Shown here: positions 1 to 52,997 of the stretch, one piece after another
How the letters are laid out: every line of letters starts with the position of its first letter
Position numbering within the stretch: position 1 is the stretch's first letter
Translations under genes and position numbers: made by a program
The notes under the pieces: model-generated
What the model saw: the letters and a program-made list of their open reading frames with translations, nothing else
Databases searched by the model: none
Told to the model about the DNA's origin: nothing
IMG/VR virus record: IMGVR_UViG_2585427779_000013
Coordinates: 1-52,997 of that record
Origin: a virus
Taxonomy: Duplodnaviria > Heunggongvirae > Uroviricota > Caudoviricetes
Strand: one strand, 5' to 3'
Length of the DNA stretch: 52,997 nucleotides

Positions 1-231
1 TTATGTATTATCTTTGGCTGACGTTAAACCAATCTGATCAAAGAACTGCATTACGTCCTGATAGCGGTACATAACGCCACGACCGTTACCAAGTACATCA
101 ACCGGGTCGGGGAACGGAGTTCCGTTCCGTTCCCATTTTTTACGCCATAAATAAAATGTTCCCCTGCTAATTCCACCAAGCATCCGGCAGATGGCAGGGC
201 GACTAAGAAGGATTGTCCCTGTTTTATCCAT
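1..231 (-). CDS. AlpA/Vis-like phage transcriptional regulator or excisionase-like protein (76 aa)
   Basis: Small basic protein with HTH-like segment (RGTFYLWRKKWERNGTPFP) typical of AlpA family; stop codon at 1-3; sits at the end of the minus-strand early arm where xis/alpA usually lies. Confidence 0.55.
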   Translation of the reverse strand: MDKTGTILLSRPAICRMLGGISRGTFYLWRKKWERNGTPFPDPVDVLGNGRGVMYRYQDVMQFFDQIGLTSAKDNT

Positions 232-884
232 TATTTACCTCCCGTGTACTCAACGTGTCCGATACATCCATCAATAATAGCTTGCGCCATATTGCGATAA
301 TCGCACGTAAATTCACTGTCACGGCTAAAGTCAATCTCTTTTGCCGCGTCTTCACCCATTACCTTAGTGGCAAGTGCAAACGCGATTTCAGCGAGCGCCT
401 TTTCTTTCGGATCAATATGAACTCGATACGAGTATTGTTTCCATGCAATCGGCGTCTCAATACCATTCTCTAACTTACTGTGAGCAATAGACCACTTATC
501 GCCAATGTAGAAAAACTTAACCACATCAATCACTCTGTCACTTGCTAATCCGATGCAATCAAGCCACACGCCAATCGGAGGCTTTTCTCCTGCCGACCAT
601 TCCGTTTTTTCTTGTTGCGTTTCGCAATCATGGCGCTCATCTTCGATCAGTTCATCAATAATTTCGCTTTCTTTGTTCATACCGTCATCATCCTTTTCAG
701 AGTAACGCACAAAGCGCCACGTATTAGCCATCAGCGTATAAGATTCACCGCCTACCTTAGATCCGGCGTAATACTCCGTCCCAAAATCGTAATAACTTGA
801 AAACGTGGTTACTTCAAAAGGCTGAATATCACCACGGAAGCGGTGGAACATTGCGCCTATTGCAAAAGGGGTTTTCTTCGTCAT
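231..884 (-). CDS. hypothetical phage protein (217 aa)
   Basis: Long ORF, acidic central region, tightly packed between neighbouring genes (stop/start spacing 1 nt with upstream ORF). Confidence 0.5.
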   Translation of the reverse strand: MTKKTPFAIGAMFHRFRGDIQPFEVTTFSSYYDFGTEYYAGSKVGGESYTLMANTWRFVRYSEKDDDGMNKESEIIDELIEDERHDCETQQEKTEWSAGEKPPIGVWLDCIGLASDRVIDVVKFFYIGDKWSIAHSKLENGIETPIAWKQYSYRVHIDPKEKALAEIAFALATKVMGEDAAKEIDFSRDSEFTCDYRNMAQAIIDGCIGHVEYTGGK

Positions 885-885
885 A

Positions 886-1047
886 TTACGCCACCGTTAC
901 ATTGTCAACCTTAATGTAATATTCAGGGTTGTTTTCTATTTCAGATTTAAACTTAGAAAAACATTCCCGCCATTCATGGGCTTGATTATTGAAGTAGTAC
1001 ACCGTATGGCGTTCTATTTTGTACAAAATCCCCGTTGATTTAGCCAT
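886..1047 (-). CDS. small hypothetical protein (54 aa, MAKSTGILYKIERH...)
   Basis: ATG-initiated ORF not in the six-frame track (<60 aa); stop lies 1 nt before start of the 231-884 gene; contains the perfect palindrome TTTTGTACAAAA at 1017-1028. Confidence 0.35.
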   Translation of the reverse strand: MAKSTGILYKIERHTVYYFNNQAHEWRECFSKFKSEIENNPEYYIKVDNVTVA

Positions 1048-1061
1048 GTAATAACTAACCA

Positions 1062-1493
1062 TCATTGCCCCCAGCGTTTTATAAATTCCTCGTTTAATTT
1101 CGTATCACCCGACCATTGAACATCATGTTCAGCACCGAACGAGTAGATCAATTCGATTAGTTCGCTGAATTCTGATTTACTCATTCGACTTGTAGACGTT
1201 CCCAATACAACGAAGCCTGATTTATCTAGGTTAGGGACTACGCCATATTTCTTAAGTCCGGCAGTGAATACCGCTTTCCAGTCTTCCGGCGACAGCTTTT
1301 TACCGTACCAATTAACCTGATCGCTAATGTCGGTTAACAGCGCCCAAAGCAACGCATTTTGACTTAGCGAGCGGGTTTTCTCCTGGATGGTAATTATCAG
1401 CGGGCTTTTGCTATCAGGCTGGATCTCTCTTATCTGCCTGATAGCATTTTCTTTCACGGCGTCGTTTACTATCTCAAATCTAATTTGCCTCAT
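1062..1493 (-). CDS. ninB: NinB/Orf-family recombination protein
   Basis: 143 aa; SQNALLWALL motif and overall similarity to lambda NinB by recall. Confidence 0.75.
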   Translation of the reverse strand: MRQIRFEIVNDAVKENAIRQIREIQPDSKSPLIITIQEKTRSLSQNALLWALLTDISDQVNWYGKKLSPEDWKAVFTAGLKKYGVVPNLDKSGFVVLGTSTSRMSKSEFSELIELIYSFGAEHDVQWSGDTKLNEEFIKRWGQ

Positions 1494-1687
1494 AATACAC
1501 CGTTGCTATTTTTCCATTGTGCCCGTGCGTACATGATCGCCCGCAAAGAAATTAGGCGCGAGCTTGTCATAAAAGCGCTTTTTAAGTACCTCATATCAAC
1601 AACAACAGGCTTATCAGGATCATCGCCGCGCATGTATTCAGCAATAGTGCTTAAATCCTCCACGGTCAATTCTAAATCCTTGTCCAT
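1490..1687 (-). CDS. hypothetical protein (65 aa)
   Basis: ORF with 4-nt overlap (ATGA) onto ninB start, consistent with operon coupling. Confidence 0.45.
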   Translation of the reverse strand: MDKDLELTVEDLSTIAEYMRGDDPDKPVVVDMRYLKSAFMTSSRLISLRAIMYARAQWKNSNGVL

Positions 1688-1696
1688 AATTCCCCC

Positions 1697-1903
1697 TTAC
1701 ACAATCCGCATTGTGTTTCGCAATTCCCCACGCAGCGCCCGCAATGCATCGTGCATTGGCACAAAAACCCGGTTAAATTTTACGTGTTTATATTTCCGCA
1801 TCAGTGGCGGTGTATACACCTTTGCGTCGTATACTTCCCACGGATAATAAACGCGCGTATCGTCGACAAACGTTTCAACTGAATAAAAGATTACCCGTCT
1901 CAT
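1697..1903 (-). CDS. hypothetical protein (68 aa)
   Basis: ORF in the nin-like region, overlaps upstream gene end by 4 nt. Confidence 0.45.
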   Translation of the reverse strand: MRRVIFYSVETFVDDTRVYYPWEVYDAKVYTPPLMRKYKHVKFNRVFVPMHDALRALRGELRNTMRIV

Positions 1904-2457
1904 AATTCTAACCCCGTTTCACCGTTAAGTTTTTCGATCTCAAATACTGGTTTATCCGGTAACAGGCCGTTATTTTTCCGGTATTCATTCAGGCGGCTGT
2001 CAAAATCAAACGCGAGATCATTAGCGTGACCAAAGCGCCCAGGTTTAAACAGTGAGTAAAAGTTAAGGCCGTGTTTATTGGTGTCTATGCAAAGCGTTTC
2101 ATCAAGTACCATTAAACGCAGCGTGCGCGACAGGTAATTCCACGGGATACCAGTTTCCGCGCTAATGTCACGCATACGCTTCTTAACGCTGTAGTCACTA
2201 AATAACGCCGCCACACGATCACGACGTTGTGCATACAAATATTTAATTCGATACCCCAATAATCTGCGGCGCGGTCCGAAATATGTATATACACGCTCGA
2301 CAATACCAGTATCAATCAAGTGTTTAATTGTCTCAGGCAAACATCCGGCTTCGTCATATTCCGCTGATAATCCGGTTTTCTGGCGTAGCTGGTGCATTGT
2401 TGCGATGCCGTCCAGTTCAAGGATATTGATAACTTTTGTTTCAAGTTCAATGCTCAT
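1900..2457 (-). CDS. hypothetical protein with N-terminal winged-helix-like segment (185 aa)
   Basis: Track ORF 1900-2493 uses a GTG; ATG at 2457 (MSIELETK...) has a GAGG RBS 10 nt upstream. Confidence 0.5.
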   Translation of the reverse strand: MSIELETKVINILELDGIATMHQLRQKTGLSAEYDEAGCLPETIKHLIDTGIVERVYTYFGPRRRLLGYRIKYLYAQRRDRVAALFSDYSVKKRMRDISAETGIPWNYLSRTLRLMVLDETLCIDTNKHGLNFYSLFKPGRFGHANDLAFDFDSRLNEYRKNNGLLPDKPVFEIEKLNGETGLEL

Positions 2458-2536
2458 TGTTTTTCGCCTCGTTTTAAGCGCGAAAACAGCCACCAGAAAG
2501 AGATCAACTTTCCGGTAAGCCGTTTGCTCAAGTTAA

Positions 2537-3958
2537 TTAAAAGGATGCGTTATTCTGGTTATTTCGTGGGGAGAATCGGCTTGCTGCCGGACGTTGTTGC
2601 ATTGACTGGATGCAGGCGGACGCCGCGCGAGCCTGGTCGCATGGAATGATGTTGCCGTTATCGTCAAACCGCTGGTAAACAGTCCCCGTTTTCCCGTGAC
2701 GGTTTTTTGAAACAATGATCTCCATGTATTCGCGGGCAACTGATTGTTCGTTGTAGTAGCCGTCGCGGTAGACCATGATGATCCGGTCTGCGTCTTGTTC
2801 AAGATTACCGGAATCACGCAGATCAGAATTGTTCGGGCGCTTGTTCGGTCGTTCTTCAACGCGGCGGGATAATTGCGCCAGCGCCGCCACTGGCACGCGC
2901 AACTCTTTCGCCATCATTTTCAATGACCACGACAATTGCCCTACGGCGAGATCATGACGTTCGGCCTTAGCCAGCTTCATTAACCCGATGTAGTCAATCA
3001 TCACCATTCCAAGATTAGGATGGTCCTGTTTCATCCGTTCGACGGTGGCGCGTATTTCCTCGACCGTTAACTGAGATGCGTCAACAATCCACACATCGAG
3101 ATCGGCAAGGGCACTCATTCCTTGTGCGACGTGCGCCCAACCTTCGTCATCCAGTTTTACCGGATTACGTAGGCAATCCGTTGATAAGTTCCCAGCGCCA
3201 GCGATAGCACGTTCAGTCATCTGATCGAGCGACATCTCAAGCGTGAACAGCAAAACGCCGACCCGCTGACCTTCGCCGCCAGGGTATGGACGTTCAGCCG
3301 CCGCGCGGGCAATTGCCAACGCCAACGCCGATTTACCAGACCCCGGGCGTCCGGCGATAAGCACCAGATCAGTAGCGTTAATGCCGCCTAACATTTCGTC
3401 GAGTGGGTCAATCCCTGTTTTGATGTTGTCAGAGTTCACGCCACACTCCATGCGTTTACTTAGCACTTCCGTGTATTCCTGGACCGCATCGCGCAACAGC
3501 ACCGGGATAATTTGATCTTTTGTTACCTTTAATTTTGAATACCGGGAATCAAAATCTTTCATCGTCTCTTTGACGACTTCAAGCGTCCCTGTTTCCAGTT
3601 TGTAGCGCATATCGTCGATGAGTTCCAACATCTGCCGACGCTGGTGCTCTTCACGTAGTAGCTGTGCGTATCCCTTCAGGTTGGCAGCAGAAGGGCACGA
3701 TCGCGCCGTTTGCATTAGCGGCACAAAGTTTTCATTACCAATCTCATCACCAACCAGTAACGCGTCGATGAGATTTCTGTTTCTGGCTTGCGCACGGATA
3801 ATTTCAAAAGCCCGCTTATATAGCGGAATAGTGAATACTTCAGGATCTAGAGTAGCGAGAACGTCTTGCGCGTTAGGAGTAAGCCCACCTAACAGCAGGC
3901 CACCGATAACCGCAGATTCTCTTTCTTGCCGCAATGAGTTTACTTGTTCGGTTATCAT
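2537..3958 (-). CDS. dnaB: DnaB-family replicative DNA helicase
   Basis: 473 aa; Walker A GRPGSGKSALALAIA, DnaB-like N-terminal domain and RecA-fold C-terminal motifs; GGAGG RBS upstream. Confidence 0.9.
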   Translation of the reverse strand: MITEQVNSLRQERESAVIGGLLLGGLTPNAQDVLATLDPEVFTIPLYKRAFEIIRAQARNRNLIDALLVGDEIGNENFVPLMQTARSCPSAANLKGYAQLLREEHQRRQMLELIDDMRYKLETGTLEVVKETMKDFDSRYSKLKVTKDQIIPVLLRDAVQEYTEVLSKRMECGVNSDNIKTGIDPLDEMLGGINATDLVLIAGRPGSGKSALALAIARAAAERPYPGGEGQRVGVLLFTLEMSLDQMTERAIAGAGNLSTDCLRNPVKLDDEGWAHVAQGMSALADLDVWIVDASQLTVEEIRATVERMKQDHPNLGMVMIDYIGLMKLAKAERHDLAVGQLSWSLKMMAKELRVPVAALAQLSRRVEERPNKRPNNSDLRDSGNLEQDADRIIMVYRDGYYNEQSVAREYMEIIVSKNRHGKTGTVYQRFDDNGNIIPCDQARAASACIQSMQQRPAASRFSPRNNQNNASF

Positions 3959-3976
3959 TATGGCATCGCCTCCGGT

Positions 3977-5095
3977 TTACAAAATGGAATATTCAGGGTA
4001 ATAAACAAAGCGCCCGATTTCTCCATGATCCGGGCTGTAAATAATCACCGCTGCCAGCCGCCGCGACCGCCAACCACCATTCGTTGAATAAGCGTCTTTG
4101 CCAGCTAACGTGCCGTGATACTCAACAACGCCTAACGATGACTCAATCAGCCGTTGATGATGCCAGTGCCCGCAATGAGCGTAAACCGCCGCAGACTTGC
4201 CGAAATCCTCACGCCAGTCAGATACGCAAGCAGACAATAAATTTTCCGGCTTTTTGATAGTGTGCCCGTGGTGGTAAGCAAGGAATGTTTTGCCGTACTG
4301 TGTGTGGTGGACGATAGCAGGGGACACATCAACCGTCACGCGCGGTTCATCTTCGTAAAAAGCCGCCAGCGCCGCGCGTAGCCAAATCATGCCTGACTGA
4401 TCGTGATTGCCTGATAACACCTGGATTTCAACATCCTTATGATTTAGTAACATCTTCCCGACCGCACGCCGGACCGACCGGATCGCCACGTAAACCAGTT
4501 TTGCGTAGCGTGAATCGCAATCCAGGACGTGATTGCTTGATGGCGTCACTGGTAACAGGCCGTCAGTATGAAGCACATCACCGCCGAGAAGTAAAACAGC
4601 CTTTTCAGACATTGGCGCAGCGCCTACCGCGTAGTCGAAGAAATCATTTAGCACACGTTCAGCGATCCCGGTGTCGTAGCTTTCGCCGCATTCAGCTTTA
4701 TGAGCAAGCGCCCCGATATGTAGATCGAATACCGGATAAAGGGCCAGGCTTTTTTGGAAATCAATTTCCGGCACTGGCACGGCCTCCGCGCGTGGCATAT
4801 CTTCCGTGAAAGCATCGCAAGCCGCTTGCATTAGCCTTTCCATTTCATCGCGATCACGGGCTGTTTTAATCCAGCGCATAATCACATTGCCATCCTTATC
4901 GACGAGCAAAGACTCACCATTGATGCCAAAACCAGGCGCGCGACGCGTGGATATTAAACCGCGCTTTGCCAATCGTGCGCCCAGCCGTTCGACGTTGCGT
5001 TTTGCCATGCCGTACTTTTCAGCGATCTGTTTATATGTCAGGCCGCTGTTATGTTCAGCGATTAGTTGTTCATCGCTGATCTTTCTTTGTGACAT
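3977..5095 (-). CDS. HTH domain fused to calcineurin-like metallophosphoesterase (372 aa)
   Basis: N-terminal HTH (LTYKQIAEKYGMAKRNVERL); C-terminal motifs GDVLH, GNHD, HHGH, HCGHWHH typical of metallophosphoesterases; occupies the helicase-loader position between initiator and DnaB. Confidence 0.7.
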   Translation of the reverse strand: MSQRKISDEQLIAEHNSGLTYKQIAEKYGMAKRNVERLGARLAKRGLISTRRAPGFGINGESLLVDKDGNVIMRWIKTARDRDEMERLMQAACDAFTEDMPRAEAVPVPEIDFQKSLALYPVFDLHIGALAHKAECGESYDTGIAERVLNDFFDYAVGAAPMSEKAVLLLGGDVLHTDGLLPVTPSSNHVLDCDSRYAKLVYVAIRSVRRAVGKMLLNHKDVEIQVLSGNHDQSGMIWLRAALAAFYEDEPRVTVDVSPAIVHHTQYGKTFLAYHHGHTIKKPENLLSACVSDWREDFGKSAAVYAHCGHWHHQRLIESSLGVVEYHGTLAGKDAYSTNGGWRSRRLAAVIIYSPDHGEIGRFVYYPEYSIL

Positions 5096-5256
5096 AACGT
5101 TACTTCCTCATGTTTACAGAATGTATATTTATTTTCCGTAAAACGCGCTACAACGCAAAATTCCACCGCGTAACCCATTTGTAAGGGTGCAGTGTCTTTT
5201 TTGCGCCAGAGGCGCTATCAGGTGGCTAATTTTCGATTTACAGACTGGTAGGTAGG

Positions 5257-5358
5257 TTATGGATTAACGAGAAGGTACAAACCGCCGAACAAAGCGACGT
5301 TAACAGCGATTACCGCAGCGATGGCAAAAGCCAGGGCGAAAACGTGTTTACCGTCCAT
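5257..5358 (-). CDS. small hydrophobic peptide (33 aa, MDGKHVFALAFAIAAVIAVNVALFGGLYLLVNP)
   Basis: ATG ORF with AGAGGA RBS 7 nt upstream; single predicted TM helix; not in ORF track (<60 aa). Confidence 0.3.
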   Translation of the reverse strand: MDGKHVFALAFAIAAVIAVNVALFGGLYLLVNP

Positions 5359-5490
5359 TTTAAAATCCTCTCTGTAACGCTCTATAACGAGCTAATCGCA
5401 AAAGGTAAGCAAGTGTAGCCCCATATGCGATTTAGCTCGCTGGTGAGGTTGTTTTGTGGGTAATTTTGGATTTTTGCGGATCGTGGTTGG

Positions 5491-6543
5491 TCAAAGAACG
5501 CCAGCGCGTGTATCACGTAGCGTTTTTGGTTTAAGCAGGAAATCAAGTGTCGCAGTAAAGCCATTGCCGAAGTAAAAATCTGAAGCCGTGTTTTTGAACG
5601 TTTCGAAGTAGGCGACAAAGCCGTTAATGCTTTTGTCTTTCAGGTAGTCAGTGAACGCATAGATCTTGCGTTCAAGATCCCGATCCAGTTCGGCAGGTGG
5701 TAACAGGCCGTCAAACGTGCTGTTAAATGCTTCCACCACGTCGGCAGCGTTTACAGTAGCTGATAGCTTGCGCCATTGTTCAGCATCAGCCAAATACCCA
5801 TCAAACTTAGTTACCCGGCAAATGTTGATAGGCTTAGGTGTTCCGCCACGGCTACGCCATTGCGTTAAAGCCCACTCAATCACTAATGTGATCTCATCCT
5901 CCGTATACGCTTTACGTGTTTTTGTTTCTGTCAGTAGTTCTACGAATGGCTTAGCGTCACGACATTTGCATCCTGCCTTGTCGTTGTAGAAGGCAAGGCA
6001 ACGCAATGCCGCTTCGTTTACGCCATCCTGATTGACCATTTTTTGTTCATTTTCGACAATACACGAAGTGTATATATCTTTTTCTCTTTCTTTTTCTACT
6101 TCTAATTCTAATTCATGACCCTTTCCTGACCCGGTCATGACCCTATCATGACCTTTTTGTGTTGGATTGATTAACTTTTCTAATTTTAATTGCTCCTTCG
6201 CTGTGTTTATGGCGGCCCTGTAAGCGCTTTTAGAAGTCATTGATTGGTCCAGCCTTTTCAATAACTTTAAACAAGTTATGTGGCCTTGAGAACATTCAAA
6301 CAAACCAATTTCGATGAAGTATTTCATCATTTCTTCTATACGTTTTTCAGTAGATCCGACGTTTCGCGCAATTATTCTTGCGTCATGTCGTAGGTCAAAA
6401 GTTAGATTGTGCTGATCTACGTCATAAGTTATTAGTTCTAGGCAATACCAATAAAGCCCGTACCCTTCCAGGCCATAATCTAATAAAACGTTTTGAAGTT
6501 TTTCATCGCGGTTCGCATCGCTATCATGCTTAAACCACTTCAT
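5491..6543 (-). CDS. phage replication initiation protein (O-like replisome organizer)
   Basis: 350 aa; N-terminus MKWFKHDSDANRDEKL is the hallmark of phage replisome-organizer N-domains by recall; lies immediately upstream of helicase module. Confidence 0.75.
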   Translation of the reverse strand: MKWFKHDSDANRDEKLQNVLLDYGLEGYGLYWYCLELITYDVDQHNLTFDLRHDARIIARNVGSTEKRIEEMMKYFIEIGLFECSQGHITCLKLLKRLDQSMTSKSAYRAAINTAKEQLKLEKLINPTQKGHDRVMTGSGKGHELELEVEKEREKDIYTSCIVENEQKMVNQDGVNEAALRCLAFYNDKAGCKCRDAKPFVELLTETKTRKAYTEDEITLVIEWALTQWRSRGGTPKPINICRVTKFDGYLADAEQWRKLSATVNAADVVEAFNSTFDGLLPPAELDRDLERKIYAFTDYLKDKSINGFVAYFETFKNTASDFYFGNGFTATLDFLLKPKTLRDTRAGVL

Positions 6544-6546
6544 AGA

Positions 6547-6801
6547 TCATTCCTCCGGCAATGCAATGTCATAAATGTCGCCGTATTCGTCAGCGCGTTT
6601 AATGAATCCTTTGCGGATCAATGAATTTAATGCGTCAACAGCAGTATGCAGTGGCAGTTCGCACACTTTTGCGATCTCTTCGCGTGAAGCATGTGCGCGG
6701 CCTTTGTTGTCTGCCTTTTCTGCAAACGCAATTAAGACAAGTTTTTGGATCGGGCTGTTAAGTTTTACGTTCCATGCTTCATTCATCATGTGCATACTCA
6801 T
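6547..6801 (-). CDS. winged-helix/HTH DNA-binding protein in Cro/CII position (84 aa)
   Basis: HTH segment ASREEIAKVCELPLHTAVDALNSLIRKGFI; first gene of minus-strand operon divergent from repressor; GGAGA RBS. Confidence 0.65.
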   Translation of the reverse strand: MSMHMMNEAWNVKLNSPIQKLVLIAFAEKADNKGRAHASREEIAKVCELPLHTAVDALNSLIRKGFIKRADEYGDIYDIALPEE

Positions 6802-7107
6802 CTTGTTTTTCTCCTATGGTTAGAGTGAACGCGCGGGCGGGCATCCCATTAGCATTAGATAGCAGTGACTGACCGCTCAACAGATCCCGCCGTTGCGTGA
6901 TATTTGTTTTTCGCTTCGCAGCGACACCGGATTTTTAAAGAGCTTAAGGTAAGTGCCTTTTTGTGCCTTCCGTTATCTTTTTCCTTGCGTCTTTGCAAGT
7001 ATGGCCTTACCTTGTCTGCAAGTTTACAAAATGGAATTTTAAGATCAAGGCTTAAAATACACGTTTTGTGACTTGCATCAAACTTTTTGAGGTTATAGGG
7101 TAGCGAC
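6802..7107. promoter_or_regulatory. divergent immunity-region control region (candidate PR/PRM-like promoters and operators)
   Basis: 306-bp non-coding gap between divergent repressor and Cro-position gene; repeated half-site TGCAAGT at 6994-7000 and 7017-7023 and inverted as ACTTGCA at 7071-7077; inverted repeat AAGGTAAG/CTTACCTT; motif TTTACAAAATGG at 7023-7034. Confidence 0.5.
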
Positions 7108-7755
7108 ATGAAAACAAAATGGTATGACTTAGCAAAGCAGCTCATGCGGGCGCAGGGCATGAGTCAGGATTCACTCGCAGATCTCATGGGGATAACTAAA
7201 GGCGGCCTGTCACACTGGCTTAACGGTCGCCGCGAGCCAAATCTTGAAGATATTGCGCGGATTATGCGGGCGCTTGGGCGTCGTCAGTTCACTGTTACAC
7301 ATGATGGTATGGTCATTGATGATTCTGTTTCTAATACACTTCAGGCCGCACCGCCGCGTGATTTAGGTAGTTACCCGGTTATTGACTGGAAGGACACAGT
7401 AAACAATATGGATGACACAAGGCGATCAGCATTACCACACGTTACGACTAGCGTTATTTGTTCAGATGATAGTTACTGGCTGGTTGCCAAAGGTGAATCA
7501 ATGAACGCGCCGCAGGGGTTAAGCATCCCGGCGGGGACGATGATACTTGTTGACCCGCACGCGCCAGCTATTGACGGCAAACTGGTTATAGCCCAGCTTG
7601 AGGAAGGGCAGATACCGACGTTTAAACAGTTGATTATTGATGGAGGTCAAAGGCTTTTACGTTCGCTGAATCCGCTGTATCCGCCAATCCCTATGAATCC
7701 AGAATCAAAAATTATAGGCGTGGTGGTTGATGCGAAGATCGTAACCCTGCCATAA
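7108..7755 (+). CDS. CI-like phage repressor (HTH plus LexA/S24 peptidase domain)
   Basis: 215 aa; N-terminal XRE-type HTH; C-terminal S24 autoproteolysis motifs (AKGESM serine, TFKQL lysine). Confidence 0.85.
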   Translation: MKTKWYDLAKQLMRAQGMSQDSLADLMGITKGGLSHWLNGRREPNLEDIARIMRALGRRQFTVTHDGMVIDDSVSNTLQAAPPRDLGSYPVIDWKDTVNNMDDTRRSALPHVTTSVICSDDSYWLVAKGESMNAPQGLSIPAGTMILVDPHAPAIDGKLVIAQLEEGQIPTFKQLIIDGGQRLLRSLNPLYPPIPMNPESKIIGVVVDAKIVTLP

Positions 7756-7760
7756 ACATT

Positions 7761-7786
7761 AGCCGCCGAATGGCGGCTTTTCTTTG
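7761..7786 (+). terminator. rho-independent terminator after repressor gene
   Basis: Hairpin AGCCGCC-GAAT-GGCGGCT followed by TTTTCTTTG. Confidence 0.6.
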
Positions 7787-7878
7787 CCTGGAAAACACCA
7801 AAACGTAAACAGAAAACGTTATTTATTATTTAAATATCAATGGTATATAAAATATTATAAAAAAGTATACAAAATGGA

Positions 7879-7907
7879 TTGACTCGGTGTTTTACGGGGC
7901 GTATATT
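7879..7907 (+). promoter_or_regulatory. candidate sigma70 promoter (PL-like)
   Basis: TTGACT (7879-7884), 17-bp spacer, TATATT (7902-7907); motif TATACAAAATGG ends 2 bp upstream of the -35. Confidence 0.45.
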
Positions 7908-8255
7908 GCGAATCAAAGGAAGGGCGCAGGTAACAAAAGCAACTTCCTGGCACTTTAAAAATCAGGCTTAACACCTTGTCAACCGTGGAGTAACTCCCCG
8001 ATGGGGGACCGAAAGCGGCACTGATAACAAGGCGCATGGGGTGTTTAAAGCGTTACATCCCCCACGAAACCGCACGCAAGGCGACGAGTCAGCTTGCTTG
8101 GAGTGAGCAAGGTCACGCCGGGAACGGCGATGATTGCGGGATTAGTTGAAAGATGTTAAGCCGCTCATTAACAATCTGGTCAGCCGCTGGAAGTGCGGCA
8201 ATTAACGAAGATGATTTTTTATTAAGTATCATCAAGGATATACGGAGATCAGATT

Positions 8256-8546
8256 ATGAGCGTTACAATTATATATGGTAAATGTGATAGCAAAATGAAT
8301 GCCAGGGAACGCAGAAGGATAAAAAGAGAAAACGAAAGAAAATCATCACCTGCAATCAATAAAACAGACAATGTGGATAAAGCTATTCGATTTGCAAACG
8401 AGGAAAGATGCAAACCAAATAGCATTAAAGAACGTCGCAAAGGATCAGTAAAATGGTATACGGAAAATGAAAGCGGCAGCTACTACCACGCAACGCAACC
8501 ACGCCATTTAGGGGAAAAACCCCTAGATAAAGTCCGCTATCATTAA
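8256..8546 (+). CDS. putative N-like antitermination protein (arginine-rich motif)
   Basis: 96 aa; segment MNARERRRIKRENERK resembles the ARM of lambda N (MDAQTRRRERRAEKQ) by recall; GGAG RBS before 8256; alternative start at ATG 8295 would place the ARM at the N-terminus. Confidence 0.45.
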   Translation: MSVTIIYGKCDSKMNARERRRIKRENERKSSPAINKTDNVDKAIRFANEERCKPNSIKERRKGSVKWYTENESGSYYHATQPRHLGEKPLDKVRYH

Positions 8547-8695
8547 TACAAAATGTAAACATCCGGAGATGACATTATGGTTATTCAGGCGCTTCAATTC
8601 AAACTGGCAGTAGCGGAAATGCTTCACGATGCCGAAATGTGGAGCGCCGCGAATAAAGCCTTATACATAGTGTTAACAGCGAAGGAGGCTAGTTA

Positions 8696-9226
8696 ATGTC
8701 TTATTCAAAACATGGAATGACGCACACAAAACTTTATGAAGTTTTTAAAGGAATGAAAACGAGATGCAGGAAAACCGATAAGAATCCACGAAATAAACAC
8801 TATAAGGATAAGAATATAACTATATGTGATGAATGGTTGAATGATTCATCAAAGTTTATTGAGTGGGCTTTCAATAACGGTTATCAGGAAGGGTTAGAGA
8901 TAGACAGAATTGATAACGACAAAGGTTATTCACCGGATAATTGCCGATGGGTTACACATGCTGAAAACATGCGCAATACATGTAGAACTACGATGTTAAC
9001 AGTGAGCGGGGAAACTAACACAATACATTATTTTTCCGAAAAATACGGTATATGTGAACGCACCATATATACAAGATTACGTCGCGGCTGGAGTCATGAG
9101 GCCGCTGTACTTCTTCCTTTAAGAAAGGGGAAACGATGTGAAGAAAGATTTATACAAAAAATTGTGGCTAATTCAGCAACAATTAAAAGCGCCAAAATCT
9201 CAGCGCAATTCATACGGTGGATATAA
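8696..9226 (+). CDS. HNH homing endonuclease
   Basis: 176 aa; pattern FKGMKTRC...ICDEW...IDRIDNDKGYSPDNCRWVTHAENMRN typical of phage HNH endonucleases; 3' end overlaps erf by 89 nt. Confidence 0.65.
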   Translation: MSYSKHGMTHTKLYEVFKGMKTRCRKTDKNPRNKHYKDKNITICDEWLNDSSKFIEWAFNNGYQEGLEIDRIDNDKGYSPDNCRWVTHAENMRNTCRTTMLTVSGETNTIHYFSEKYGICERTIYTRLRRGWSHEAAVLLPLRKGKRCEERFIQKIVANSATIKSAKISAQFIRWI

Positions 9227-9779
9227 TTACAGATCGGCGGAGGATATTTTAGAGGCTGTTAAGCCTTTATTGGAAGGCATTACGTTAACGCTTAATGATG
9301 AAGTGGTGTTAATTGGTGATCGTTATTACATTAAAGCAACAGCGATATTGAGCGATGGTGAAGATGAAATAACGGCTACTGCTTTCGCCCGCGAGGAAAA
9401 AGAACAAAAAGGCATGTCGTCTGGTCAGTTAACTGGCGCGACTTCTTCTTATGCTCGCAAATATTGTTTAAACGGCTTGTTCTGTATCGACGACGCAAAA
9501 GATCTGGATAGCGACGCTTACGCGAAGCAGACAGGCCAGCAGCCGCGACAACAGAAAAACCCACCAAAACAACAACCGCAGCAGAAGAAAGCGCCGCCAA
9601 ATCCTGATGAAGTATTAGCACGTTTCTGTGATGCAGCAGCGAAAGCGCAGGACGCTAACAAGCTGCGTGAAATATTTGGCAAATGCTGGAAATTACTACC
9701 GGAAGGATCGGAGCATCGAATCAAGGCAAAAGATGTTTATGACATCCGGGTAGCAGAGCTTAACGGGGAGATGGGTTAA
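9138..9779 (+). CDS. erf: Erf-family single-strand annealing recombinase
   Basis: GTG start with GGGG RBS; N-terminal region closely resembles P22 Erf (…YRSAEDILEAVKPLL…IGDRYYIKATA…TGATSSYARKYCLNGLF) by recall. Confidence 0.85.
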   Translation: MKKDLYKKLWLIQQQLKAPKSQRNSYGGYNYRSAEDILEAVKPLLEGITLTLNDEVVLIGDRYYIKATAILSDGEDEITATAFAREEKEQKGMSSGQLTGATSSYARKYCLNGLFCIDDAKDLDSDAYAKQTGQQPRQQKNPPKQQPQQKKAPPNPDEVLARFCDAAAKAQDANKLREIFGKCWKLLPEGSEHRIKAKDVYDIRVAELNGEMG

Positions 9780-10183
9780 TGAGTTTAAATTCAATCACGC
9801 TGGGCGGGAATATCGGTAATGATATGGAGGTTCGCTACACACAAAACGGGAAAGCGATTGGTAGTTTTCCGTTAGCTGTAACGAATGGCTACGGCGATAA
9901 TAAGCGGACAATGTGGGTCACTTGCCTGGTATTTGGTGAGCGTGCGGAAAAATTAGCGCCACATATCCGCAAGGGTGGAAAAATAGTGGTAAGCGGTCGC
10001 CTAGATGTTCGGCAATATGACCGGAACGACGGCACGAAGGGAACTGCGGTAGAAGTGGCGGTCAATGAGTTTGAGTTCATGGCTGTTAACCAGCAAGGCC
10101 AGCAGCAGAAAGCGCCGCCGCAGCAGCAGAATAATAACGGGAATAATGTTCCTCCTGACTTCGATGACGACATCCCGTTTTAA
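9779..10183 (+). CDS. ssb: single-stranded DNA-binding protein
   Basis: 134 aa; OB-fold SSB pattern, Gln/Pro-rich linker and acidic C-terminal tail DFDDDIPF. Confidence 0.9.
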   Translation: MSLNSITLGGNIGNDMEVRYTQNGKAIGSFPLAVTNGYGDNKRTMWVTCLVFGERAEKLAPHIRKGGKIVVSGRLDVRQYDRNDGTKGTAVEVAVNEFEFMAVNQQGQQQKAPPQQQNNNGNNVPPDFDDDIPF

Positions 10184-10198
10184 ATCAATAGGTTAGCG

Positions 10199-10477
10199 AT
10201 GGGTGATTATTTAAAACCGCCACCGCCACCGCGAACAAAAGAGCAAGTTCTAAGAGAAGCCCGTGATCAAATCGATCATGGGCTTTTTTTATGCGGAACG
10301 GCAGCGGAACGGATGGCAAAAAGATTTAGTGACCTGTACGCAAAACAAATATGGCTCGACAACTGGCAGGCAAGTTTTTATCCGCTGCAAAGAAAACCGG
10401 ATATGCACTGGCCTGAATATGTCGATCCACGTATGCGCAAATATCGCGGGCGTATGGGCCAGGTTATTAACGATTAA
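10199..10477 (+). CDS. hypothetical protein (92 aa)
   Basis: ORF in co-directional early cluster. Confidence 0.45.
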   Translation: MGDYLKPPPPPRTKEQVLREARDQIDHGLFLCGTAAERMAKRFSDLYAKQIWLDNWQASFYPLQRKPDMHWPEYVDPRMRKYRGRMGQVIND

Positions 10478-10491
10478 TGAGGTATTAAATC

Positions 10492-10716
10492 ATGATCGAA
10501 GATAAAGAAGTTGACGGAGAAATTCCTGACGGCGCTGATGAGCTTATCACTTTCGGCGGCGGGCTGTACGAGTTCGAAACGTCTGCGGGGTGGCACGATA
10601 AATGGCCTTTCCCTACTCGCCAGGAATTAAGTGACCGCAAAGCATTCGGCGAAGATGCAGAACGGCTGGCTAATAACAAATGGCTTGATAAGTTCATTGC
10701 GGAGGGTGGCAAATGA
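10492..10716 (+). CDS. hypothetical protein (74 aa)
   Basis: ORF in co-directional early cluster. Confidence 0.45.
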   Translation: MIEDKEVDGEIPDGADELITFGGGLYEFETSAGWHDKWPFPTRQELSDRKAFGEDAERLANNKWLDKFIAEGGK

Positions 10717-10826
10717 ATCTTGCAAAAATTGCCGCATTGCTTGCGGCTTTATCTATCGCCGTGCTGTATCTCAGCGTGTCGCTTTATATCACGGTAGCGA
10801 TCATTAAACTCATTACTAACATGTGA
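10713..10826 (+). CDS. small hydrophobic membrane peptide (37 aa)
   Basis: ATGA overlap with upstream stop; MNLAKIAALLAALSIAVLYLSVSLYITVAIIKLITNM single TM helix. Confidence 0.4.
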   Translation: MNLAKIAALLAALSIAVLYLSVSLYITVAIIKLITNM

Positions 10827-10834
10827 GGCCAATC

Positions 10835-10954
10835 ATGAAAGTCGGTAAGGACATTGTGACGGTCGCGTTTTGCATTATTTTCTTCCTTTTTGTTGTTGTG
10901 TTTTGTGGCGCATTTGCTGCGCTTGTTAGCTTTATTTTCAGAGGGTTGATGTAA
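10835..10954 (+). CDS. small hydrophobic membrane peptide (39 aa)
   Basis: MKVGKDIVTVAFCIIFFLFVVVFCGAFAALVSFIFRGLM; stop overlaps next start (TAATG). Confidence 0.4.
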   Translation: MKVGKDIVTVAFCIIFFLFVVVFCGAFAALVSFIFRGLM

Positions 10955-11223
10955 TGAAAACGTGGGATGCAAAGGCTGGTGATCTTGTCGTATTGCCTGA
11001 ATATCGTGATGACCCTGGCTTGGTTGTGCTGAATAAGGGGAGCTACGATCAGCGCCCGTTACTGGTTAAATATCTTGACGGAACAATAATAGAGCCGCGT
11101 TTCTTTGACAATATTGAACTGAAGGCCCGAAATGTTCGCGTTAAGCCGTTCCGGGCTTATGCTGAAAACCACTGGCGGAAATTGTTCGCCGGGCTGAATG
11201 GGATGTTCGGCGTATGGCTATAA
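10954..11223 (+). CDS. hypothetical protein (89 aa)
   Basis: ORF, coupled to neighbours. Confidence 0.45.
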   Translation: MKTWDAKAGDLVVLPEYRDDPGLVVLNKGSYDQRPLLVKYLDGTIIEPRFFDNIELKARNVRVKPFRAYAENHWRKLFAGLNGMFGVWL

Positions 11224-11405
11224 AAGAAGTAAAGGTTAAACACCTGAAAGGTGGGGAGCGCTTAAAGGCGTGGTGGGGCCGTGAATTTACAGCTACTGCT
11301 TTCAGATTCAGGCAAGGCGGAGAGGTCATTATATACGACGAAAACATGGATGAAGTTGGTAAATGGCATCTTGAGCAATACGTCGAGGTGTTAAATGAAA
11401 ATTAA
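11214..11405 (+). CDS. hypothetical protein (63 aa)
   Basis: ORF, overlaps neighbours by a few nt. Confidence 0.4.
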   Translation: MAIKEVKVKHLKGGERLKAWWGREFTATAFRFRQGGEVIIYDENMDEVGKWHLEQYVEVLNEN

Positions 11406-11727
11406 ATTCCATAAAGCATATGATAGCGAAACAAACAAGCTATCACTATTTATCGAATTCGAACGCCGGATCGTGGTTGTGCCCTGGGCGCGGCGCTTCA
11501 ATGACGCTGGCGGACGCAGACAATTCGCGGTTGATATGCTGTTACGCGGCTGCGGCCTTATGCGTCCGCTATCTGATTTAAAACGAATGATGCCGGGATC
11601 GTTCGGTCAGATTGATGAAATAGAAATAAGCCCGGAAGAACTGAAACGGGAGCGTGATTTATTCCTTTCAAGCGAAGGAAACCCGTTTAATTCAGAAACT
11701 GAAATGAAATGGCATCACCCACTATAA
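11395..11727 (+). CDS. hypothetical protein (110 aa)
   Basis: ORF in early cluster. Confidence 0.45.
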   Translation: MKIKFHKAYDSETNKLSLFIEFERRIVVVPWARRFNDAGGRRQFAVDMLLRGCGLMRPLSDLKRMMPGSFGQIDEIEISPEELKRERDLFLSSEGNPFNSETEMKWHHPL

Positions 11728-11740
11728 AAGGATAAATATC

Positions 11741-12361
11741 ATGAAAGACATCAAAACGGCTTATTCACTCGGCAGCGAAGGCATGTTAATCACTCGCTAC
11801 ACTGAAGACGCAAGTTTTCATGAAGTTGAAATTAAAGATTATCACGAAGTATTGAAAGATATGGAAGCTGGCAAGTATGACGCTGATTTGAATCTGGCGT
11901 TACAGATTGTTGATATTGTGATGGATGCGTCGATCCGCGATTATATGTCTTTAAATGCTGAAGAAAAAACTGCCGTAGCTCGTTATGTCTTCTGCCTTAC
12001 TTTCGTAAAACGAATGGAAGAGGAATATGGACGCGTACCAGTGCCGGAAGAGGTTGATCCGCTCGCGTTCGGAAGTGCTGTTATTTTCCCGTTGAACAAG
12101 GATCAGCTTGGTAGTGTTTCACTGCATTCTATGCGCGGCCTGATGAAAAACATCTTTGAAGTTAAGATGTTGCAGAAATGCATTGAGGAAGGCCACAAAG
12201 AAGAAGAAGTAAAAGCGTTTATGCCGCTGTTTTACGGTGAAATGGTTGGCAATGATATGCGCGCAAATGATTTCGGTGTGCAGGCGGCTATCGCTGTGCT
12301 TAATGATGCACGGAAAAACGCACAGCCGATGCCTGAACAGGAAAAACGTGTACTGCATTAA
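11741..12361 (+). CDS. hypothetical protein (206 aa)
   Basis: Long ORF with good coding continuity. Confidence 0.5.
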   Translation: MKDIKTAYSLGSEGMLITRYTEDASFHEVEIKDYHEVLKDMEAGKYDADLNLALQIVDIVMDASIRDYMSLNAEEKTAVARYVFCLTFVKRMEEEYGRVPVPEEVDPLAFGSAVIFPLNKDQLGSVSLHSMRGLMKNIFEVKMLQKCIEEGHKEEEVKAFMPLFYGEMVGNDMRANDFGVQAAIAVLNDARKNAQPMPEQEKRVLH

Positions 12362-12459
12362 CCGAGTGATTCCGATTACATAAATATACATTATGTATTG
12401 TGATCGCATATCCGTTTTGTAAGCCAAAATCAAAAGGTTTACGGTGCGGAGGAAGCAAA

Positions 12460-12678
12460 ATGGAACGCGAATTGATGCTTTATTGCGTAGAAGGTGGCGT
12501 AGGTCACGATGCCTACGTCGCTGGGAAAGGCTATCCAGCCGATGAAGTGCTTTCTAATATGCACTTCAGAGAAAATGAAAGCCAGGTGTCTGTGTGGAAA
12601 CGGTGCATTGATGGTATTGAGGTTGTAAGTATAGAACGGTATTTAGGCACGTTTGATTACGGTGTTATTGAGGCTTAA
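12460..12678 (+). CDS. hypothetical protein (72 aa)
   Basis: ATG at 12460 with GGAGGAAG RBS; track ORF 12400 starts earlier without RBS. Confidence 0.45.
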   Translation: MERELMLYCVEGGVGHDAYVAGKGYPADEVLSNMHFRENESQVSVWKRCIDGIEVVSIERYLGTFDYGVIEA

Positions 12679-12776
12679 TTATGGACGATACATTGTTTTA
12701 TATGTGCTGTTGCTGGGGTTTTATTGCCTTATGCCTGTTTATCAGGTGGTTTATTGAATACCATATGAGGTGATCT

Positions 12777-12968
12777 ATGAAAAAGGTTGGCGAATACATG
12801 ATACCGGATAACGCTAAATTAGCCGGAATCGGTCAATTTGGTTGTTATTACTATAACTGCGTTGGTGATATTTATCAGGTCAGTATTGTTGGTGGTGTAC
12901 AGCATTTTCGTCTTATGCACTTTGAATTGAGCGCACTTAAAAAGGCGGTGTTAATGTATGAAGTTTAA
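12777..12968 (+). CDS. hypothetical protein (63 aa)
   Basis: GAGGTGA RBS upstream of ATG. Confidence 0.45.
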   Translation: MKKVGEYMIPDNAKLAGIGQFGCYYYNCVGDIYQVSIVGGVQHFRLMHFELSALKKAVLMYEV

Positions 12969-13161
12969 ACACTATAGGGAATGGAAGATTCCAGAATCAG
13001 CAACAAAGGCAGCGCCCGGAAATGTTTCCGGCGTTTATTTTTATATGGAAGGTAAATGGTATTTCGGCAGCAGGCCGGATCACTATTATCAGGAAATGTG
13101 TGATTCTCATGTACTTGATATAAAATTTCGCGTGCAAGGCGGTGTGATTGAGGACGTTTAG
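12958..13161 (+). CDS. hypothetical protein (67 aa)
   Basis: ORF overlapping neighbours. Confidence 0.4.
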   Translation: MKFKHYREWKIPESATKAAPGNVSGVYFYMEGKWYFGSRPDHYYQEMCDSHVLDIKFRVQGGVIEDV

Positions 13162-13162
13162 A

Positions 13163-13390
13163 ATGATGCGTGCACTTATTGACTTCATTATGGGCTGGCT
13201 ATTTTGTTCTTTTTTTGTATTCTCATGCATAGCTACGGTTCTTATTGGAATTTTATGCGGTGTGTCTTTTGTTACATGGGAACTACCAGAAATGCCATCA
13301 CCTGATGATGCGCTTTATATGTTAAGGATCATTATTGCTGTTAGTGTATTTGTTGGGTTCTTTTTCGCTGATTCTACTGATTATTTATGA
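13163..13390 (+). CDS. small membrane protein (75 aa)
   Basis: ATG 13163 with GAGGA RBS; two predicted TM helices. Confidence 0.45.
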   Translation: MMRALIDFIMGWLFCSFFVFSCIATVLIGILCGVSFVTWELPEMPSPDDALYMLRIIIAVSVFVGFFFADSTDYL

Positions 13391-13391
13391 A

Positions 13392-13625
13392 ATGGCTTTA
13401 TTTAACCTGTCAGAGCCGCAATTTAACGCCGTAAAAGCTGCCGCCCGCGCAGCGCTTTCTGCCTGCAAAGCGGAGGTGGAGAAAAACGGCTACAGCGATA
13501 AAGCTACGCGGCTGATATTAGAGAAGCATTATCGCAAGGTCGCCCCACTAATCAGTATTGAGCGCTTTGTGTGGTTGGTGGGGTATTTAAACAACCGTTG
13601 GGGAACGGAACAGGATTATTTCTAA
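13392..13625 (+). CDS. hypothetical protein (77 aa)
   Basis: ATG immediately after upstream stop; start uncertain (alternative 13335). Confidence 0.35.
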   Translation: MALFNLSEPQFNAVKAAARAALSACKAEVEKNGYSDKATRLILEKHYRKVAPLISIERFVWLVGYLNNRWGTEQDYF

Positions 13626-13634
13626 GGGGGCGTA

Positions 13635-14174
13635 ATGAAAAATGATTACGGCGGCAGCTATACGCCGAAAGAAATAAAAGACTTATGGCAAACGCCAAAA
13701 CCTGTTTTTAGAGGAATGGATCGTGAATTCGAATTCGTCGCGGATGTGGCGGCAAACAAGGCAAACGCATTAATCCCGCGATATATAACCGAAGAAATGG
13801 ACACGCTCCATTATCCGTGGGGAGCGGTGGCAATGCCTGGTGAGTATGTCTGGCTTAATCCACCATATTCTAATCCGGGGCCATTCGTTGATAAAGCGGC
13901 GCTTGAACACAGCCGAAACCATATCGGATGCGTAATGTTATTGCCCGCTGATATTTCTGTTAACTGGTTTATGAACGGCGTGGAGACGGCAAACGAATGC
14001 CGATTAATTACGCGCGGGCGGCTGGCGTTTATCAATGCTGCGACGGGTAAACCAGCAAGCGGAAACAATAAAGGGAGTTTGTTCTTGATCTGGCATCCAC
14101 GATGCAGACATGAATGTATTTTCACGCAGATAACACGTAAAGAGCTATATGCAAGAGGTGCAGAAAATGAGTAA
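13635..14174 (+). CDS. phage DNA N6-adenine methyltransferase (Dam-like)
   Basis: 179 aa; catalytic NPPY motif (VWLNPPYSN) and overall resemblance to small phage Dam family by recall. Confidence 0.7.
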   Translation: MKNDYGGSYTPKEIKDLWQTPKPVFRGMDREFEFVADVAANKANALIPRYITEEMDTLHYPWGAVAMPGEYVWLNPPYSNPGPFVDKAALEHSRNHIGCVMLLPADISVNWFMNGVETANECRLITRGRLAFINAATGKPASGNNKGSLFLIWHPRCRHECIFTQITRKELYARGAENE

Positions 14175-14658
14175 AGCGGCTGAATTGCTAAGACTTGCGG
14201 CTGAAACTATTGAGGCAAGAGGGGAACAAAACGGATACGATCGAAAAGAAGAAAAATCAGCGCCAAAAATAGCCACTATTTACAACGCTAAGAAGGGGAC
14301 AAATCTAACCCCGCTTGATGTATGGGATCTACTAATTTGTCTCAAGGAGGGGCGATTAGAGGCCATTTTAAGCAATGGTAGCGACCCGCTCGACACTCTT
14401 ATAGACCTTATTGCTTATAACGCGCTAAAAGCGGAGCAAATATTAACGGAGCGGGAGGAAGAACAAAGAAAGAAACAGGCTGTTTTTGATATGCCGTTAA
14501 ATTGCGGCTGTAAGAATGTCACTATATCCGGCGGCACGATCGCCGCCAGCGGGATAACGCTAAATGGTAGCCTTTCAAATAGGATTGATGTGAAGTTCGA
14601 TAACGAATCACTACTACGCGCGGCGGGGTATCATAAAAATGGAAAGGGTGACAATTGA
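14167..14658 (+). CDS. hypothetical protein (163 aa)
   Basis: ATG 14167 with AGAGGTG RBS; overlaps Dam gene end by 8 nt. Confidence 0.45.
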   Translation: MSKAAELLRLAAETIEARGEQNGYDRKEEKSAPKIATIYNAKKGTNLTPLDVWDLLICLKEGRLEAILSNGSDPLDTLIDLIAYNALKAEQILTEREEEQRKKQAVFDMPLNCGCKNVTISGGTIAASGITLNGSLSNRIDVKFDNESLLRAAGYHKNGKGDN

Positions 14659-15142
14659 CAGGTTATTGGCCTGCGTTTATGTCGCCGTTTTCGTGATCAT
14701 CAACCTTATTGTTAACCATTGCGGCCCGTGGGTGATTCCGATCACTACGGTAGCCGCTGTGTGTGTCAATATGATGATCCGCGACTTCCTGTTATATGAC
14801 GGCGGCCTGAAATGGTCGGCTACAACATGCGCCGCCGCTGGCGCAATCACTGTGCTGATAAATTACGACGCCGGAATGGTGGCGATCGCGTCATTCGTTG
14901 CTGTTGTTTCCGGTGCGCTTATTTCTGGCGGCGTTTACCGGGTTTTGCCTGGTGATTTTGATTCGAAACGCTGGCCTGCCAATATAGCGTCAGCCATTGG
15001 CGATGCGTTGATTTTTCCTACGCTATCGTTCATGGCGTTTATGCCGGAAATATCAGCGATGCAATTCATCTCAAAAATGGCAGCGGTAACGGTGATCACT
15101 ATCATCATGCGCCGCTATTTCACGTTTGAGGGCAGAAAATGA
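14639..15142 (+). CDS. polytopic membrane protein (167 aa), possibly transporter-like
   Basis: About 5 hydrophobic helices; sits between the two methyltransferase genes; family not recognised. Confidence 0.45.
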   Translation: MERVTIDRLLACVYVAVFVIINLIVNHCGPWVIPITTVAAVCVNMMIRDFLLYDGGLKWSATTCAAAGAITVLINYDAGMVAIASFVAVVSGALISGGVYRVLPGDFDSKRWPANIASAIGDALIFPTLSFMAFMPEISAMQFISKMAAVTVITIIMRRYFTFEGRK

Positions 15143-15897
15143 GCAGGGCTAAACATTGGTTAAATAATTGGCTTAGAAGTTGGGTGGTATGGTCGCTGTA
15201 CGACGGCAGCGGGTACGCCGTTAAAGACTGGGCGGAAGCAGGATATAAGTGCTATTGCTTCAACTATGACGGCGCAAATCACGGCGATTATGAAGGCGTT
15301 AAAATCATTCATCCAAATATTGAATACGTTAACGTATGGATTGACAGCCATTTCCTGGTGATGTTCTCCCCTGAATTGTCTGTTTATCCAGAGCCTGACA
15401 TTATCTTGGGCTTTCCGCCGTGCGATGATCTCGCTGTGTCTGGCGCTCGCTGGTTCGCTGATAAACGGAGAAAAGATCCTGACTTCCAGGTGAAGGCTGC
15501 GCATAATGCAAAACTGGTAGAAAAACTGGCGAATATGCATAACGTGCCGTGGATGGTGGAAAATCCGGTGGGCGCACTGTCAACGTTATGGCGTAAACCG
15601 GATTTTATCTTCAATCCTTGCGCTTACGGTGGCTACCTGCCGGAAGATGACAAACATCCTGCTTTCCCGGATGTTTACCCGGCGCGCGACGCGTATACAA
15701 AGAAAACTTGTATTTGGTGCGGTAACGGATTTAAGCAGCCGCTTTTCAGACCTGTAGATCTTAACTCTGGTGATAACCCGGGGTGGGCGAAAACAGGAGG
15801 CAGGACGAAACGAACAAAGATGATCCGCTCACTAACGCCGCGCGGCTTTGCCCGTGCTGTATTCCTGGCTAACCATGACCGCGTTTTACCGGACTGA
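15139..15897 (+). CDS. putative DNA cytosine-C5 methyltransferase-like protein
   Basis: 252 aa; PC motif (GFPPCDDLAVSG) and ENV-like motif (MVENPVGAL); divergent from canonical motifs, so assignment is tentative. Confidence 0.5.
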   Translation: MSRAKHWLNNWLRSWVVWSLYDGSGYAVKDWAEAGYKCYCFNYDGANHGDYEGVKIIHPNIEYVNVWIDSHFLVMFSPELSVYPEPDIILGFPPCDDLAVSGARWFADKRRKDPDFQVKAAHNAKLVEKLANMHNVPWMVENPVGALSTLWRKPDFIFNPCAYGGYLPEDDKHPAFPDVYPARDAYTKKTCIWCGNGFKQPLFRPVDLNSGDNPGWAKTGGRTKRTKMIRSLTPRGFARAVFLANHDRVLPD

Positions 15898-16056
15898 AGT
15901 TTACAAAATGGCGTCATTGCGTGATATGGATCACATAATGGCGCTTTTCGCCTTGTTCTGGTGTATCCATTTTGTATACTTCAAGCAAACAAAATGCTCT
16001 TTAAAAATCCGGCAGCGCTGAAATGCGTAGAAATCACCTGAAAAGGAGAGAGCATT

Positions 16057-16233
16057 ATGTCTTTTGATAATTACCAATGGCATGACGACTATGAACGAGA
16101 AAGCGTTATGCGTGCAATGTGCAATGTATGCAGCACGAAGAAAGGAGGCTGTAACGAGTGCAACGAATGCTTAGAACATTGGCTAAGGGCTGGACACGCC
16201 GAAAGGCTGAACGAAACAGAGAATCAAAAATAA
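16057..16233 (+). CDS. small Cys-rich protein (58 aa)
   Basis: AAGGAGAG RBS then ATG; MSFDNYQWHDDYERESVMRAMCNVCSTKKGGCNECNECLEHW; not in ORF track. Confidence 0.4.
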   Translation: MSFDNYQWHDDYERESVMRAMCNVCSTKKGGCNECNECLEHWLRAGHAERLNETENQK

Positions 16234-16247
16234 TCGGGGTGGTTTTT

Positions 16248-16853
16248 ATGCAAAACCCTAAAAAACCCATAAGACGCCGTTGCAAATGCTGCGGCGTTTT
16301 TTTTGAGCCTAAATATCACAATCAAACGTGGTGCAGCGATGAATGTCTGGAAGAACTGAAGTTTGACCAGCTATGCCGCGACCGTGAGAAGGCTATGAAG
16401 GCTATGGAGCGGAAGAAACGCCGTGATAGCCAGAGGGAAGAACGCAACCGGAAGCGTAAACAGTTAAATCCGCGTAGTTATTGGATCAAGCAAGTTCAAA
16501 ACGTATTTAACGCATATATTCGCGAACGTGATGCGCGGTTGCCGTGTATATCCTGCGGGACTTACTACGGTGAGCAATGCGGGTGGGATGCGGGCCATTA
16601 CAGGACGGTTGCCGCCGCAGGACACCTTCGCTTTAACGAGGATAATTGCCATAAACAATGCAGGCACTGCAACCAGACATTAGACGGAAACATAGGAGGG
16701 TATCGCCCGGCACTGATTCGAAAAATTGGCCTCGCCAGGGTGGTAGCGCTGGAAAACAACAATGATACGCATAAATGGACGATCGCAGAATGTAAGGAGC
16801 TAATAAACATCTATCAGGCTAAATTGGACGCTTTAAGGAGAAAGGCGGCATGA
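16248..16853 (+). CDS. ninG: NinG/Rap-family recombination protein
   Basis: Conserved Cys pattern and strong similarity to lambda NinG (RRRC…PRSYWIKQ…LPCISCGT…WDAGHYR…LRFNE…HKQC) by recall; start set at ATG 16248 (track ORF begins upstream). Confidence 0.8.
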   Translation: MQNPKKPIRRRCKCCGVFFEPKYHNQTWCSDECLEELKFDQLCRDREKAMKAMERKKRRDSQREERNRKRKQLNPRSYWIKQVQNVFNAYIRERDARLPCISCGTYYGEQCGWDAGHYRTVAAAGHLRFNEDNCHKQCRHCNQTLDGNIGGYRPALIRKIGLARVVALENNNDTHKWTIAECKELINIYQAKLDALRRKAA

Positions 16854-17257
16854 ATGAATATTCTTTTAGTCTGCCTTACCCGCCGTCGAATAACCGCTAT
16901 TACCGACATTCACGCGGTTTTCACTATATCAGCAAGGTTGGAAAAGAATACAGGGAACAGGTAAGAGACATCATCGAGCTATTAAATTTAAATATTAACC
17001 TACCTTGCCGACTGGCAATTGCAATTTACGCCGCGCCGCCGGATAACCGGATCAGAGATCTGGACAATATCCCTAAATGCCTTTTTGACAGCCTTACTTA
17101 TGCCGGATTCTGGAAGGATGACGGGCAAATCGACTCAATAAAAATTGTTCGCTGCCGGAAGGTAAAAGGCGGACGCTTGTTTATTAAGATCCGCGAACGC
17201 GGCGACCTACTACCGGATATTGACGAATACGCGACTAATATGTGGGGTGAGCAATGA
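16850..17257 (+). CDS. rusA: RusA Holliday junction resolvase
   Basis: 135 aa; SLPYPPSNNRYYRH…RDLDN…GGRL pattern matches E. coli RusA by recall. Confidence 0.85.
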   Translation: MNEYSFSLPYPPSNNRYYRHSRGFHYISKVGKEYREQVRDIIELLNLNINLPCRLAIAIYAAPPDNRIRDLDNIPKCLFDSLTYAGFWKDDGQIDSIKIVRCRKVKGGRLFIKIRERGDLLPDIDEYATNMWGEQ

Positions 17258-17436
17258 AAAACGAAGTTAAAGATCTGCAAATAGATATTCAGCGCGACGA
17301 GCGTGATTTAGAGACGGTCCGACAAATCCAGGCTTTCCACATGCGCGAATTACTTGCGCTGAAAGAGTTCGAAAGAAAGCTGGTGCAATCCATTTCTGAT
17401 CGTAAACGGCTGGCGGCACGTTATGAGGGCAAATAA
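17254..17436 (+). CDS. hypothetical coiled-coil protein (60 aa)
   Basis: ATGA-coupled ORF between rusA and Q-like gene. Confidence 0.4.
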   Translation: MKNEVKDLQIDIQRDERDLETVRQIQAFHMRELLALKEFERKLVQSISDRKRLAARYEGK

Positions 17437-18164
17437 TGAATTTAGAATCCATTCTAAAATTCCACTTTCCTAAATCACCGCGATTATCTGACGAAAGCCG
17501 GGGCACGTCCCCGGACGCTCTTAATACGACGGATGCGCTAACAGCTGCGGGTATGGCGCAATCGCGCGTAGAGCTTGGCTATAGCGCTTTTTTGGGAAAG
17601 ATGGAGCTATCACAAGCCGAAAAACATAAGGCCGTAGTTTTGCTTACAGAGCGTTTAAGGGCTATGGCAAAAGATTATGAATACGTTATGGAACTGGACG
17701 AGGCCAAACGCAATGATCTCATTATTCTTGTTGCCGTTTTCGCGTTTCGGGATTATTGCCAGAGTGCGGCGACCGAAAAAGTTTGCCCTAAGTGCGGCGG
17801 TAACGGGCTTTCACCACATCCATATTGTGAGTACGCATCGACAGTTTGCTCGCGGTGCGGCGGCAAAGGCTACGTTAAAAACCATTGCCAGCGGTGCAAG
17901 GGTCGTGGCGAAGTACCGGATAAAGCAGCCAGCGAGGCGGCGGAAATGCCAGTGTTCAAAACATGCCAGCACTGCGGCGGGCGCGGGTACTCGCGTTTCC
18001 CTGTAGATCTTGTCCGGCAGGCGGTTAATCAGCTTGTTTTCCCGGTAAGCCGATCAACATGGTGGAAGAAATACCGGGCTTTCTATGAAGACGCCATTGC
18101 TGAATTGTTCAAAGAAGAGGCGCGGGCTGACAACGAAATTAAACGAGTGACGCGGGGTGAATAA
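17436..18164 (+). CDS. putative late antiterminator (Q-like) with DnaJ-type zinc finger
   Basis: 242 aa; four CxxCxGxG repeats (CPKCGGNG, CSRCGGKG, CQRCKGRG, CQHCGGRG); located directly after ninG-rusA where lambdoid phages place Q. Confidence 0.45.
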   Translation: MNLESILKFHFPKSPRLSDESRGTSPDALNTTDALTAAGMAQSRVELGYSAFLGKMELSQAEKHKAVVLLTERLRAMAKDYEYVMELDEAKRNDLIILVAVFAFRDYCQSAATEKVCPKCGGNGLSPHPYCEYASTVCSRCGGKGYVKNHCQRCKGRGEVPDKAASEAAEMPVFKTCQHCGGRGYSRFPVDLVRQAVNQLVFPVSRSTWWKKYRAFYEDAIAELFKEEARADNEIKRVTRGE

Positions 18165-18364
18165 TGGATAAGCTGGAAATAAACGATCAGTTTGCCGTTA
18201 TCTTATTTGAAGATAAAACAGGCGGCGCATGGTGTAAGAAAGTCACTGGCGCGGAAGCGCGTTTAATATTGGGTATGGCAAGCGCGTTAAACGAAGGTGA
18301 ATTGCCAGCCGTGCCAATTGAGCCAGTTCATATTTACGGACGGAGTAACGACAATGAAGCCTAA
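18164..18364 (+). CDS. hypothetical protein (66 aa)
   Basis: ATGA-coupled ORF. Confidence 0.4.
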   Translation: MDKLEINDQFAVILFEDKTGGAWCKKVTGAEARLILGMASALNEGELPAVPIEPVHIYGRSNDNEA

Positions 18365-18623
18365 ATTAAAGGAACATATATTTGCAAAGCTGGTTAATGA
18401 CCTGACATTATCTGCGCGGTTGTGTCGTGATACGCAACAATTAAGGGCGTGGATAGCAAGGGATTTAAGAAAATATATTGAACCAGGCAGGCCAGGCGGA
18501 GAAATCACGATGGACGAAGCCATCAAGCGCCGTTCGGCTGAATGGTCAGTAAGTAATACAGGATTAACCGGATACATCGAAGGCTATAACGACTGTTTAC
18601 AGGATCATGGCGATGGCAAGTAA
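18354..18623 (+). CDS. hypothetical protein (89 aa)
   Basis: ATG 18354 with GGAG RBS. Confidence 0.45.
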   Translation: MKPKLKEHIFAKLVNDLTLSARLCRDTQQLRAWIARDLRKYIEPGRPGGEITMDEAIKRRSAEWSVSNTGLTGYIEGYNDCLQDHGDGK

Positions 18624-18921
18624 AGATCTGCATTTAAACCTGAAAGGAGAATACTTTTACGCCATCCGGGCGGGAAAGAAGGTGGAAGAATACAGGCTTT
18701 ACAATGACTATTGGCGTAAACGCCTGGAAGGGCGGGAATATGAACGCCTGATCATTAAGCTGGGGTATCCAGCCAGCCACGAAGCGCACCGGATTATAAA
18801 CCTGCCTTATTTCGGGTACGAAGTAAAAACTATCACGCATCCATTATTCGGCCCTGATCCTGTTAAGGTATTCGCAATTAAGTGTGATGTGAATTGGATG
18901 TTAAGGTGGGGTGAGCAATGA
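18607..18921 (+). CDS. hypothetical protein (104 aa)
   Basis: ORF in packed accessory cluster. Confidence 0.45.
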   Translation: MAMASKDLHLNLKGEYFYAIRAGKKVEEYRLYNDYWRKRLEGREYERLIIKLGYPASHEAHRIINLPYFGYEVKTITHPLFGPDPVKVFAIKCDVNWMLRWGEQ

Positions 18922-19127
18922 AAAAAGCTGGCCTGTCAATTAGCCGTGTATTGTGCGGCGACGAAAACGAGATCCGCATAGAAATTAAATTTAGCATGGG
19001 TAAAGAGATAATTCTTTACACGACACCTGAAAACATGACGCTGGCGCTTACTGGTAAATCTGAAACGCCGTGCGACGTCCGGTTACGCAATATTGAAATT
19101 AAGGAATTAAGGAAGGGTGAAAAATGA
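18918..19127 (+). CDS. hypothetical protein (69 aa)
   Basis: ATGA-coupled ORF. Confidence 0.4.
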   Translation: MKKAGLSISRVLCGDENEIRIEIKFSMGKEIILYTTPENMTLALTGKSETPCDVRLRNIEIKELRKGEK

Positions 19128-19339
19128 AAAGTAACCGTAAACGCCTGGTAAGGGCGTATGATAAAGCATTAAAGGCTTTTGACGACCTGCGACACAATAA
19201 GCGCCAGCGCCGCAAATGGGCGCGTATGCTTGTTTATGAGTGGCATTATTCTGATGCTTTTATGGAAAGTGCGCCGCTATTAACACAAGAACAAGCCGAC
19301 GAAGTAGCTAACGATAACGTTTATTATATGATGTGGTGA
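19124..19339 (+). CDS. hypothetical protein (71 aa)
   Basis: ATGA-coupled ORF. Confidence 0.4.
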   Translation: MKSNRKRLVRAYDKALKAFDDLRHNKRQRRKWARMLVYEWHYSDAFMESAPLLTQEQADEVANDNVYYMMW

Positions 19340-19343
19340 TAAT

Positions 19344-19709
19344 ATGCAAATAATCATTGATTACCTTTGCCACGCTGCAAATACGCTTTTCGGTTTTTAT
19401 CAGCAACCATTCCTGAAAGAATGGGACGAAATGCTTAATGACATCCTCGACAAAGGATTAATAATGGAATTCGGGGAGCTAACAATCAAATTTAATTACG
19501 AAGGCAAAGAATATGACATATGGGTAGGCAACAGATGGTATTCATACGGGCATATTTATTCAATTGGCGGTAAATACATTAAACGAAGTCAGGAATTTAG
19601 ACCGCGCTTCCGCACAATGCGACGACTGCATGACCTGCATATGAAGATATTTGGAGATCAGGAAGCACGGGAATTATTCAAAATTTACGGGGATAAATCA
19701 TGGAGCTAA
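19344..19709 (+). CDS. hypothetical protein (121 aa)
   Basis: ORF in packed cluster. Confidence 0.45.
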   Translation: MQIIIDYLCHAANTLFGFYQQPFLKEWDEMLNDILDKGLIMEFGELTIKFNYEGKEYDIWVGNRWYSYGHIYSIGGKYIKRSQEFRPRFRTMRRLHDLHMKIFGDQEARELFKIYGDKSWS

Positions 19710-19930
19710 AAATCTGGCAGGCTATCGACGTAGTTGATAATGAATTAACAATGTTTGCCACTGACGGAAAACGCGTGGTGATCGCCACATGGACGCACAA
19801 CCATGATGATATTGTTTTTCGTCGCAAAGCTGCGGAATGGCTTTTCTCTGATGAAGGCTACACGATGAACATTGCACAGCTTGCAAGAATGAAGGATGAA
19901 AAGCTGGTAGACAGCTACACAACTGCATAA
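19700..19930 (+). CDS. hypothetical small protein (76 aa), member of apparent paralog family
   Basis: Shares a loose pattern (G..Y… D.G..W.F) with neighbouring small ORFs. Confidence 0.4.
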   Translation: MELKIWQAIDVVDNELTMFATDGKRVVIATWTHNHDDIVFRRKAAEWLFSDEGYTMNIAQLARMKDEKLVDSYTTA

Positions 19931-19940
19931 CGGGGTAAAT

Positions 19941-20174
19941 ATGCGTATTTATGAACACAAGCGGGATAAAACCCGCTTTTTTGTTCGTGCTGGCGTGGCG
20001 TACCAGTATCACGACTGCGGATATATTGAGGCGCTTGCTTACGACATGGATTTCGAACAAGAAAAAGAATGGTTTGACTTTAAGATTTACCGTAAGCGCA
20101 AGCCAACGCGTGACGAACGACACGCTATCCGGGACTTTTTAATCAGCATAGACCGCTGGGAGGCAGACGAATGA
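19941..20174 (+). CDS. hypothetical small protein (77 aa)
   Basis: ORF in packed cluster. Confidence 0.4.
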   Translation: MRIYEHKRDKTRFFVRAGVAYQYHDCGYIEALAYDMDFEQEKEWFDFKIYRKRKPTRDERHAIRDFLISIDRWEADE

Positions 20175-20398
20175 AAGTTAAATTCTTGCACGATCACGGA
20201 TACCCGTCATTGAAACAGGTTGTTGGTAAGGTCGTTAATGTCGTTCATAGCGATGATATTACTTGCATGATTAATGGTGCTGATCTCATTGCTGCTGGTG
20301 CTGATGACCATTACATCAATCCGGCGTGGTCGTATACGTTCAGCATGGGCGATTTCGTCGGGGACAAGGGGCGCGGGCTTGAGATTGTAGAGGATTAA
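20171..20398 (+). CDS. hypothetical small protein (75 aa)
   Basis: ATGA-coupled ORF. Confidence 0.4.
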   Translation: MKVKFLHDHGYPSLKQVVGKVVNVVHSDDITCMINGADLIAAGADDHYINPAWSYTFSMGDFVGDKGRGLEIVED

Positions 20399-20402
20399 CG
20401 GT

Positions 20403-20618
20403 ATGGACGTTTACGAAGATCTCTACCTACAGACCAATAGCCGCACTTTTTATTTTCTGAAAAGCGGCGTCGTATATCGCAGCGACGACGGGGTGATAAT
20501 GAAAGAGTGGTTATTTAAGCGTAAAGACCTACTCGAAGATCTGGTTTTTGCCGGGATATTTCGTAAACGTCCGGCTAACCTGGAAGAAGAAATGTTGATC
20601 GACGAGGTGTTAAAATGA
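20403..20618 (+). CDS. hypothetical small protein (71 aa)
   Basis: ORF in packed cluster. Confidence 0.4.
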   Translation: MDVYEDLYLQTNSRTFYFLKSGVVYRSDDGVIMKEWLFKRKDLLEDLVFAGIFRKRPANLEEEMLIDEVLK

Positions 20619-20860
20619 AAGTGAATTATTTCAGGGCAAAAGACAAGGCAACAGGAAAGCGGGTGGCTATCCTGGTTAATGAAGCAAATTATATGTTTGT
20701 TCTCCAGCCGTGGTGCATGGCTGACTATAACGATGATTATCGTCGTCACGCTGCGCGGCGGGCGGTCGGGATGAAAGGCTGGCAACCGCGCGACATGCTT
20801 AATTATTGCGACTGGAATCTGATAGCAAAATACACGGTAGATTATAAAGGGGTTTTCTGA
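20615..20860 (+). CDS. hypothetical small protein (81 aa)
   Basis: ATGA-coupled ORF. Confidence 0.4.
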   Translation: MKVNYFRAKDKATGKRVAILVNEANYMFVLQPWCMADYNDDYRRHAARRAVGMKGWQPRDMLNYCDWNLIAKYTVDYKGVF

Positions 20861-20862
20861 TT

Positions 20863-21078
20863 ATGTTTGCAAGATGCGTTTATTCTGACACTACATGCTT
20901 TACTACTGGCGAACTATATAGCGTTGATCTTCTTAATGGGTGCAAGCGCGGCGCGGGCGGTATTCATTATGTAAAAGATAATGATGGCGATGCGTGGCAA
21001 TTTTACGGCGATTACGCAAAAGGGTTTGTTAAGGGTAGTTTTGATAATCGTGTGATGGCGCGCTTTGTTAAGTGGTGA
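20863..21078 (+). CDS. hypothetical small protein (71 aa), paralog-like
   Basis: FTTGELYSV…DGDAWQFYGDY pattern recurs in neighbours. Confidence 0.4.
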   Translation: MFARCVYSDTTCFTTGELYSVDLLNGCKRGAGGIHYVKDNDGDAWQFYGDYAKGFVKGSFDNRVMARFVKW

Positions 21079-21087
21079 GGTGGTGTT

Positions 21088-21327
21088 ATGAGACGGAACC
21101 ATAGATACCAGTGCACATACTCACGATGCAGCGCGTTTTTTAAGAATGGCAAGATCTACGAAGTCGGCGCGGCATTGGTTGACGCAAAGGATCAGGAATA
21201 TATTCACGCCATTACTGACGACCAGGGCCAGTTATGGCGATTTTATAAGATGGGGTGTGGCACGGCGCTTGTTTATGCGCGTGCTGGTGGTGGTGCTTTT
21301 GCTGCGTTTTCGTATGTAGGGGTATGA
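21088..21327 (+). CDS. hypothetical small protein (79 aa), paralog-like
   Basis: FKNGKIYEV…DQGQLWRFYKMG pattern. Confidence 0.4.
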   Translation: MRRNHRYQCTYSRCSAFFKNGKIYEVGAALVDAKDQEYIHAITDDQGQLWRFYKMGCGTALVYARAGGGAFAAFSYVGV

Positions 21328-21548
21328 AAATGATTTTAACGTGTAACGAATCGGAATTGGGCTGTTTTGAGGAAGGCGTACAGTATACGGCTGAAAAACC
21401 GATGGGGTTGTCGCCTAAATTTCCGTTTATCGTCGTGACTGACACTTACGGTCACTTATGGTATGCAGAGCCGCTAGGCGGTATTGGTCGTTATGTTGTC
21501 CGTAGTTCGGATGGGGCGATGAAGGTTACTTTTACGGAAGAAGCATAA
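21324..21548 (+). CDS. hypothetical small protein (74 aa), paralog-like
   Basis: ATG overlapping upstream stop; FEEGVQYTA…YGHLWYAE pattern. Confidence 0.4.
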   Translation: MKMILTCNESELGCFEEGVQYTAEKPMGLSPKFPFIVVTDTYGHLWYAEPLGGIGRYVVRSSDGAMKVTFTEEA

Positions 21549-21646
21549 ATGTGATCTACCCTTCAAAGTTTACAGAATGGCATTGCTCTGGCGGTGCCAT
21601 TTTGTTATAAAGAAGCTGAAGAGAGAACGATGCGGAGGGTAGAAAA

Positions 21647-21919
21647 ATGAAACGCTGGATTAACGAAGAAACAGAGGCCCGCTTCAATGCAATTTGGGAT
21701 CTGATTGAAAAAGAGGACGGCGTTTCTAGTCCCTACCTGAACAATCTTGAGTTCCACTATGTAGAAGCGATGAACGCAGAGCATGACCACGAAGGCGGTG
21801 CCGATGAATTCGCTAAAAAATACGGCTTCGATGATGCAAACCATATGATTAACAACGTGGTGATGCAGGCAGAGGAAGACTACGAATGCAAATCACTTGA
21901 ATTCGCACGCATGGCATAA
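21647..21919 (+). CDS. hypothetical acidic protein (90 aa)
   Basis: GGAGGG RBS; preceded by motif pair and a 20-codon upstream ORF. Confidence 0.45.
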   Translation: MKRWINEETEARFNAIWDLIEKEDGVSSPYLNNLEFHYVEAMNAEHDHEGGADEFAKKYGFDDANHMINNVVMQAEEDYECKSLEFARMA

Positions 21920-21929
21920 GGGGGAAAAC

Positions 21930-22070
21930 ATGAACGCTAACGCTAAATATCCGGCCTGGGTCTTTGAACTATACGCCCGCTATTTTGAAGAACTGGCACC
22001 AGGTGAAGAAGCATTAAGCATTGACGAATACGCGGAGTGTTTAGGATTCAAGGGGGACGAAGAAGAATAA
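21930..22070 (+). CDS. small acidic protein (46 aa)
   Basis: AGGGGGAAA RBS then ATG; not in track. Confidence 0.35.
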   Translation: MNANAKYPAWVFELYARYFEELAPGEEALSIDEYAECLGFKGDEEE

Positions 22071-22113
22071 AACACGGGGCCGGATGGCCCCATCAAATCA
22101 GAAGGGTGTAATT

Positions 22114-22413
22114 ATGAAAAGCGCTAAATTCATTGCGTGCTGTTTTGTTGAAGTCCCTAACGATGATGTTTTCTGCAATTATGAATTTAAAGACAGTTTA
22201 GGCAGATCTCATGTTGTTGTTGGTAAGCGCGGCGACTGGTTATATATCACTGATGGAGACAGGATCTTCACTAAAAACCAGTTGTTAAGAATAAAGGCAG
22301 AAAATGATGAAATACCAGTAGGTAATATGGGGATTATGAATTATCACGCTGGTTTATCGTTAAAGCACGATGCGGTAAATAAAGCGCGTAGCTTACCTGG
22401 TGCGGAGTTTTAA
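22114..22413 (+). CDS. hypothetical protein (99 aa)
   Basis: ATG 22114 with GAAGGGTG RBS. Confidence 0.45.
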   Translation: MKSAKFIACCFVEVPNDDVFCNYEFKDSLGRSHVVVGKRGDWLYITDGDRIFTKNQLLRIKAENDEIPVGNMGIMNYHAGLSLKHDAVNKARSLPGAEF

Positions 22414-22436
22414 TTTATTACGAAGGGGAATAATAA

Positions 22437-22760
22437 ATGTCTAAATTTATCAGCGTTAAGGTTTTTCGTGGCAATTTTCCAGAAGATAAAGAAATTGGAC
22501 AATTCGCAGGTGAACGTGGAGTATGTTTCCGTGTAGCTACTGAAGACGATGCGCACGTTAAATGCTTTCACGTATCTGAACCGCCTTTTAATGCAGAACA
22601 TCTTGAAGACCTGAATAGAATTAAAAGCCTTATTTTTGCCTATCTGGCGTTCCCTGGCATAGCTAATGCTGATGTGGGATTGGTTGGCGCTGAACTGGTT
22701 GCGGAATACAAAATGACTGAAGGTGTAACAGGGGGAATTGACATTGAGCGCATCAAGTAA
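22437..22760 (+). CDS. hypothetical protein (107 aa)
   Basis: ORF in packed cluster. Confidence 0.45.
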   Translation: MSKFISVKVFRGNFPEDKEIGQFAGERGVCFRVATEDDAHVKCFHVSEPPFNAEHLEDLNRIKSLIFAYLAFPGIANADVGLVGAELVAEYKMTEGVTGGIDIERIK

Positions 22761-22995
22761 GCTATACAAGATCAGGTGTAAAGGCGAATACCCTGGCTTT
22801 ACGATTGGTTGCGAATACCTGGGCCACATTGGGTACGGCCCTTTCGGTGAGTTGGGGATGAGCACGCTGGACGATGACGGCGACAGCCGGACGCTTGATC
22901 TTGATTCTGATGATTTCGAATACATCCCGCCAGTCACTTACCGTGACGTCGATGATTTCCTGGCTGAACAAGAAGACGATGAAGAGGATGATTAA
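22738..22995 (+). CDS. hypothetical protein with acidic C-terminus (85 aa)
   Basis: ORF; C-terminal EQEDDEEDD. Confidence 0.4.
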   Translation: MTLSASSKLYKIRCKGEYPGFTIGCEYLGHIGYGPFGELGMSTLDDDGDSRTLDLDSDDFEYIPPVTYRDVDDFLAEQEDDEEDD

Positions 22996-22997
22996 CT

Positions 22998-23138
22998 ATG
23001 GATGACGAATACGTTAATAATTTTATTGTTATGTTTCTTAGTGAAAACTGGCGCATGTTTGAACATTATTGTTTTGAGCGCGGGGAAAATGCTGAAGAAA
23101 TATATCAATATTTAGGCGGGGAGAAAGAGGATGATTGA
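22998..23138 (+). CDS. small protein (46 aa)
   Basis: ATG ORF not in track; overlaps next start. Confidence 0.3.
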   Translation: MDDEYVNNFIVMFLSENWRMFEHYCFERGENAEEIYQYLGGEKEDD

Positions 23139-23328
23139 ATGCCTTATTATTGCGGTTATTCTCCTTTACCTGGCTGGCGTAATTTTAATGGGCGCTTTTC
23201 AGAAAGCTGTTGATAGTGACGGCGTCATTTGGTTCGAGCTAGTCTTCTGGCCTTTCATTACGATATACGCTTTCACTGATGCTATGCGCATTAACATCAT
23301 GCGGGAAATTAAGGAGCGCAAAAAATGA
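23131..23328 (+). CDS. small membrane protein (65 aa)
   Basis: Two predicted TM helices (MIECLIIAVILLYLAGVILMGAF…). Confidence 0.45.
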   Translation: MIECLIIAVILLYLAGVILMGAFQKAVDSDGVIWFELVFWPFITIYAFTDAMRINIMREIKERKK

Positions 23329-23495
23329 TTGAAGACGGTATCTATTTGCACAAGTTATTTGACATCGCTTATCTGGTTAAAGGTGACAAGGTGATGATTC
23401 AGAATCCAGAAAAACCATACTGGGAATCAAGCGAGATGGATCGGTGGCATATGCAAATGTTGCTTGATAATGGCCTGATATACAGAAAGCAGTAA
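23325..23495 (+). CDS. hypothetical protein (56 aa)
   Basis: ATGA-coupled ORF ending just before candidate late promoter. Confidence 0.35.
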   Translation: MIEDGIYLHKLFDIAYLVKGDKVMIQNPEKPYWESSEMDRWHMQMLLDNGLIYRKQ

Positions 23496-23503
23496 AGCCG
23501 TAT

Positions 23504-23532
23504 TTGTGGGTCGAAAACAAACGGATTAAAAT
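23504..23532 (+). promoter_or_regulatory. candidate late promoter (PR'-like)
   Basis: TTGTGG, 17-bp spacer, TAAAAT; about 30 nt upstream of a strong terminator and 70 nt upstream of the holin start. Confidence 0.4.
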
Positions 23533-23560
23533 ATTACCTAACAATGCGAAACTGTAACTA

Positions 23561-23586
23561 CCCGGCCCCGTGCCGGGTTTTTGCTT
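23561..23586 (+). terminator. rho-independent terminator (tR'-like) upstream of lysis cassette
   Basis: GC stem CCCGGC-CCCGT-GCCGGG followed by TTTTTGCTTTGTT. Confidence 0.65.
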
Positions 23587-23602
23587 TGTTGGAGGAAAAT
23601 CT

Positions 23603-23803
23603 ATGTTCGACAAAATACGGGAGGCGTGCGCGTATGCAGTAGGGGCCGTAACGGCCTTTTTTGGTGCGATAACCATTAATGATGTTGCTGTCTTTGTGGG
23701 TATCTTATCAACCGTAGGCACATTTGCCGTTAATTATTACTTCAAATCACAGGAGAACAAGCGAGCGCAAGAGGAACACGACGCGCGAATGGGGAATAAG
23801 TAA
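23603..23803 (+). CDS. holin (pinholin-like, two TM helices)
   Basis: GGAGG RBS; 66 aa with two TM helices and charged C-terminus; immediately precedes SAR endolysin as in phage 21. Confidence 0.7.
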
Positions 23804-23804
23804 C

Positions 23805-24296
23805 ATGATTAGCCAATCGCTGAAAAATAAGATTATTGCGGCGGCGGCTGGTGGGGCGATCGCTATTGCGGGGATGATGATAAAAGATCTTGAAGGCGTT
23901 GAGTATAAGCCGTACAGAGATGTCATCGGTGTTTACACGATATGTTATGGACACGTCGGAAAAGACATCATGCTTGGGAAGACTTACACGCAATCAGAAT
24001 GCGATGCTTTGTTAAATAAAGATCTACACAAGACCGCAAAAGCGATTGACCCATATATCAAGGTCGAAATATCAGATTTTACCCGCGCTGCACTTTATTC
24101 CTTCGCCTATAACGTAGGCACTACCAACTTCAAAACATCAACCTTATTAAAGCTACTCAATGACGGCAAGAAATCAGAAGCGTGCGCACAGCTTAAACGC
24201 TGGATTTATGCTGGCGGTAAGCAGTGGCAAGGGTTAATTAACCGCCGTGATGTTGAATATGCCGTTTGCGAATGGGGTGAGACATGGACAAGGTGA
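23805..24296 (+). CDS. SAR endolysin (lysozyme, T4/P1 Lyz type)
   Basis: N-terminal Gly/Ala-rich SAR helix, then [34 protein letters not shown]… closely resembling phage 21 R / P1 Lyz by recall; track ORF starts upstream at 23724. Confidence 0.85.
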
Positions 24297-24754
24297 AGAC
24301 GTTAATTATCGCCGTTGTTGTTTGCATTATTGCCGGGCTGACCGCCGTAACGTGTTATTACCAGAGTGAGGCGGCAAGGTTACAGGAAGAAGTCACGGTG
24401 ACGCAAGGTGCACTAAAGACAGCAAGTAACACTATTCAGCAGATGAAGGATCGGAACGCCGAACTGTCAAAACTTGATAAGAGGTATCACGATGAGATTA
24501 AAGCTATCAGATCTGACATTGCCGATCTGCGTGCTGGCATTGATAGCGGTGCTATCCGGTTGCACGTCAACGCCGAGCCAGTGCGATTGCTCGACAATAC
24601 CGGAACCGCCAGCCGCATTGATGGAGCCACCTGTAGACTCACTCCAGACGCTGAATCGGCTTATCTATCCCTCAGAGAACAACTAAAAGAGAAAGATGCG
24701 AAGATCGCCGGACTTCAGAGCTATATCAAAACGCAGTGCTTACGCAAAAAATAA
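24284..24754 (+). CDS. Rz-like i-spanin
   Basis: 156 aa; N-terminal TM helix, coiled coil, C-terminal pattern similar to lambda Rz. Confidence 0.8.
24492..24686 (+). CDS. Rz1-like o-spanin lipoprotein embedded in Rz (+1 frame)
   Basis: [24 protein letters not shown] lipobox then Pro-rich region, like lambda Rz1. Confidence 0.75.
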   Translation: MRLKLSDLTLPICVLALIAVLSGCTSTPSQCDCSTIPEPPAALMEPPVDSLQTLNRLIYPSENN

Positions 24755-24986
24755 CAGCGCGTGGACGTGTCGCCGTTTCCGCCAGCCAGCCATAACCGGG
24801 TCAATCCTTCCCGCGAGCGACGGCGGAATAGTCAAAAACACGTAATACCGGATCATCCATCCCATTAACAGGTCAGGCGCTACCTGGGTAGAAGAAAGCG
24901 CCATTCTCCAGTTTTATAAAATTCTAAAAACGGTACTCATGCAGCGCCGTTTTTAGTGTTTTATAGCATTTGCCTATGGTGGAGAT

Positions 24987-25559
24987 ATGTTAACACTAGA
25001 CGAACTAGACAGGATTTTATTCTGTGATGTTGAAAATGGTTTGCTTTACTGGAAATCACGCCCGCGTAGTGACTTTAGCAATGATTTTACTTGCAGGATG
25101 TTTAATTTTAAGGCCGGGAAGATAGCTGGCGGTATTAATGGCGACGGATACGTCGTTATCCATCATAACGGTAAACCTATATTTGCTCATGATGCCGTAT
25201 GGCTTTTTGCTGGTAATGAATTGATAGATGGGCTTGTTATAGATCACATAAACCATATAAGGAGCGATAACAGGCTAAAAAATCTTAGAATGGTTAGTGA
25301 GTTAACTAATTCAAGAAATCAAAAACTTCATAGCAATAACATTACGGGATATAGCGGGGTAAGAAAAACCAAATCAGGAAAATGGTCCGCGCACATACAT
25401 GTAAACGGTAAGGAAAGGCAAATAGGGACATTTTTAACGATTGATGAGGCTGTTAAAGCCAGAAAGAACGCTGAAGCAATTAACGGTTATCATGATAATC
25501 ACGGGCGAGACATCTATGTTGATCTGCCATATATAGACCCGTGGAATAGAATAAATTAA
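24987..25559 (+). CDS. HNH homing endonuclease (HNH plus AP2-like DNA-binding domain)
   Basis: 190 aa; DGLVIDHINHIRSDNRLKNLRMVSELTNSRN and GYSGVRK…W.A motifs; GGTGGAGA RBS. Confidence 0.75.
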   Translation: MLTLDELDRILFCDVENGLLYWKSRPRSDFSNDFTCRMFNFKAGKIAGGINGDGYVVIHHNGKPIFAHDAVWLFAGNELIDGLVIDHINHIRSDNRLKNLRMVSELTNSRNQKLHSNNITGYSGVRKTKSGKWSAHIHVNGKERQIGTFLTIDEAVKARKNAEAINGYHDNHGRDIYVDLPYIDPWNRIN

Positions 25560-25574
25560 TAAAGGAGTCCTGCG

Positions 25575-26117
25575 ATGGCTAAGGGTAAAGGCATTAAGTT
25601 GCCTCAATTCAAAGTCCCGCTCTTTGAGCATACAACAGTATTCTTCTGCCCTACTCGCGATATGTTTTACGAGTTTTGCGAAAAGGCAGGGATCCCAATC
25701 GAACCTGATTTTGAACTGGCAGGAGGTTTAACACTTACTTGCACTGGCGAGAAAGGCGGTAACTTCTACGTGATCGCAGTATTCGATAATGAGCTGGGTA
25801 CGCTGGTACATGAATGCGCTCACACCACATTCCACGTTTTAAGTGATGTAGGCGTCGTAGCGACCACTGATCCAACTCATCCGGCGAACGAGACTTACGC
25901 TTACATGGTAGGCCGCATCTTTGATGCATTTTTCCCTATCCTGGCCGAATCAAACGAAGCACAGGTTGCAGCAATGCAGGCTGCTGAAGTAGTAGAGCAG
26001 GCATTAGAACAGGCAGAACAGCCGAAGAAAGAAGAAAAACCCGCTAAGAAAGGCAAACGTAAGCCGAAATCAAAAGAAGCGTATGTACCGCGCGTAATGA
26101 GCTTTAAACGAGGCTGA
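25575..26117 (+). CDS. hypothetical protein with HExxH motif and Lys-rich tail (180 aa)
   Basis: LVHECAHTTFH motif suggests a zinc-peptidase-like fold; C-terminal KKEEKPAKKGKRKPK. Confidence 0.5.
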   Translation: MAKGKGIKLPQFKVPLFEHTTVFFCPTRDMFYEFCEKAGIPIEPDFELAGGLTLTCTGEKGGNFYVIAVFDNELGTLVHECAHTTFHVLSDVGVVATTDPTHPANETYAYMVGRIFDAFFPILAESNEAQVAAMQAAEVVEQALEQAEQPKKEEKPAKKGKRKPKSKEAYVPRVMSFKRG

Positions 26118-26119
26118 TT

Positions 26120-26209
26120 ATGATTGCGTCAATATTAACGTTTATGGGTGGCGTGGCATTCGGATTCATTATTTGCCTGTTTATGGTGATTATGTCTATG
26201 CGAGGCTGA
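26120..26209 (+). CDS. mini-ORF 1 of tandem hydrophobic peptide array (29 aa)
   Basis: MIASILTFMGGVAFGFIICLFMVIMSMRG; GAGG RBS 7 nt upstream. Confidence 0.4.
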   Translation: MIASILTFMGGVAFGFIICLFMVIMSMRG

Positions 26210-26211
26210 TT

Positions 26212-26307
26212 ATGGACGCTTACATCATCTCCGGATTAATCGGTGTTTCTGTATTTATGGTGGGATTTGTTATTGCCGTGCTGATAACCGTAAAGAGTAA
26301 ATTATGA
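26212..26307 (+). CDS. mini-ORF 2 (31 aa)
   Basis: MDAYIISGLIGVSVFMVGFVIAVLITVKSKL; same GAGGCTGATTATG context as ORF 1. Confidence 0.4.
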   Translation: MDAYIISGLIGVSVFMVGFVIAVLITVKSKL

Positions 26308-26378
26308 ACTCCTACGATTTCATCTGGTTATTGGTGCTCATCGTAGGTATTGGCGTGAACATTTGCAGGCTATGGTGA
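26304..26378 (+). CDS. mini-ORF 3 (24 aa)
   Basis: MNSYDFIWLLVLIVGIGVNICRLW; ATGA overlap with ORF 2. Confidence 0.4.
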   Translation: MNSYDFIWLLVLIVGIGVNICRLW

Positions 26379-26382
26379 AAAT

Positions 26383-26457
26383 ATGATTGACCCGCTAATT
26401 ATCCTTTCTGCCTGCGTCGCTGTATGGCTGGCGATCATGATATTCATTGAAAGCTGA
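26383..26457 (+). CDS. mini-ORF 4 (24 aa)
   Basis: MIDPLIILSACVAVWLAIMIFIES; GGTGA upstream. Confidence 0.35.
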   Translation: MIDPLIILSACVAVWLAIMIFIES

Positions 26458-26468
26458 AGGTATTCACC

Positions 26469-26543
26469 ATGAATATTTACGATCTCATCTGGTGGTCGTT
26501 GGTCGCCGTCATTATCTATTTCTGGTGGAAGAATGTTGTATAG
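26469..26543 (+). CDS. mini-ORF 5 (24 aa)
   Basis: MNIYDLIWWSLVAVIIYFWWKNVV; GAAGG RBS. Confidence 0.4.
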   Translation: MNIYDLIWWSLVAVIIYFWWKNVV

Positions 26544-26551
26544 GTGAAAGC

Positions 26552-26632
26552 ATGAACGCATACGATATGCTATTGCTGGTGGCTGTTATTACAGTCATTG
26601 CCGTTGATGTGTATCGGGAGCTTAAAAAATGA
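26552..26632 (+). CDS. mini-ORF 6 (26 aa)
   Basis: MNAYDMLLLVAVITVIAVDVYRELKK; AGGTGA RBS. Confidence 0.4.
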   Translation: MNAYDMLLLVAVITVIAVDVYRELKK

Positions 26633-26697
26633 AATGGCTTGATTTCTTTTTCCTGATTGTTGCGATTGTTCTTACCATGACAGCACTGACTCAATAG
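26629..26697 (+). CDS. mini-ORF 7 (22 aa)
   Basis: MKWLDFFFLIVAIVLTMTALTQ; ATGA overlap with ORF 6. Confidence 0.35.
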   Translation: MKWLDFFFLIVAIVLTMTALTQ

Positions 26698-26705
26698 GTG
26701 AGCTA

Positions 26706-26780
26706 ATGGATGTTATCGAAGCCGTATTATTCGTATGTATCGCCGCGTTAATTATTGTTGGGGTGATTATCAATGTCTGA
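26706..26780 (+). CDS. mini-ORF 8 (24 aa)
   Basis: MDVIEAVLFVCIAALIIVGVIINV; AGGTGA RBS. Confidence 0.4.
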   Translation: MDVIEAVLFVCIAALIIVGVIINV

Positions 26781-26841
26781 TAGTGATTTCTTAATTATGG
26801 CTATAAGCACGCTGTTGGTTGTTATTGTTTTCTTCTGGTGA
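26773..26841 (+). CDS. mini-ORF 9 (22 aa)
   Basis: MSDSDFLIMAISTLLVVIVFFW; GGGTGA RBS; overlaps ORF 8 end by 8 nt. Confidence 0.3.
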   Translation: MSDSDFLIMAISTLLVVIVFFW

Positions 26842-26849
26842 GAAATATT

Positions 26850-26993
26850 ATGTTTGAATTTATCGATCTACTGATGTTCTTGCTTTGCGCTGGTGTGCTT
26901 ATTATCGCGTTAATGCTATGCGCATACGTGATTGTAATGATTGGCGCGCTCATTTACAGAGAAGCAAAACAGAGATTTAAGGGTAAACAATGA
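26850..26993 (+). CDS. mini-ORF 10 (47 aa)
   Basis: MFEFIDLLMFLLCAGVLIIALMLCAYVIVMIGALIYREAKQRFKGKQ; GGTGAG RBS. Confidence 0.4.
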   Translation: MFEFIDLLMFLLCAGVLIIALMLCAYVIVMIGALIYREAKQRFKGKQ

Positions 26994-27076
26994 AAGAATT
27001 ATTCGACTGGTTGGAAGTATTAACGTACTGCGCGACGATGGTCGTGTGTTTGTATATTCTGTGTAAATTATATTGA
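26990..27076 (+). CDS. mini-ORF 11 (28 aa)
   Basis: MKELFDWLEVLTYCATMVVCLYILCKLY; ATGA overlap with ORF 10; ends 12 nt before terS start. Confidence 0.35.
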   Translation: MKELFDWLEVLTYCATMVVCLYILCKLY

Positions 27077-27087
27077 GAGGTGACATT

Positions 27088-27573
27088 ATGGCCCGCACGA
27101 AAAAGGCAAAGGCTGAAGACAAAAAGCCAGCAGCCAAAAAGACGGGCCGTCCGCATGGCTATTCAGAAGAAAAGGCATTGGAGATCTGCGAGCTTGTGTC
27201 GGACGGCGAAAGCATTAACAAAATTTCGAAGATGCCTGGTATGCCTGCACGTTCAACAATCCTTAAGTGGTTCCGTGATGTGCCGGAATTTTCGGACATG
27301 TACATACGCGCGAAGGAGATCGGCTTTGAGGTGTTAGCTGATGAAATCATCGATCTCGCTGATGCGCCAGAGAACATCAAAAAGGAAGAGTTAAACAGAC
27401 ACCATTTGATGATTGAAACGCGCAAATGGCTATTAGCAAAACTGCAACCGCGTAAATACGGTGAACGCGTCACGCAGGAAATCGTAGGCAACAAGGAAGA
27501 AGCGCCCGTCCAGGTTGAAGTCACGAAAGAAGAGATCGCCCGCATCGTCCAGGAAGTAGAAGACGAGGTGTGA
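27088..27573 (+). CDS. terminase small subunit
   Basis: 161 aa starting MARTKKAK; basic N-terminus and HTH-like region; directly precedes large terminase with 4-nt overlap. Confidence 0.7.
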   Translation: MARTKKAKAEDKKPAAKKTGRPHGYSEEKALEICELVSDGESINKISKMPGMPARSTILKWFRDVPEFSDMYIRAKEIGFEVLADEIIDLADAPENIKKEELNRHHLMIETRKWLLAKLQPRKYGERVTQEIVGNKEEAPVQVEVTKEEIARIVQEVEDEV

Positions 27574-29054
27574 TTATGTTGTCCATCAAAGAAAGGGTTA
27601 TTCAGTCAAAATGTGAAAACGATGGCCTGTTCTTCAACCGTTATTTCTACAAGCAAGCAAACGGAACGAAGATGTTAATCTCAGGCCATCACATAGCCAT
27701 ACGTGATGCTCTACAACGCGTTATTAATGGTGAGATTACCCGGCTCATCATTAACATTCCCCCAGGGTACGGTAAAACCATGATTGCGACCATTAACATG
27801 ATGGCCCGCTCCCTCGCAATAAATCCCCGCACACGCTTCCTTCACGTTTCATACTCCGACAACCTGGCATTACTTAATTCCTCGACAGTCAGAAGCATGG
27901 TTTGTTCGCAGGAATACCAAAAGCTATGGCCCATGAAGATCCGCAACGATGCCAACAGTAAATCGATGTGGTGGACGGAACAGGGCGGCGGGATATATGC
28001 CGCATCGTCACACGGTCAGATTACGGGTTTTCGTGCTGGTTACATGGAGCCAGGTTTTAACGGCGCGATGATTATCGACGACCCATTAAAGCCCGCTGAC
28101 GCTTACTCTGATGTGATGCGGGATAAGGTAAAGAACAACTACAACGATACGCTTGCTTCACGTCTGGCAGTGCAAACAACGCCTGTTATCGTCATTATGC
28201 AGCGTATCCACTACGATGATTTGTCCGGCTACCTGTTACGCGGTGGCAGTGGTGAGAAGTGGTATCACCTTAACCTGCCAGTGAAGATCGACAATAGCAT
28301 CGACTATTGGGATCTGTACCCGGAAAACGAATTCGCTATTCCTATTGCTCATAACCTGCCGGACGGCTGGCTATGGCCTAAAAAGCACAATGACAGCCAT
28401 GAAGCCGGACTGAAAGCGCACCGTAGGTCATTCGAGGCACAGTACATGCAGCGCCCGCGTAAATTCGACGAGGAAGGCGCGTTATGGACTGAAGCCATGA
28501 TAACCGCCGCGCACCGGATGCAGATAACGCAGGACAAGATCCGCACGGTGATAGCCATCGACCCGGCGACAACATCATCTGATGAGTCAGACGAAACAGG
28601 GATTGTAGCCTGTTCAGCCTATGGTGGCGGCAAGTACGCACAGTATTCTGTAGACGGTGACTACTCAGGCCGCATGTCTCCTAACGATTGGGCGCAAGCA
28701 TCAATTAACGCTTACAACATCCATGAAGCTGACGCGATAGTTATCGAAACCAACCAGGGCGGGGAAATGGCAGAGGCCACGCTACGTAACGCCGGATTCA
28801 AAGGCCGCATTGTTAAGGTGCACGCAAGCAAGGGTAAATTCGCCCGCGCCGAGCCAATATCGGCACTGTATGCACAAGGAAGGGTGGCCCACACAGGCAG
28901 CCTGTACACGCTGGAAAATCAAATGATGGAATACGTGCCAGCTACCGCTAAAAAATCCCCGGACCGCCTCGACGCAATGGTGTGGGGTATCACTGAATTA
29001 AGCCAACCACAGGCTATGGGCCTCATGTTACCGAAGCGCCTGCGCGGATTTTAA
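27570..29054 (+). CDS. terminase large subunit (ATPase/nuclease)
   Basis: 494 aa; Walker A PPGYGKT, Walker B MIIDDP, C-terminal nuclease-like acidic motifs. Confidence 0.85.
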   Translation: MIMLSIKERVIQSKCENDGLFFNRYFYKQANGTKMLISGHHIAIRDALQRVINGEITRLIINIPPGYGKTMIATINMMARSLAINPRTRFLHVSYSDNLALLNSSTVRSMVCSQEYQKLWPMKIRNDANSKSMWWTEQGGGIYAASSHGQITGFRAGYMEPGFNGAMIIDDPLKPADAYSDVMRDKVKNNYNDTLASRLAVQTTPVIVIMQRIHYDDLSGYLLRGGSGEKWYHLNLPVKIDNSIDYWDLYPENEFAIPIAHNLPDGWLWPKKHNDSHEAGLKAHRRSFEAQYMQRPRKFDEEGALWTEAMITAAHRMQITQDKIRTVIAIDPATTSSDESDETGIVACSAYGGGKYAQYSVDGDYSGRMSPNDWAQASINAYNIHEADAIVIETNQGGEMAEATLRNAGFKGRIVKVHASKGKFARAEPISALYAQGRVAHTGSLYTLENQMMEYVPATAKKSPDRLDAMVWGITELSQPQAMGLMLPKRLRGF

Positions 29055-29132
29055 AAACCATCCCACAATCCCCCACAAGTTTTTCTATTTTTCGCGTAGC
29101 AACGCGTAAACATGTATTCAGGAGTAAACATT

Positions 29133-30506
29133 ATGCCATCCAATTTAGAATTGGCGGTTAATGCTGCCTTGTCACAACGCCAGGCGGCCTTTGCCCGCTA
29201 TGCAGCCGCTAACCCATTCACTATGGGGATCGATGCTAAACGTAACGCCGCGTGGAGTGAATACGGATTCAAAGAAGAGCTTACCTATACTGATCTATAT
29301 AAGCTGTATCGTCGCGGTGGTATTGCTCACGGGGCCATTGAAAAAATTATCACCACATGCTGGCGCGATAGCCCGGTGCTGATAGAAGGCACTGAAGACG
29401 AGAAAGCGGAAACGGAAACACCCTGGGAAAGAGAAATAAAGAAACAATTCGATAACCGATTCTGGCGTGTTATTGCTGAATGCGATCGCCGTCGCCTGGT
29501 TGGTCGTTATGCCGGACTATTGATTCACGTCAAAGATAACCAGCCGTGGGATCGTCCAGTAACAAAAGGGGTAGGCATCGCTAAATTCACTCCTGTATGG
29601 GCTGGCGCACTAACACCAAAGGACTTCGATGAAAACCCGGATAGCGATAACTACGGTCTGCCGACATGGTGGGAATACAAAGAACGCATCAACAGCAAGA
29701 CCATCGCAAGGAAAATACATCCAGACCGGATATTTATCTTTGGTGACTATTCTGATGATGCTATCGCTTTCCTTGAGCCATCCTATAACGCTTTCGTTTC
29801 GCTGGAGAAAGTGGAAGGTGGTAGCGGTGAGTCATTCCTGAAGAACGCCGCACGCCAGCTTGCTATCTCATTCGACAAAGAAATTGACTTCCGCTCACTG
29901 GCTGCAACGTATGACTGCGACGTCACAGAGTTACGCGAAAAATTCAATGAAGCCGCAGCGGAAATGAATAAAGGTAATGATGTGATGATGGCGTTACAGG
30001 GCGCAACAGTAAGCCCGCTGGTAACTGCCGTATCTGACCCGTCCGCAACCTATGATGTAAACCTGCAAACCGCCGCCGCTGGTATCGACATTCCAACGCG
30101 TATCCTAGTTGGGAATCAACAGGGTGAACGAGCATCAACTGAAGATCTCCGCTATTTCAATAACCGATGCATGACCCGCCGCCAGGAAATCGGAGGCGAG
30201 CTTGAAGAACTATTCCGCAAACTGGCAGATCTACGCCTTACCAGTGAGCCACGCGACATATCAGTGCTATGGGATGACCTTAACGCTATGACCAAAGCCG
30301 AACTACTGGAAGCGGCACACAAGATGGCGCAAATCAATCAGGCATGTCTTGCTACTGGTGAGCAGGTATTCAGCGGTGATGAGATCCGCGAAGCTGCCGG
30401 ATATGAAGGGCCAACGCAGGAAGTAGAAGTGGAAGACGAGGAAAACGATGATGAAGGTGAAGAAAATAATCAGGCGAATACCTCCAGCCGCGATAATGCC
30501 ATCTAA
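29133..30506 (+). CDS. putative portal protein
   Basis: 457 aa following terL, acidic C-terminus; AGGAG RBS before ATG 29133; assignment by size and gene order. Confidence 0.6.
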   Translation: MPSNLELAVNAALSQRQAAFARYAAANPFTMGIDAKRNAAWSEYGFKEELTYTDLYKLYRRGGIAHGAIEKIITTCWRDSPVLIEGTEDEKAETETPWEREIKKQFDNRFWRVIAECDRRRLVGRYAGLLIHVKDNQPWDRPVTKGVGIAKFTPVWAGALTPKDFDENPDSDNYGLPTWWEYKERINSKTIARKIHPDRIFIFGDYSDDAIAFLEPSYNAFVSLEKVEGGSGESFLKNAARQLAISFDKEIDFRSLAATYDCDVTELREKFNEAAAEMNKGNDVMMALQGATVSPLVTAVSDPSATYDVNLQTAAAGIDIPTRILVGNQQGERASTEDLRYFNNRCMTRRQEIGGELEELFRKLADLRLTSEPRDISVLWDDLNAMTKAELLEAAHKMAQINQACLATGEQVFSGDEIREAAGYEGPTQEVEVEDEENDDEGEENNQANTSSRDNAI

Positions 30507-31392
30507 CACCGAAGACCCGACCATGACAGGTAAGTTGCGGTCGGGCGCTATTAAGCGTTTTAAGTCCTGCCTGAAGAAAATAGCCGATCCATATATCGCC
30601 ATACTGGACAGAATACAATATAGCCTGGCTGTTAATAAGAAATACACCTTCCAGATTTACATGGATGAATTGCACGACATGCTGGAGGACGCCAGCAACA
30701 TGATTGATGAGATATTCGAACTAACCGACCCGGAAAGTTTTTGGTTCTGGCAGGAATACGTGAAGGTGGCCTATCAGCGCGGCACGGCACAGGAATACGC
30801 CAACATCGCTAACCAGTCTGTCACGTACTCAAGCGCATACCCTGATGTATCTGCCGTGTTATCAAGCACAACTTACCGCACCCGCCTTGCCCTGGTGCGT
30901 ACCCGTGTATTTGAGGAAATGCGCGGGCTGACCGCACAGATCAAAAAGGATATGGCCCGGCGATTAACTGAAGGCATGGCCCGTGGTTTAAATCCACTGG
31001 AAATAGCGCGCACATTGAATCAGGAAACGCAATTGCCACTGTACAGGTGCAAACGTATTGCCCGAACTGAAATATGCACAGCGTTACGCACAGCACGTAT
31101 GGATGAGGCCGAAGCGGCGACAGAAGAATTTAATCTGCGCACTATGCAAATGCACATTTCGGCATTATCACCGACTACCAGGCTATCGCACGCGCAGCGG
31201 CACGGGAAAACATACACCATAGATGAGCAGCGCGAATGGTGGAGCAGATCCCCAAATTCTATTAACTGCAAATGTAGCACGATTACCGTATTAGTTGACG
31301 AAGACGGTAATATATTAAACGAAAGAATATTAGATCGGGCGCAAGAAAACTATAAGGTTGCGCACGCTAAATATGGCGAAGATTGGGAGTAA
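30448..31392 (+). CDS. head morphogenesis protein (Mu F / SPP1 gp7-like minor head protein)
   Basis: 314 aa; position after portal and overall resemblance to Mu F-like family by recall; start uncertain because it overlaps the portal gene end. Confidence 0.6.
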   Translation: MMKVKKIIRRIPPAAIMPSNTEDPTMTGKLRSGAIKRFKSCLKKIADPYIAILDRIQYSLAVNKKYTFQIYMDELHDMLEDASNMIDEIFELTDPESFWFWQEYVKVAYQRGTAQEYANIANQSVTYSSAYPDVSAVLSSTTYRTRLALVRTRVFEEMRGLTAQIKKDMARRLTEGMARGLNPLEIARTLNQETQLPLYRCKRIARTEICTALRTARMDEAEAATEEFNLRTMQMHISALSPTTRLSHAQRHGKTYTIDEQREWWSRSPNSINCKCSTITVLVDEDGNILNERILDRAQENYKVAHAKYGEDWE

Positions 31393-31405
31393 AACCGTGA
31401 GTAAA

Positions 31406-31888
31406 ATGATTAACTGGCATGATTATTTCACGTATGAATCAGGTCATATTTATTGGAAAATATCACCAACTAACGGCGTACATATTGGCGATCATGCAGG
31501 CAATGACAGCGGGTTAGGATATTTGCGTGTCCGTGTCAACTATAGGTTATATCTTGTTAGTAGAATCATATGGGAAATGCACAACGGACCGATACCTGAA
31601 GGTTACGAGATAGATCATATTGACCATAACACGCTAAATAACGATATAACGAATCTAAGGATGGTAAGTCATTACGAAAATACACTAAATGCGCCAATGA
31701 GAAAAGATAATAAAAGCGGTTACATCGGTGTTATTTGGCATAAGGCGTCACGTAAATGGATGGCGTATGTACAAGTGAATAAGAAGCGCAAACATTTAGG
31801 TTTATTTGACAGCATAGATGAGGCTGTAGCCGCACGCCGACAAGCTGAAAAAGAGAACAATTATCATCCAAATCACTGGAGTGTTTAA
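31406..31888 (+). CDS. HNH homing endonuclease (paralog of 24987-25559)
   Basis: EIDHIDHNTLNNDITNLRMVSHYENT and GYIGV…W.A motifs align with the other HNH gene; track ORF begins at TTG 31358, start set to ATG 31406. Confidence 0.7.
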   Translation: MINWHDYFTYESGHIYWKISPTNGVHIGDHAGNDSGLGYLRVRVNYRLYLVSRIIWEMHNGPIPEGYEIDHIDHNTLNNDITNLRMVSHYENTLNAPMRKDNKSGYIGVIWHKASRKWMAYVQVNKKRKHLGLFDSIDEAVAARRQAEKENNYHPNHWSV

Positions 31889-31889
31889 G

Positions 31890-33155
31890 ATGTCAGATTT
31901 AATTCAAGTAAACGCAAAAATTTCATGTAATAAAATACGCAGGGAGATATACAACGGTAGGGAACACATCGTAGTCCCTTCGTATACACTCCCTTTCGGT
32001 ATCGTTATGAATCGTGAATATTACCCGGAAGCTGAAATTATCGCTAATTACCAGTCACTGGAGGGTACACTTGCCCCGCTGGGCCATCCTACCGTTGACG
32101 GTAAATTTGTTTCCGCATTTAGCCCGGAAGGATTAAACACGGGTTTTTGTGGAGCGTGGAACAGAAACGTTGAATTACGCGGCAATCGTGTTTATGTGGA
32201 AAAGTGGGTGGATATTGAAACAGCCAGCCACTCAGAACAAGGCCGGGAATTGTTGAGCAGGCTGGAAGCACTGGAGAAAGGAGAAAGCAAGGATCCCATC
32301 TGGTCGTCCGTCGCTGTATATCGTCAACGTATGCCAGCTACTGAAGAGATGAAAGCCCAGGGCGCTGACAGCGTTGTTAAAATTATGTCGATCGACCATG
32401 ACGCTATTTTACTGCATGAGCCGCCAGCCGCCTCACCTGAACAGGGTGTAGGGTTGATGGTTAATACTGACCAGGCGAAACCGTTAATGGCGGTGGCAAT
32501 GAAAGAAAACAGCTACCGCACGCTTGAGAAACAATTAACCGACGCGGCGCGGGAATTATTCCCTGATGCCGATTATGTGTACGTGGTGGACTTCACTGAT
32601 AAAGAGGTGACGATCGCCACTAATACTGAAAGTGCTCAAGTTTGCGCATATGAAAAACAGGCTGATAAAATTATTCTCAATAATGGCGAGCTTGCAACCA
32701 ACGAGGAAAGTAAATCCTGGTTTGCTCAGTTCGCTGAACACCTTTCTAATCTTTTCTCCCTGAATGAAAAAATTAAGGCCAATAAATCGGAGGACGATCC
32801 CATGCCTTTGACCAAAGAAGAACGCGCCGAACTGGTAAAAGAAATTAACGAAGGCTTAGCCGCCAATATCGCTAATGCAGTAGCAGAGGCATTAAAACCA
32901 GTACAGGCAAGCGTGGAAGAATTACAGACCAACCAGAAAGCAATTAAAGAAGAAATTGCAGCAAATGCAAATAAAGAAGTAGCAGAAAAACGCGCCGCAG
33001 TAGCAAAAGTACACGGCGAAATTGTTGCTAACGCATTAAATGGTGAAGCGTTAGAAGCAATGTTTAAATCCCTGGGTAAAGCAGCGCCGATGGCAACCAA
33101 CGCAGCAAGCGAAGGTAAAAAAGGCGAAGTACCAGACTTTAACACTTATTTCTAA
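31890..33155 (+). CDS. putative scaffolding protein / prohead-assembly protein
   Basis: 421 aa; Ala/Glu/Lys-rich coiled-coil C-terminal half; GGAG RBS; lies between head morphogenesis and capsid genes. Confidence 0.55.
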   Translation: MSDLIQVNAKISCNKIRREIYNGREHIVVPSYTLPFGIVMNREYYPEAEIIANYQSLEGTLAPLGHPTVDGKFVSAFSPEGLNTGFCGAWNRNVELRGNRVYVEKWVDIETASHSEQGRELLSRLEALEKGESKDPIWSSVAVYRQRMPATEEMKAQGADSVVKIMSIDHDAILLHEPPAASPEQGVGLMVNTDQAKPLMAVAMKENSYRTLEKQLTDAARELFPDADYVYVVDFTDKEVTIATNTESAQVCAYEKQADKIILNNGELATNEESKSWFAQFAEHLSNLFSLNEKIKANKSEDDPMPLTKEERAELVKEINEGLAANIANAVAEALKPVQASVEELQTNQKAIKEEIAANANKEVAEKRAAVAKVHGEIVANALNGEALEAMFKSLGKAAPMATNAASEGKKGEVPDFNTYF

Positions 33156-33171
33156 TTAAAAGGGGATCACA

Positions 33172-33600
33172 ATGTTTCGTTTTCGTCGTGTAAATATTGA
33201 TGGCAAGTCAATTACCGAAACCTATGCAGCCAATGAGGCGGTGAAGCCCGGTGAACTGGTTAAACTGGCTGAAGGTAAATTCGCTAAAGCAGCCCTTGCA
33301 GATGTTGGCAAGGCCCAACTTTTCATCGTTAACCCGGCATTCCATGAAGGCAAAACCATTGCTGATGAAATTGCTAAAGGTGCAACCGTTGTTGCTGATT
33401 ATGTGGAGCAGGGCCGTGAGTTTGCTCTTCGTGTCCCTGCCGCAGCATACAAAAAGGGGGCAGCTATCGCTTTCACGGCTACTGGCGTCAAGCTGTTTAC
33501 CGAGCCACTTGAATCAGCACCCGCAGATCCGATTGTCGCATACTGCCAGGAAGACGTAACCCTGGAAGCGGAAGACTTTATCCGCGTTCGCGTCGCTTAA
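33172..33600 (+). CDS. putative head decoration / capsid-associated protein
   Basis: 142 aa; position immediately upstream of major capsid gene. Confidence 0.45.
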   Translation: MFRFRRVNIDGKSITETYAANEAVKPGELVKLAEGKFAKAALADVGKAQLFIVNPAFHEGKTIADEIAKGATVVADYVEQGREFALRVPAAAYKKGAAIAFTATGVKLFTEPLESAPADPIVAYCQEDVTLEAEDFIRVRVA

Positions 33601-33617
33601 TTTAAAAGGGGGAAAAC

Positions 33618-34682
33618 ATGTACTTTACTAAAGAAAACCTTGCTACCAACGCCCGTATGCAGGGCCATTGGAAAGAACTGTGGGCGCAACGCAATATCTT
33701 CAACGAGCAGCACAACGCCATGATTGCAGCAAATCAGGCAAATATGACCGCTGAAATGTTGACCTGTAACGCCGTCGGCGGCTTCGCAAAAGAATTCTGG
33801 AAAGAAATCGATAACCAGATTATCGAACTGAACACCGAAGAAATCGGTATTGAAATCGTCAACGACCTGATGGGCGTGCAAACCGTACTGCCTATCGGTA
33901 AAACGCTGAAAATGTACAGCGTATCCGGCGACATCAACGATGAAGTCGTGATGTCTATGGATGGTCAAGCGCCGCACGGCTTTGATCACACCGAATACGG
34001 CAGCGATGGCGACCCGATCCCGATGTTCGCGGCTGGTTATGGTGTCAACTGGCGTCTTGCTCAAGGTCTGAATACTGTAGGTATCGATCTCGCCCTGGAT
34101 AGCCAACGCCTGAAACTGAAAAAATTCAATAAAGCCCGCGTACAGTTCTATCTGAACGGTAACGACAATATCGTGGTAGATGGTCATAAAGCAATGGGTA
34201 TTAAAAACCACAAAAACACCCAGCAACTTAAACTGAAATCTGTCGCTAAAATCGACCTGACCACCGCGACTTTCGATAAGATTATTGAATTCTTTACCAC
34301 TGGTGAGTTCGGGAAACTGGCCCGCGCCAACTTCGTAGCTAAATACGATGTAATGTGGGTATCGCCAGAAATCATGGCTAACCTGGCACGCCCACACATC
34401 GTTAATGGCGCAATTGTTGGTAGTGTACTGGATGTTATCAAGCCGTTTGTCCCGGTTGATGATATTCGCCAGACCTATGCGCTGACTGGCAACGAATTTA
34501 TCGCTTATCAGCGTAGTCGCAGCGTCATCACCCCGCTGATTGGCATGACCACTGGCGTAGTTCCGTTACCGCGCATGATGCCGACCGATAACTACAACTT
34601 CCGCATTATGTCTGCTGAGGGTCTTCAGATCACCTGTGATATGAAAGGTCGTTCAGGTGTGGTCTACGGCAGCAATACCTGA
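33618..34682 (+). CDS. major capsid protein
   Basis: 354 aa; GGGGGAAAA RBS; followed by strong terminator; order after scaffold/decoration genes. Confidence 0.7.
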   Translation: MYFTKENLATNARMQGHWKELWAQRNIFNEQHNAMIAANQANMTAEMLTCNAVGGFAKEFWKEIDNQIIELNTEEIGIEIVNDLMGVQTVLPIGKTLKMYSVSGDINDEVVMSMDGQAPHGFDHTEYGSDGDPIPMFAAGYGVNWRLAQGLNTVGIDLALDSQRLKLKKFNKARVQFYLNGNDNIVVDGHKAMGIKNHKNTQQLKLKSVAKIDLTTATFDKIIEFFTTGEFGKLARANFVAKYDVMWVSPEIMANLARPHIVNGAIVGSVLDVIKPFVPVDDIRQTYALTGNEFIAYQRSRSVITPLIGMTTGVVPLPRMMPTDNYNFRIMSAEGLQITCDMKGRSGVVYGSNT

Positions 34683-34701
34683 TTGATGTGTTTCTGTAAC
34701 T

Positions 34702-34730
34702 CCCCGGCGCGATGCCGGGGATTTTTTTTG
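34702..34730 (+). terminator. rho-independent terminator after major capsid gene
   Basis: CCCCGGC-GCGAT-GCCGGGG followed by ATTTTTTTTG. Confidence 0.75.
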
Positions 34731-34747
34731 TATGTGGAGAAAACAAA

Positions 34748-35134
34748 ATGGTCACTACAGAACAGGCGCGGGAATATCTTGAAAGCCAGGGTATTGACCT
34801 GCCAGACATTATCTTATCTTTGCTGGTGGAGCAGGCAAATAGCGTTAATGAATGCCTTGATGCCAACTATCCGGCCTCCACTGCAACATTGATTCAGCTT
34901 TATCTGATTGGACTGTTAGGACTCAGCCAGGCTGATAAATACGTCTCATCGCAGACGGGTCCGAACGGTGCAAGCCAGTCATACCGCTATGTCGATTTCA
35001 ACAAACGATGGAAGGCGGCCTATTCGTTGCTTTACTCACTTGATAAACATCACTGTACAGCCGAACTAATTCCAGCAGATCCAGAAAACACCGCGCACGC
35101 CGGACTGTGGATAGGTAAAAGCGGGAGGATGTAA
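34748..35134 (+). CDS. putative head-tail connector/adaptor protein (128 aa)
   Basis: ATG 34748 with GGAG RBS; first gene after capsid terminator. Confidence 0.45.
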   Translation: MVTTEQAREYLESQGIDLPDIILSLLVEQANSVNECLDANYPASTATLIQLYLIGLLGLSQADKYVSSQTGPNGASQSYRYVDFNKRWKAAYSLLYSLDKHHCTAELIPADPENTAHAGLWIGKSGRM

Positions 35135-35136
35135 CA

Positions 35137-35322
35137 ATGTGGAACGACCTGACATTACCGGATCCGCTATTGCCGAAACTGTTTACCCGCGTGTGGGTGA
35201 AGACAGACACCGGGCGACAGGTGGCAGCCTACCTCAATGATGCTGGTGAATGGGCAATTCTTTGCCCGCGCGTGGCGAAAACTCATCCAAAGGTCATTAG
35301 CTGGAGTTACGGTTATGAGTAA
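35137..35322 (+). CDS. hypothetical structural protein (61 aa)
   Basis: Short ORF between connector-region genes. Confidence 0.35.
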   Translation: MWNDLTLPDPLLPKLFTRVWVKTDTGRQVAAYLNDAGEWAILCPRVAKTHPKVISWSYGYE

Positions 35323-35683
35323 GATTGCGCGATTCAGTTACAAGGCATTAGCCACCATTTACCCCGTAACGCATGACGACTGGACAAACTCCGATGTATA
35401 CGGTGCACCATACCTGATTAACTGCGCATGGGAGCGCACAGACGGCACTGCAACAGACACAAACGGCAATGAGGTTAGCAATACAATAACTGTATTTACC
35501 GAACTGCTTCACAATATGCAGCCAGTGCAGCGCCCGGAAAAAGGCTGGATGATTGCCACTGGCGACACCACTGATATTTCAGACCCGCTGGCGGCAGGTG
35601 CGAACGTTATAACCGGAATCGTTGAATGGGATATGAGCATGTTTAACGACACGCCGGATTATAAGATCGTGACAGGGGGTTAA
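35315..35683 (+). CDS. putative head-tail joining protein (122 aa)
   Basis: ATG 35315 with GGAG RBS; track ORF 35237 starts upstream in overlap. Confidence 0.45.
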   Translation: MSKIARFSYKALATIYPVTHDDWTNSDVYGAPYLINCAWERTDGTATDTNGNEVSNTITVFTELLHNMQPVQRPEKGWMIATGDTTDISDPLAAGANVITGIVEWDMSMFNDTPDYKIVTGG

Positions 35684-35685
35684 TC

Positions 35686-36126
35686 ATGCCTATCAAGGGT
35701 GTTAAACGTGTCAGGGAGCGATTAAAGCAGGAGCTAAAGGAAATCACAGATAAGAAAACTCATGAGGTGTTATGGCGAGTAGGGATGCTGGCTGGTGGCT
35801 TCGCGGCGAACATGACCCCCGTTGATACGGGTTTTTTAATTAACAGCCAATTTCAGTATATAGGTAGCACGGCGGAGGGTATGCAGTTACGGCTGGGATA
35901 TACGGCCCGGTATGCTGAATGGGTGCACAATATGCCAGGTAAATTAAAAGGACAGCCGCGCGAACATTTCGGCAAGACTAGCGAAGGGGTTGAATTCGGC
36001 GGCGGTACTGGAAAAGGTAAATATTGGGACCCAAACGCGGAGCCGGAATTTTTGCGCAAGGCATTCGAAGATCCAAACAACGCTGACGATATTTATAAAG
36101 AGATTGTAGAAGGTTACAAAACATGA
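35686..36126 (+). CDS. HK97 gp10-like head-tail joining protein
   Basis: 146 aa; VDTGFLINS motif typical of HK97 gp10 family by recall. Confidence 0.55.
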   Translation: MPIKGVKRVRERLKQELKEITDKKTHEVLWRVGMLAGGFAANMTPVDTGFLINSQFQYIGSTAEGMQLRLGYTARYAEWVHNMPGKLKGQPREHFGKTSEGVEFGGGTGKGKYWDPNAEPEFLRKAFEDPNNADDIYKEIVEGYKT

Positions 36127-36509
36127 AACGCAGCGAAGTATACGACGAAATAAGGGATTGGATTAAATCCCACGGGTACGATGAAGGCTATATTTTGCAG
36201 GCCCGTTTCTGGAATGAAAAATCCAATTCGAATAACGACCGATACATTGTTATCCAGCAAAACGGCGGCGCGGCTGGTGAGGAAGCAATAACCCGTGATT
36301 ATTTCCGCATCCTGGTTATTTCGGCGCGTAATGATGCAAATATCAGTGAAGTGGAAGACCTTGCCGACGCCATCCGTCAAAGTATGTTAACAGAATATAA
36401 AACTGATAAAATTACACACATGAAGCCAGTTGGCGCTATTCCTGCAATGCAGACAAGAGAAGGGCGCTTTATTTTCACCGTAGCTTTTCAAACCATCATA
36501 TCCAGATAA
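36123..36509 (+). CDS. putative tail completion/neck protein (128 aa)
   Basis: ATGA-coupled ORF preceding major tail gene. Confidence 0.45.
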   Translation: MKRSEVYDEIRDWIKSHGYDEGYILQARFWNEKSNSNNDRYIVIQQNGGAAGEEAITRDYFRILVISARNDANISEVEDLADAIRQSMLTEYKTDKITHMKPVGAIPAMQTREGRFIFTVAFQTIISR

Positions 36510-36521
36510 GAGGTAATAAAC

Positions 36522-36998
36522 ATGTCTCAGACTTGCGAAAAGGGCGCGTTTTTGGGCCGCGACGTGGCTGTATTCTTCGCTATCGCTTGTCCTAACGCGA
36601 AGCCGTTAGATGACGACTACAAAGCGTTAGGAATGATGCGCGGCAAAACGCTCTCAGTCGAATGGGAAACCGCAGACGCCACCGCTGATAAATCAGCAGA
36701 CTACACAAAAGAATCAATGGTTACTTACAAATCTGTTTCTTTCTCCGGCGATGGTGTATCGCGTACTGAAGCAATCCATAATCAGAAAGAACTGAAGCGT
36801 CACGTTATTAACCCTGGTGAAACAACCGGATCTCAGCCTTATGTGTGGCTTAAACTTGTTTCTCCGGTTGATGTAACTGAAGGTCCATTCCTTTGCACTT
36901 CCTTTAAAGAGGAAGACCCGAACGATGATGTCTCCACCTGGTCTATTGAGTGCTCAAGCGCTGGTAAGGTGACGGTTGGCGACATCCCAGCAGCATAA
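36522..36998 (+). CDS. major tail protein
   Basis: 158 aa; position before chaperone and tape measure genes; followed by terminator. Confidence 0.6.
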   Translation: MSQTCEKGAFLGRDVAVFFAIACPNAKPLDDDYKALGMMRGKTLSVEWETADATADKSADYTKESMVTYKSVSFSGDGVSRTEAIHNQKELKRHVINPGETTGSQPYVWLKLVSPVDVTEGPFLCTSFKEEDPNDDVSTWSIECSSAGKVTVGDIPAA

Positions 36999-37016
36999 TA
37001 ATCAATATTAATAATC

Positions 37017-37040
37017 GGGGCCGTTGGCCCCTTTCTTTTA
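37017..37040 (+). terminator. rho-independent terminator after major tail gene
   Basis: GGGGCC-GTT-GGCCCC followed by TTTCTTTTA. Confidence 0.7.
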
Positions 37041-37051
37041 GGGTGAAAACT

Positions 37052-37729
37052 ATGATTCATGTTCGAACAGGACAATTTGCGGCGGTGGTAGACGGCAGGC
37101 GGTATGTGTTTAATCCCTGTTTCGCTGCAATGGCTAAGATCGGTAGTGACAGAGAACTGGTCGAATACTTCGCAACCATCCACGGTGGCAAATATCCATC
37201 ACGATTGCCAGCAGATCCAGACCTACGCAATCGCATTCTGGCGCGGTGTTATGGTGAGATAGTGCAAACGTCAATACACATCCTGAAATGTTGCTCAGAA
37301 GACGAAATAGGCCCGTTATTGGGTGAATGTAGGTTTACTCCTTCCGGCAAATTGCGACTAAAACCCGGACTGATGCCGACCAGTGACGTTATCACGCTGG
37401 CGCAACATTGCATGTACCACGGCTTAATCGGTGACGGGCCGGAAGAAGACGCCGGAGAGATCCGGGAAGGGGAATATAAGCCTACTTTTAACGTGCTGGA
37501 ATTCGTTTATTCTGCCGTTGCTCACCTGGGCTTGTCAGAATCGGAAGCATGGAATATGACAATGACCGGATATAGGGCCGCTGTACGCGCTAAAACGCCG
37601 CCAGACGAAAGAAACGAGAGAAGCAAGCCAAACGTTCACATAAATAAACGTGCTTATGACGAGCAAATGGAGGTCGCTAAAAAGGCACTAGAAAGAATGA
37701 AAAATCGAGAGCAAGAAAAAGCCCGGTAG
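37052..37729 (+). CDS. putative tail assembly chaperone (225 aa)
   Basis: GGGTGA RBS, ATG 37052 (MIHVRTGQF); position between major tail and tape measure genes. Confidence 0.45.
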   Translation: MIHVRTGQFAAVVDGRRYVFNPCFAAMAKIGSDRELVEYFATIHGGKYPSRLPADPDLRNRILARCYGEIVQTSIHILKCCSEDEIGPLLGECRFTPSGKLRLKPGLMPTSDVITLAQHCMYHGLIGDGPEEDAGEIREGEYKPTFNVLEFVYSAVAHLGLSESEAWNMTMTGYRAAVRAKTPPDERNERSKPNVHINKRAYDEQMEVAKKALERMKNREQEKAR

Positions 37730-37745
37730 ATCCGGGCGTTTTTGT
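37716..37745. terminator. bidirectional terminator between chaperone gene and reverse-strand moron
   Basis: AAAAAGCCCGG-TAGAT-CCGGGCGTTTTT, A-run and T-run on either side. Confidence 0.7.
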
Positions 37746-37754
37746 TAAGTTCGC

Positions 37755-38075
37755 TTATGCTATTTTTTCGTAAAGCACATTCATCTGGGTGCGAATCACT
37801 GTTAATATATTGATTGCTGCGTTCTTATCAATGCGTTTATTCGCTACTATTTTTGTTTTCCCATCAATAACAACCAGATCTGCGTGCAATACATGGTTGA
37901 AGTTAATAATGTAATAATACTGTTTATCGCCAACATGTTGAACATATGCACCATTTAGATTTCCTTTATACCCACAATCACGCTCTGCGACACCGAAGTC
38001 AAATTCGCGGTTCATCTTGCGATTATATGCTACTTGTTTATGTTCCCATTTTCTCATCCATTCATCGCGCTTCAT
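37755..38075 (-). CDS. hypothetical moron protein (106 aa)
   Basis: Reverse-strand ORF inside tail cluster, coupled to upstream lipoprotein gene. Confidence 0.5.
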   Translation of the reverse strand: MKRDEWMRKWEHKQVAYNRKMNREFDFGVAERDCGYKGNLNGAYVQHVGDKQYYYIINFNHVLHADLVVIDGKTKIVANKRIDKNAAINILTVIRTQMNVLYEKIA

Positions 38076-38084
38076 GTTTCACCC

Positions 38085-38744
38085 TTAATTCCAGTTGCAA
38101 GCGTTTTTTACTTTGTCGATGTGGTTATAAAGACCATCAATGTTAAACACTGCTTTCTCAATGTCGCCAGCTTCCGGCACTACTTCAATGATGAATTGTT
38201 TTTCGTTAACCATTTTTTTAATCATTGGGATGGCTTTTTTGCCGTCCCATAATCCAAGAGCTTTATAATTAGTTGACCGTCCCCACTCAGTAGCTACAGC
38301 TTTGTGAACGCCGATCCGGTAGTTAATATAAGTAGTGTCCCCGGCGTCAGTTACATGGTGTGACCATGCTACGAACATTTTTGTTTTATTACCCTGGCAA
38401 GCGATTGTTAATACCGGTTTATTCTTATCCTGTGCCTTCAGTGTCGGGAAAGCATCAAGACTTCCGCTGAATTGTTCTGCTTTCACAAAAAGGAATACGT
38501 TTTTTGCGTCCTGCATATCATCTTTTCTTTCAACTACAAGCCACTGTTTACCAGCATTTTCTTTTTCTAACTGTGCATCGTATGCGGCTTGTTTTGCTTG
38601 TTGTTCTGCAAGCCATTTAGCATTTTTCTCTGCTAATGCTTGTTGTTCTTGATTGGTCACTATAGGCGCTTTTTCATTATCCTCATTGCAACCAACCAGA
38701 CCCAATACCGCCGCAATCATTGCCACTTTTGCTAACTGTTTCAT
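38085..38744 (-). CDS. moron lipoprotein (219 aa)
   Basis: Signal peptide with lipobox MKQLAKVAMIAAVLGLVGC; coiled-coil rich N-terminal region. Confidence 0.6.
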   Translation of the reverse strand: MKQLAKVAMIAAVLGLVGCNEDNEKAPIVTNQEQQALAEKNAKWLAEQQAKQAAYDAQLEKENAGKQWLVVERKDDMQDAKNVFLFVKAEQFSGSLDAFPTLKAQDKNKPVLTIACQGNKTKMFVAWSHHVTDAGDTTYINYRIGVHKAVATEWGRSTNYKALGLWDGKKAIPMIKKMVNEKQFIIEVVPEAGDIEKAVFNIDGLYNHIDKVKNACNWN

Positions 38745-39004
38745 AACCCACCACGCTTAGTTTTTATTTTTAAGTGATTTTAACATTTCTTCAATGAAAT
38801 CCGCATAGCGTTCATGTTCGTTGGGACGGTAGTTTACGTTTTTCATTTTCTTGTCCTCTTTTGCTTCCTCCGGTTTATCCGGTCCTTTTAAATCCCTTTA
38901 CTCTATCCATTTCCTTTAGCCTCTTTATACAAAATGTATTCGTTGAAGTGAAGCCATTTTGTATAAAATAGAGACATAGATCACATCTTGTATGAGGTTA
39001 AATC

Positions 39005-41350
39005 ATGGCTACCAGTGTAGGTACAATTTATTACGAAGTTGATGCAAAAACTGGTCAACTTCTCGTTGCACAACGACAGGCAGACCAGGCCTTTGACCGT
39101 ATAGAGCGCGGCGCAAAACAGGCTGACCGCCAGGTAAACACCCTGAAAACATCCATCAAGGCACTGACCAGGGTTATCCATTTGCTAATTGCTGCCGAGG
39201 CTGTGCGCCAATTTATGGATATGGCGGAGCAAGCAAAAATGCTTCGCGTAAAAATCAAAATGCTTACGGGCGATGCGGAGTCCGCTGGACGGGTTTTCGA
39301 CGGCCTGAAAGCAATATCCAGGGAAACGGGGCAAAGCCTGAAGGATACTGGCGAGCTATGGCAAGGTCTTGCCATCTCACTGAAGAACACGTCAGCTACG
39401 GAAGGGCAATTACTTAACCTGGTTGGCACTATTCAGAAAATGGGGGCGTTAGGCGGCGCATCAGCGGAACAGATGTCTAACTCTATGCGCCAGTTCCGCC
39501 AGTCTATAGACGGCGGCGTGCTGCGTGCTGAAGAATTTAACAGCCTACTTGAAAACACCCCGACCATCGTACAGACAATGGCCCGTCAGATGGGGTTATC
39601 TATGGGCCAGTTCCGCGCCGAAATGCTGGACGGCAAGATCACGGCAGAAAGGATGGTTAACGCAATCCAGGCGGCTACGCAGGAAACAAACGAGCAGTTT
39701 GCTCAGTTGCCGCGCACATCCGGCATGGCTATCAATGAGCTTAAAGTCGAAATCATGGGTCTTGTTGAACAGCTTGATGATCTTTTCGGCGTGTCAGATG
39801 GCGTAGTCTCAGCTATCGACTTAATCACAAAAGGCGTTAAGGGGTTAGGTGAGGGCGCTAAATTCGCTAAAACCTGCTTCGATACACTCAAAACGGCTGG
39901 TGGCGAATTCATCGACATGTTTGATGATGTGGCTGTGAAGGCTGGCGAGGTGGCAGAGAAGATCATCGCAATGGTGACGCCAATCAAGGCACTTATGGAC
40001 GCCTACAAATGGATGAAGGAGGTTGTAGATAAGCGCAAGGAAGAACTAAATAGCAACAATGAGAAGAAATTCGGCCCTACAGTCGGTAAAGTCATGACTT
40101 TTGCAAACGACATTAAAAACGCGACTGCCGCTTATGATGAGTTTATGCAGAAACAGGCAGAAGCCAACGACGGCAAGATCACCGGATTCGACAAGCCAGT
40201 TGATAAGCCTAAAAAGGGTAAGAAGACTGGCAGCAAGAAAAGCAAAGAGGATACGCTTGGTGACAAGGGTATAAGCGTTTCTGACCAGTACAATAAAGAC
40301 GCCGCCGCCATGCGCAAAGCGTTAGAGAACGGCAAGGCCATTGATGCTGCATTCGCCCAGGGTAAAATCACCCTCCTTGAGTACCGCGCCGCGCAAAAAG
40401 GGATAGGTAAGGAACTGAAGGAAGAATTAGCCCAAATTCCGGTAGATGAATTGCGTGATAAATGGGCGCAAATAGTAAGCCCGATGAATCAGCTTAAAGG
40501 CGAGGTTGACCCTATTCAGCAGGTACAAAATGAATGGGCCGTCCGTAAGCAAATGCTTATCGACCTGGGCGCTACCGAAGCGCAACAGAAACAGGCATTG
40601 TTAGCCTATGAGCAACAGATCCGCGATCTGAAATGGGAGCAATGGCAGGCGCAAAGCCAGACAAACGGCCTGATCGGTGATTGCGTTAATGGCCTTAAAG
40701 GTGGCATGAGCAATGCGCTTGTTGGCCTGCTTAACGGTACTCAATCATTGAGCGATGTTTTTGCTAACTTAGGGAGCAATATACTAGGGAATATTGGCAA
40801 CAGACTTTCTGATATAGCAGCCGACTGGATAGCAGATCAGATCATGATGGAAACACAAAGCAAGGCAACTCAAGCAAGTACAACGGCAAGCGCGGTTGCC
40901 GCTCAGGGAAGCATCGCGGCGGCGGCGGCCCCGGCGGCGGCGGCAACGGCTGCATCAACTGGCGGTAGCTGGGCGGCGGCTGGTTCGGCGGCGCTCACTG
41001 CGATCATGTCGCTGGCTACGTCAATTTTCGGCGGCGGTCGCTTTAATGGTGGTAGCGTCATTGGTGGCAATATGTACCGCGTAGGGGAACACAACAGGCC
41101 GGAGCTATTCCAGACGTCTAACGGCAACCAATATATGATCCCAGGCGAGAACGGCAGGGTTATTCCTGGTCGTGATATTGGTGGCGGTGGCGGTTTTAGT
41201 ATGCCTGTCAGTATCAGTATTCAAACCACAAACGGATTTAGCGAAGAAGACAGCCGCAGACTTGAATCAACAATGGAACGTGTAGCAATGAAGATGATAA
41301 CAAGGGAATCGCAAAGACCTGGCGGGATGTTGCAACCGCGCCGCAAATAA
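39005..41350 (+). CDS. tail tape measure protein
   Basis: 781 aa; long helical protein with Gly/Ala-rich C-terminal region; location and size typical. Confidence 0.85.
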   Translation: MATSVGTIYYEVDAKTGQLLVAQRQADQAFDRIERGAKQADRQVNTLKTSIKALTRVIHLLIAAEAVRQFMDMAEQAKMLRVKIKMLTGDAESAGRVFDGLKAISRETGQSLKDTGELWQGLAISLKNTSATEGQLLNLVGTIQKMGALGGASAEQMSNSMRQFRQSIDGGVLRAEEFNSLLENTPTIVQTMARQMGLSMGQFRAEMLDGKITAERMVNAIQAATQETNEQFAQLPRTSGMAINELKVEIMGLVEQLDDLFGVSDGVVSAIDLITKGVKGLGEGAKFAKTCFDTLKTAGGEFIDMFDDVAVKAGEVAEKIIAMVTPIKALMDAYKWMKEVVDKRKEELNSNNEKKFGPTVGKVMTFANDIKNATAAYDEFMQKQAEANDGKITGFDKPVDKPKKGKKTGSKKSKEDTLGDKGISVSDQYNKDAAAMRKALENGKAIDAAFAQGKITLLEYRAAQKGIGKELKEELAQIPVDELRDKWAQIVSPMNQLKGEVDPIQQVQNEWAVRKQMLIDLGATEAQQKQALLAYEQQIRDLKWEQWQAQSQTNGLIGDCVNGLKGGMSNALVGLLNGTQSLSDVFANLGSNILGNIGNRLSDIAADWIADQIMMETQSKATQASTTASAVAAQGSIAAAAAPAAAATAASTGGSWAAAGSAALTAIMSLATSIFGGGRFNGGSVIGGNMYRVGEHNRPELFQTSNGNQYMIPGENGRVIPGRDIGGGGGFSMPVSISIQTTNGFSEEDSRRLESTMERVAMKMITRESQRPGGMLQPRRK

Positions 41351-41354
41351 CACT

Positions 41355-41382
41355 AAGGCCGCTTATAGCGGCCTTTATTTTA
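41355..41382. terminator. bidirectional terminator after tape measure gene
   Basis: AGGCCGC-TTATA-GCGGCCT followed by TTATTTT. Confidence 0.7.
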
Positions 41383-41667
41383 CATGGTGAGAATATAAAT
41401 CAAACAGCACAGGAATACAGGTGCGGCGAAGTCGCAAACGCTAGCCATATTCCATGCTTTAGGTAATAATCCGCCATACCACGGCATTCTTTCCCGTTTT
41501 CCACCGCAAAATTCCGCTATGTAACGATATTCAGCCTGCGTGTGTTCCCGTGCAAAAAAGAATGTACATCCAATCAGGCCGCCAGTGAGATAATCACCAG
41601 TAAGCAGGCCGATAACAACCTGCATAGCCGCCGCAGCCAGTGCGTGACCAATGACGGTTAAATCCAT
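41380..41667 (-). CDS. moron membrane protein (95 aa)
   Basis: Three hydrophobic segments; reverse strand inside tail cluster. Confidence 0.5.
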   Translation of the reverse strand: MDLTVIGHALAAAAMQVVIGLLTGDYLTGGLIGCTFFFAREHTQAEYRYIAEFCGGKRERMPWYGGLLPKAWNMASVCDFAAPVFLCCLIYILTM

Positions 41668-41669
41668 TG

Positions 41670-41855
41670 TTAATCCTCCTGATCGTTCTCAAATGTGCCA
41701 TCTATAAATTTTTGAAGCCCGGCGATAAGTTGCGTCGCCTGCGATTTGTCAATTACGAGGGTGTCAGTCCCCATGAGTTCGGTTATCCATAGCCGACCAT
41801 CCTCATCAAGATCTAACCTAACTCCGTAACATAACTCTGTTTCGTCAATAATCAT
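41670..41855 (-). CDS. moron acidic small protein (61 aa)
   Basis: ORF 2 nt upstream of membrane protein gene (coupled pair). Confidence 0.45.
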   Translation of the reverse strand: MIIDETELCYGVRLDLDEDGRLWITELMGTDTLVIDKSQATQLIAGLQKFIDGTFENDQED

Positions 41856-41964
41856 TTTTCCTCCTATAATCTTCCGTTACGTGCTACGTAACCACTGCCG
41901 AACATCACCAACCAAATATTCCAGATCTCCCGCCAGGTGAATTTATCGTCCTCCATGTCCCACC

Positions 41965-42219
41965 TCACTTATGCACCCCTTTGACTCCACAGTGCCTGTT
42001 ATATTCCAGATGATCGATAATTAACCAGACTTTTAGGTCTTCGCTAAACAGCCTCCAGTCAGGGGTGATGTCGAATTTAAAGCCATAACCATCACGTAAC
42101 TTTTTGGGGCGCGCCTCTTTCTTCAAAAATGCTTTAAGCAGTTCCCTCCCTTTCTTGATAATCCTGTCTTGTGCGTTTTTCTGTACTTTCAGGTTTTTAT
42201 CAATCGCTACCAGTTTCAT
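41965..42219 (-). CDS. moron basic small protein (84 aa)
   Basis: Reverse-strand ORF. Confidence 0.45.
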   Translation of the reverse strand: MKLVAIDKNLKVQKNAQDRIIKKGRELLKAFLKKEARPKKLRDGYGFKFDITPDWRLFSEDLKVWLIIDHLEYNRHCGVKGVHK

Positions 42220-42236
42220 AACTCACCCCATCATCC

Positions 42237-42392
42237 TTAGTTGAGTGCCTTCAGGAAGAAATCACGGTATTCATCTTCTTTTGCATTCATCATGAATTGA
42301 CCGTATTTGAATGCGTCGTCGAAGCCCTTAACGATTGCTATTTCCACTTGTTCGAATGCGTTGTTCAGCATTACCACTACATAGCGTTTCAT
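42237..42392 (-). CDS. moron small protein (51 aa; possible N-terminal extension to 42467)
   Basis: ATG at 42392 has GGAGG RBS; an in-frame upstream ATG at 42467 lies inside the TTTACAAAATGG motif. Confidence 0.45.
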   Translation of the reverse strand: MKRYVVVMLNNAFEQVEIAIVKGFDDAFKYGQFMMNAKEDEYRDFFLKALN

Positions 42393-42560
42393 TTTTGGCC
42401 TCCTTCGTTGGTACTGCTTTTCTTCTTGCTTTCTATATACATCTTGTTGCGTACTATGTGAAGCCATTTTGTAAACTAGCTATAATCATTGTGATTAAGA
42501 TCTCATTTTTCGCGTAGAGGCGCGTAAAGATATATACAAAATGTAACTTATGGGGGTTTT

Positions 42561-42914
42561 ATGCCGGAAGTGTTCAGATGGACGCCGCAACGAAGCTACA
42601 GCGTGACCAGGGAGCCGGACGTATCAGTTGTTAAGCTGGGCGATGGTTATGAGCAAAGACAGGTTAAAGGTATCAACCCGTTACTTGATAGCTACACCCT
42701 GGTGTTTAAGGGCAGTAGCGCCGGATGTGGTGATGGTGAAAACGTAGCAATCCAGGCGGAAGCATTCTTGAGGGCGCGCGGCGCGGTCGAGGCTTTTTAC
42801 TGGTCGCCGTCGATGGATAACGTGCAAAGGCTTTTTGTTTGCCGTAGCTGGAGCATGACTAAAGACGGTCCGCTATACACGCTAAATGCAACATTTGAGC
42901 AAGTTATTAATTAG
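42561..42914 (+). CDS. minor tail protein M (lambda gpM-like)
   Basis: 117 aa; resemblance to lambda gpM family by recall; followed later by L, K, I, J in lambda order. Confidence 0.65.
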   Translation: MPEVFRWTPQRSYSVTREPDVSVVKLGDGYEQRQVKGINPLLDSYTLVFKGSSAGCGDGENVAIQAEAFLRARGAVEAFYWSPSMDNVQRLFVCRSWSMTKDGPLYTLNATFEQVIN

Positions 42915-42922
42915 GGGGGGAT

Positions 42923-43105
42923 ATGCCTTATTTTTGTGTAGTGGAGCGCACTGGCGCTTTTACATTGTTCGCCGACTATGAAATTAATGATCTTACTGTC
43001 CGGGCTGATAACGGTGAGACGTGGTATCTTCATGATATGGGTGATGGATATATCGGCTGTACGACTTGGGATGGCAAAGAAGTAGCATTTCTATCCTACG
43101 ATTAA
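42923..43105 (+). CDS. hypothetical protein (60 aa)
   Basis: Short ORF after gpM, before bidirectional terminator. Confidence 0.35.
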   Translation: MPYFCVVERTGAFTLFADYEINDLTVRADNGETWYLHDMGDGYIGCTTWDGKEVAFLSYD

Positions 43106-43131
43106 AAAACACCCCGCCACGGCGGGGTTTA
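43104..43131. terminator. bidirectional terminator
   Basis: AAAAAAC-ACCCCGCC-ACG-GCGGGGT-TTAT. Confidence 0.65.
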
Positions 43132-43203
43132 TAGTGTCGATAGCAGAATGCATAACAATCCAATAATGATAATGATCATTTCCAGAACGTAATGTTCGCA
43201 CAT
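43129..43203 (-). CDS. very small hydrophobic peptide (24 aa, MCEHYVLEMIIIIIGLLCILLSTL)
   Basis: ATG 1 nt after upstream stop; overlaps terminator; speculative. Confidence 0.25.
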   Translation of the reverse strand: MCEHYVLEMIIIIIGLLCILLSTL

Positions 43204-43204
43204 C

Positions 43205-43453
43205 TCATAACGCCCCCTTCAAATATGTCAATCCCTTATCAGTGACGAATGAATGATTAACCTTGTTTTCATCCGTCATGATGATGAATAACTTTTCCTG
43301 CAAGTATTTTGCTTTCGGGTACAGCGTTAAGCAGACCTGGTATAAAATCCCGCGCTCAATCAGCAAATCAATAAATTCGTGTTCATGATAACCGACGAGG
43401 CGGGCGGCCTGTTTCAACGTGTACACATAATCACCGTGATTGCGCCGCCCCAT
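43205..43453 (-). CDS. moron protein with HTH-like segment (82 aa)
   Basis: TLKQAARLVGYHEHEFIDLLIERGIL resembles a DNA-binding helix-turn-helix. Confidence 0.45.
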   Translation of the reverse strand: MGRRNHGDYVYTLKQAARLVGYHEHEFIDLLIERGILYQVCLTLYPKAKYLQEKLFIIMTDENKVNHSFVTDKGLTYLKGAL

Positions 43454-43462
43454 GTTGTCGCC

Positions 43463-43810
43463 TTATTTATCGAACGCAGACAAATTGTCGATACAGAAAT
43501 CTTTTGCCGCTTTTTCGTATTCGCGTTTTGCTTGCGGATCGTCTGCCGGGAAACCTTTTGCGTGTATTTCACCAGGGCAAGACTGATCCATAGAATCAGC
43601 AAATTCAACATTGACGTTAAAGTTAATATCTTTCGGATTCATGTTTTCCACCTCATCAATTATCTGCACCGGATTAGCGGCATATTTCACTGGATGGCCT
43701 AAACTACATTCAAGAATCCTGCCTTCTTCCAGGGCTGCCTCTTCGCTATCAAATAATCCGAAACACTCCTTGCAACCACTTAACCACACATCAAGACTAT
43801 ATTTTTGCAT
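43463..43810 (-). CDS. moron protein (115 aa)
   Basis: Reverse-strand ORF, several Cys residues. Confidence 0.45.
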   Translation of the reverse strand: MQKYSLDVWLSGCKECFGLFDSEEAALEEGRILECSLGHPVKYAANPVQIIDEVENMNPKDINFNVNVEFADSMDQSCPGEIHAKGFPADDPQAKREYEKAAKDFCIDNLSAFDK

Positions 43811-43822
43811 TTCGTTAACCTC

Positions 43823-43978
43823 TCATTTGACAGGTTCGATTCTGTACCCCAAAACGCGTTCGTCTTCAGCGAGTAATAGCGCGTCAGTCAGTGCCTCGCC
43901 TTCGTCTTTATACAGAGCTACAGTCATTTCCCTGCCACCTGACAGGAATACCTTCAACCTCCACACCTTATCAGCCAT
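43823..43978 (-). CDS. moron small protein (51 aa)
   Basis: ATG 43978 with GGAGG RBS; in-frame upstream ATG at 43996 sits in motif CCATTTTGTTAA. Confidence 0.4.
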   Translation of the reverse strand: MADKVWRLKVFLSGGREMTVALYKDEGEALTDALLLAEDERVLGYRIEPVK

Positions 43979-44107
43979 CTCACACCTCCGCGCCATTTTG
44001 TTAACTGTGCTTCCGTTTGAGTAAAATATACATATTGTATAAACCGCGATCAATCCATTTTGGTATGATTTAGCGTGACGCAGATCACAAAATCAGAAGG
44101 TGAGAAA

Positions 44108-44812
44108 ATGCGCAATATACCTACAGAGATGATTATTGATTCCGTGGACGCTGGTGTGGGCGCGGTGATTGACTTGTTCGAACTGGACTTGTCGCCCCTG
44201 GGTGGCGAGGTTATCCGCTTCCATTCCGGCGCGAATGGCTATTACGGCCCGGTTATCTGGAAGGGATTAACTTACAACAGCTACCCGATCGAGGCTACTG
44301 GCTTCGAAATGAAAAACGAGGGCGTTTATTCGCGGCCTCAAATGGTTGTAGCTAATATCGGCGGGCTAATCACAGGGATGAATAACGACTTCAACGACCT
44401 GCGAGGAATGAAGGTTACGCGCCGCCAGGTGGAAGTAAAATACCTGGACGCCGTTAACTTCCCAAACGGCAATCCAGACGCAGATCCATCTATTGAGGCT
44501 GTATCTTTTTACGTCGTGGAGGCCATGAGCGAGGAAACAGCGGATCAGGTGCAATATGAGCTGTCAACGCCAATTGATGCTGATAAGGCCGTTATCCCTG
44601 GGCGCACCATCCTTGCTGACGTTTGCCAGTGGCAATACAGAGGCGACGGGTGTATGTACGCTGGCGGACCAGTAGCAAACGATAAAGACGAGCCGACAAG
44701 CGATCCTAAAGCCGACAGATGCAGCCACCGTCTAAGCGGTTGTCGTTTGCGTTTCCCGCGTCCAAATCCGTTACCGATTTCCTGTTTCCCTGGTTCCAGC
44801 AAGGTAGGTTAA
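44108..44812 (+). CDS. minor tail protein L (lambda gpL-like)
   Basis: 234 aa; C-terminal Cys cluster (CSHRLSGCRLRF) as in gpL; AGAAGGTGAG RBS. Confidence 0.7.
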   Translation: MRNIPTEMIIDSVDAGVGAVIDLFELDLSPLGGEVIRFHSGANGYYGPVIWKGLTYNSYPIEATGFEMKNEGVYSRPQMVVANIGGLITGMNNDFNDLRGMKVTRRQVEVKYLDAVNFPNGNPDADPSIEAVSFYVVEAMSEETADQVQYELSTPIDADKAVIPGRTILADVCQWQYRGDGCMYAGGPVANDKDEPTSDPKADRCSHRLSGCRLRFPRPNPLPISCFPGSSKVG

Positions 44813-44814
44813 TC

Positions 44815-45546
44815 ATGGTAATGGAAGACAAAATGTTGCGTTATGCCGCCGCGCATCCGTTTGAAGAAGTTTGCGGACTGGTAATAGATAACGAATATTT
44901 TTACCCGTGCACTAACGTGTCTGAAACGCCCTACAACAGCTTCAAAATTTCGCCGGACGATTACATCAAAGCGGACGAATTGGGCGTTATAACCGCCGTT
45001 TTCCACTCCCACGTTGGTGATATTCCTGTATTGTCAGCGCGGGATCGACAGCAACAGGTTATTTCCGGGCTACCCTGGTTTTTATATTCCGGCGGCAAGA
45101 TCAGGAAATTCCGTCCGGTTGCGCACCTGCTAGGCCGTAAATTCGTACACGGAACGACAGACTGTTACGCGCTTTTCCGCGACGCATATCACCTTTGTGG
45201 CGTGGATCTGCCTGACTTTGAGCGCCACGATGGGTGGTGGCTGCGTGGTGAAAACCTGTACATAAAAAACCTGCCACTAAACGGGTTTTTCATGGTTGAT
45301 GCGCAAAGCATTCAGCCTGGTGACGTGATTATTCGCCAGCCGTTCAAGGGCGCTGCCCCATGCCACGCGATGATTTACCTGGGCGATAACACTGTTTTGC
45401 ATCATGACAATGCCGGACTGCTAAGCCGCCGCGAGCAAATGCGGCCCGCGTATGTTCGACAAACGCATTCAATATGGAGATCTGACAAATGCTCAAATTT
45501 AGATTTACGGGCAATCTTCGAAGATATTACGGCAAAGTGTGTTTAA
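44815..45546 (+). CDS. tail protein K (lambda gpK-like, MPN/JAB plus NlpC/P60-like)
   Basis: 243 aa; FHSHVGDIP (JAB-like His motif) and Cys/His NlpC-like motif; order after L. Confidence 0.7.
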   Translation: MVMEDKMLRYAAAHPFEEVCGLVIDNEYFYPCTNVSETPYNSFKISPDDYIKADELGVITAVFHSHVGDIPVLSARDRQQQVISGLPWFLYSGGKIRKFRPVAHLLGRKFVHGTTDCYALFRDAYHLCGVDLPDFERHDGWWLRGENLYIKNLPLNGFFMVDAQSIQPGDVIIRQPFKGAAPCHAMIYLGDNTVLHHDNAGLLSRREQMRPAYVRQTHSIWRSDKCSNLDLRAIFEDITAKCV

Positions 45547-46019
45547 ACGTTGATACGCCAGCGCAAGGACTTAGCCTATTGACCGCGCAGGATCAGGAGT
45601 TCAAGAAGGCTTTTTTAAATACACCTTTGCGCTTACGAATTGCCGGAAAAGATTATGACGAAAAGAACGCGCCCGCAGCAGTTAACAGTAAATACCCTGA
45701 CGGAACAACCATCATTATTGCCCCAGTAGTTGAAGGTGGTATTGCGGGGATTGGTGTTGTGGGTTGGATCTTGATTGGTGTTTCAGTGGTTAGCGTTGCG
45801 TTTTCAATCTTTATGTCTCGCAACATGAAGGTAAAAACATCATCAGAAAGCGCGCAGGATAACACCATAACTAATAACACTTACACCAGCATAGAAAACA
45901 GGGTAGGACAGGGTAGACCAGTGCCGATTCTACTTGGCGAAATGAAAGTAGGTTCAAACGTCGGATCGTTAGGCATAGACACAACAAACAATAAAGACGC
46001 CTTAGACGTTGTAAGTTAA
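45489..46019 (+). CDS. tail assembly protein I (lambda gpI-like)
   Basis: 176 aa; hydrophobic central helix; position between K and J. Confidence 0.65.
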   Translation: MLKFRFTGNLRRYYGKVCLNVDTPAQGLSLLTAQDQEFKKAFLNTPLRLRIAGKDYDEKNAPAAVNSKYPDGTTIIIAPVVEGGIAGIGVVGWILIGVSVVSVAFSIFMSRNMKVKTSSESAQDNTITNNTYTSIENRVGQGRPVPILLGEMKVGSNVGSLGIDTTNNKDALDVVS

Positions 46020-46033
46020 TAGGAGGATTAACC

Positions 46034-49000
46034 ATGAGTAGCGGCGGCGGTAAAGCAAAAACACCGACTTTAATTAATGATAATCTATACCATAAACAAT
46101 TTTATCGTGTACTGGATATTATTTCGGAAGGTCCTATTTATGGACCTGTAAATACAAAAGCACCATTAAATAGCGTGATGCTTAATGACACGCCTGTAAC
46201 TGACGCGAACGGCAATACAAGTGTCCCTGGTGTTAGCGTGGCGTGGCGTAACGGCACGTTAGATCAATCACCTATTAACGGTTTTAACGCCATTGAATCA
46301 ACCGTTATTGTTAACGCTCAGGTGAAACACGATACCCCAATAATCAGGACTGTATCAGATCCTAACGTTACGCGCGTTCGCCTGAATATCGGCGTCGATT
46401 CACTTGTACAATCTGACGAGCAAAGCAATCAACATAACACATCGGTTATGATGATGATTGATGTCAAGCCTTCATCTTCTTCTACGTGGACGCTTGTTAA
46501 AGACGTAACTATAGGCCCGGGTAAGATCAGCGGAGAATATCTTGAAGCGCATATTATCAATGCACCAGATGAAAAGCCGTTTGATATTCGCGTTCGCCGT
46601 GTAACGGCCGATAGCACAAGCGATCTATTGCAGAATGATACGAGATGGAGTAGTTACAGCGAAATAATCGACGATAATTTGTCATATCCCCACACAGCTG
46701 TAGCTGGCGCGGTTATTGATCATGATCAGTACACTGACACGCCTACCCGCACTTATCACCTGCGCGGGCTGATTGTTGACGTTCCTGATAACTATAACCC
46801 GGAAACGCGCACTTATTCCGGTTTGTGGCTTGGCGGCTTCAAGAAGGCGTACACCAATAACCCCGCGTGGATCTTCCGTTACCTGGTTAAAAACGAGCGT
46901 TTCGGTCTTGCCCGCCATGCTGGCTATATTGACGTTGACGACGGCGCATTATATACGCTCTCCCGATACTGCGACCAGTTGGTTGATGATGGTTACGGTG
47001 GCCTTGAGCCTCGCATGACGCTTAATGCTTACATTACAGAGCAAATGAGCGCCCGCGATTTACTGGACAATATCGCCGGGATGTTCCGAGGCATCGCGTT
47101 ATGGGACGGACAACGCCTTACCGTGATGATTGATGCGCCACAAGACCCGATCGCCACCATCACAAACGCAAACGTCGTTGATGGTGCGTTCACTCGTTCA
47201 AGTATCGCCCGAGCAGAATGCTACAACGCCGTGATTGTATCATGGACTGACCCGGAAAACGGCTGGGAGCAATCAAAAGAGTATGTGGCAGATGATGAGC
47301 TAATCGCCCGTGATGGTTATAACGAAACTACGTTGGAGGCGTTCGGGTGCACTTCACGCGGGCAAGCGCACCGCGCGGGTAAATGGCTGATAGAAACAGC
47401 AAAACGCGAGCCGTCAAAATTCACGTTTAAAATGGCCCGTGATGCGATTCACTTTACGCCAGGGGATATAATCGAGATCCTCGACAATAACCGCGCAGGC
47501 GCGCGTTTAGGCGGTCGTATCGTGGCGAACAATGGGAAAGTGATAACGGTCGATAAGGTCGATTCAGAATACATTGCAGCAGGCGACACCATCAGTTTAC
47601 TTGATGGCGATGGCAAATTTAAAAAACATCAGATCACTGGTGTTAACGGGAACAAAATCACACTGGCAGCAGCCCCGGCATGGATTCGGAACGGTACTGT
47701 TTTTGCTGTATCAACCGAATCTGCAAAACCCGTTTTATGTCGAATCATCAGCGTAGCAGAAACTGAAAACAACAGCGTGTACACCATCGAAGCCGCGCAA
47801 CATGACCCGAAAAAACAAGCAGTAGTCGATGAAGGAGCGATATTTGAAATCAACAACGACACGCTTAATCACTTCCGCGTGCCGAACATTGAAAATCTGA
47901 AGGTTGTAAACATTGGATCTGAAACGGTTCAATGCCGCGCAACATGGGAGACACAGACAACAACACATCGCATGACATTTGAGATCCGCATATATAACGC
48001 CGATGGTGCGGTGGTTAGAAGCTACGAAACAACGAAATACAGTTATGATTTTTATGGCATCGACTCTGGCGCGTATTCGTTAGGCGTTCGCGGAAGAAAT
48101 GACACTGGCATGAAGGGTGCAGAAAGCATAGTAGATCTTGTTATCGGTGCGCCAGCCTCGCCAATAGGCGTTAACTGGGTTCCAGGTGTATTTCAGGCTA
48201 CAGTGTACCCGATAAGCAAGACGACGCTAACAACTGATACAGCGTATGAATTCTACTATGCAGGTGAAAACCAGATTACGGATCCTGCAAAAATAACCAC
48301 GTCTGCGCAGTTTACCGGGCGCGGGTATCAGTGGACGTTTGGCGGCATGAATACAGGCCACACTTATTACGTTTATGTGCGCACGCGTAACGCTTTTGGC
48401 GTGTCTGACTTTGTGGAAGCATCAGGTAAGCCGACAGAAAATTTTGATGAAATTAGCGATTACGTCACCAAAGACGTGATGAATTCAGAACAATTTAAGG
48501 GAATGGTAAGTGATATTAAGGATCTTGGTGATCGCGCTGATATTATAGAAAGCGCAACCGCCGACCTTAAAACAGCTACAGACGGCCTTAAAGCTGATAC
48601 AGATACACTTAAAAAAGACACCGAAGACCTCTATAAAAAAGTCGAAGAAAACGCAGATGGAATAGGCAAACATGAGGTAAGAATAGACTCATTAGAGGTA
48701 TCAAACGAAAACGTTAACAATGAACTGGCACAGACAAAAGCAAGTCTACAAAACGCTTCTCTAGCCCTGATCAACAACTCACTTGCTCAAACTAACACGC
48801 GCGTTACTCTTACCGCTCAATATAAGAAAGGGCGCAACGAAACGAAAGCGCAGATTGACCGCATAGACAACGTTATCGCAGAGGAGAAAAAAGCGACAGC
48901 GGAATCACTGGAAACCATTACAGCAGAAATGAACGCAATGGACTCCAGCATCAAAGGGGAAATCGCCCGCGTTGACAAAGCAATCGCAACCGAAACGCAG

Positions 49001-50482
49001 GCAAGAAGCGACGCAATAACAGAGGTTAAAGCTGATTTAACCACGCTTGAAAATAGCACAAACGCCAGTGTTAGACGCCTTGATCAAGCTATCGCTGACG
49101 AATCAAGCGCGCGCGCCCAGGCAATATCAGGCATCAGTGCGGAGCTTGGTCTTGTTAAAAGTGATGTTGATAAAAACAGCGACAAGATAGAGCAGGCGAA
49201 AGCAAGTCTGCAAAACGCCTCGATTGCACTTATCAACAACTCAATAGCGCAAAGCAAGATGGGCACTGTTATTGAGGCGAAATACAGGAAAGGACAGACA
49301 AAAACAAAAGCGGAAATAGCAAGGATCGACACAGCAATAGCAGACGAAACACAGGCCCGCGCGGAGGCTATAGCATCACTTGAAGCCAATATTAATGAAA
49401 ACATTTCAGCAAAAATAACAGATATATCAACGGCGCTAGCTACTCACGAGGCATCAAGTGCTGAAAAATTTGTCAAAATATCGGCATCTTTCGACGATGT
49501 AAACTCAAGCATCACGGAATGGTCGCAGGCCATGTCAACGGCAGATGAGGCGTTATCGACAAAAATTGATCAACTGAAAGTGACCGTTAACGGAAACACA
49601 ACAGCGATCGAGACAACATCGAAAGCGTTAACCGATTTTAAAGGTAACGTTGATGCGTCATATTCAATCAAGATTGCCACTGATAACAACGGTATGAAAT
49701 ACGCAACAGGAATGTCACTTGGCCTAACTGGCAGCGGTACTGATGTTCAATCGCAGTGCATTTTCCTTGTTGACCGATTCGTGTTAATGACTGCCGCAAA
49801 CGGCACATATCAGACACCTTTCTATGTCACTAACGGCGCAATGTATGTGCGCGAAGCGTTTATTAAAGACGGTTCAATCGACAATGCAAAAATAGGCAAT
49901 GTCATAACGTCATACAATTGGAACGGTAGCGATCAAGGTTGGGCAATAGTTAAAGATGGCTGGGCTACATTTAACAACGTTACAGTACGCGGCACGGTAT
50001 ACGCTAATTCTGGTGTGTTTAACGGTGCTGTTTACGCGACTGACGGTAAATTCAGAGGCACTGTAGAAGCTACATCCTTTGTTGGTGACGTTGCGAGTAT
50101 GTCAGTAATTCCAGAGGCAACATTCCCTGCGCAATCAGGGTCAGGTAGCAGGAGTGTAACCAAAAATTATTGGGATTCATCATCATCCGCTTTATCGAAA
50201 ACGGTTTATGTAATGATACCTTATAACCTTGCTTACTATATATATAACCAGTCTGGACGCATTAACGTAACCATAAACATTAACGGAAATTCAAAGACTA
50301 TAGACATAGAAAGGGCGGCATCAACGCCCCACAAGTCAGACGTTGCCGTTCATTGTGTTTCAGGTATTACATCTCAGCATGTTTCCGTAACTGTTACAGA
50401 AAACTACACAAATACATCATCAGCGGCAATAAGGAGACCAGGCCTAGTCCTTGTCACAAGAAGCTCAGGATCGTGGTCATAA
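46034..50482 (+). CDS. host specificity / central tail fibre protein J
   Basis: 1482 aa; lambda J-like N-terminal region, fibronectin-III-like segment, internally duplicated coiled-coil region near C-terminus. Confidence 0.85.
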   Translation: MSSGGGKAKTPTLINDNLYHKQFYRVLDIISEGPIYGPVNTKAPLNSVMLNDTPVTDANGNTSVPGVSVAWRNGTLDQSPINGFNAIESTVIVNAQVKHDTPIIRTVSDPNVTRVRLNIGVDSLVQSDEQSNQHNTSVMMMIDVKPSSSSTWTLVKDVTIGPGKISGEYLEAHIINAPDEKPFDIRVRRVTADSTSDLLQNDTRWSSYSEIIDDNLSYPHTAVAGAVIDHDQYTDTPTRTYHLRGLIVDVPDNYNPETRTYSGLWLGGFKKAYTNNPAWIFRYLVKNERFGLARHAGYIDVDDGALYTLSRYCDQLVDDGYGGLEPRMTLNAYITEQMSARDLLDNIAGMFRGIALWDGQRLTVMIDAPQDPIATITNANVVDGAFTRSSIARAECYNAVIVSWTDPENGWEQSKEYVADDELIARDGYNETTLEAFGCTSRGQAHRAGKWLIETAKREPSKFTFKMARDAIHFTPGDIIEILDNNRAGARLGGRIVANNGKVITVDKVDSEYIAAGDTISLLDGDGKFKKHQITGVNGNKITLAAAPAWIRNGTVFAVSTESAKPVLCRIISVAETENNSVYTIEAAQHDPKKQAVVDEGAIFEINNDTLNHFRVPNIENLKVVNIGSETVQCRATWETQTTTHRMTFEIRIYNADGAVVRSYETTKYSYDFYGIDSGAYSLGVRGRNDTGMKGAESIVDLVIGAPASPIGVNWVPGVFQATVYPISKTTLTTDTAYEFYYAGENQITDPAKITTSAQFTGRGYQWTFGGMNTGHTYYVYVRTRNAFGVSDFVEASGKPTENFDEISDYVTKDVMNSEQFKGMVSDIKDLGDRADIIESATADLKTATDGLKADTDTLKKDTEDLYKKVEENADGIGKHEVRIDSLEVSNENVNNELAQTKASLQNASLALINNSLAQTNTRVTLTAQYKKGRNETKAQIDRIDNVIAEEKKATAESLETITAEMNAMDSSIKGEIARVDKAIATETQARSDAITEVKADLTTLENSTNASVRRLDQAIADESSARAQAISGISAELGLVKSDVDKNSDKIEQAKASLQNASIALINNSIAQSKMGTVIEAKYRKGQTKTKAEIARIDTAIADETQARAEAIASLEANINENISAKITDISTALATHEASSAEKFVKISASFDDVNSSITEWSQAMSTADEALSTKIDQLKVTVNGNTTAIETTSKALTDFKGNVDASYSIKIATDNNGMKYATGMSLGLTGSGTDVQSQCIFLVDRFVLMTAANGTYQTPFYVTNGAMYVREAFIKDGSIDNAKIGNVITSYNWNGSDQGWAIVKDGWATFNNVTVRGTVYANSGVFNGAVYATDGKFRGTVEATSFVGDVASMSVIPEATFPAQSGSGSRSVTKNYWDSSSSALSKTVYVMIPYNLAYYIYNQSGRINVTININGNSKTIDIERAASTPHKSDVAVHCVSGITSQHVSVTVTENYTNTSSAAIRRPGLVLVTRSSGSWS

Positions 50483-50515
50483 AAATAACCCCGCTTTGCG
50501 CGGGGTTTTCTTTTA
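50483..50515. terminator. bidirectional terminator after J
   Basis: AAAAATAA-CCCCGC-TTTGC-GCGGGG-TTTTCTTTT. Confidence 0.75.
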
Positions 50516-50761
50516 GTAGTTAGCTACACAATTCGACGGGCTACCGATGCGGCGCATATTGTGATCTAGTTCATGACACCATTGACCAGTATATGGAAGT
50601 TTTTCAGTGTCATAGACAAGATGACCATTAGCATCATAGACAATTTCTTGAGGAATTACTCCGCTATTTGGCAGGTTGTGCAATGCAGCATCTTTGTCAA
50701 CAGCACAACCAGTAAGAGCAACAGCCGCAGCGAATAATACCACTTTGAGCATGTTTTTCAT
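50513..50761 (-). CDS. small lipoprotein, candidate receptor-blocking superinfection exclusion protein (Cor/Llp-like)
   Basis: 82 aa; signal peptide with lipobox MKNMLKVVLFAAAVALTGC; reverse strand between J and tail fibre gene. Confidence 0.55.
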   Translation of the reverse strand: MKNMLKVVLFAAAVALTGCAVDKDAALHNLPNSGVIPQEIVYDANGHLVYDTEKLPYTGQWCHELDHNMRRIGSPSNCVANY

Positions 50762-50938
50762 TTTTGAATCCCCATTCTCGTTAGCTCGCCAGGTTCATCC
50801 GGTGGCTTAAATATCCGACAAAACAACATTTCGTATATTGATATAAATCAATAAATACATTTTGTATAAGCCAGAAATGTAACACAGATCACAAAATGGT
50901 AAAATTACCAGGTTAATTAACATAATGGAGTCATTGCG

Positions 50939-52720
50939 ATGATTTACACAACAGGCACGATAGCCGTTAGCGGAAAAACAGTTACCGGAACGGGGACTGA
51001 ATTCAATGCCGCATTATCTCTGATCAGGGTCGGTTGCACCCTTATTGCCATTAGCAATCCGGTGCAGATTTTCTCAATCACAGAGGTAAAAAGCGCAACA
51101 AGTTTATCAGTAACACCTGCGGCAAGTCCGAATATTCCTGCTGGAACTAAATTTAGTATCCTGCTTTCAGATTCGATCTCTGTGGATGGTCTTGCTCAGG
51201 ATGTTGCAGAAACACTGCGTTACTATCAGGGCAAGGAATCAGAAATAGCTGACGCCGTCGAATTTTTCAGCGACAACAAAGATGTGATTTCAGCCTCAAA
51301 ATTAGCGTCACAATCAGCTACCACTGCAACCAACGCTGCAACAACAGCGACAAGCGCCGCCGATTCAGCTAAGACATACAGAGACGAGGCCCACGAATAC
51401 GCTAATCAGACAGCGCAGCCTTACGCGTATGTTTTGCAGCCGCTGCCGGACGTATGGATACCGTTTAACGACTCTCTCGACATGATTACCGGGTTTTCCC
51501 CTTCCTATAAAAAGATTGTTATTGGTGAAGAAGAAACAACAGTACCAGGTGACAAGATCGTTAAATTTAAACGCGCGTCAAAAGCAACTTATATAAACAA
51601 ATCCGGTGTGTTTAAGGAAGCAGCCATTGACGAACCACGTTTTGAACGAGAAGGGCTGCTGATTGAAGGGACCAGAACTAACCACATTATAAACGGTAAC
51701 ACTCCATCAAGCTGGGGGAGATCGCCGTCAGTTACGACAACTGCAAACACGGATGCCTTCGGCTTCCTGTACGGTAAGTTCGTGATCGGGGACGATGATG
51801 TGGGAAAAACTACGGCGTTAAACATGGCTTCCGTAATTGCGGCTAACAGTCTTGATACGTCTGGTGACGAGAAATATGTAACGGCATCATGCCGATTCCG
51901 ATCCGACAAGGATGTACGTCTGCGCGTGCGTTTTGCAGAGGGTGCGGATCAGGATAGCATGACTTTCTCCGGCGACGCATACATTAAACTTAGCGACTTG
52001 TCAGTGTCTAAAACTGGTGGCGCTGCGGAACGTATCACGGTAGAAGTTGAGAGGGACGAGGTCACCGGATGGAATCGCGCGGTGGTGATGCTGCAATCCA
52101 CCACGGCATTGGTTAACGCACAGTTTCAGATCTCGCCAGTGAGTAGTTATGCTGCCGGGGATTATATCGAACTAACCACACCGCAAGTTGAGCTAGGTAT
52201 CGGGGCGTCCTCGTATATCATATCCAACACATCACCGACAACCAGGGCAAGTGATATAGCCACGGCTCCGATAAAGAACAACATTTATAATGCACCATTT
52301 ACTATTCTTTGTGAGGTGCATAAAAATTGGAACAAAACGCCGAGTTCAGCGCCGCGTGTTTTTGACACAGGAGGTCATCAGACTGGCGCGGCTATAATTC
52401 TTGCTTTTGGGTCGTCGGCAGAATACGACGGATTTCCTTATTGCGATATTGGCGGGGCAAACAGGCGCGTTAACGAAAACGCATCACTGCAAAAAATGAT
52501 TATCGGCATGAGGGTTAAAAGCACCTATGATACATGTTGTGTCAGTAACGGACGCATATCAAGCGAAACAAAAACAACATGGAGATATATATATAACGCA
52601 GCAATATTCCGTTTCGGCGGTCAAACAACATCAGGGGAGCGACATCTTTTTGGACATATTAGAAATTTCAGGGTATGGCACAAAGCATTAACCGATGCGC
52701 AATTGAGCGAGATTGTTTAA
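50939..52720 (+). CDS. tail fibre protein
   Basis: 593 aa; Ser/Thr/Ala-rich N-terminal region typical of fibre proteins; location after J. Confidence 0.6.
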   Translation: MIYTTGTIAVSGKTVTGTGTEFNAALSLIRVGCTLIAISNPVQIFSITEVKSATSLSVTPAASPNIPAGTKFSILLSDSISVDGLAQDVAETLRYYQGKESEIADAVEFFSDNKDVISASKLASQSATTATNAATTATSAADSAKTYRDEAHEYANQTAQPYAYVLQPLPDVWIPFNDSLDMITGFSPSYKKIVIGEEETTVPGDKIVKFKRASKATYINKSGVFKEAAIDEPRFEREGLLIEGTRTNHIINGNTPSSWGRSPSVTTTANTDAFGFLYGKFVIGDDDVGKTTALNMASVIAANSLDTSGDEKYVTASCRFRSDKDVRLRVRFAEGADQDSMTFSGDAYIKLSDLSVSKTGGAAERITVEVERDEVTGWNRAVVMLQSTTALVNAQFQISPVSSYAAGDYIELTTPQVELGIGASSYIISNTSPTTRASDIATAPIKNNIYNAPFTILCEVHKNWNKTPSSAPRVFDTGGHQTGAAIILAFGSSAEYDGFPYCDIGGANRRVNENASLQKMIIGMRVKSTYDTCCVSNGRISSETKTTWRYIYNAAIFRFGGQTTSGERHLFGHIRNFRVWHKALTDAQLSEIV

Positions 52721-52730
52721 GGTGGTGAAT

Positions 52731-52997
52731 ATGAAAGATGTTAGCTTGCAATTTACTGATAAACAGCAATACAACGACATTGTGATTAATAGCGGATGGC
52801 TGGACGCCAACTGGTCAACCGTATTTGTTGATGAAATTGGTTTTGTTCCTGTATTCGATGATCCAGAAAGTGAGACACCTGTACTGATTGAGAAAAAAGG
52901 CTATTACGTCAACATGCGCATAACTGGTGACGATGTTGATTTGTCGCCGCTGGAAAAATTCATCGTTCCAGATCCAGGCGTCCGCGCGTGGGCTTGA
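52731..52997 (+). CDS. hypothetical protein, possibly tail fibre-associated (88 aa)
   Basis: GGTGG RBS then ATG 52731; stop codon coincides with window end. Confidence 0.4.
   Translation: MKDVSLQFTDKQQYNDIVINSGWLDANWSTVFVDEIGFVPVFDDPESETPVLIEKKGYYVNMRITGDDVDLSPLEKFIVPDPGVRAWA

Follow-up and report, generated by a model that had tools for sequence, protein, structure and literature searches.

Our analyses have identified ORF180, a 180-residue protein encoded within a 52,997-nucleotide stretch of phage DNA (the window), as a phage zincin-like MPTase that belongs to an uncharacterised PHROG. The conserved genomic partner of its gene in different phages is the TerS-TerL-portal block and not the array of hydrophobic mini-ORFs that is found next to it in the window. 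ORF180 is very probably an enzyme of the zincin type, for which Zn binding and proteolysis are predicted from its conserved residues, its modelled fold, and its homology to a domain of the phage N4 virion RNA polymerase (vRNAP). The evidence for these statements and the significance of this protein for the biology of the phages that encode it are discussed below.

The window represents an mEp021-like (mEpimmI) temperate coliphage, and the region of interest shares ~87% DNA identity with the phages MagusPhagus, mEp554, mEp010, mEp044, mEp021, mEp515, and mEp013. ORF180 is also represented in about 120 near-identical clusters of Escherichia coli prophages. The genes in this part of the window are arranged in the order lysozyme, Rz, HNH-AP2, ORF180, mini-ORF array, TerS, TerL, portal, MuF, phrog_760 protein, decoration protein, and major capsid protein; their positions, and those of the different parts of ORF180, are summarized in Table 1. 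In the interval between Rz and TerS no promoter- or terminator-like signals above the shuffled expectation were found, and hence ORF180 most likely rides on a long late transcript. The HNH-AP2 gene that precedes ORF180 in the window is missing between Rz and gp49 in mEp021, and HNH(-AP2) genes are present at differing sites near ORF180 in its relatives (window 24987–25559, L007 3752–4273, and L008 5497–6000), where they lie between Rz and ORF180, between lysozyme and Rz, or between ORF175 and the array; in L008, the zincin has lost its conserved basic C-terminal peptide, the HNH insertion having taken its place. Two further features of this region are a Lys-rich N-terminus in TerS (MARTKKAKAEDKKPAAKKTGRP, window 27088–27160), with a net charge of +7 in the 30 N-terminal residues of the ORF as listed and a composition similar to that of the ORF180 tail, and an intein carried by the MuF gene of L007 (9491–10534).

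Table 1. Positions of ORF180, its component parts, and neighbouring genes in the window
Feature	Position	Strand	Remarks
Lysozyme	23805-24296		
Rz	24284-24754		
HNH-AP2 homing-endonuclease gene	24987..25559	+	Inserted between Rz and ORF180; stops 15 nt 5' of ORF180
Shine-Dalgarno AAGGAG	25562..25567	+	Strong RBS, 7 nt 5' of the ORF180 ATG; read from the sequence
ORF180, complete CDS (180 aa + stop)	25575..26117	+	Ortholog of mEp021 gp49 (AXN54168.1)
Minimal zincin-like catalytic core, residues 1-124 (predicted)	25575..25946	+	AlphaFold2 model; common to 149 family representatives; dN/dS
HECAH, residues 79-83	25809..25823	+	Predicted Zn ligands H79 and H83; predicted general base E80; helix 74-91
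NETYAY, residues 105-110	25887..25904	+	Predicted third Zn ligand E106, near the start of helix 103-148; Y110 conserved in at least 90%
Acidic helical stalk, residues 125-148	25947..26018	+	6 D/E, 0 K/R; variable length
Lys/Arg-rich C-terminal peptide, residues 149-180	26019..26114	+	Composition and conservation
11 hydrophobic mini-ORFs	26120..27076	+	Specific to the mEp021-like lineage; reach up to TerS
TerS, Sf6 type	27088..27573	+	
TerL	27570-29054		
Portal	29112-30506		
424-aa phrog_760 protein, function unannotated	31881-33155		Between MuF and the decoration/capsid genes

The first-pass annotation of the window had drawn attention to a 180-aa product with a HExxH-containing segment and a strongly basic end, encoded immediately upstream of a co-directional peptide array, and these descriptive points are all borne out. 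The ORF listing contains this reading frame with an ATG start and a TGA stop, the segment LVHECAHTTFH comprises residues 77–87, and the final 32 residues contain 10 Lys and 3 Arg against 3 Asp or Glu. The array follows directly in the same orientation, a gap of 2 nt separating the ORF180 stop codon (26115–26117) from the ATG of the first mini-ORF (26120). The ortholog gp49 of mEp021 is annotated as a "hypothetical protein". No signal or membrane segment is present in ORF180, and its C-terminus is the most basic among the plausible genes of the window, the net charge being -7 for the core and +10 for the tail. The composition of the tail is H1-like (viz. KPAKKGKRKPK), and the segment KKGKRKPKxKEAxVPRVMSFKRG is nearly unchanged in the L007 homolog, which is 62% identical to ORF180 overall. 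Basic C-terminal patches (e.g., KPSKPSKPKGGKRDRS and GKGGRRGRR) are also found in other long-form clades of the family. The stalk or linker that joins the core to the tail is variable among relatives, as seen from a 14-aa indel in mEp021.

A bare HExxH motif is expected ~0.005 times per 180 aa, and since one such motif per 53-kb window is unremarkable, the motif alone proves little. The HExxH of ORF180 is not a chance occurrence, because it is conserved across homologs. When 1.84 billion representatives were searched exhaustively with HMMER, 149 relatives of ORF180 were found, most of which are stand-alone proteins of 110–140 aa that match its residues ~1–130. Alignment of 108 homologs that are 25–35% identical to ORF180 reveals just four columns without variation, viz. 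H79, E80, H83, and E106, and conservation of 90% or more at G51, G93, and Y110. The presence of HExxH together with a Glu ligand on the next helix is the signature of gluzincins. E106, the predicted ligand, is located 23 residues past H83 at the start of the helix 103–148, which falls within the spacing expected for gluzincins (~20–25 residues). The strong conservation of the core is also evident at the codon level: in comparisons of codons 1–132 with mEp021 and MagusPhagus, dS is 0.54–0.57 and dN is 0.007–0.018 (dN/dS 0.011–0.033), comparisons with more distant relatives give dN/dS values of 0.07–0.10, and the overall range for the core is 0.011–0.10 for relatives with dS of 0.5–2.8. ORF180 is a genuine gene under strong purifying selection.

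The AlphaFold2 model of ORF180, with the family alignment as input (pLDDT 91.3, pTM 0.78), contains predicted strands at residues 11–13, 21–25, 51–57, and 63–69 and predicted helices at residues 28–38, 44–48, 74–91 (carrying HExxH), and 103–148 (carrying E106 and continuing as the stalk), followed by a tail that is modelled as coil with a pLDDT of about 70. The order of elements in the minimal zincin core has been described previously (PMC5512222), and the order predicted for ORF180 appears to be that of this layout, making the model zincin-like. A Foldseek search of the model against the PDB produced no significant match, and sequence searches of Pfam, NCBIfam, and the PDB with ORF180 alone yielded nothing usable. 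A Pfam scan of ORF180 and of 108 + 10 family members gave no match above threshold, and no precomputed Pfam domains were present on 351 homologs. The weak sequence and fold matches to peptidases that were obtained are all to zincins. The structural scores of ORF180 to various gluzincins (viz. the thermolysin-like clan MA(E), oligopeptidase A and neurolysin of M3, and the minimal zincin 3e11) are low, ORF180 is far smaller than the M3 peptidases, and it shows no sequence-level membership among the gluzincin peptidases. The peptidase-like reading of the first-pass annotation is thus supported at the level of the superfamily: the zinc-peptidase-like active site is upheld by the invariant HExxH and Glu, the zincin-like model, and the N4 homology, while the more specific labels of ImmA and SprT that it had offered find no counterpart in the family.

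For SprT-like proteins (PF10263), 16 of the 108 members touch the Pfam model, the most often touched of any Pfam family, only along the ~18-residue HExxH helix and with 11–14 bits against a cut-off of 25.6 bits, and ORF180 itself has no match to it; hhalign of the family against E. coli SprT (YggI) gives 5%. The SprT-like, Spartan, and Wss1 proteins resemble ORF180 in having a small zincin core, and the basic extension of the latter is potentially DNA-binding, but they use a His as the third ligand and carry a zinc ribbon, whereas the ORF180 family has a Glu and no ribbon. These same features bear upon a model in which ORF180 would be a DNA-tethered protease of the SprT/Spartan/Wss1 kind, its basic tail binding DNA while the zincin clears concatemer-bound proteins ahead of the packaging motor. 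The charge and H1-like composition of the tail and the adjacency of the gene to the terminase genes are in keeping with this model, as are the SprT-like hits, but these hits are at the motif level only, and most members of the family are ~120 aa long and tail-less; together with the differences in ligand and ribbon, this makes such a function improbable.

A similar outcome was obtained for ImmA/IrrE (M78), which shares with ORF180 the HExxH + Glu arrangement and encoding by mobile elements. Neither ORF180 nor any of the family members scanned matches Pfam Peptidase_M78, ORF180 is about half the usual size of ImmA, and no XRE/ImmR-type repressor is adjacent to its gene, which is surrounded by Rz, HNH, the mini-ORFs, and TerS. 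That ORF180 could be an anti-repressor protease of this type controlling lysogeny is scarcely credible, as its gene is part of the late operon, with lysis genes on one side and packaging genes on the other, and has no repressor gene beside it.

ORF180 is a member of PHROG 1365 ("unknown function", no Pfam), with residues 3–131 aligning to positions 5–124 of the 127 in the profile (E 6.4e-31), and distant family members map to the same PHROG. Its members are single-domain proteins of 110–190 aa, for which automated names disagree, the homolog P0118 being called a 'PolyVal Metallopeptidase superfamily domain' and another homolog "SprT-like". The family includes HkcC of P22 and HK620 and Orf129 of phages L and ST64T, which show 37–45% identity to ORF180 and have identical catalytic residues. 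Orf129 occupies the slot between Rz and TerS, as does ORF180, whereas HkcC is found in the ant moron; both are short (121–129 aa) and without the stalk and tail of ORF180. Both proteins are annotated as being of unknown function and provide no functional lead (PMC2629481), and our literature search found no paper that mentions phrog_1365 or characterises hkcC or orf129. In the P22 RefSeq record (L005, NC_002371.2), the hkcC-type member at 13885–14193 is unannotated, only the sieA promoter being annotated there, and ST160 (L025) contains two mini-zincin paralogs (22883–23272 and 37897–38262), the first being an Orf129 that lies 5' of dec and gene 3, and the second an Orf64 of the hkcC type within the ant moron.

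Among described proteins, the closest relative of the family is the HExxH domain present in virion RNA polymerases of the N4 type. In PDB sequences, the family profile weakly matches residues 2189–2234 of N4 vRNAP, which lie within the HExxH domain known as CTD-C1 (residues ~2124–2375) (Iyer et al. 2017, PMC5512222; PMC13434306). The hhalign value for the family is 72% against this region of the single N4 sequence and 92.5% (E 4.7e-7, 88 columns) against a 13-sequence N4-type alignment built from Schitoviridae vRNAPs via 12 tblastn loci, the aligned columns spanning a strand-helix-strand-strand region and the HExxH helix. The N4 family has an invariant downstream Glu within ALNEFMAW and PHROG 1365 has NE(T/A)(Y/F)(C/A)Y, both conforming to N-E-x-x-x-aromatic. 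The N4 domain differs in containing an insert of ~55 residues between the catalytic helices, which is lacking in ORF180; when this insert was excised, hhalign paired the two Glu residues, with no gain in score over the control. Further, the N4 domain is part of a giant multidomain protein whereas the ORF180 domain is stand-alone (120 aa), with the stalk and basic tail as additions relative to N4; both domains come from phage late or virion-module genes. Domains of polyvalent proteins are also known as solo versions (PMC5512222). ORF180 matches no curated model for a polyvalent-type MPTase, and PHROG 1365 is, on these alignments, best described as a solo relative, lacking the insert, of the zincin MPTase domain that is found in "polyvalent" phage proteins.

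In N4, the CTD is required for encapsidation, and proteolysis by CTD-C1 was not observed; the documented role of this closest relative is an encapsidation or regulatory one only (PMC5512222, PMC13434306, PMC13492108). It could be argued from this that ORF180 is a non-catalytic module, a structural or targeting domain in which HExxH and Glu are retained solely for metal-dependent folding, but we assign this explanation a small probability, given that not only the three ligands but also the predicted general base E80 are invariant, and that Y110 nearly is. Such a pattern is typical of active enzymes.

The genomic context of the family was examined in ten independent lineages, which were not sampled at random. 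In the mEp021-like lineage (the window, L001, L002, L007, and L008), the gene is present in the order Rz, gene, mini-ORFs, TerS, and in ST64T, L, and ST160 the order is Rz, orf118, Orf129, Dec (orf134), gp3 TerS. The gene is followed by a 146-aa protein, TerL, and a P22-type portal in L009–L011; by four small genes, a 218-aa protein, TerL, and an SPP1-type portal in L012–L014; and by proteins of 167 aa and 483 aa and an SU10-type portal in P0259. In L016 it lies between TerL (preceded by TerS) and the portal, which is followed by an ART-PolyVal protein; in L020 it is directly before a P22-type portal; and in a Pectobacterium prophage (L019) it separates the lysis genes from a Terminase_2 TerS, TerL, portal, and MuF. 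In the T7-like phage RSB3, it is found after maturase A, maturase B, lysozyme, and ORF48. The tenth lineage consists of hkcC of HK620 and the unannotated ORF of P22, which belong to the 'ant moron' that is flanked by genes 16 and 9 (PMC2629481). Thus, the gene is within about 2.5 kb of TerS, TerL, or portal in nine of the ten lineages, the terminase and portal families differing among these nine. If genes were placed randomly in a genome of 40–55 kb, roughly a fifth of the positions would qualify, and by this rough estimate, for lineages that were not sampled at random, the observed placement is far beyond chance. Two of these loci also contain other genes of note, viz. a Tad2-like (anti-Thoeris) gene immediately 5' of the zincin gene in L014 (3729–4004) and the ART-PolyVal protein of L016 (6478–7557).

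The association of ORF180 with the mini-ORF array is of a different nature. The first-pass annotation had suggested that the two form one functional unit, in which the peptidase processes or regulates the peptides. In the window they are co-directional with a minimal gap, an RBS-stop-start junction (GAGGCTGATTATG) is present after ORF180 and again after mini-ORF 1, and gene and array remain paired at each of the five mEp021-like loci that we examined. However, the gene is conserved without an array in at least eight other lineages (the array-free lineages being ST64T/L, HK620/P22, RSB3, and six metagenomic or prophage lineages), and no hydrophobic mini-ORFs are found 3' of it at the ST64T, L009, L012, L014, and L016 loci. 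Within the mEp021-like loci, there are between 5 and 11 mini-ORFs, and the L008 locus has an HNH gene interposed between the family gene and the array. The mini-ORFs of the window encode peptides of 22–47 aa (GRAVY 0.95–2.56) that are single-TM segments with no leader-like part, and ORF180, as noted, has no segment that would bring it to a membrane. The restriction of the array to mEp021-like phages and the HNH gene intervening in one relative leave the idea of peptide processing unsupported. Independent conservation without the peptides, which the first-pass annotation had itself named as grounds for refutation, is what these loci show and largely refutes the proposed unit, which we consider very improbable; ORF180 is, in all likelihood, functionally untied to the array.

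Mini-ORF 1 (29 aa, MIASILTFMGGVAFGFIICLFMVIMSMRG), along with the RBS junction and the 3' sequence GCGAGGCTGA, is ~95% identical in the rV5-like myoviruses (Vequintavirus), the match extending from 26115 to 26214 in the window and from 96249 to 96349 in L003 (DQ832317.1), in the unannotated gap between ORF137 and ORF138. No ORF180 homolog is present beside mini-ORF 1 in the rV5-like phages. The occurrence of this mini-ORF in unrelated phages indicates that a single mini-ORF has moved and argues that the mini-ORFs are real, mobile genes. In view of the confinement of the array to mEp021-like loci, the HNH gene of L008, and the occurrence of mini-ORF 1 alone in rV5-like phages, it would seem that the zincin-terminase junction is older and that both the array and the HNH genes were inserted into it in particular lineages. 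The motif AAACG[AG]GG[CGT]TGATTATG, a junction that comprises the RBS, the stop, and the next start, is found at 26104–26122 and 26196–26214 of the window, at ~4574–4591 of L001, and at ~6003–6020 of L008; it lies at the 3' end of whichever gene precedes the array (ORF180, or HNH in L008) and also occurs between mini-ORFs 1 and 2. This motif may represent a recombination or translational-coupling cassette boundary. Since these results set the array apart from ORF180, it needs its own explanation.

Since the conserved partner of the family is the TerS-TerL-portal block, we propose that ORF180 is a protease linked to head assembly, packaging, or delivery. This is the best overall explanation of our results, held with a confidence that comes close to even but does not reach it, and the biological role is the weakest step of the proposal. 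Second in rank is the possibility that ORF180 is an accessory counter-defence or host-takeover effector, i.e., a cytoplasmic protease that destroys a protein of the host or of a competing phage late in infection, the adjacency to terminase genes then reflecting an accessory hotspot at the boundary of lysis and packaging. Members of the HkcC type are located in the variable 'ant moron' beside sieA in P22 and HK620 (PMC2629481), ST160 has two paralogs, the gene is immediately preceded by a Tad2-like gene in L014 and has an ART-PolyVal protein nearby in L016, its presence among 5426 complete E. coli genomes is limited to 22, and gp49 of mEp021 is not labelled among the 16 virion proteins identified by MS; all of these observations would suit an effector. 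However, positions between TerL and portal (L016) and directly before portal (L020) are unusual for a module boundary, the gene is present in all seven mEp-like phages, ORF180 matches no PADLOC model, and no candidate target has emerged, and we regard an effector function as unlikely. Our search of the literature on phage zincin anti-defence proteins found nothing relevant, and the mEpimmI paper and its supplements give no indication of whether gp49 is core or virion-associated.

A prohead protease was also considered and rejected for this family. To our knowledge, P22-like phages need no prohead protease, and the family gene is accessory in them. In the head module of the window, no canonical prohead protease was recognised, and the phrog_760 protein occupies the slot in which one would look for a scaffold or prohead protease.

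Under the head-, packaging-, or delivery-linked reading that we favour, residues 1–124 of ORF180 would constitute a soluble, stand-alone, minimal metallopeptidase domain of the gluzincin type, in which Zn2+ would be held by H79, H83, and E106, with E80 activating the water and Y110 possibly stabilising the transition state. A substrate peptide would be expected to dock along the edge strand 63–69 that precedes the HExxH helix. The acidic stalk (residues 125–148) may serve as a spacer, and the basic end (residues 149–180) most likely serves as a tether, with DNA or an acidic partner as its anchor. So constituted, ORF180 would cleave a protein substrate late in infection, in the course of head assembly or packaging, or would accompany the DNA on delivery as an effector or a cargo of low copy number. 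Extended to the family as a whole, this would make PHROG 1365 an unrecognised, widespread terminase/portal-associated protease that acts in packaging or head processing or as a low-copy cargo, injected along with the DNA, whose target would be a protein of host defence or host takeover, and which in the mEp021 clade has a tether to DNA or the capsid interior; we put this broader proposal forward as a possible but doubtful one.

If the prediction is right, a domain of ~120 residues with a complete catalytic set would be among the smallest zincins known. The family sits unstudied in textbook phages (viz. hkcC of P22 and orf129 of phage L) and in the gut-prevalent mEpimmI coliphages, and, as mEp021 and P22 are both amenable to genetics, the prediction can be put to a direct test in them. 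The recurrent adjacency of this family to terminase and portal genes of unrelated families suggests that packaging, head assembly, or early infection involves a proteolytic step that has yet to be explored.

Follow-up and report, generated by a model that had tools for sequence, protein, structure and literature searches.

A variable array of eleven single-helix mini-genes upstream of the terminase genes of a temperate Escherichia coli phage

Small membrane proteins are recognized as a class but have been little mapped, and many are believed to lie hidden in phage genomes. Those represented by AcrZ, KdpF, MgtS, SgrT, and YohP have at most 50 residues, one transmembrane helix, a noncatalytic role and starts of their own, and are readily missed by annotation (PMC12648545, PMC7549839). 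The locus considered here shares these properties; it lies in a temperate E. coli phage (record IMGVR_UViG_2585427779_000013; the window is the whole stretch of 52,997 nucleotides, whose numbering is used throughout) and consists of 11 mini-genes, with products of 22–47 aa, placed back to back just 5' of the DNA-packaging genes. It should be noted that its peptides have no sequence kinship with the AcrZ/YohP class, whose examples are single genes under their own regulation, whereas the array is phage-encoded, joins eleven genes in one operon, and is subject to turnover of whole genes from one close relative to another.

Several other systems resemble the array in part. Type I toxin peptides are 18–50 aa long and very hydrophobic and come from tandemly duplicated loci, so that ibs/sib, ldr/rdl, zor/orz, and hok/sok are similar to it in the smallness and hydrophobicity of the products and in tandem duplication; each of these toxin loci, however, has a promoter, a long leader, and an antisense RNA, whereas the array ORFs abut, run in one direction between phage late genes, and match no Rfam or toxin family. 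In the psm-alpha locus of Staphylococcus aureus and in leaderless bacteriocin operons such as that for aureocin A70, the genes for peptides of 20–45 aa likewise follow one another head to tail, each preceded by an RBS, and these genes also were long unannotated, but their peptides are amphipathic and exported; the array peptides have helical moments of 0.02–0.24 and uniformly apolar cores, and no exporter or immunity gene is found nearby. The filamentous phage genes VII and IX encode very short hydrophobic proteins, back to back and with stop/start overlaps, which are translationally coupled virion cap proteins (32–33 aa) of a membrane-extruded phage, but the array belongs to a tailed phage without a lipid step and has 3–13 variable cassettes. 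The holin/antiholin and SAR-endolysin regulators, such as S21 68/71 and Mu releasin, act by helix-helix contacts in the bilayer and are small, late membrane proteins that, like the array, are encoded near a cassette of pinholin/SAR type; the array differs in that a separate holin is present, most of the peptides seem to lack charged tails, the cassettes are individually dispensable, and one of them resides in phages that lack a classic lysis cassette. Morons and prophage blockers such as HK97 gp15, DicB, and P22 SieA are, like the mini-genes, accessory, variably present, and located between conserved genes, and some of them counter other phages at the inner membrane (PMC3594210, PMC6832061, PMC10883804). 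However, morons bring along a promoter and a terminator and are expressed by the prophage, whereas no such signals were found in the array, and the known prophage blockers are larger than the array peptides or do not span the membrane. Literature searches found no description of the array, and the first-pass annotation, which recognized no described phage module of this kind, is upheld, there being no curated family and no paper on this phage group that describes it.

Layout and coding of the array

The 957 bp at 26120–27076 (+ strand) are tiled by 11 ATG ORFs that cover 95.6% of the region (Table 1). Neighbors are at most 11 nt apart, the spacing ranging from an 8-nt overlap (J/K) to an 11-nt gap, and there are three ATGA stop/start overlaps (B/C, G/I, and M/N). 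All 11 ORFs that the first-pass annotation had proposed for this interval are present, and its statement that each has an RBS-like element or an ATGA overlap is borne out: a Shine-Dalgarno (SD) match of at least 4 nt occurs at −18 to −4 of 10 of the 11 starts, compared with 45% of all positions in the region, and the eleventh start, which has no such match, has an ATGA overlap. Matches of at least 5 nt are found at 6 of the 11 starts and 11% of the region positions. The flanking genes are also those that had been named, an HExxH protein gene on the left and the gene for a small terminase subunit, terS, on the right, the latter being of Sf6 type (PF20901, E = 4e-36).

Table 1. Coordinates of the mini-genes and of features around them
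Feature	Position	Strand	Product or sequence	Remarks
Strong intrinsic terminator	23560..23578	+		25 nt 5' of holin start; 7-bp stem, 6 GC pairs, T tract
Holin	23603..23803	+	66 aa, two TMDs	Gly/Ala-rich first TMD
Endolysin	23805..24296	+	SAR-like N terminus	N-terminal sequence as in phage-21-type systems
HExxH protein gene, left boundary	25575..26117	+	180 aa	Homologue of mEp021 gp49; H79, E80, and H83 invariant
14-nt direct repeat, left copy	26109..26122	+	CGAGGCTGATTATG	HExxH-gene stop, SD, start of A
Mini-gene A	26120..26209	+	29 aa, MIASILTFMGGVAFGFIICLFMVIMSMRG	pN/pS 0.27
14-nt direct repeat, right copy	26201..26214	+	CGAGGCTGATTATG	Stop of A, SD, start of B
Mini-gene B	26212..26307	+	31 aa, MDAYIISGLIGVSVFMVGFVIAVLITVKSKL	pN/pS 0.26, 27 nt variants; C-tail net +2
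Mini-gene C	26304..26378	+	24 aa, MNSYDFIWLLVLIVGIGVNICRLW	ATGA overlap with B; pN/pS 0.14
Mini-gene D	26383..26457	+	24 aa, MIDPLIILSACVAVWLAIMIFIES	pN/pS 0.27; most widespread cassette
Mini-gene E	26469..26543	+	24 aa, MNIYDLIWWSLVAVIIYFWWKNVV	pN/pS 0.27
Mini-gene G	26552..26632	+	26 aa, MNAYDMLLLVAVITVIAVDVYRELKK	pN/pS 0.24
Mini-gene I	26629..26697	+	22 aa, MKWLDFFFLIVAIVLTMTALTQ	ATGA overlap with G; pN/pS 0.19
Mini-gene J	26706..26780	+	24 aa, MDVIEAVLFVCIAALIIVGVIINV	pN/pS 0.26
Mini-gene K	26773..26841	+	22 aa, MSDSDFLIMAISTLLVVIVFFW	8-nt overlap with J; pN/pS 0.28
Mini-gene M	26850..26993	+	47 aa	Basic C-terminal tail REAKQRFKGKQ; pN/pS 0.30
Mini-gene N	26990..27076	+	28 aa, MKELFDWLEVLTYCATMVVCLYILCKLY	ATGA overlap with M
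Small terminase subunit (Sf6 type), right boundary	27088..27573	+		Own GAGGTGA SD 11 nt past N stop

The coding strand of the region is T-rich (AT skew −0.19 to −0.30), T occupying 54% of the second codon positions, and it is a general point for intergenic smORFs that T-rich sequence gives hydrophobic ORFs by default (PMC11188072). The skew would accord with the array having no protein function and being a spacer that is merely translated, for example against Rho-dependent polarity ahead of terS, or that acts as DNA or RNA, but the remaining evidence makes this scarcely conceivable. In 1000 dinucleotide-preserving shuffles the number of hydrophobic ORFs averaged 1.9 and did not exceed 7, and the highest coverage was 63%, none of the shuffles coming near the observed arrangement, in which hydrophobic ORFs occupy 95.6% of the + strand but none of the − strand. 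No RNA family was matched at E values up to 1 (Rfam, 24700–27700), and no inverted repeats are present in the region. Phages with a terminase of Sf6 type generally have their pac site in or near terS, not upstream of it. A cos or pac site within the array was considered and is unsupported, with no repeats or inverted repeats to indicate one and a terminase of Sf6 type.

A spacer without protein function is also contradicted by selection on the amino acid sequences, beyond the mere keeping open of frames. In a comparison set of 64 related loci from mEp021-type coliphages and prophages, all 11 mini-genes have pN/pS ratios of 0.14–0.30 in their own frames, as opposed to 0.57–1.94 in shifted frames; the pooled ratio for the array is 0.25, compared with 0.95 and 1.27 in the shifted frames and 0.10–0.11 for the flanking genes. 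Variable sites number 103, 74, and 183 at codon positions 1, 2, and 3, respectively, the start codon and length are kept in about 98% of the homologous mini-gene copies (∼331 of 336), and indels and alignment breakpoints between relatives sit at ORF borders. Together, the frame-specific purifying selection, the integrity of the ORFs, and the position of the indels indicate that these are genuine genes and not random hydrophobic frames, as had been suggested; the comparison of synonymous and nonsynonymous changes in related prophages, proposed at the same time as a check, gives purifying selection on each of the 11 frames. The 957 bp are thus one polycistronic array, in which 11 genes are initiated separately and each is selected for its amino acid sequence, and the pN/pS values largely refute the reading in which the array has no function as protein.

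Properties and relationships of the peptides

Judged by their sequences, all of the array peptides look like single-pass helices with an N-out/C-in orientation, and the hydrophobicity profile gives one helix in each, in agreement with the first-pass annotation. Their mean hydrophobicity is 0.28–0.79 with helical moments of 0.02–0.24, and the stretches without charged or amide residues extend over 13–30 residues; with a length of 50 aa or less, one bilayer-spanning apolar stretch, and low amphipathicity, they have the features of small single-pass membrane proteins. The net charge of the N-tail is zero or negative in 15 of 15 peptides and that of the C-tail is zero or positive in 14 of 15. The C-tail charge is clear in M (net +4), modest in B (+2), and +1 in C, E, G, A, and N, with none in D, I, J, and K.

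The proposal that the peptides form one paralogous family stands for subgroups only. C, E, and G are paralogues that share the pattern MNxY[DE], C and E having 71% nucleotide identity across the first 41 nt, and I and K group with the H and L cassettes of other phages (M-x-x-x-D-F). The paralogy of I with H and L has z values of 4.9–5.3; it should be recognized that the within-peptide shuffle null overstates the similarity of array peptides because it destroys their shared layout of polar head and apolar core. Similarity between F and J and between M and N is marginal, and A, B, and D stand apart. A single 11-member family was therefore rejected, similarity beyond composition being confined to the C/E/G and H/I/K/L subgroups. 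The acidic residue that the N termini share does not prove common descent and is more readily explained by a common topology.

Searches of Pfam, PHROGs, NCBIfam, and PADLOC with the array peptides (all but K in the case of PHROGs) gave no usable family match, and NCBIfam and Pfam at E values up to 10 gave only noise-level matches below their cut-offs. In the PHROGs scan of 10 peptides only M was matched, to phrog_920 (holin), with a nonsignificant E value of 0.029. The peptides match no family model for characterized small membrane proteins (AcrZ, KdpF, MgtS, YohP, etc.) and show no homology to toxins of Hok/Ldr/Ibs/TisB/ShoB/DinQ type (NCBIfam and Pfam, E up to 10). For M, a word-seeded search of 5.8 billion proteins gave homologues in 20 clusters, all at least 72% identical, and a profile search over 1.84 billion representatives found only 2, so that either search gave close lineage relatives only; a 434-aa entry clustered with M is an artifact of the clustering.

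These properties bear on the possibility that the peptides damage the membrane in the manner of type I toxins or holins, being directed at lipid without a specific protein target and, alone or as hetero-oligomers, bringing about a late depolarization or permeabilization that would shut down the host or help lysis. Peptides of Ibs, ShoB, TisB, and DinQ type are similar in size and extreme hydrophobicity, GxxxG-like motifs are present in several of the array helices, and there are many copies in the one operon, but low amphipathicity speaks against surface-active pore formers, and the failure to match toxin families in NCBIfam or Pfam at E values up to 10 points the same way. There is also no match to an antisense RNA family in Rfam, no excess of promoter-like sites on either strand, and no space for long 5' UTRs like those by which type I toxins are controlled. 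Early depolarization would trigger a pinholin/SAR system prematurely and cut the burst, and 11 such late genes would therefore probably be costly. Membrane damage is thus distinctly unlikely as the function of the array.

Cassette turnover and the mobility of cassette A

The 64 loci contain 54 distinct arrays, of 318–1154 bp and 3–13 ORFs each. The cassettes keep a fixed order and belong to at least 20 peptide families, none of which is universal. Near-identical phages differ by whole cassettes: a phage with a 98%-identical HExxH protein is without A, C, and M, and the first slot of the array is occupied by A, A2, or A3 or is empty. Alignment of the loci shows the array to be a hot-spot for the gain, loss, replacement, and duplication of whole mini-genes, with their order and reading direction preserved. 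The cassette repertoire may be accessory and partly redundant. Ten of the 11 peptide families are restricted to this phage lineage.

Cluster 0, in which D and B are merged through fusion ORFs, and the I/H/L group are each found in 63 of the 64 loci and G in 62, whereas C is found in only ∼11. All 49 nucleotide-level copies of D are intact and unchanged in length, all 51 copies of G are intact, and the D peptide is identical in a locus whose HExxH protein shares only 62% identity. Two copies of E have decayed in relatives, the start codon of K has been lost (ACG) in three, and J and K always co-occur in the first 16 loci compared. The N of this phage is a divergent allele of a commoner 27-aa form (pN/pS 0.26 in its allele group); the common allele is represented by 9 distinct nucleotide sequences encoding 1 protein. 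Although D and the common N allele are very highly conserved, some arrays lack them.

The array is directly 5' of terS in all 64 loci, and N, its last gene, is extremely conserved, as could be expected of helpers in assembly or packaging that tether or organize the terminase or procapsid assembly at the membrane. Such a role is nevertheless highly improbable. Two arrays (L051 and L058) have no N and another (L021) has no D, G, or I, hardly any residues of the peptides, except in M, reach the cytoplasm to contact a soluble partner, and in phage rV5 cassette A is not near packaging genes.

The identical context that the first-pass annotation had noticed before the first two ORFs is a 14-nt direct repeat, CGAGGCTGATTATG, one copy of which stands on each side of A; the two junctions flanking A are identical at 20 of 30 positions, whereas random pairs reach 17 at the 99.9th percentile, and only one repeat copy is found in L019, a relative in which A is absent. 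Cassette A is also present, at 92–97% nucleotide identity, in ∼90 unrelated virulent rV5-like phages. In rV5 itself it lies between ORF137 and ORF138, within small genes of no assigned function, and is adjacent to no known lysis gene. Most rV5-like phages carry A, but navn, slur12, slur16, and SophiaRose are cleanly without it, one repeat copy remaining. At the nucleotide level, therefore, A is a mobile cassette that has moved between unrelated phages. That direct repeats bound every cassette was considered and rejected, since only A has them and the other junctions share at most the SD and ATG; inverted repeats at cassette ends, as in integron-type arrays, were looked for and none was found in 26000–27150.

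Transcriptional context and possible functions

The neighbors of the array are the lysis genes, an HNH endonuclease gene, the HExxH protein gene, and the terminase genes, and the holin-endolysin-Rz genes lie 1.4 kb upstream in the same orientation. No promoter-like site was found on the + strand inside 26120–27076; promoter-like sites number 7 as compared with 11.1 expected, two weak ones being on the − strand, and hairpins within the array are limited to two low-grade matches. Terminators equivalent to that preceding the holin gene are annotated in mEp010 and mEp044. Since the array has no promoter-like and no convincing terminator-like site of its own, is co-oriented with the lysis genes and the terminase, and lies downstream of a tR'-like terminator, it is probably transcribed late, in an antiterminated late operon; the terminator, placed like lambda tR', would be the point of read-through for the transcript that carries the array.

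The HExxH protein has no match in Pfam, NCBIfam, or PADLOC. Its AF2 model has a pLDDT of 75, and neither Foldseek (E ≤ 0.001) nor a sequence profile gave a match in the PDB. One homologue is labeled "PolyVal metallopeptidase," a label that is not confirmed.

The reading that we favor, although tentatively, is that the array encodes late-expressed inner-membrane microproteins, each helix of which may pack on a larger inner-membrane protein and alter its activity. Ribosomes would start on each ORF at an SD of its own or by termination-reinitiation at the ATGA overlaps. The products, being too short to emerge from the ribosome before termination, would be inserted post-translationally, through SRP to YidC/SecYEG, as is the 27-aa YohP (PMC7549839, PMC12648545). 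The acidic N terminus is predicted to face the periplasm and the C terminus, which is neutral or basic, the cytoplasm; since just 0–9 residues project from each face of the bilayer (the basic C-tail of M has 11), the peptides would act within the membrane only. Their mode of action may be like that of AcrZ, KdpF, MgtS, and SgrT on host proteins, and the targets are envisaged as host proteins rather than the lysis proteins of the phage itself, candidates being transporters or DNA-entry channels that other phages use, membrane-embedded defense effectors, and the insertion and quality-control machinery. Late expression, however, would leave little time for host manipulation to pay off and counts against host targets, and a phage-specific partner, for example the pinholin or the SAR endolysin, would likewise be in keeping with the restriction of 10 of the 11 families to this lineage.

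The latter consideration leads to the main rival explanation, a real but minor possibility, in which the peptides are modulators of lysis timing that delay or advance pinhole formation and endolysin release through helix-helix contact or small effects on the membrane potential, so that the cassette content would act as a strain-specific lysis clock. The holin and endolysin, which by comparison with S21 and R21 we take to be a pinholin/SAR pair of phage-21 type, have the Gly/Ala-rich first TMD and the SAR-like N terminus of such systems, in which TMD-TMD contacts and the proton-motive force are governing factors. The distance of 1.4 kb, the common orientation, and presumably a shared late transcript would bring the peptides together with them, and the lineage restriction and the weak, nonsignificant resemblance of M to a holin PHROG (E = 0.029) are in the same vein. 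However, a hairpin (a terminator in the annotation of mEp021 and mEp013), the HExxH gene, and here the HNH gene intervene; the arrays range from as few as 3 genes to as many as 13, with no universal member; and 8 of the 11 peptides appear to lack the charged C-terminal tail that is typical of holins and antiholins. Also, cassette A lives in rV5-like phages, which are reported to be without a classic lysis cassette (PMC7344957), and in rV5 it is away from the known lysis genes.

Within the preferred reading of helices that pack on inner-membrane proteins, a more specific proposal, which we regard as doubtful, is that the array is a new accessory module of rapidly reshuffled transmembrane "interferer" helices, each jamming a different host inner-membrane protein, for example membrane-spanning abortive-infection effectors or the inner-membrane channels through which the DNA of rival phages enters. 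New cassettes would be born by local duplication and could pass even between unrelated phages, because the 3' end of the cassette has a copy of the SD/stop motif that it displaces, so that the flanking genes would stay translationally coupled through any insertion or excision.

The array is a natural experiment, consisting of ∼1 kb of nothing but selected helices of 22–47 aa, with dozens of natural variants by gain, loss, and replacement in culturable K-12 phages (mEp010, mEp013, mEp044, mEp554, and MagusPhagus); cassette A is polymorphic also in BASEL-type rV5-like phages. These variants make the benefit of microproteins to a virus, and the birth, duplication, and exchange of their genes, directly testable. 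The array also exposes an annotation gap, in that standard annotation misses almost all of its ORFs: in RefSeq records for 35 complete E. coli genomes the region is empty or is given ORFs in the wrong frame, and an exact look-up in a protein collection returned only three array peptides (of at least 29 aa), all as "hypothetical." The first-pass annotation was silent on the whole-cassette variation, on the presence of A in virulent phages, and on GenBank entries; some array ORFs are already entered as hypothetical proteins in PHANOTATE-based GenBank records.

Genomic setting and coding capacity of the array

The window belongs to a temperate coliphage of the mEp021 or "mEpimmI" group, with about 88% nucleotide identity to MagusPhagus, mEp554, mEp010, mEp044, mEp021, mEp515, and mEp013; of 5426 complete E. 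coli genomes, 35 contain prophages at about the same identity to it. All eleven ATG ORFs that the first-pass annotation placed between the HExxH gene and the small terminase gene (terS) are present on the plus strand at its coordinates (designated A, B, C, D, E, G, I, J, K, M, and N, 5' to 3'), with junctions ranging from an 8-nt overlap to an 11-nt gap and an ATGA common to three pairs. Hydrophobic ORFs cover 95.6% of the plus strand of 26120-27076 and are absent from its minus strand; the best of 1000 dinucleotide-preserving shuffles contained 7 such ORFs with 63% coverage. T accounts for 54% of codon position 2. The RBS-like elements reported before the ORFs are borne out by Shine-Dalgarno (SD) matches of at least 4 nt at 10 of 11 starts (background 45%) and of at least 5 nt at 6 of 11 (background 11%), and the identical GAGGCTGATTATG context 5' of ORFs 1 and 2 proved to lie within a 14-nt direct repeat.

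Features of the lysis-to-terminase region of the window
Feature	Position	Remarks
Strong intrinsic terminator	23560-23578	25 nt 5' of holin start codon; 6 GC pairs and T tract
Holin, 66 aa, two TMDs	23603-23803	First TMD Gly/Ala-rich
Endolysin, SAR-like (signal-anchor-release) N terminus	23805-24296	
Rz	24284-24754	
HNH/AP2 endonuclease	24987-25559	
HExxH protein, 180 aa	25575-26117	Homologue of mEp021 gp49
Mini-gene array	26120-27076	
Sf6-type small terminase	27088-27573	Followed by large terminase and portal
Portal	29112-30506	

Sixty-four loci, each with an HExxH gene and terS, were collected (15 GenBank/RefSeq records, 46 IMG/VR contigs, the window, and two metagenomic contigs whose HExxH homologues diverge furthest, with 62 and 67% identity), and in all 64 an array occupies the same place. 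Their 54 distinct array sequences span 318-1154 bp and hold 3-13 hydrophobic mini-ORFs. Pairwise Nei-Gojobori counts, which for such non-independent sequences give the direction of pN/pS and not its exact magnitude, yielded a pooled value for orthologous mini-genes of 0.25 in the predicted frames versus 0.95 and 1.27 in the shifted frames (terS, 0.10; HExxH gene, 0.11), and the synonymous/nonsynonymous comparison proposed in the first-pass annotation, made on a larger data set, gave, for each of the 11 genes, 0.14-0.30 in the predicted frame and 0.57-1.94 when the frame was shifted. In that larger set, variable sites in the 11 window genes number 103, 74, and 183 at codon positions 1, 2, and 3. 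The common allele of N has the same 27 residues in nine different nucleotide sequences, and both it and peptide D are unchanged where the HExxH protein has fallen to 62% identity. Because truncation or loss of the start codon affects only about 5 of 336 nucleotide-level copies in the 53 other arrays, and because of the substitution pattern, both chance frames and a spacer merely kept open are ruled out; the in-frame pN/pS and the intact copies in relatives uphold the view that these are real genes. The same pattern essentially excludes a function exerted other than through protein, which is considered extremely improbable.

In RefSeq/PGAP records the array region is blank or carries a longer ORF whose frame or strand is wrong; some mini-ORFs appear as hypothetical proteins in PHANOTATE-based records. 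PGAP calls a 64-aa ORF crossing mini-gene E in another frame in strain PAR (locus L004, 2373-2567) and a 129-aa antisense ORF in strain LSU61 (locus L013, 2031-2420, minus strand), and these are likely miscalls, being at odds with frame-specific selection.

Peptide families and cassette turnover

At least 20 peptide families are recognizable and their order is conserved across arrays. Families F (32 aa), H (23 aa), and L (22 aa), all found in relatives, are missing from the window. No family is universal: one array consists of A2, B, and N only, and two are without N; the first slot holds A, A2, or A3 or is empty. A role in packaging or assembly is very unlikely, since some arrays have no terS-proximal gene. 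In pairwise alignments of arrays the breakpoints lie at mini-gene ends, among the first few or the last few bases. In one phage, with an HExxH protein 98% identical to the window's, A, C, and M are absent, and turnover is therefore fast relative to point divergence. The proposal that the eleven mini-genes are paralogous holds for the subgroups C/E/G, with MNxY[DE] in common (nucleotide identity of C and E, 71% over their first 41 nt), and H/I/L/K, which share M-x-x-x-D-F (z up to 6.1, the within-peptide shuffle null overstating significance); it fails for the whole set. A, B, and D are set apart from the rest, and paralogy of F with J and of M with N is marginal. A natural in-frame B-D fusion of 60 aa with two hydrophobic helices occurs in one contig (L045, IMG/VR UViG_3300045988_063525, 3261-3443).

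Cassette A has moved between unrelated phages. About 90 virulent myoviruses of the rV5-like group (Vequintavirus), which have nothing else in common with the window phage, carry the 90-nt gene and its flanks at 92-97% identity; in rV5 itself (locus L007, DQ832317, 2506-2595) the gene occupies the 95 nt that separate ORF137 from ORF138 and are left unannotated. Exactly 96 nt are missing at this site in navn, slur12, slur16, and SophiaRose, and in an alignment of the rV5-like phages GCGAGGCTGA occurs once where the site is empty and twice, on either side of the insert, where it is filled. The mEp021 group has the same pattern, the empty site of one collected locus (L019) being AAACGAGGCTGATTATGGAC and the window having two copies of CGAGGCTGATTATG. 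Within the repeat lie the upstream gene's stop codon and the downstream gene's SD, so gain or loss of A leaves the translation signals of its neighbors intact. Flanking direct repeats were looked for around the other cassettes and none were found; for these, homologous recombination between arrays, by way of neighboring mini-genes that the arrays have in common, would be the simpler explanation of exchange. The 29-aa gene is unannotated in most Vequintavirus records but annotated in those of the BASEL collection. About 18 records named "Campylobacter phage" (GenBank MG0656xx), which give Campylobacter jejuni as host, are at this locus near-identical to rV5-like coliphages, and their host label looks doubtful.

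Peptide properties and possible function

The mean hydrophobicity of the peptides is 0.28-0.79 on the Eisenberg scale and the helical moment of all is 0.02-0.24, from which, in agreement with the first-pass annotation, one hydrophobic helix per gene is predicted that is membrane-spanning rather than amphipathic. The short N-terminal head has a net charge of zero or below in 15 of 15 families examined, usually with Asp or Glu at residue 5 or 6, and the C-terminal end a net charge of zero or above in 14 of 15, being clearly basic in M and B. The positive-inside rule and the analogy with the Pf3 coat protein predict an N-out/C-in topology. Peptides of 22-47 residues leave the ribosome before co-translational targeting is possible; for the 27-aa YohP, SRP inserts the protein post-translationally via SecYEG or YidC (PMC7549839, PMC12648545).

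The peptides have no match in Pfam, PHROGs, NCBIfam, or PADLOC. A search of 5.8 billion proteins gave no relatives of family M below 72% identity, and a profile run against 1.84 billion representatives found only 2. Array DNA other than A was found only in the mEp021-type lineage. The sole paper on these phages is silent about the region, and, no curated family matching either, the module was rightly regarded as unrecognized. Phage-encoded small membrane proteins as such are a known kind; what the searched sources do not describe is an operonic run of up to 13 of their genes with cassette-level turnover, slot-wise allelic replacement, or a cassette that an SD-containing direct repeat lets hop from one phage to an unrelated one. 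In single respects the array is similar to type I toxin repeats, the psm-alpha operon, morons, antiholins, and the Ff gene VII/IX pair, but it lacks at least one tested defining feature of each; bacterial small inner-membrane regulators would be closest in working mode, although the peptides belong to no named family.

The analysis shows a conserved, modular set of single-helix genes, and it is from their sequences that a function may be suggested. Since hardly any part of the peptides would lie outside the bilayer, they would have to act inside the membrane, and binding to larger proteins there is tentatively put forward as the likeliest mode. Direct, toxin-like action on lipids is improbable, as type I toxin-antitoxin features are missing and early depolarization would be costly. 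The main rival is that the peptides tune lysis. Pinholin/SAR systems rely on helix-helix contacts and membrane potential, and the lysis module (23603-24296), with its Gly/Ala-rich holin TMD and SAR-like endolysin start, looks like the phage-21 type; 10 of the 11 families are also lineage-restricted. Lysis tuning is considered rather unlikely. For protein binding within the membrane, host targets would be favored over phage partners because cassette A functions in a wholly different phage and gene context, because single cassettes can be dispensed with and vary in the manner of accessory genes, and because selection is purifying, not diversifying.

Expression and neighboring genes

Promoters and terminators were sought by consensus scan only, which found no promoter-like site on the plus strand of 26120-27076 and two low-grade hairpin matches within the array; promoter-like sites in the wider region are rarer than in shuffles. 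No Rfam family matched. All genes from holin through tail have one orientation, and the terminator 5' of holin reproduces the lambda PR'-tR' layout; this tR'-like element implies late-gene antitermination. The mEp021 group is Nus-dependent and uses antitermination (PMC11893012). On these three grounds the array most likely lies within the late transcript.

The HExxH protein, with 121 clusters at 62% identity or more, is found solely in E. coli prophages. Its predicted model has a strand-strand-helix-strand-strand unit, the HExxH helix, and a long helix, and matched no solved structure; the C-terminal tail is lysine-rich and disordered. One homologue is labeled "PolyVal metallopeptidase" in one database entry. 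Across relatives, the HNH (AP2-type) gene occupies three positions in the 3-kb lysis-to-terminase stretch (Rz/HExxH, lysozyme/Rz, or HExxH/array intervals; examples at window 24987-25559; L017, 2752-3273; L006, 2022-2507; L018, 4497-5000), which suggests homing-endonuclease mobility. The portal gene is named "anti-CBASS protein Acb1 family protein" by RefSeq in the prophages (loci L004, L005, L010-L014, and L016); its precomputed Pfam match is Phage_portal_3, an NCBIfam scan of the window's portal gave no match, and the Acb1 name is probably a propagated misnomer. Further small ORFs of 30-65 aa, with an SD and strongly hydrophobic segments, occur outside the array, including two in tandem in the early region and another two immediately 5' of the late terminator (10713-10826, 10835-10954, 12681-12773, 23002-23115, and 23131-23328).

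Follow-up and report, generated by a model that had tools for sequence, protein, structure and literature searches.

Why does a phage tail module carry a block of genes on the opposite strand, and what might their products do? The question arises in a mEp021-like (mEpimmI) temperate coliphage of E. coli, which we analysed as a window of 52,997 nucleotides (positions 1 to 52,997 of IMG/VR record IMGVR_UViG_2585427779_000013). The block lies between the plus-strand gene for a 228-aa DUF6246 protein (37043–37729; Pfam PF19759, 1.8e-55) and the plus-strand gene for the 781-aa tape measure protein (39005–41350; Pfam TMP_3 PF20155, 1.9e-49). The DUF6246 protein sits at the tail assembly chaperone position and, judged from that position, may act as the chaperone. 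The initial annotation described the block as a moron island, a lipoprotein gene and its partner with a possible exclusion, virulence or defence function in the lysogen. Our tentative reading is that the island is one allele of a hypervariable moron slot, present between the DUF6246 and tape measure genes of all mEp021-like phages, that would be expressed in the lysogen and serve superinfection exclusion at the level of the envelope.

Three reverse-strand genes within the tail module

Two of the island genes lie exactly where they had first been placed. TagO219 (38085–38744, minus strand) encodes a 219-aa lipoprotein, and X106 (37755–38075, minus strand), the last gene of the island, encodes an ORFan of 106 aa that lacks a signal peptide and is predicted to be cytoplasmic. 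Both correspond exactly to open reading frames and both are under purifying selection, with median dN/dS values across independent alleles of 0.21 for TagO219 and 0.24 for X106; they are therefore genes rather than chance open reading frames. A third gene had been overlooked. This gene, s29 (38757–38846, minus strand), is the first of the island and encodes a hydrophilic product of 29 aa (MKNVNYRPNEHERYADFIEEMLKSLKNKN) behind an AGAGGA Shine-Dalgarno sequence. It is annotated as gp84 in mEp515, is found in 32 of 54 related loci and is confined to mEpimmI phages, with a median dN/dS of 0.03 over 44 pairs; the mEp021 copy shows an in-frame codon indel. The GC content of the island is 0.37–0.42, compared with 0.45–0.55 in the flanks.

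TagO219 and X106 are separated by 9 nt (TAA GGGTGAAAC ATG) with an AGGGTG Shine-Dalgarno sequence. This tight spacing suggests the translational coupling that had been proposed for the pair but does not confirm it. Pairing of the s29 reading frame with the ribosome-binding site of the lipoprotein gene was also considered and was not significant. The tail operon around the island had been taken to be otherwise co-directional; it is not, with three more reverse-strand islands in the tail module at 41380–42467, 43205–43810 and 50513–50761.

A conserved frame around the island

On its 3′ side, the cassette is bounded by the predicted bidirectional intrinsic terminator that the initial annotation had reported at 37716–37745. 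It overlaps the stop codon of the DUF6246 gene, and its stem (37721–37737) has six G-C pairs with T runs on both strands. The hairpin is retained at 53 of the 54 related loci.

On the other side, the island and the divergent tape measure gene have a control region in common, which had been described as a motif-containing promoter region. The motif part stands: a perfect 13-nt inverted repeat (38924–38967) lies between the divergent genes, with arms TTTATACAAAATG (38924–38936) and CATTTTGTATAAA (38955–38967) separated by an 18-nt spacer. Both arms are perfect at 44 of the 54 related loci, and the spacer, invariant in length, occurs there in 18 different sequences. The promoter part is less clear, as a generic sigma-70 consensus scan called no promoter in this region. 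A plausible candidate for a minus-strand sigma-70 promoter lies inside the repeat (−35 TTCACT, 38952–38947; 17 nt; −10 TATAAA, 38929–38924). It matches at 9 of 12 positions, and other members of the family retain it. A search for a leader RNA element returned no Rfam family and a fold z-score of 0.26. The window contains the core CATTTTGTAT more often than chance would predict (22 matches, with 7.3 expected; 0 of 100 shuffles reach 22), and the motif is found again at the boundaries of the other reverse islands.

A slot with exchangeable cargo

Comparison with other phages shows that the island is an insertion. The gap between the DUF6246 and tape measure genes is 12–38 nt in distant DUF6246 phages, which have no insert, and 1279 nt here. 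Among the 54 related loci, defined by at least 70% identity, all 54 carry an island of 647–1,385 bp, in at least 15 gene arrangements with about 10 cargo families. Homology to mEp phages breaks off at window position ~38711, within the signal-peptide codons of TagO219. Nearly all cargo proteins are exported or located in the membrane: P138, P119 and P160 have Sec signals with ..NANA endings; TagO219, Y124 and Lipo245 have lipoboxes; and tm54 and tm107 belong to the membrane group. Cargo type does not strictly follow the tape measure allele. The slot is not discussed in the paper describing the mEpimmI phages (PMC11893012), which a survey found to be common in the human gut.

The lipoprotein and the 106-aa protein had been presented as partners, but they assort independently among the 54 related genomes. 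The neighbour of TagO in 19 loci is X106 in 7, the lipoprotein Y124 in 11 and neither in 1, and in 4 of 11 loci X106 stands behind the unrelated periplasmic protein P160. X106 is always downstream of an exported protein. The moron description itself holds up, in that the island is extra DNA of lower GC content, has its own terminator, varies among close relatives and occupies the slot of HK97 gene 15; the description as a two-gene unit does not. The cassette is a fairly ordinary moron at the classic spot and probably serves the prophage to alter or protect the host envelope.

TagO219 is a predicted lipoprotein with a VasI domain

The first assignment of TagO219 as a lipoprotein is borne out by sequence prediction. 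The signal peptide ends in a lipobox (LVGC; MKQLAKVAMIAAVLGLVG preceding Cys19) that is invariant in homologs, with G15, L16, G18 and C19 unchanged among 12 of them. Asn at position +2 points to a probable anchor in the outer membrane; the membrane of residence is uncertain because alleles differ at this residue (N, R, G, D or E). The mature protein consists of a disordered linker (residues 20–30), a helix (31–63) and a VasI/IalB-like beta-sandwich (65–219) with conserved Cys116 and Cys216. What had been described as a coiled-coil N-terminal half therefore comes down to one predicted helix of about 33 residues with a weak heptad pattern.

Nor is the protein without a family. It matches the Pfam VasI/TagO domain (PF11319) with 57.9 bits against a gathering score of 26.5, residues 55–218 aligning to profile positions 25–184 of 184, and the domain has an IalB-like beta-sandwich fold. 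Similarity to IalB (PDB 3dtd) amounts to only 7% sequence identity with no match to the Pfam IalB family, and the biology of IalB, alphaproteobacterial erythrocyte invasion, offers no transferable mechanism. A PDB sequence search gave no match, a second, profile-based homolog search yielded fragments only, and a fold search of BFVD returned only uncharacterised phage proteins. All close homologs of TagO219 are located in the same phage slot or one nearby. More widely, phage-borne proteins of the VasI/TagO fold occur in this E. coli clade, in P2-like phages of E. coli, Klebsiella and Citrobacter, and in Pasteurella, Brucella and Labrenzia phages.

The domain raises the alternative that the island has a role in type VI secretion (T6SS), with TagO219 substituting for or interfering with a T6SS accessory protein of the host, or shielding the lysogen from the T6SS of its neighbours. 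VasI domains occur in T6SS clusters, where in Vibrio the gene is flanked by vasH and tssA (PMC5371669), and PGAP names the TagO219-type protein ‘type VI secretion system-associated protein TagO’. Like T6SS TagO/VasI proteins (VCA0118 family; PF11319, TIGR03360), TagO219 has a beta-rich C-terminal domain and predicted export. A C-terminal Cys...AC(N/H)W motif is conserved among the phage-encoded VasI-family homologs compared, and phage tails and the T6SS are homologous injectors. However, the score against the NCBIfam equivalog TIGR03360 is 45.8 bits, well below the cut-off of 124.2; TagO219 is surrounded by genes for the tail tube, DUF6246, tape measure and minor tail proteins, and no T6SS gene lies close by; and in place of the Cys-containing N-terminal RLxCYD motifs found in other VasI-like proteins it has a Gln/Ala/Lys helix together with a lipid anchor. 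Because the gene falls below the equivalog cut-off, outside a T6SS cluster and with a lipid-anchored, altered N terminus, the RefSeq/PGAP name is over-specific for these prophage genes. Sibling phages, moreover, fill the slot with unrelated periplasmic proteins. The VasI domain also gives no mechanism, since the function of T6SS TagO/VasI is itself listed as ‘unknown’ (PMC13584744), the only statement that we found in literature on VasI/TagO function or on phage-borne VasI. We consider a T6SS role unlikely.

Comparison with known exclusion systems

Our best guess for TagO219 is a lysogen-expressed envelope protein that hinders injection by incoming phages or tail-like machines. Several comparisons are consistent with this reading and with the wider one of envelope-level exclusion.

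First, the slot is that of the original moron, HK97 gene 15, a prophage-expressed superinfection exclusion gene that blocks genome injection (Juhala et al. 2000; Cumby et al. 2012; PMC3594210). It likewise has the tail chaperone on one side and the tape measure gene on the other (HK97 order gp13/14, gp15, gp16), is extra DNA with its own terminator, and has an envelope-located product, as predicted for TagO219. By contrast, HK97 gene 15 is a single gene on the tail-gene strand for a 62-aa YebO-like inner-membrane protein; the island has three genes, all opposite in direction to the tail genes, and its main product, TagO219, is a VasI-domain lipoprotein of 219 aa.

Second, one of the other reverse islands (50513–50761) encodes a type-C Lpp exclusion lipoprotein homolog, 91.5% identical to that of mEp010. 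Lpp exclusion lipoproteins, which stand alongside the receptor blockers of the Cor/Llp type, have been experimentally validated in mEpimmI phages (mEp021 gp81 and mEp010 gp116; PMC11893012). The Lpp island has the same design as the slot, a terminator followed by a reverse gene and then the motif, and in both cases a phage of this family encodes a lipoprotein in reverse orientation among its structural genes. Unlike TagO219, Lpp proteins have 72–82 aa and are located after gene J. The Lpp gene also carries an argument in the other direction: because the phage already has a receptor-level Lpp of a validated type, a second exclusion function would be unneeded.

Third, phi80 encodes TaiEcA in reverse within its late operon; the gene is expressed constitutively in the lysogen, and Q-driven transcription lowers that expression (a ‘noncontiguous operon’; PMC11364771). 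The island resembles TaiEcA/AtiEcA in breaking into a late operon with divergent genes; it differs in that phi80 Tai targets tail assembly within the cytoplasm, and TagO219 is predicted to be exported.

Fourth, VasI-like genes in other temperate settings lie directly downstream of a CI-like repressor gene in the same orientation (Brucella phage BiPBO1), near CI (a Labrenzia phage) or at the prophage end (a P2-like phage). From these CI-adjacent homologs, the phi80 Tai precedent and the Lpp-island architecture we infer that the island may be expressed in the lysogen and may act in exclusion or defence.

Sequence similarity to the exclusion and defence proteins compared was not found, which stands against the exclusion reading. 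TagO219 was set against HK97 gp15, Lpp types A and C and TaiEcA, and X106 against HK97 gp15, TaiEcA and AtiEcA. Neither protein is similar to HK97 gp15; TagO219 gave no significant alignment past the signal peptide with mEp021 gp81 or the type-C Lpp of the window; and BLASTP against TaiEcA/AtiEcA gave E values of 0.92 or worse, or no alignment.

The slot runs backwards out of the conserved divergent control region to the conserved bidirectional terminator. The control region, the optional s29 and the first ~11 signal-peptide codons make up a conserved 5′ module, downstream of which alternative cargo genes have been exchanged by recombination. In an exclusion mechanism of the kind proposed, the island would be transcribed in the lysogen from its own promoter, and TagO219 would be exported, acylated and anchored in the membrane, with the linker and the 33-residue helix keeping the beta-sandwich periplasmic. 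In that compartment the domain may disturb the passage of incoming phages or other tail-like injectors across the envelope, and the outcome would be superinfection exclusion after adsorption, as for the HK97 gene in the same slot. Upon induction, antiterminated late transcription through the terminator, antisense to the island, should damp its expression, following the logic of phi80 TaiEcA.

Alternative roles for the island

The motif CATTTTGTAT is present ahead of tail genes on the plus strand as well, at 38955 (tape measure), 44031 (L) and 50858 (last tail gene), and therefore the island could be co-regulated with the late genes rather than expressed in the lysogen. The divergent control region, which also serves the tape measure side, fits such timing. 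T5 Llp stops injection by progeny into debris or into cells that are lysing, and an island co-expressed with the tail genes might likewise block progeny injection or might aid envelope events at lysis. Against this, the island genes are accessory and interchangeable among siblings, homologs stand beside repressor genes in other phages, and late transcription would run antisense to the island. A spanin reading of TagO219 was rejected, as the protein has no C-terminal transmembrane domain, its gene is accessory and the match to phrog_812 reaches only E 0.087. A lytic-cycle role is, in our judgement, quite unlikely.

Conversion of the host would place the effect of TagO219 outside phage infection altogether, in adhesion, invasion or serum resistance. 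Lambda Bor and Lom and Bartonella IalB are models for host-interaction conversion factors. Carriers of the TagO219-type gene include human, STEC and food isolates, and lipoprotein morons such as Bor provide a precedent (PMC3594210). Weighing against a contribution to host fitness or virulence, the mechanism of IalB is unclear and its sequence identity to TagO219 minimal, the alternative cargos are diverse small periplasmic proteins without a virulence signature, and the gene is rare, occurring in ~20 of 5,426 complete E. coli genomes. Virulence conversion seems to us decidedly improbable.

X106 gave little to build on. It had no significant match in Pfam, NCBIfam, PADLOC or PDB sequence searches, and TagO219 likewise has no match in PADLOC. 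In PHROGs, X106 reached only phrog_33343, at E 0.04, and tblastn against 50,697 phage records gave chance matches only (E 0.3). A word-indexed search of 5.8 billion proteins returned three clusters, and an exhaustive profile search of 1.84 billion representatives found only the cluster of X106 itself and P0018. The latter is an artefact, a repetitive, out-of-frame-looking translation of 4,834 aa whose score sums 46 weak stretches. A two-component system of the abortive-infection or toxin-immunity type, in which TagO219 as envelope sensor and X106 as cytoplasmic effector or antidote would function only together, could draw on the 9-nt spacing, the common transcription unit and the constant place of X106 behind an exported protein, but with TagO lacking X106 in 12 of 19 loci, X106 behind P160 in 4 of 11, no toxin, nuclease, PADLOC or Pfam signatures and no similarity to the phi80 Tai/Ati pair, it is highly improbable.

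Implications

If TagO219, as the envelope-level exclusion reading would have it, blocks the entry of phages or other injectors, it would add a new fold to the few post-adsorption exclusion mechanisms and offer, for the first time, a functional approach to the VasI/TagO family. A bolder and very unlikely extension is that phage proteins of the VasI/TagO fold are widespread, unrecognised ‘periplasmic shields’ that either bind the tip or tape-measure apparatus of incoming tail-like injectors or send it off course. Were this true, the TagO/VasI proteins of the T6SS would have a related job at the envelope of the producer, in spike handling or as a guard against friendly fire; the slot beside the tape measure gene would be an arms-race locus; and new envelope effectors could be fitted in by way of the conserved 29-aa peptide and the signal-peptide ‘adapter’.

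Whatever the function, mEpimmI phages keep a plug-and-play slot in which exported proteins are swapped while the control region, the 29-aa gene where present and the start of the signal peptide stay the same. The slot is thus a compact natural library of about ten candidate envelope-acting proteins that can be screened together.

Gene content of the island

The region derives from a temperate siphophage of the mEp021/'mEpimmI' group of E. coli, described in PMC11893012; among GenBank phages, only mEp010, mEp021, mEp044, mEp515, mEp554 and MagusPhagus share DNA similarity with it. The island, with a GC content of 0.37-0.42 versus 0.45-0.55 outside, lies beyond the genes for the tail tube protein (36522-36998) and a DUF6246 protein (37043-37729) and before that for the tape measure protein (39005-41350). 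A G+C-rich hairpin with a T run (GGGGCCGTTGGCCCC TTTCTTTT, 37017-37031) separates the tail tube gene from DUF6246; it is an annotated terminator in mEp021 and mEp515 too, and the ratio of tube to downstream products could be set there.

The anatomy proposed in the initial annotation is real and slightly richer than first described. Both listed reading frames, for a 219-aa lipoprotein (TagO219, 38085-38744, minus strand) and a 106-aa protein (X106, 37755-38075, minus strand), are present, as is the terminator at the island's end (stem 37721-37737), which was detected in both orientations and has T runs on both strands. Median pairwise dN/dS values (lipoprotein, 0.21; 106-aa gene, 0.24) show that both are protein-coding. 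A third frame of 29 codons, s29 (38757-38846, minus strand), had gone unnoticed. mEp515 carries an annotation for it, and it is confined to mEpimmI phages; 32 of 54 related loci have it, the other 22 showing a clean deletion of about 135 bp. No other gene of the island is as constrained as s29 (median dN/dS about 0.03): compared with mEp021, 11 of its codons differ synonymously and 4 non-synonymously, and there is an in-frame codon indel. The hydrophilic peptide is a candidate small regulatory protein.

TagO219 begins with MKQLAKVAMIAAVLGLVG followed by C; its lipobox residues are invariant across 12 homologs. The protein scores above threshold against Pfam VasI (PF11319) and matches phrog_1848, a family of unknown function, at 1e-57. 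In the AlphaFold2 model (pLDDT 76) the lipid-anchored Cys leads into a disordered segment, which gives way to a single long helix (31-63) and then to a beta-rich domain (69-215). Phage homologs with as little as 25% identity still conserve Cys116 and Cys216, which suggests a periplasmic disulfide.

The X106 start codon lies 9 nt past the lipoprotein stop and is preceded by an AGGGTG Shine-Dalgarno sequence. We found no signal peptide, family or convincing fold match for this protein, and its homologs form only three clusters among 5.8 billion proteins. An exhaustive profile search added nothing but one artefact, P0018, a 4834-aa database 'protein' of about 46 near-identical G/V/A/D-rich repeats that probably results from reading a repetitive adhesin-like gene in the wrong frame. 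We rejected it as a homolog because its profile score of 1.9e-38 came only from summed weak stretches, a warning on false positives driven by repeats.

Cassette exchange between DUF6246 and the tape measure gene

We measured the interval from DUF6246 to the tape measure gene in 76 IMG/VR loci fetched via the DUF6246 protein, plus prophage loci from other searches. Phages whose DUF6246 is 31-41% identical mostly have 12-38 nt between the two genes, whereas a reverse-strand insert of 647-1385 bp is present in each of the 54 relatives at 70% identity or more. Clustering of the encoded ORFs gave cargo families that occur in 15 combinations: s29 (32 loci), TagO219 (19), P138, a periplasmic protein of the mEp021 gp63 type (16), the lipoprotein Y124 (16), X106 (11), the membrane pair tm54 and tm107 (9), P119 (6), P160 (5) and a 245-aa lipoprotein (1). 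For the other cargo proteins no known family was found, except for a weak BamE-like match for Y124.

The first cargo gene has a nearly constant start, MK(R/Q/S)LAK, and alleles are homologous in DNA from the control region through roughly its first 11 codons, beyond which the homology ends, so that the 5′ recombination junction falls within the codons for the signal peptide. On the 3′ side the junction is the terminator, which 53 of 54 loci retain. The slot is a swap site. The two genes had also been taken for a pair, and a true two-component system would be the corresponding rival reading; TagO219, however, is followed by X106 in 7 loci, by Y124 in 11 and by nothing in 1, and X106 also stands directly behind P160 in 4, so the two are not a dedicated pair.

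The control region and its motif

The stretch that separates the island from the tape measure gene contains a repeat consisting of TTTATACAAAATG, 18 nt and CATTTTGTATAAA. In 44 of 54 loci neither arm has a mismatch, and the spacer is always 18 nt yet has 18 different sequences, an arrangement consistent with either a site bound by a protein or a pair of promoter elements. A plausible promoter on the minus strand (TTCACT, 17 nt, TATAAA) would take its -10 from one of the arms; a generic promoter scan did not call it. For the leader, no Rfam family was found and RNA structure was not significant.

The core CATTTTGTAT has 22 matches in the window at up to one mismatch versus 7.3 expected, a count reached by 0 of 100 shuffles, and AGATCACA is also over-represented (7 versus 1.2 expected). 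The sites, for example at 7867, 8546, 15968, 22706, 38927, 38955, 42534, 44031 and 50858, cluster at divergent intergenic regions. The core recurs before plus-strand tail genes and adjoins the -35 of a strong promoter just past the repressor gene (TTGACT-17-TATATT, approximately 7877-7905). That gene (7108-7755, plus strand), in the immunity region, encodes a CI/LexA-like repressor with, as judged by eye, an HTH and an S24-type C-terminal domain; CATTTTGT-like motifs occur at 7024-7033 (upstream of it), 7112-7121 (spanning its start codon) and 7867-7876 (downstream). Separately, a perfect 12-nt palindrome, TTTTGTACAAAA within TATTTTGTACAAAATC (1015-1030), is like the tail-module motif but self-complementary.

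Further reverse-strand islands

Contrary to what had been supposed, the tail module is not otherwise co-directional: it holds three further reverse-strand islands, with the core motif at their boundaries, and a unit of plus-strand block, bidirectional terminator, reverse island and motif region is repeated four times. Two islands, within 41355-42560 and 43111-44075, each begin at a terminator. The former (41380-42467) encodes a 95-aa membrane-like protein, a 61-aa protein, a protein with a ParE-like toxin domain (41965-42219; PF24732 at 4e-11) and a 76-aa protein; the latter encodes a 115-aa protein and one with an ANT/KilAC domain (43205-43453). The fourth island has a bidirectional terminator (50487-50507) on one side and a CATTTTGTAT motif region (50827-50898) on the other, and encodes an 82-aa lipoprotein (MKNMLKVVLFAAAVALTGC..., 50513-50761, minus strand) 91.5% identical to that of mEp010. 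The mEp010 'type-C Lpp' experimentally excludes LamB-dependent mEp phages and lambda (PMC11893012). The family's known exclusion lipoprotein is thus a gene other than TagO219, and this phage carries that one too.

Relatives elsewhere and possible function

Of 50,697 GenBank phage records, 24 encode VasI-like proteins (27-33% identity), and the carriers that can be identified are temperate: P2-like phages, prophage-derived Klebsiella records, and CI-repressor-bearing Brucella and Labrenzia phages. The gene follows a CI-like repressor in the same orientation in Brucella phage BiPBO1, lies by immunity genes in the Labrenzia phage and is found next to a hok-like gene where the prophage of a P2-like E. 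coli phage ends, positions that are classic for lysogen-expressed genes. In one record, Escherichia phage 500465-2 (NC_049343; 3855-6582 of the fetched locus), the host genes flk, an MFS transporter and fabB lie past the VasI-like gene; the record probably runs past the prophage end. In a related phage (locus L089, 5001-6144), a reverse-oriented gene for a 54%-identical VasI-like lipoprotein lies on the other side of DUF6246, and is therefore the same cargo at a neighbouring insertion point. In that phage DUF6246 overlaps the tape measure gene, and the VasI-like gene is followed by those for 48-aa and 103-aa acidic proteins dissimilar to X106 by eye.

The island occupies the slot of HK97 gene 15, the element that gave rise to the term 'moron'; the HK97 protein is expressed from the prophage, resides in the inner membrane and prevents genome injection (PMC3594210). 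phi80 TaiEcA is a reverse gene in a late operon, lysogen-expressed and damped by late transcription (PMC11364771). Neither TagO219 nor X106 resembles HK97 gp15 or TaiEcA, X106 (the only island protein compared) has no similarity to AtiEcA, TagO219 (likewise the only one compared) has none to the tested Lpp proteins, and PADLOC gave no match for the island proteins.

The comparative evidence supports the moron interpretation well. As to function, a lysogen-expressed envelope role of the exclusion type is a tentative reading to which we give slightly less than an even chance: the lysogen would express the envelope lipoprotein, its VasI-fold domain would be held in the periplasm, and there it would interfere with incoming injection. 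A T6SS-related role is a rival. RefSeq names the protein in E. coli prophages 'type VI secretion system-associated protein TagO'; its score against the NCBIfam equivalog TIGR03360 is only 45.8 bits, below the cut-off of 124.2. A virulence or fitness role and a late-cycle role are further alternatives to exclusion.

The function of TagO/VasI is given as unknown in a 2026 review (PMC13584744). Three features stand out: the plug-and-play architecture anchored in the signal peptide, the extremely constrained 29-aa gene, and the opportunity that the island offers to find out what the VasI/TagO fold does.

Follow-up and report, generated by a model that had tools for sequence, protein, structure and literature searches.

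Between the tape-measure and M genes of its tail operon, a coliphage carries a short block of genes read from the opposite strand, raising the question of whether this block is an insertion and what its products might do. The window analyzed here is the whole 52,997-nt stretch of IMG/VR record IMGVR_UViG_2585427779_000013, in which an initial annotation described the block as a "moron island" of four small minus-strand genes and singled out two of them, encoding a membrane protein and an acidic protein, as a possible toxin-antitoxin or exclusion pair. We find that the island is a five-gene reverse-strand accessory operon of an mEp021-group (mEpimmI) temperate phage of Escherichia coli. Toxin-antitoxin-like and membrane add-on genes in phage tail operons are well known, and the island, whose function is putative, is an ordinary type of phage add-on with nothing surprising in kind.

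Architecture and control region of the island

The gene order on the minus strand is D-C-X30-B-A. Gene D (42237-42392; 51 amino acids [aa]) opens the operon behind a GGAGG Shine-Dalgarno (SD) sequence in its leader, and is followed by C (41965-42219; 84 aa), X30 (41864-41956; 30 aa; SD sequence GAGGTGG), B (41670-41855; 61 aa; SD sequence GGAGG), and A (41380-41667; 95 aa), the last gene. An SD sequence precedes every island gene, the successive intergenic spacings are 17, 8, 8, and 2 nt, and a single hairpin closes the operon. The four ORFs initially annotated are all real genes at the sites assigned to them, all match PHROGs, and the 2-nt spacing between the membrane and acidic genes was borne out, but X30 had been overlooked. 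It begins 8 nt past the C stop codon, filling a supposed 109-nt gap, encodes a Trp-rich peptide (MEDDKFTWREIWNIWLVMFGSGYVARNGRL), and corresponds to the mEp010_102 annotation; with a pN/pS of 0.20 over 27 distinct sequences, 24 of them without internal stops, X30 is, judging from its variation, a gene under purifying selection. The corresponding pN/pS values are 0.12 for D, 0.19 for C, 0.33 for B, and 0.45 for A. The first gene had been given as 51 to 76 aa, and the shorter form is the one that stands: the 25-codon extension in the 76-aa ORF (42237-42467) is poorly constrained (pN/pS 0.64), is interrupted by stop codons in 12 of 34 variants, and lies outside the PHROG and GenBank models of D, which span the 51 aa only. 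GC skew is negative over 41400-42400, as expected from minus-strand coding, and the GC content of the island is 0.41 to 0.48, compared with 0.49 to 0.58 at the tape-measure end. A search of positions 41000-43000 against Rfam returned no RNA family.

The closing hairpin (41355-41375; 9-bp stem with 6 G-C pairs, 3-nt loop) is common to the tape-measure gene on the plus strand, where it has a good T tail, and to the island on the minus strand, where the T tail is weaker (AGUGUUAUUU). Folded as minus-strand RNA, it has an energy of −17.8 kcal/mol (z = −2.8), and the mEp021 and mEp010 records both annotate a terminator at the equivalent place. The bidirectional terminator proposed initially is a real hairpin that is terminator-like on both strands. 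At the other end of the island, the divergent control region between D and M (42393-42560) is conserved when 41 distinct sequences are aligned. Within it lies a perfect 9-nt inverted repeat, CATTTTGTA (42465-42473) and TACAAAATG (42535-42543), with arms 61 nt apart, and the motif copies noted earlier around 42464-42543 are real and lie at 42465-42475 (minus strand) and 42533-42543 (plus strand). The window contains 14 copies of the 11-mer form of this motif where 1.7 would be expected; the TACAAAATG motif is spread genome-wide, also precedes the tape-measure and M genes, and may be a repressor operator, a late-promoter element, or a host-factor site. The same region contains a direct repeat, CGCGTAGAG and CGCGTAAAG (42511-42529; 10-nt spacing), and a plus-strand TATAAT (42481-42486) that is invariant in the alignment of 41 sequences and would face M, not the island. 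A scan for sigma-70 promoters found none facing the island on the minus strand at its threshold, and inspection of the control-region alignment by eye yielded weak promoter candidates only. In structure, the term "moron island" is supported by the insertion, the common hairpin terminator, and the variable distal genes; an own promoter and expression from the prophage are putative.

Island content in related phages

We compared the locus with its counterparts in a set of 45 related phage loci. In many more distant phages, whose M is 67 to 72% identical, the tape-measure and M genes abut (gap of −1 to 2 nt), and in other phages with M at this identity a different insert of ~300 to 490 nt occupies the junction; on this basis, the block is an insertion. 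Of 5,426 complete E. coli genomes, 34 contain prophages of this mEpimmI type. Island length ranges from 681 to 2,075 nt across the related loci, the shortest form (nine loci) consisting of D and C only. D is present in 43 of the 45 loci, X30 in 26, relatives of B in 18, and A in 4, while none of the 28 mEp021-group loci that were found through M and could be assessed lacks C. The promoter-proximal head, D and C, is fixed in the mEp021 group, and the distal tail of X30, B, and A is interchangeable cargo. As for a virion role, the island genes are on the opposite strand, vary in content, and are missing from relatives. According to the mEpimmI paper, in the part available, mass spectrometry of the mEp021 virion identified 16 proteins; its text and supplements do not mention the island genes, and accession look-ups in the supplements gave no match. 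NCBIfam and PADLOC gave no real match for any island protein (the sole PADLOC match at E ≤ 0.1 was a chance-level 0.033 for C), and A, B, X30, and D do not belong to the known exclusion or defense proteins compared (PADLOC models; HK97 gp15/YebO, Imm, and SieA).

Gene A encodes a hydrophobic protein (GRAVY 0.64; hydrophobic stretches at approximately residues 3 to 38 and 76 to 95) that matches phrog_1443 (2e-36), carries the invariant motif TFFxAREHTQAEYRxI..G.R..MPW.GG, and is disrupted in one of its four loci. Many Proteobacteria, along with P22-like, P2-like, and lambdoid prophages, carry homologues of A immediately after tail-fiber or tailspike genes, and this is also the usual position of A-like genes in species-representative Proteobacteria genomes. 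B is very acidic (pI 4.05; net charge −11.5) and matches phrog_13627. Neither protein belongs to a Pfam or NCBIfam family, and a PDB search with the A profile and with B found nothing meaningful.

That A and B form a toxin-antitoxin or two-component exclusion pair, as suggested initially, is highly improbable. The 2-nt spacing would allow translational coupling, and the loci with intact A also hold a close form of B (89 to 100% identity). However, the relatives of B, which are 42 to 51% identical, sit in their 18 loci mostly without A, the A homologues examined in P22-like, P2-like, and lambdoid prophages have no B-like neighbor, A-like genes in Proteobacteria usually trail a tail-fiber or tailspike gene instead, and neither protein matches any toxin-antitoxin or defense model. 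No B relative was found beside A homologues in the four contexts searched, and B has no similarity to the 92-aa product encoded ahead of A-like genes in lambdoid phages. Because B occurs mostly without A, and A elsewhere lies behind tail-fiber genes without B, the two are not an obligate couple.

By analogy with known systems, an exclusion role for A alone is plausible. HK97 gp15 is a small inner-membrane add-on protein, made from the prophage, that prevents the entry of DNA; as for A, a putative inner-membrane protein, its gene sits next to that of the tape measure in a temperate siphovirus tail operon (PMC3594210). It is the closest functional analogue for the putative role of A, although gp15 belongs to the YebO family, has no sequence relation to A, and is encoded on the same strand as the tape-measure gene and upstream of it. 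Within the same phage group as the island, the Lpp lipoproteins (Gp81 of mEp021 and Gp116 of mEp010), which have been shown to exclude superinfecting phages, are likewise encoded by accessory genes inside the structural cluster (PMC11893012). They are, however, different proteins that occupy a different slot, by the J/tail-fiber region.

Gene C and its neighbor D

C is a basic protein (pI 9.95) that matches Pfam PF24732 ParE_like (4e-11; 43 bits against a cut-off of 24.4), and its RefSeq homologues already bore the name "ParE family toxin-like protein"; together with the PHROG matches of the four ORFs, this overturns the earlier statement that no family could be recognized. Modeled with AlphaFold from 25 close homologues, C gave a pLDDT of 49, and a good model (pLDDT 87.2, pTM 0.74) was obtained after members at 23 to 58% identity were added. 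The first 18 Foldseek matches of this model in the PDB are all RelE/ParE-superfamily toxins, and the model shows the alpha/beta fold of that superfamily, with helices on a 3- to 4-stranded antiparallel sheet. C is, on the predicted structure, a minimal RelE/ParE-superfamily fold protein. Sequence searches of the PDB gave nothing meaningful: neither phmmer nor profile searches with C against the full set of PDB chains found a toxin. The classical toxin models of Pfam, NCBIfam, and PADLOC gave no match to C either.

The names given in Pfam and RefSeq suggest ParE, a member of the same superfamily, and would make D-C a true ParDE-type module, with C as a poison of DNA gyrase. We consider this quite improbable. 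HigB, YafQ, RelE, and YoeB, ribosome-dependent mRNA endonuclease toxins that are among the systems closest to C, all outscore every ParE chain structurally, and C, at 84 aa, is shorter than the matched ParE chains (87 to 93 residues). The invariant residues of PF24732 are K40, L41, R56, H70, and N74, with R56, H70, and N74 unchanged down to 23% identity, and Y73 of C is invariant in an 11-sequence alignment. A conserved Arg/His(/Tyr) set of this kind is typical of the RNase branch; YoeB, YafQ, and RelE have catalytic residues near the C terminus, and H70 is near the C terminus of C. D, finally, gives no signal of a ParD-like ribbon-helix-helix, and no ParD-like partner was recognized beside C.

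The C family is small and phage-bound, as a search of 1.84 billion proteins at E ≤ 0.001 recovered only 8 representative clusters; species-representative genomes contained no C homologue. Members of PF24732 are also found in virulent jumbo phages (phAPEC6, K64-1, RaK2, GAP32, and others). Models of the RaK2, fHe-Yen9-04, phAPEC6, and K64-1 proteins superpose on that of C with TM scores of 0.74 to 0.81 and have K40, L41, R56, H70, and N74 in common with it, although they are only 23 to 31% identical and come from virulent phages of ~350 kb. These distant genes sit in long arrays of small genes, one of them on a contig with a T7 gp0.4-like gene, and a comparison of D and X30 with their neighbors found no D-like or X-like gene beside them.

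D is mildly acidic (pI 5.1), nearly invariant across the group, and without a family beyond phrog_29810. Its end lies 17 nt from the start of C in 43 of the 45 loci, and all 41 IMG/VR loci found with D lie on contigs that also carry C; since all of the loci come from one phage lineage, this synteny may be simple inheritance. D is not indispensable, as C is intact (93 to 94% identity) in two independent loci, L010 and L011, that lack D. Nor do the two genes co-evolve as expected of a type II toxin-antitoxin module: a 100% identical D accompanies C at 60%, 80%, and 96 to 98% identity, and D is more conserved than C (pN of 0.056 versus 0.127), the opposite of what is usual for an antitoxin and its toxin. 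Searches of Pfam, NCBIfam, PADLOC, and the PDB revealed no domain in D typical of DNA binding or of antitoxins, and no such domain was found in X30. In a low-power comparison of D by hhalign with a ribbon-helix-helix set (Arc, Mnt, CopG, ParD, and RelB N termini), the probability was 0.2%, which gives no support to D as an antitoxin of this class. A paralogous relation between D and the first gene (51 aa; 43823-43978) of the island that follows, suspected from length and pattern, was discarded, as BLASTP found no similarity.

Candidate functions of the D-C pair and its cargo

The account we favor, which may well be right although it falls short of probable, is that C is a RelE-type endonuclease restrained by a partner and that A and B are independent cargo. 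C would target translation as an mRNA endonuclease of the RelE/YoeB/YafQ type, not poison gyrase in the manner of ParE, and a small co-transcribed protein, most likely D with X30 as the second candidate, would restrain it during prophage residence. Such a toxin-antitoxin-like module could keep the prophage stable or make infections by other phages abortive. A would be an independent inner-membrane add-on acting at the envelope in exclusion or conversion, an envelope role being suggested by its usual position behind tail-fiber genes; B would be an independent acidic accessory protein, and A and B would not form a toxin-antitoxin pair. The sole toxin-antitoxin-like candidate in the island is then D plus C, a putative and unproven pair, which is supported by the acidity of D and the strong basicity of C. 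The distant PF24732 members in virulent jumbo phages count against pairing, since a virulent phage needs no antitoxin.

A somewhat unlikely alternative is that C is a stand-alone, RegB-like lytic phage ribonuclease without an antitoxin, serving host or phage mRNA turnover or counter-defense, with D, X30, B, and A as unrelated transcript-mates and the cassette as a unit of the lytic cycle that is not expressed from the prophage. T4 RegB is a phage RNase of RelE/YoeB fold with no known antitoxin (PMC3014915), which fits the occurrence of PF24732 in strictly virulent jumbo phages and on the contig with the T7 gp0.4-like gene, always in small-gene arrays. The persistence of C without D in L010 and L011, the lack of D/C co-evolution, and the TACAAAATG motif before the tape-measure and M genes, a hint of late-gene co-regulation, all point the same way. 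However, C has no sequence match and no listed structural match to RegB, which a virulent phage carries among its early genes, whereas C belongs to a reverse-strand cassette of a temperate one; expression of this cassette would be hindered by read-through from the late operon, to which it is antisense. D, moreover, is found directly upstream of C only and is under very strong purifying selection, and no locus lacks both D and X30, though fewer than one such locus would be expected. It is improbable, in our view, that C has a RelE-like fold but is not a toxin, acting instead as an RNA- or ribosome-binding regulator, with D-C as conserved developmental genes peculiar to the mEpimmI phages and not cargo. 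The presence of D and C in essentially every group member, unlike typical add-on genes, the tolerance of C to the loss of D, and the small, phage-bound PF24732 family are consistent with this. On the other hand, prophages carry truncated or frameshifted copies of C (L003, L029, and about ten short clusters), so C is dispensable for prophage carriage, and its invariant Arg/His residues suggest catalysis.

The favored account of a restrained RelE-type endonuclease can be taken further, to a reading that we regard as rather unlikely: D-C may be a new non-canonical phage module, and A may separately define a widespread envelope-acting family. C would then represent a minimal RelE-fold nuclease family common to temperate mEp021-like phages and virulent jumbo phages of ~350 kb, and D would be a previously undescribed, almost invariant 51-aa inhibitor that controls C in the temperate lineage. 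In place of classical addiction, the pair might abort infections, act in competition between phages, or exert phage-directed control of mRNA, while the tail-fiber-linked membrane family of A, with its invariant AREHTQAEYR motif, would bring a new activity at the envelope, in exclusion or conversion.

In the gut-prevalent mEpimmI coliphages, the tail-operon blocks read from the reverse strand are now resolved into a fixed head and a swappable tail, and the D-C pair, not the membrane/acidic pair, becomes the focus for experiments. The A family, found from Escherichia to Comamonas and Aeromonas behind tail-fiber genes, is a candidate for an uncharacterized exclusion or conversion function. Should C prove to be an active RelE-type nuclease, these prophages would carry a translation-targeting toxin with relatives in jumbo phages, and the locus would offer a tractable system for the role of antitoxin-less RelE-fold proteins in phages.

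Gene layout of the island

The island is flanked by two plus-strand genes, the tape measure (39005-41350) and an M-type minor tail gene (42561-42914; Pfam Phage_min_tail, 7.5e-28), and GC skew is negative over its minus-strand ORFs. The initial annotation was largely right, with three corrections needed. All four minus-strand ORFs that it described were found, but the number is five, as a 30-aa gene, X30 (41864-41956, −), fills what had been read as a 109-nt gap. X30 starts 8 nt past the stop codon of gene C behind the sequence GAGGTGG, has a pN/pS of 0.20, and is annotated in phage mEp010. The first gene, D (42237-42392, −), had been given as 51-76 aa; 51 aa is correct, in line with the PHROG, GenBank, and RefSeq models, and the 25 codons upstream have a pN/pS of 0.64 and contain stops in 12 of 34 variants. 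A Shine-Dalgarno sequence precedes each of the five genes, which in transcription order (D, C, X30, B, A) are separated by 17, 8, 8, and 2 nt. The proposed bidirectional terminator was confirmed as a hairpin at 41355-41375 that scores as terminator-like on both strands; folded as minus-strand RNA, it reaches −17.8 kcal/mol (z = −2.8). On the other side of the island, a 60-aa plus-strand ORF directly after M (42923-43105) corresponds to the hypothetical genes mEp021_70 and mEp010_106; in mEp021, another bidirectional terminator then follows.

Distribution among related phages

Among E. coli phages, the window is closely related to the mEp021 group (mEpimmI): over the M-proximal half of the region, DNA identity to mEp021, mEp010, mEp044, mEp554, mEp515, and MagusPhagus is 82-86%. 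Of 5,426 complete E. coli genomes, 34 hold prophages at 83-94% identity, and an almost identical sequence stands on one IMG/VR contig (locus L006). We collected 45 IMG/VR loci via C, tabulated every gene in each, and measured island length from the M start to the tape-measure stop; it ranges from 681 nt (nine loci with only D and C) to 2075 nt (mEp021). D is present in 43 of the 45 loci, X30 in 26, relatives of B (42-51% identity) in 18, mostly without A, and A in 4 (one disrupted), with remnants in 2 more. Of 28 assessable mEp021-group loci reached from M, all have C and 26 have D; a search from D gave 41 loci, every one with C on the same contig. The island head (D and C) is therefore fixed in the lineage, and the tail is interchangeable.

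Where M is only 67-72% identical (L092-L140), the tape-measure and M genes abut or enclose an unrelated insert of ~300-490 nt. Because the junction is seamless or differently filled in these distant phages, the island is an insertion at a hot spot, one that is recurrent in several siphovirus lineages, and its earlier designation as a moron island is a fair structural description. C is truncated now and then and is thus dispensable for prophage carriage: in E. coli PAR (L003, NZ_CP012379) a piece of 53 aa remains, named "ParE family toxin-like," in locus L029 the gene is disrupted, and several short clusters hold shortened forms. A is split in locus L015.

Two other reverse-strand islands were observed in the window. 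One (37755-38744, −) separates the tail chaperone region from the tape-measure gene and encodes a 106-aa protein without a family and a lipoprotein of 219 aa (lipobox LVGC) that carries a type VI secretion VasI-like domain (Pfam PF11319, 1.4e-15). The other (43205-44053, −), between M and L, has three genes: its 51-aa first product equals D in length and has no detectable similarity to it, and the other two genes encode a 115-aa protein and an antirepressor-like protein of 82 aa with a KilAC domain (Pfam ANT, 3e-6).

Gene C and its neighbor D

No family had been recognized in the island, but C (84 aa) scores 43 bits (cut-off, 24.4; 4e-11) for Pfam PF24732, "ParE-like toxin domain." Homologues are few: of 1.84 billion proteins, only 8 representative clusters come in at E ≤ 0.001. 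The remoter members, too, are carried by phages, in the long small-gene arrays of ~350-kb jumbo phages including phAPEC6, K64-1, RaK2, and GAP32; one of these is annotated as a "putative YafQ-like ribonuclease toxin," and elsewhere one relative has a T7 gp0.4-like gene nearby and another a ParA gene. Conservation of PF24732 "ParE-like" genes extends over phAPEC6, slurp01, K64-1, Muenster, GAP32, and Erwinia, Yersinia, and Xanthomonas phages (L051-L060; H72-H96), ~8-17 kb from the start of many jumbo-phage records and in two copies in some. Residues K40, L41, R56, H70, and N74 are invariant in the family down to 23% identity, and Y73 is invariant in an 11-sequence alignment.

AlphaFold modeling of C gave a pLDDT of 49 with close homologues only and of 87.2 (pTM, 0.74) with a diverse alignment, the latter with the topology beta-beta-alpha-beta-beta-beta-alpha. 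This model matched jumbo-phage family members among predicted viral structures at TM 0.74-0.81. Foldseek against the PDB retrieved RelE/ParE-superfamily toxins, weakly (E 0.12-2; TM about 0.45-0.5), and sequence searches of the PDB matched no toxin. C thus belongs to the RelE/ParE fold as a minimal and divergent member, and we infer that it leans toward the RNase branch. The island is an accessory cassette in the tail operon with a RelE/ParE-fold gene, for which the RefSeq label "ParE family toxin-like" already exists.

The initial annotation had placed a toxin-antitoxin-like arrangement in A and B, which is the wrong pair; the right one for this idea, D-C, is itself no more than a candidate. 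That C is a toxin under the control of its partner is a tentative reading, somewhat short of an even chance. D and C are bicistronic with 17 nt between them, D is never seen without C, and D is acidic (pI 5.1) where C is basic (pI 9.95). However, D is wholly missing beside an intact C in two independent sequences (L010 and L011), an identical D is paired with C variants at 60%, 80%, and 96-98% identity, and D varies less than C (pN, 0.056 versus 0.127) and has no recognizable domain or ribbon-helix-helix signal. Distant C relatives, many of them in virulent phages, have no D-like or X30-like neighbor. X30 could stand in for D; no locus lacks both, although the chance expectation is also below 1. 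Somewhat less likely than a toxin under control is the reading of C as an antitoxin-less phage protein like RegB of T4, a phage RNase of RelE/YoeB fold for which an antitoxin is not known (PMC3014915). In L010 (IMG/VR 3300045988_046788) and L011 (2561511241_000005), D is cleanly missing, and C comes straight after the conserved control region, behind a new ribosome-binding site; both loci have in addition a gene of 56-58 aa (MKVTANKSNVKRMAWIVKW...) that is absent from the window.

Genes A and B and a repeated motif

A is hydrophobic at both ends and has a strikingly invariant polar core, TFFxAREHTQAEYRxI..G.R..MPW.GG. Its homologues lie directly behind a P22-type tailspike, behind a Peptidase_S74 tail fiber and, in many lambdoid phages, phage 21 among them, behind the side tail fiber and a 92-aa gene. 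They occur in 62 species-representative genomes (Escherichia, Leclercia, Aeromonas, Comamonas, Pantoea, Sphingomonas, and others), and of 10 sampled cases, 4 have a gene for a tail-fiber or tail protein upstream, with one further weak case. The family is widespread (L004, L005, L055, L056, L183-L244) in Gamma-, Beta-, and Alphaproteobacteria and Desulfovibrio, with AREHTQAEYR and MPW.GG common to all; prophage copies are usually immediately 3' of a tail-fiber or tailspike gene, and some sphingomonad homologues are apparently chromosomal, e.g., adjoining DNA ligase. Outside the mEp group, B (pI 4.05) occurs only in one Citrobacter phage, and no B-like neighbor was found beside A homologues in the four prophage contexts checked. 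Since B occurs mostly without A, the 2-nt spacing is a matter of tight packing rather than the mark of an obligate couple. The usual place of A behind tail-fiber genes suggests that it may act at the envelope, in exclusion or conversion; HK97 gp15 (PMC3594210) and the exclusion lipoproteins demonstrated in the mEpimmI group (PMC11893012) are analogues for this putative role.

The 168-nt control region between D and M is highly conserved. It contains a divergent TACAAAATG pair at 42465 (−) and 42535 (+), a direct repeat, CGCGTAGAG/CGCGTAAAG, with 10-nt spacing, and an invariant TATAAT (42481-42486) facing M; no sigma-70-like promoter toward the island passed the promoter scan. The motif copies reported previously (42465-42475, −; 42533-42543, +) form a perfect 9-nt inverted repeat. 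A 16-nt sequence, GTGAAGCCATTTTGTA, precedes both this island and that at 37755-38744.

The exact 9-mer TACAAAATG has 13 copies in the window (3978, 7025, 7868, 8547, 15902, 15968(−), 22707, 38928, 38955(−), 40524, 42465(−), 42535, and 50858(−)), where well under one is estimated by chance, and the 11-mer TATACAAAATG occurs 14 times with at most one mismatch (1.7 expected). The 9-mer copies are mostly intergenic, several as inverted pairs 18-61 nt apart; they flank both sides of a CI-type repressor gene (7108-7755), head all three reverse-strand islands, and precede the tape-measure and M genes as well. TACAAAATG is probably a phage-wide regulatory site, and its role bears directly on expression of the island in lysogens.
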